DNA from: Octopus sinensis
Taxonomy: Eukaryota
DNA: 11,862 bases
NCBI RefSeq assembly: GCF_006345805.1
Contig: NW_021826905.1
Coordinates: 1 to 11,862 of the forward strand
Reading direction: 5' to 3'
Within the stretch, counting starts at the first letter, position 1, and each line of letters begins with the position of its first letter. Below are positions 1-11,862 of this stretch, piece by piece. Below the pieces are notes generated by a model. That model was given only the letters and a program-made list of their open reading frames with translations, made no database searches and was not told where the DNA came from. The translations under genes and the position numbers were made by a program.

Positions 1-3
1 TGT

Positions 4-59
4 TATGATGATGATGATGATGATGATGATATGATGATGATGATAATAATAATAATAAT
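4..59. repeat. Compound microsatellite (GAT)n then (AAT)n
   Basis: Directly visible; one 1-nt phase slip near 30. Confidence 0.95.
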
Positions 60-125
60 TTTCGCTACGCATGCAGGACCCCAGGAGCTCCAGAAAAACC
101 TGTGATACAAAGAAATAATAATAAC

Positions 126-673
126 AAACTATGCCAACACTATAGAATGATTACAGAAAAATGGTGGTATAGGATCACCACAGAAAAGGTCTCAGAAAAA
201 GGGGAAAGCAACCCTAACCCTGGGTTATGCCAATATACACAGATAGAGAAATCAAGGCTTATAGACCGGATATTGTTGTCAGGGATCACCCTCCCCGCCA
301 AAAAATGCCTTGGTATTTGATATATCAATACCAACAGATGACAATGTACCTCTAAACGAAACAGAATACAAAGATCTGGAAATAAAGGTGACCCGAATGT
401 GGGGCTTAAAAAGAGAAGCAATTCCTATAATAAATAGTAGGTGCATTAGGTATGATGAAACAAAAACTCAGACAAATATATAACCAAAACACCAGGACTT
501 ACAAATGTATATAACACAGAAAATAGCACTACTAGGCCCCGCGTACATCCTGCGTAAAACACTTTCAATACAATGAAAGCAAGAGCACAAAAACAAACTC
601 CAACACATACCCAATGCACACAGAGCTGCGCCCGGGAGTGCAGTGACAGCATGTGATCAAAATAAGACTACTG
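126..673 (+). mobile_element. Degenerate 5'-truncated R4/Dong-like RLE non-LTR retrotransposon 3' end (lineage A, older copy)
   Basis: Aligns by eye along its length with 3497-4045 (KLCQHY..TEK.WYR; aaatacaaagatctggaaata; gtaggtgcattagg; accaggacttacaaa; 3' end actactg+AAT). Many frameshifts and stops; AAT repeats on both sides. Confidence 0.88.
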
Positions 674-678
674 AATAA

Positions 679-734
<56 letters not shown>

Positions 735-749
735 GTAATAATAATAAGA

Positions 750-845
<96 letters not shown>

Positions 846-858
846 TAATAATAATAAT
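674..858. repeat. (AAT)n microsatellite
   Basis: Directly visible, few interruptions; source of the poly-Ile ORFs. Confidence 0.97.
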
Positions 859-1296
859 ATCTGTCAAGACCTACCAAAAACTGAGCAAATATAAGATCTT
901 GAAATAGAAATCACAAAATGTGGAAGCTGAAGACTAAACAATACCTGTTGTCATAGGTGCCCTGGGAATGATAGCAAAAGGGACTGATTGCTACCTAACT
1001 CAATACCAGGAAACCCCAAAATGGCAGAAATTCAAAAGATAGTGATCATGGGAACTGCTCATATCCTACGCAAAATACTCTCTATGTAATCCCAAGGTTT
1101 AAAACAAACATTTTTCTTTCTTTTTTTTCTTTATTTTTTTTTTTATTTTATTTTTATGTATTAGACATTCACTAGTACAACACCAAAAAAAAAACCCCAA
1201 ATATATGACACAGAACTTCCAACCTGTTGTCTCTTGAGGTCTCTGGGTGAGACTTGGAGCCAACTTGTACAAATATAAAGCAAAAGTCAAACATAG
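859..1296 (+). mobile_element. 5'-truncated R4/Dong-like RLE retrotransposon 3' end (lineage B)
   Basis: Frameshift-corrected translation SVKTYQKLSKYKDLEIEI..MWKLKT..IPVVIGALGMIAKG...IPGNPKMAEIQKIVIMGTAHILRKILSM*, stop 1087-1089, then ~205 nt 3' UTR ending in (AAT)n. Confidence 0.88.
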
Positions 1297-1320
1297 AATA
1301 ATAATAATAATAATAATAAT

Positions 1321-1950
1321 TTACATTGGACAATATGTCGGTATTATAAAATCAAAACTGCTGACAACTGGTATAAACACCAATCTGAAGCTGTGACTGA
1401 GGGAGAAAATGTGTCGATTCTATGGGACTTCTCCGTACAGACCGACAAGACTATAAAAGCTAATAAACCGTATATTATTATAAAAGATCAGACAAAAAAA
1501 GATGTGTTTATTAAATGACATGAGTATCCCTTGCGATCACAATATAGCGGCAAAAGAATTTGACAAGATTAGTAAATATAAAGACCTGCTAATAGAAATT
1601 GAAAAAAATGTGGCATCTCAAGGCGACTACAGTACCAGTGATTGTAGGATCTCTAGGAATGATAAAAAAGGTACTGAAACCTATTTGAAAATGATTCCAG
1701 GCTTACCATCCCTACAGGAAATGCAAAAAATCAAATCAACTAGAACGGCTCATGTACTGAGAAGAGTATTATCGCTGTGAAAACAACATCCATCCATGAA
1801 TTTATTTATTTATTAATTTTTAAATACATATTTTATCTGTGAATTTGTGTGTGTAATCTGGGGGTGTATACAATGAGCTTCTCTGCCCCAGGTGTACGGA
1901 AAACACTCGGCGAGAAACGGAAGAAAATTTGAAGAAAGAAGGAAAAAAAC
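1321..1950 (+). mobile_element. 5'-truncated R4/Dong-like RLE retrotransposon 3' end (lineage C1)
   Basis: LHWTICRYYKIKTADNWYKHQSEAVTEGENVSILWDFSVQTDKTIKANKPYIIIKD.../MSIPCDHNIAAKEFDKISKYKDLLIEIEK/MWHLK...TAHVLRRVLSL*, stop 1778-1780. Frameshifts fall in A-runs; catalytic PD mutated to PY. Flanked by (AAT)n 1297-1320 and 1951-2073. Confidence 0.9.
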
Positions 1951-2073
<123 letters not shown>

Positions 2074-2074
2074 A

Positions 2075-2633
2075 ATGCCCTGATGCAGTACCAGGCAGTG
2101 GCTCTCATGGCTTCTGATCTTAACTGATTGGAAGTGTTATCATGTACATTGTTTTGTCTTGGTATAAAAGATGGGCTACAGCAAATATTCTGCTCAATAC
2201 CACAGATTTGCTTGTCAGTTGTTTGACCTTAACCAGTTGAGCATGTCCCTTAGTGGTTGACGATATGTGCATCTCTGATCACGAGCAGAAGTAGTGGGGG
2301 AGCATCATAGCCATGTGTTGAGAGGGATTCTTTGGGGTTTGAATAATTCACCTCTGGAAACATGGGTGGTTCTTTCAACATCCTTAAACAACCCTTATTC
2401 AGTCAGGGACCTTTGCGTGGAGTGGGCTACTCGACATGTAAAAAATTCTAACTGGGCCCCACCTACAAAGTCATGCACTGTTTACTTTGATGTGAGATCA
2501 CTATGTCGAGCACATGTGGTTGTGATGCACGTGTCTGGTGTACCCTTATGAGACGGGTAGTCATGATGGGTATATTGGGCTTCGTATATTTTACCCCAGT
2601 GTCACTTTGATGGCATGCACTGCTCTCTCACTC
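2075..2633 (+). mobile_element. Non-coding ~560 bp insert within the AAT array (non-autonomous element or long 3' UTR of another AAT-targeting retroelement)
   Basis: Complex sequence sharply bounded by (AAT)n on both sides; no RLE/RT-like peptide found; possible 3' hairpin cagtg...cactg near 2597-2622. Strand is inferred from neighbours. Confidence 0.55.
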
Positions 2634-2687
2634 AATAATAATAATAATAATAATAATAATAAGAAGAAGAAGAAGAAGAAGAAGAAG
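2634..2687. repeat. (AAT)9 then (AAG)9 compound microsatellite
   Basis: Directly visible. Confidence 0.95.
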
Positions 2688-2688
2688 A

Positions 2689-3404
2689 ACCACCTAATCT
2701 CTGGATGTAAAGTCTTAGCACCAGTGGAGTATAAATTAAGACATGACAGAGTTGGCCAATATCTACACTGGCTAATAAGTCGGCATTACAATATCAAAAC
2801 TGCCGACAAGTGGTATAATCACCACCCTGAGGCTGTAACTGAAGGAGAAAATGTAACCATTCTGTGGGACTTTCCAGTACATACAGACCGAACCATTAAG
2901 GCCAATAAACCAGATATTGTTGTGAAAGACAAAACAATAAAGTTTGCTTATTGATCGACATGAGCATCCCCTGTGATCATAATATCTCAGCGAAAGAGTT
3001 TGACAAGCTCAGAAAATATAAAGACCTACTCATTGAAATTGAGAAAATGTGGCATCTCAAGGCGGTTACAATACCAGTGATCGTAGGAGCACTAGGAATG
3101 ATCAAGAAGGGAACCGAAAATTATATGAGAATGATCCCTGGCTTACCATCCCTGCAAGAAGTGCAAAAGATTGTCTTAACTGGTACATCACACGTATTGA
3201 GAAGAGCATTGTCGATGTGAGAACCGTTACTGCTCATGTATTTTAATTTAACTTAAAAAATAAAAAATAATTTTTTTTTTTTAAATGAACGAACTATTGA
3301 GTTTGGTTTAATGGCCTACTAATGTATACTATGAGTTTCCTTGGCCTAGGAGTCGGGAAGACAGTCGGCAAGAAATGGAAGCAAATTTGAAAGAAGAAAA
3401 AAAA

Positions 3405-3405
<1 letters not shown>
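2689..3405 (+). mobile_element. 5'-truncated R4/Dong-like RLE retrotransposon 3' end (lineage C2), longest fragment
   Basis: HLISGC (H-x4-C end of the CCHC knuckle), RHD motif, ILWDFPVHTDRTIKANKPDIVV, IDMSIP, KLRKYKDL, PVIVGALG, LQEVQKIVLTGTSHVLRRALSM*, stop 3218-3220. One frameshift near 2935-2950. This is the C-terminal RLE domain of R2/R4-group elements. Confidence 0.93.

Positions 3406-3465
<60 letters not shown>
3406..3465. repeat. (AAT)n microsatellite
   Basis: Directly visible, pure. Confidence 0.97.
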
Positions 3466-3467
<2 letters not shown>

Positions 3468-4042
3468 TGACAGAGTTGGAACCTACATACATTGGAAGCT
3501 ATGCCAACATTATGGAATAACAACAGAAAAAAGATGGTATAGGCACACACCAGAAAAGGTCACAGAAAACGAGAAAGCAACCATACTCTGGGATATGCCG
3601 ATACACACAGATAGAGAAATTAAGGCCAACAGACCAGATATAGTTGTCAGAGATCATGAAGAAAAAAAATGCTTTCTAATTGATGTATCAATACCGGCAG
3701 ATGACAACGTGTCTCTAAAAGAAATGGAGAAACTCTCAAAATACAAAGACCTGGAAATAGAGGTAACCAGAATGTGGGACCTAAAAACAGAAACAATTCC
3801 TATCATAGTAGGTGCATTAGGCATGATAAAAAAATATTCAGACAAATACATAACAAAAACACCAGGACTTACAAACACATATAACATACAGAAAATTGCA
3901 CTACTAGGCACTGCACCATCCTACGCAGAACACTTTCCATACAATAACCATCAGAGCATCACAACAAATCACAGCACATACCCAAGGCACACAGAGCTGC
4001 GCTCGGTAGTGAAATGAAAGCACGCTATAAAAAATAAAACTA

Positions 4043-4045
<3 letters not shown>
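3466..4045 (+). mobile_element. 5'-truncated R4/Dong-like RLE retrotransposon 3' end (lineage A, younger copy)
   Basis: Open frame from 3466: HDRVGTYIHWKLCQHYGITTEKRWYRHTPEKVTENEKATILWDMPIHTDREIKANRPDIVVRD..CFLIDVSIP..KLSKYKDLEIEV..IPIIVGALG..IQKIALLGTA; 1-nt deletion near 3916, then ILRRTLSIQ*, stop 3945-3947; ~100 nt 3' UTR then (AAT)n. Confidence 0.93.
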
Positions 4046-4240
<195 letters not shown>

Positions 4241-4410
4241 CCTTTCTACTATAGACCCAAGGCTTGAAATTTGAGGTTGAGGGGGTCCAATCGATTACAT
4301 CGACCCCAGTGCATAATTGGTACTTATTTCATCGACCGTGAAAGGATGAAGGACAAAGTCGAGCTCAGTGGAATTTGAACTCAGAATGTAAGGAGGGACG
4401 AGATGCTGAA
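4241..4410 (-). mobile_element. 5'-truncated tRNA-derived SINE with (ATT)n tail
   Basis: Minus strand has a Pol III B box GTTCAAATTCC (4370-4380), then cttcatcctttcacggtcgatgaaataagtacca (resembles a conserved SINE central domain, from memory), ending ...atagtagaaagg(att)n. No A box seen. Confidence 0.7.
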
Positions 4411-4428
4411 TACCACCACTACTGCTAC

Positions 4429-4466
<38 letters not shown>

Positions 4467-5112
4467 GTGATGATAATGATGATAATGATGATGATGATGA
4501 TGGTGATGATAATGATGATAATGATGATGACGATGATGGTGATGGTGATGATGATGATGATGGTGATGATAATGATGATGATGATGATGATGATGATGAT
4601 GGTGATGATGGTGATGGTGATGATGATGATGGTGATGATGATGATGATGATGATGATGACGATGATGGTGATGATGATGATGATGGTGATGATAATGATG
4701 ATGATGATGGTGATGATGGTGATGATGGTGATGGTGATGATGATGATGATGATGATGGTGATGATGGTGATGATGACGATGATGATGATGATGATGGTGA
4801 TGATGGTGATGATGATGGTGATGATGATGATGATGATGATGGTGATGATGGTGATGATGGTGATGATGGTGATGATGATGATGATGATGGTGATGATGGT
4901 GATGATGGTGATGATGATGATGATGGTGATAGTGGTGATGATGATGATGATAATAATAATAATAACAATAATAATAATAATAATAATAATAAGAAGAAGA
5001 AGAAGAAGACGAAGAAGAAGAAGAAGAAGAAGAAGAAGAAGAAGAAGAAGAAGAAGAAGAAGAAGAAGAAGAAGAAGAAGAAGAAGAAGAAGAAGAAGAA
5101 GAAGGAGAAGAA
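4429..5112. repeat. Compound microsatellite: (GAT)n with GGT/AAT/GAC interruptions (4429-4950), (AAT)n (4951-4990), (AAG)n (4991-5112)
   Basis: Directly visible; explains the poly-D/M/H/S/I/K/R ORFs. Confidence 0.97.
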
Positions 5113-5790
5113 GAGGGAAAAACTCGGATTTTGTGAATTTTCCCAAGTCCTTTCCCCATCCCCTTGGAAAAGATTTTCCTCACAAATTTCTTTATAATCC
5201 GAAACTATGCCGCTTGAAAGGTATTTCTATAAAATTTCATTCAAAAAACCCATTTTCCTAAAACTTGTGAGGAAAAAACTCGGATTTTGTGAATTTTCCG
5301 AAGTTCTCTCCCCACCGAGTTGGAAAAGATTTTCCACACAAATTTCTTTATAATCCGAAAGCATACCGTTTGAAAGGTATTTCTATAAAATTTCATTGAA
5401 AAAAACCCATTTTCCTAAAACTTGTGAGGGAAAAACTTGGATTTTGTGAATTTTCCGAAGTTCTCTCCCCACCGAGTTGGAAAAGATTTTCCTCACAAAT
5501 TTCTTTATAATCCGAAAGTATGCCGTTTGAAAGGTATTTCTATAAAATTTCATTGAAAAAAACCCATTTTCCTAAAACTTGTGAGGGAAAAACTTGGATT
5601 TTGTGAATTTTCCGAAGTTCTCTCCCCACCGAGTTGGAAAAGATTTTCCTCACAAATTTCTTTATAATCCGAAAGTATGCCGTTTGAAAGGTATTTCTAT
5701 AAAATTTCATTGAAGAAACCCCATTTTCCTAAAAGTTACGAGGGAAAAACTCGGATCTTATAAATTTTCCAAAGTCCTCTCCCCACCCTC
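5113..5790. repeat. 157-bp tandem repeat, ~4.3 copies
   Basis: Unit marker gag(g/a)gaaaaact(c/t)ggat starts at 5113, 5269, 5426, 5583, 5740; inner copies nearly identical, outer copies more diverged. Confidence 0.93.
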
Positions 5791-5987
5791 CCGTTTCTTT
5801 GCTGCTTGCGATAGTAATCGAGGAGGAACAACTTCCGGGTCATCTCTACTAAATGTCATCACTCTGTTCTATGTCCAGCAGCCACCTTTATCCTTTCTAG
5901 TCAGCACCGTGCATTCCTTACTCTTTCCCTCCCTACTACACTATCAACTAGCAACCAGCCAGCGAACTTGTTACTGCACTGCAGTTA

Positions 5988-6538
5988 CCGTATTTTCAGG
6001 TATATAAGCCGCTATTTTTCTTTTACCGTCATGTTTTAATAATGCTATTTTTAATCTAATAAAGACTTTTATATTGACGAAATATGTTTGTTGTTGATTA
6101 TCTCTCTCTATATAAACGGCAGTTTGTCCGTGCGTTTTCTGTGTGTCTGTTTTCTCGTACCCTCACCCTGACCACATCTTTCAACCGATTCTAATGAAAC
6201 TTGACACACGCATAGCCCAATGTCATAATTCAAAACTAACGCAGCGAAAATTTTGAAAAGTTCCCCCAGTTCTGAAAAAAATCGATAAATTCGACATGGG
6301 GTCGAGAATCAGAAACACGAACCACAAACTGTCTAGGGGGCGCAACTCCACCTTTTTTAAATCTCAAAAAAAAATTTACCATCATTTTTTTTCCATTTTT
6401 TTGCTATTTTTTGGCTATAACTCTCTAAAAATGCTTTATAGTTATTTCCCTTACAAACCCGAGCAACGCCGGGCGATACTGCTAGTAGTAAGATAAAATC
6501 ATGACAATGACAATACATCTCATAGTTAGAAAATAAGG
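5988..6538. mobile_element. Possible degenerate Tc2/pogo-like MITE interrupted by the Helitron
   Basis: TA + CCGTATTTTCAGGTATATAAGCCGC (5986-6012) resembles CCGTA-type TIRs; weak inverted partner acatctcatagttagaaaataagg (6515-6538) followed by CA. Confidence 0.3.
6101..6485 (+). mobile_element. Non-autonomous Helitron (385 bp)
   Basis: 5' TC (tctctctctatataaa), 3' CTAG (6482-6485), GC-rich hairpin cccgagcaacgccggg (6458-6473) 8 nt upstream of CTAG, inserted between A6100 and T6486 without TSD. The second copy at 11160-11546 has the same boundaries. Confidence 0.88.
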
Positions 6539-6600
6539 CATTTTGAAACTACATACACGTCAAGGACCTGTTCAGTTTGGCCCAAACACTGAATAGATCC

Positions 6601-6690
6601 AATTTCATTGCAAGATATCCATTTTCCTAAAGGTCATGAGGGGAAAAATTCGGATCGTGTGAATTTTCCGAAAGTCCTATTCCCTCCCCC
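6601..6690. repeat. Diverged partial copy of the 157-bp unit
   Basis: aatttcattg..ccattttcctaaaggtcatgaggggaaaaattcggatcgtgtgaattttccgaaagtcct matches 5703-5780. Confidence 0.75.
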
Positions 6691-6730
6691 GATTCGTTAC
6701 TGCATATATTTTTATTTTCATATTTCATTA

Positions 6731-7153
6731 CTCTTTTACTCTTTTACTTGTTTCAGTCATTTGACTGCGGCCATGCTGGAGCACCGCCTTTTAGTCGAGC
6801 AAATCGACCCCCGGGGACTTATTCTTTTTTGTAAGACCAGTACTTATTCTATCGGTCTCTTTTTGCCGAACCGCTAGGTGACGGGGACGCAAACACACCA
6901 GCATCGGTTGTCAAGCAATGCTAGAGGGACAAACACAGACACACAAACATATACACACACATACACATATATATATATATACATATATACGACAGGCTTC
7001 TTTCAGTTTCCGTCTACCAAATCCAGTCACAAGGCATTGGTCGGCCCGAGGCTATGGCAGAAGACACTTGCCCAAGATACCACGCAGTGGGACTGAACCC
7101 GGAACCATGTGGTTGGTAAACAAGCTACTTACCACACAGCCACTCCTATGCCT
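6731..7153 (-). mobile_element. Full-length tRNA-derived SINE (octopus-type, CORE-like motif); anchor of the array
   Basis: Minus strand: aggcataggag, A box TGGCTGTGTGG, B-box-like GGTTCAGTCCC, CORE-like cttgggcaagtgtctt, internal (TA)/(TG) tract, 3' domain ending in short repeats aagtaaaagagtaaaagag. Confidence 0.85.
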
Positions 7154-10100
7154 ATTTATATACATATATACGACAGGCTTCTTTCAGTTTCCGTCTACCA
7201 AATCCACTCACAAGGCATTGGTCGGCCCGGGGCTATAGCAGAAGACACTTGCCCAAGATGCCACGCAGTGGGACTGAACCCAGAACCATGTGGTTGGTAA
7301 ACAAGCTACTTACCACACAGCCACTCCTATGCCTATTTATATACATATATACGACAGGCTTCTTTTCAGTTTCCGTCTACCAAATCCACTCACAAGGCAT
7401 TGGTCGGCCCGAGGCTATAGCAGAAGACACTTGCCCAAGATGCCACGCAGTGGGACTGAACCCGGAACCATGTGGTTGGTTAGCAAGCTACTTACCACAC
7501 AGCCACTCCTATGCCTATTTATATACATATATACGACAGGCTTCTTTCAGTTTCCGTCTACCAAATCCACTCACAAGGCATTGGTCGGCCCGAGGCTATA
7601 GCAGAAGACACTTGCCCAAGATGCCACGCAGTGGGACTGAACCCAGAACCATGTGGTTGGTTAGCAAGCTACTTACCACACAGCCACTCCTATGCCTATT
7701 TATATACATATATACGACAGGCTTCTTTCAGTTTCCGTCTACCAAATCCACTCACAAGGCATTGGTCGGCCCGGGGCTATAGCAGAAGACACTTGCCCAA
7801 GATGCCACGCAGTGGGACTGAACCCAGAACCATGTGGTTGGTTAGCAAGCTACTTACCACACAGCCACTCCTATGCCTATTTATATACATATATACGACA
7901 GGCTTCTTTTCAGTTTCCGTCTACCAAATCCACTCACAAGGCATTGGTCGGCCCGAGGCTATAGCAGAAGACACTTGCCCAAGATGCCACGCAGTGGGAC
8001 TGAACCCGGAACCATGTGGTTGGTTAGCAAGCTACTTACCACACAGCCACTCCTATGCCTATTTATATACATATATACGACAGGCTTCTTTTCAGTTTCC
8101 GTCTACCAAATCCACTCACAAGGCTTTGGTCGGCCCGAGGCTATAGCAGAAACACTTGCCCAGATGCCACGCAGTGGGACTGAACCCGGAACCATGTGGT
8201 TGGTTAGCAAGCTACTTACCACACAGCCACTCCTATGCCTATTTATATACATATATACGACAGGCTTCTTTCAGTTTCCGTCTACCAAATCCACTCACAA
8301 GGCATTGGTCGGCCCGGGGCTATAGCAGAAGACACTTGCCCAAGATGCCACGCAGTGGGACTGAACCCAGAACCATGTGGTTGGTTAGCAAGCTACTTAC
8401 CACACAGCCACTCCTATGCCTATTTATATACATATATACGACAGGCTTCTTTTCAGTTTCCGTCTACCAAATCCACTCACAAGGCATTGGTCGTGCCCCG
8501 AGGCTATAGCAGAAGACACTTGCCCAAGATGCCACGCAGTGGGACTGAACCCAGAACCATGTGGTTGGTTAGCAAGCTACTTACCACACAGCCACTCCTA
8601 TGCCTATTTATATACATATATACGACAGGCTTCTTTTCAGTTTCCGTCTACCAAATCCACTCACAAGGCATTGGTCGGCCCGGGGCTATAGCAGAAGACA
8701 CTTGCCCAAGATGCCACGCAGTGGGACTGAACCCGGAACCATGTGGTTGGTAAACAAGCTACTTACCACACAGCCACTCCTATGCCTATTTATATACATA
8801 TATACGACAGGCTTCTTTCAGTTTCCGTCTACCAAATCCACTCACAAGGCATTGGTCGGCCCGGGGCTATAGCAGAAGACACTTGCCCAAGATGCCACGC
8901 AGTGGGACTGAACCCGGAACCATGTGGTTGGTTAGCAAGCTACTTACCACCACACAGCCACTCCTATGCCTATTTATATACATATATACGACAGGCTTCT
9001 TCTTCAGTTTCCGTCTACCAAATCCACTCCACAAGGCATTGGTCGGCCCGGGGCTATAGCAGAAGACACTTGCCCAAGATGCCACGCAGTGGGACTGAAC
9101 CCGGAACCATGTGGTTGGTAAACAAGCTACTTACCACACAGCCACTCCTATGCCTATTTATATACATATATACGACAGGCTTCTTTTCAGTTCCGTCTAC
9201 CAAATCCACTCACAAGGCATTGGTCGGCCGGGGCTATAGCAGAAGACACTTGCCCAAGATGCCACGCAGTGGGACTGAACCCGGAACCATGTGGTTGGTT
9301 AGCAAGCTACTTACCACACAGCCACTCCTATGCCTATTTATATACATATATACGACAGGCTTCTTTCAGTTTCCGTCTACCAAATCCACTCACAAGGCAT
9401 TGGTCGGCCCGGGGCTATAGCAGAAGACACTTGCCCAAGATGCCACGCAGTGGGACTGAACCCGGAACCATGTGGTTGGTAAACAAGCTACTTACCACAC
9501 AGCCACTCCTATGCCTATTTATATACATATATACGACAGGCTTCTTTCAGTTTCCGTCTACCAAATCCACTCACAAGGCATTGGTCGGCCCGTGGCTATA
9601 GCAGAAGACACTTGCCCAGATGCACGCAGTGGGACTGAACCCGGAACCATGTGGTTGGTAAACAAGCTACTTACCACACAGCCACTCCTATGCCTATTTA
9701 TATACATATATACGACAGGCTTCTTTCAGTTTCCGTCTACCAAATCCACTCACAAGGCATTGGTCGGCCCGTGGCTATAGCAGAAGACACTTGCCCAAGA
9801 TGCCACGCAGTGGGACTGAACCCGGAACCATGTGGTTGGTAAACAAGCTACTTACCACACAGCCACTCCTATGCCTATTTATATACATATATACGACAGG
9901 CTTCTTTCAGTTTCCGTCTACCAAATCCACTCACAAGGCATTGGTCGGCCCGTGGCTATAGCAGAAGACACTTGCCCAAGATGCCACGCAGTGGACTGAA
10001 CCCGGAACCATGTGGTTGGTAAACAAGCTACTTACCACACAGCCACTCCTATGCCTATTTATATACATATATACGACAGGCTTCTTTCAGTTTCCGTCTA

Positions 10101-10960
10101 CCAAATCCACTCACAAGGCATTGGTCGGCCCGTGGCTATAGCAGAAGACACTTGCCCAAGATGCCACGCAGTGGGACTGAACCCGGAACCATGTGGTTGG
10201 TAAACAAGCTACTTACCACACAGCCACTCCTATGCCTATTTATATAATATATACGACAGGCTCTTTAGTTCCGTTCCGTCTACCAAATCCACTCACAAGG
10301 CATTGGTCGGCCCGTGGCTATAGCAGAAGACACTTGCCCAAGATGCCACGCAGTGGGACTGAACCCGGAACCATGTGGTTGGTAAACAAGCTACTTACCA
10401 CACAGCCACTCCTATGCCTATTTATATACATATATACGACAGGCTTCTTTCAGTTTCCGTCTACCAAATCCACTCACAAGGCATTGGTCGGCCCGTGGCT
10501 ATAGCAGAAGACACTTGCCCAAGATGCCACGCAGTGGGACTGAACCCGGAACCATGTGGTTGGTAAACAAGCTACTTACACACAGCCACTCCTATGCCTA
10601 TTTATATACATATATACGACAGGCTTCTTTCAGTTTCCGTCTACCAAATCCACTCACAAGGCATTGGTCGGCCCGAGGTATAGCAGAAGACACTTGCCCA
10701 AGATGCTACGCAGTGGGACTGAACCCGGAACCATGTGGTTGGTTAGCAAGCTACTTACCACACAGCCACTCCTATGCCTATTTATATACATATATACGAC
10801 AGGCTTCTTTCAGTTTCCGTCTACCAAATCCACTCACAAGGCATTGGTCGGCCCGGGGCTATAGCAGAAGACACTTGCCCAAGATGCCACGCAGTGGGAC
10901 TGAACCCGGAACCATGTGGTTGGTTAGCAAGCTACTTACCACACAGCCACTCCTGCACCT
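6975..10960 (-). repeat. Tandem array of 22 x ~181-bp units, each the 5' head (tRNA-like promoter + core) of the SINE
   Basis: Marker gacaggc at 6991, 7172, 7353, 7535, 7716, 7897, 8079, 8259, 8440, 8624, 8806, 8990, 9174, 9354, 9535, 9714, 9895, 10075, 10255, 10438, 10618, 10798; array ends at tcctgcacct (10960). Confidence 0.97.
10896..10949 (-). promoter_or_regulatory. Pol III type-2 internal promoter (A box 10939-10949, B-box-like 10896-10906); repeated in each array unit
   Basis: Minus strand TGGCTGTGTGG, 32-nt spacer, GGTTCAGTCCC; tRNA-like spacing, but both boxes deviate from consensus. Confidence 0.6.
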
Positions 10961-11028
10961 TTTTTTTTTTACACCTATTACACTCGTTTTGATTTCTGTT
11001 TTGGTAACCAGTAGTAAAAGTAACATTA

Positions 11029-11144
11029 ACCGATAGAATACCAGGTTTCAAAAAATGAGCCCTGGGATCGATTCATTCGACTAAAAATTCTCCAAGGCGG
11101 TGCCCCAGCATAGCCACAGGCTAATGACTCAAACAAGATACAAG
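11029..11144 (+). mobile_element. Diverged 3' fragment of a related SINE, opposite orientation to 6731-6856
   Basis: accgatagaata..ccagg..gggatcgattcattcgactaaaa..aaggcggtgccccagcatagccacagg..aatgactcaaacaag matches the reverse complement of 6740-6856. Confidence 0.8.
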
Positions 11145-11159
11145 CAAAATATACTGAAA

Positions 11160-11546
11160 CTAGCAGTACCGCCCGGCGTTGCTCGGGTTTGTAAGGGAAA
11201 TAACTATAAAGCATTTTTAGAGAGTTATAGCCAAAAGATAGCAAAAAAATGGAAAAAAAATTATGGTAAATTTTTTTTTTGAGAGTTAAAAAGGTCGAGT
11301 TGCGTCCCCTAGAAAGTCTGTGGTTTGTGTTTCTGATTCTCGACCCCATTTCGAATTTATCAATTTGTTTTCAGAACTGGGGGAACTTTTCAAAATTTTC
11401 GCTGCGTTAGTTTTGAATTATGACATTGGGCTATATGTGTGTCAAGTTTCATCAGAATCGGTTGAAAGCCGCGGTCAGGGTGAGGGTACAACCTGACAGA
11501 CACACAGACACGCACAGAGACAAACTGCCGTTTATATAGAGAGAGA
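11160..11546 (-). mobile_element. Non-autonomous Helitron, second copy (387 bp)
   Basis: Reverse complement of 6101-6485 with scattered differences; minus strand reads A|TCTCTCTCTATATAAA...cccgagcaacgccgggcggtactgCTAG|T. Confidence 0.88.
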
Positions 11547-11786
11547 TGACCTTAACGAAAGAAAGTGCGGTTACTCGGCTGATTAAAACTAGCAGCCAAA
11601 TCTTATCCTACCTTTTTACTTTAACATTTCTGAGGAAATATTACTTTCATTTTTATTTCCAAGAAGTGCTTACATTAGATACTATGACCAGCAAAACTTT
11701 CCAAGGCGATGTTTCGTTTGTCGTAGCACACGTTTCCGTCGATTTCCTCCGTCGATTTCCGTAAAAAATGTAAACACTGAATCGGC

Positions 11787-11862
11787 CATACATACATACA
11801 TACATACATACATACATACATACATACATACATACATACATACACACATACATACACACACA
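11787..11862. repeat. (CATA)n microsatellite
   Basis: Directly visible; runs to the window end. Confidence 0.95.

What the first reader, a model, noticed from the sequence alone, without database searches (positions are those of the whole stretch)
6731..10960. SINE with a 22-fold tandem amplified Pol III head: young satellite born from a SINE
Seen: on the minus strand, 22 heads (A box, B-box-like motif, core, up to the internal TA tract) precede one 3' tail. The unit junction is always TA tract to SINE 5' end. The outermost head starts aggtgcagg, while all 21 others start aggcatagg. Inference: a truncated head next to a full SINE formed a dimer, which then expanded by unequal exchange or rolling circle. 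The result is a regular cluster of potential TFIIIC sites at roughly nucleosome-repeat spacing (~181 bp), a candidate insulator or ncRNA source.
Basis: partly seen in the sequence, partly recalled or inferred. Interest (0 to 1): 0.7.

Follow-up and report, generated by a model that had tools for sequence, protein, structure and literature searches.

The report
SINE-head satellite with a borrowed joint
The front end of one short jumping-gene (SINE) copy stands 22 times in a row, joined by a joint found letter for letter at nine unrelated places in the genome; the joint was likely copied in from another SINE copy by DNA exchange and then likely multiplied on the spot, so this is a small satellite of a kind already described in reptiles and likely not a regulatory device.

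Summary
Observation confirmed: 22 SINE heads (181-bp unit, minus strand) precede one tail. It is a SINE-derived satellite (sSat), a kind described in reptiles; this scan noted one before in this genome (112 heads), and I found another 22-head array on C20. Such head-to-head joints number at least 620 among at least 91,183 heads. Three paralogues on C5 hold the empty site, and the odd first head overlaps target DNA. The same joint occurs at nine other loci with unrelated flanks, six on the 15-Mb C30, between heads of old and young subfamilies, so it was not made here. Best model (0.6): a joint born elsewhere, likely by a SINE inserting into another's TA tract, was copied into this copy by ectopic exchange and expanded by unequal exchange. 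Main rival (0.25): a multi-headed RNA was retrotransposed. The 181-bp period is not special (168-195 bp elsewhere), and the B box is degenerate. No evidence for insulator or ncRNA function; copy number is unverified by long reads.

The parts
6731..10960 (-). Whole multi-headed SINE: 22 heads, one internal TA/GT tract, one tail; absent from three paralogous sites on C5
10780..10960 (-). Outermost head (h1), young-subfamily type; its first bases (10954-10960) overlap the target sequence TGTGCA of the empty site
7154..10779 (-). 20 middle units of 179-184 bp: 165-bp head (A box, degenerate B box, central domain) plus 16-bp TA spacer ending AAAT, joined to AGGCATAGG
6989..7153 (-). Last head (h22), the most diverged: three private changes, 5.75 differences to the middle units against 3.8 among them
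6946..6988 (-). Full-length internal TA/GT microsatellite of the SINE
6731..6945 (-). Single SINE tail ending in GAGTAAAA-type repeats; 3-base overlap (TAA) with the target; no target-site duplication
6486..6730 (.). Left flank, 95-96% identical to three C5 paralogues that lack the SINE
10961..11159 (.). Right flank, 98-99% identical to the same C5 paralogues; holds an old SINE tail remnant on the + strand

Best explanation
This is a SINE-derived satellite: one copy of a very abundant SINE carries its head 22 times, joined by a joint shared with nine unrelated loci, and the joint was likely copied in from another multi-headed copy by ectopic DNA exchange and then likely multiplied in place by unequal exchange. 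Steps: (1) shown: a SINE sits in a site that is empty in three paralogues, without target duplication and with short overlaps at both ends; retrotransposition is inferred. (2) Inferred: head-to-head joints arise when a SINE inserts into the TA tract inside another copy; such nested two-tail structures are seen at 5 of 27 joint loci. (3) Inferred: because every SINE head is homologous to both sides of a joint, gene conversion or re-entry of an excised circle can add a head plus the donor's joint to any copy, mostly to neighbours on the same chromosome. (4) Shown as a pattern, inferred as a process: two or more heads are then expanded and shuffled locally. No function is needed.
For: Empty sites on C5 and end overlaps. 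Exact joint: 33 matches, 20 in the window and 13 at 9 other loci (C30 x6, C29 x1, two unplaced contigs), with unrelated flanks and 2-8 heads. C30 should hold about 1.5% of heads (18 in 199.9 kb sampled); 6 of 9 there has binomial p about 9e-10 if loci were independent insertions. The same joint lies between all-old heads (L092), old heads with one young site (L099), and all-young heads (L093, L095 mostly, L098 mostly); outer starts and tails differ by locus. The ten tails are no closer to each other (6.2%) than 18 random young tails (6.3%), and one clade is rejected (p-AU 0.003). Two arrays (L095, L096) mix joint spellings. For another joint type, two loci 47 kb apart with unrelated flanks share the joint plus private changes in the next ~70 bases of head, then revert to locus-own variants (L159/L160). 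Local turnover in the window. Analogue: shared junction types seeded into existing repeats along one chromosome in Drosophila (PMC7403614, passages).
Against: The window's flanks match a SINE-poor stretch of the large C5 (0 exact head ends in 70 kb), not C30, so here the joint must have come in trans or the contig lies elsewhere; its place is unknown. The insertion ends fit a multi-headed RNA equally well, and the 4.2-kb sense strand has no run of four T, so read-through is possible. The tail tree is star-like, which a master identical to the young consensus would also give; the AU result may rest on CpG homoplasy. A longer A-run occurs in 6 of 10 joint-bearing tails against 4 of 37 single copies, a weak hint of common descent. 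At several loci all heads share locus-private changes (L094, L095), which needs homogenisation or a very short donor tract. None of the ten loci shows the nested two-tail state in which this joint would have been born.
Confidence: 0.6

Rival explanations
1. A two- or multi-headed SINE RNA was transcribed through its heads and retrotransposed as a unit to this and the other nine loci, then expanded and homogenised locally.
For: Identical joint at ten loci with unrelated flanks and, at nine of them, a tail close behind the last head; insertion ends without duplication but with short overlaps; no T4 run in the array's sense strand; window flanks match C5, and a near-identical joint with two more TA letters lies on C3; longer A-run in 6 of 10 tails.
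Against: Six of nine other loci on one 15-Mb chromosome; heads around the joint belong to different subfamilies, outer starts differ, tails form no clade.
Confidence: 0.25
2. One reading: a truncated head inserted beside a full SINE at this locus (or the head duplicated by slippage between flank and internal TA tract), and the dimer expanded.
For: First and last head differ at subfamily sites and the middle units are recombinants of such types. Slippage between a TA flank and the internal tract fits some other loci (L164).
Against: The joint does not resemble this locus's flank (a poly-A run) and recurs exactly at nine loci, among many different spellings of 620 joints; the empty site shows a single insertion point.
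Confidence: 0.07
3. The array is kept as a TFIIIC/Pol III cluster acting as insulator or ncRNA source, phased on nucleosomes.
For: 22 A-box/B-box-like pairs at even spacing; no terminator inside.
Against: Absent from three ~98%-identical paralogues; period varies 168-195 bp among arrays and within one array; B box lacks the conserved A; head counts vary freely from 2 to 22.
Confidence: 0.04
4. The copy number is an assembly artefact of a small unplaced contig; the real locus has a few heads.
For: Window is the whole 11,862-base unplaced contig; 13 of 21 units have small indels.
Against: Substitutions are patterned along the array; 9- and 22-head arrays lie on chromosome C20; the tail/flank joint is in a short-read contig.
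Confidence: 0.04

Closest known systems
SINE-derived satellites (sSat1-3) of squamates, Vassetzky et al. 2023, PMC10702118 (parts 1-4 of 5 read)
   Same: Tandem unit is a part of a SINE, shorter than the SINE; a longer end unit runs on to the SINE terminus; a few to many units; many loci; head-plus-body units occur in geckos; locus-specific sub-variants.
   Different: Here the unit ends in the SINE's internal TA tract, joints come in many spellings that can be traced, an empty site is available, and one spelling is shared between subfamilies on one chromosome. The parts read propose unequal recombination and same-site insertion but do not trace joints between loci.
Rsp-like insertions into 1.688 clusters, Drosophila simulans clade, Sproul et al. 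2020, PMC7403614 (passages)
   Same: A rare junction, once made, is shared by clusters along one chromosome and is proposed to seed existing homologous repeats by interlocus gene conversion or circle re-entry.
   Different: There two unrelated satellites are joined; here donor and target are parts of one retroposon family and the targets are single dispersed copies.
Tandem SINE arrays of the blood clam S. broughtonii, PMC11481361 (section 15 and passages)
   Same: Mollusc SINE multimers of 4-15 units, some truncated at one position of the 3' part.
   Different: Those arrays carry target-site duplications, between units or around the array; here there is none and every unit has a complete head.
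Octopus tRNA-derived SINEs OR1/OR2 (name recalled; OR2 listed as a CORE SINE in PMC4758252 and PMC5804259, passages)
   Same: tRNA-like head, central domain, simple-repeat 3' end; the host is likely an octopus (recall and earlier notes of this scan).
   Different: No reference sequence was available, so family identity is untested.

Membership tests
SINE-derived satellite (sSat) | Tandem unit is a portion of a SINE, shorter than the element | tested here: met
   181-bp unit of a ~420-bp element
SINE-derived satellite (sSat) | At least four middle monomers | tested here: met
   20 middle units
SINE-derived satellite (sSat) | End unit runs on to the SINE terminus | tested here: met
   head 22 continues into the full tail, 6945-6731
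SINE-derived satellite (sSat) | Parent is an abundant dispersed SINE | tested here: met
   91,183 exact head-end matches; 17,193 for the young subfamily
SINE-derived satellite (sSat) | Units more alike than dispersed copies | tested here: met
   3.8 differences among heads 2-21 against 6.6 among 18 young single copies
SINE-derived satellite (sSat) | Subtelomeric or heterochromatic place | tested here: inconclusive
   contig unplaced; flanks match C5 at 118 of 136 Mb; only 36 of 620 joints lie on C1-C19
tRNA-derived SINE | A and B boxes | tested here: inconclusive
   A-box-like match; B box departs from GTTCRANNC (motifs recalled); ARAGORN 0
tRNA-derived SINE | Insertion with an empty site | tested here: met
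   three empty paralogues
tRNA-derived SINE | Pol III transcription | not testable with these tools
   only contigs were on offer; head words cannot be assigned to a locus
Octopus OR1/OR2 CORE-SINE | Sequence match to the published consensus and CORE domain | not tested
   no reference held; PMC15861 not available
Dimeric retroposing SINE subfamily | Clonal head-head-tail copies spread like other insertions | tested here: not met
   clustered on C30, mixed subfamilies, tails no clade; n is only 10
TSD-bounded SINE multimers (blood clam) | Target-site duplication | tested here: not met
   none; 1 or 7 target bases lost
Hammerhead retrozyme / newt Sat2-like satellite (recalled) | Hammerhead core in the unit | tested here: not met
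   no CTGANGA on either strand; no Rfam match in the array
TFIIIC-bound insulator | TFIIIC occupancy and barrier activity | not testable with these tools
   no chromatin data

The most novel reading that the evidence does not exclude
Head-to-head joints of this SINE are contagious: once one is made, it spreads by ectopic exchange to neighbouring single copies on the same chromosome and turns them into satellite seeds. Hundreds of loci, barcoded by joint spelling and concentrated on the small chromosomes, would record satellite birth and map ectopic recombination in this genome.
Probability: 0.5. Interest if true: 0.55.

Novelty: new member of a known kind. Interest (0 to 1): 0.33.

Why it matters
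The array itself is one of many and of a described kind. The useful part is the traceable joint: it lets one ask how SINE-derived satellites are seeded (ectopic exchange against retrotransposition of multimers), a point the reptile study, in the parts read, does not resolve. This locus has an empty site, so alleles in other individuals can order the events. Three paper searches listed no description of such arrays in octopus; subscription journals are mostly not covered, and supplements were not read.

Tried and rejected
Rfam and ARAGORN gave nothing in the array. Hammerhead core absent. Searches for alternative alleles of the two unplaced joint loci found only themselves. The window could not be placed: its left part and its end beyond 11705 are dispersed repeats, and its left half did not match the 70 kb around the C5 paralogues. 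Runs X2, X4 and X5 (other organisms) gave no cover of 6660-6691 at 97% likeness; this is no proof of absence. Contig depths are not copy numbers and were not used as such. A contig of run X14 (RNA by guess) matches only 10962-11159 and runs on at both ends, as the empty form would; it says nothing about the array. A genome-wide count of three-head arrays was not obtained; head counts come from fetched loci only: 27 distinct loci from the first 30 of 620 matches, ten loci of this joint and 20 stretches chosen by hand on C20, C24 and C27. The 620 is a lower bound: 3 of 20 evenly spaced C30 samples held multi-head copies that the pattern missed. The inverted pair around the array is two independent Helitron-like insertions, both absent from the C5 copies, not a composite element. 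The family name of the fragments in the left half was not confirmed by a profile search.

Full report
Observation. The window is a whole unplaced contig (C3376) of a 2.72-Gb assembly; the host is likely an octopus, from recall of the SINE and from earlier notes of this scan. TRF finds 22.0 copies of a 181-bp unit at 97%. On the minus strand there are 22 heads from 10960 to 6989, one TA/GT tract and one tail to 6731. The unit is a 165-bp head plus a 16-bp TA spacer. It has an A-box-like motif; the B-box-like motif lacks the conserved A. Small indels in 13 of 21 units look like consensus errors, but substitutions are patterned: heads 3-8 share a private allele, neighbours are more alike than shuffled order (42 against 55.1, p=0.018), and all four gametes occur between sites. 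A short-read contig crosses the tail/flank joint with 20 letters on the SINE side. The array is real; its exact length awaits long reads.

Parent element. The head end matches 91,183 places exactly, and the young subfamily to which the array mostly belongs 17,193. Single copies usually follow AT-rich DNA.

Empty site. Both flanks match three paralogues on C5 in which they are joined with no SINE; the window differs from two of them at 15-17 of 740 sites, while they differ from each other at 2 of 749. There is no target duplication. The SINE's terminal repeat overlaps the target by TAA, and the first head's AGGTGCAGG overlaps the target's TGTGCA, so 1 or 7 target bases were lost, depending on which side these letters came from. 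The odd first head is therefore most simply a 5' integration joint or a CpG change, not a sign of a second parent. Two Helitron-like elements and a further repeat are also private to the window.

The joint is not local. Head-TA-head joints match at least 620 places with many spellings; only 36 lie on C1-C19. Of 27 distinct loci examined from the start of that list, 22 have two heads and 5 have three to five; 5 have a second, mostly older tail right behind the first, as expected when a SINE inserts into another's TA tract. Stretches picked on C20 hold arrays of 9 and 22 heads, and periods range from 168 to 195 bp. The window's exact spelling occurs 13 times outside the window at nine loci: six on C30, one on C29, two on unplaced contigs. 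Their flanks share only common repeats and they have 2-8 heads. C30 is about 2.7-fold richer in this SINE than the average and should hold about 1.5% of copies, so six of nine is far beyond independent insertion. The joint lies between all-old heads at one locus and all-young heads at others; the ten tails are as far apart as random young tails and form no clade. Two arrays mix spellings. For another spelling, loci 47 kb apart with unrelated flanks share the joint and private changes in the next ~70 bases, then return to their own variants, which looks like a transferred tract.

Mechanism. Most likely (0.6) a joint made elsewhere was copied into this SINE by gene conversion or circle re-entry, and two or more heads then grew by unequal exchange. 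The diverged last head and tail would be the old resident, the middle a recently turned-over tract. Against this: the flanks point to C5, not C30; the sense strand has no T4 run, so a long Pol III read-through RNA is possible; the tail tree is star-like; and a longer A-run is shared by 6 of 10 tails against 4 of 37 single copies. Retrotransposition of a multi-headed RNA remains a real rival (0.25). An origin at this locus (0.07), a selected TFIIIC array (0.04) and an assembly artefact (0.04) are unlikely.

Comparison. The structure meets the tested features of SINE-derived satellites of squamates (PMC10702118, parts 1-4 read). The spread of a shared joint works like Rsp-like seeding into 1.688 clusters (PMC7403614, passages) but is not that system. 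Clam SINE multimers differ by their target duplications (PMC11481361, section 15). Family identity with OR1/OR2 is recalled and untested. This scan noted a 112-head array of a SINE head in the same genome (not checked by me).

Verdict. A real, new member of a known kind. The functional reading has no support. The traceable, chromosome-clustered joint is the one point that a repeat specialist could use. Interest 0.33.

Noticed in passing
window 120-3960: Five short fragments of a non-LTR retrotransposon 3' end with a restriction-like endonuclease motif, each between (TAA)n runs, all broken by stops or frameshifts; R4/Dong-like by recall.
   Followed up: partly
window 6101-6485 (+) and 11160-11546 (-): Two ~385-bp Helitron-like elements (TC...CTAG, 3' hairpin, A/T target) in inverted orientation around the array, both absent from the C5 paralogues.
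   Followed up: yes
window 5113-5787 and 6600-6700: 157-bp tandem repeat (4.3 copies) of a dispersed family, also in the C5 paralogues.
   Followed up: partly
L095, L097, L150, L170: The same SINE also forms tail arrays: the last ~130 bases repeated 2-7 more times with a fixed break near tail position 83, on C30 and C27.
   Followed up: no
L166 (C20:17,036,000-17,040,700): Independent, older 22-head array (5.4% mean divergence, periods 168-191 bp) with one tail.
   Followed up: partly
L168 (C20:17,077,700-17,083,700): Two multi-head tracts meet in inverted orientation, forming a long palindrome-like structure.
   Followed up: no
genome-wide: 584 of 620 head-to-head joints lie on C20-C30 or unplaced contigs, far more than SINE density seems to explain; part is segmental duplication (L151/152, L155/157, L156/158, L161-163).
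   Followed up: partly
C5:117,984,000-118,004,000 (L123-L125): The paralogous segment is itself duplicated three times at 97-99% identity, and a contig of a run guessed to be RNA matches its empty form.
   Followed up: no
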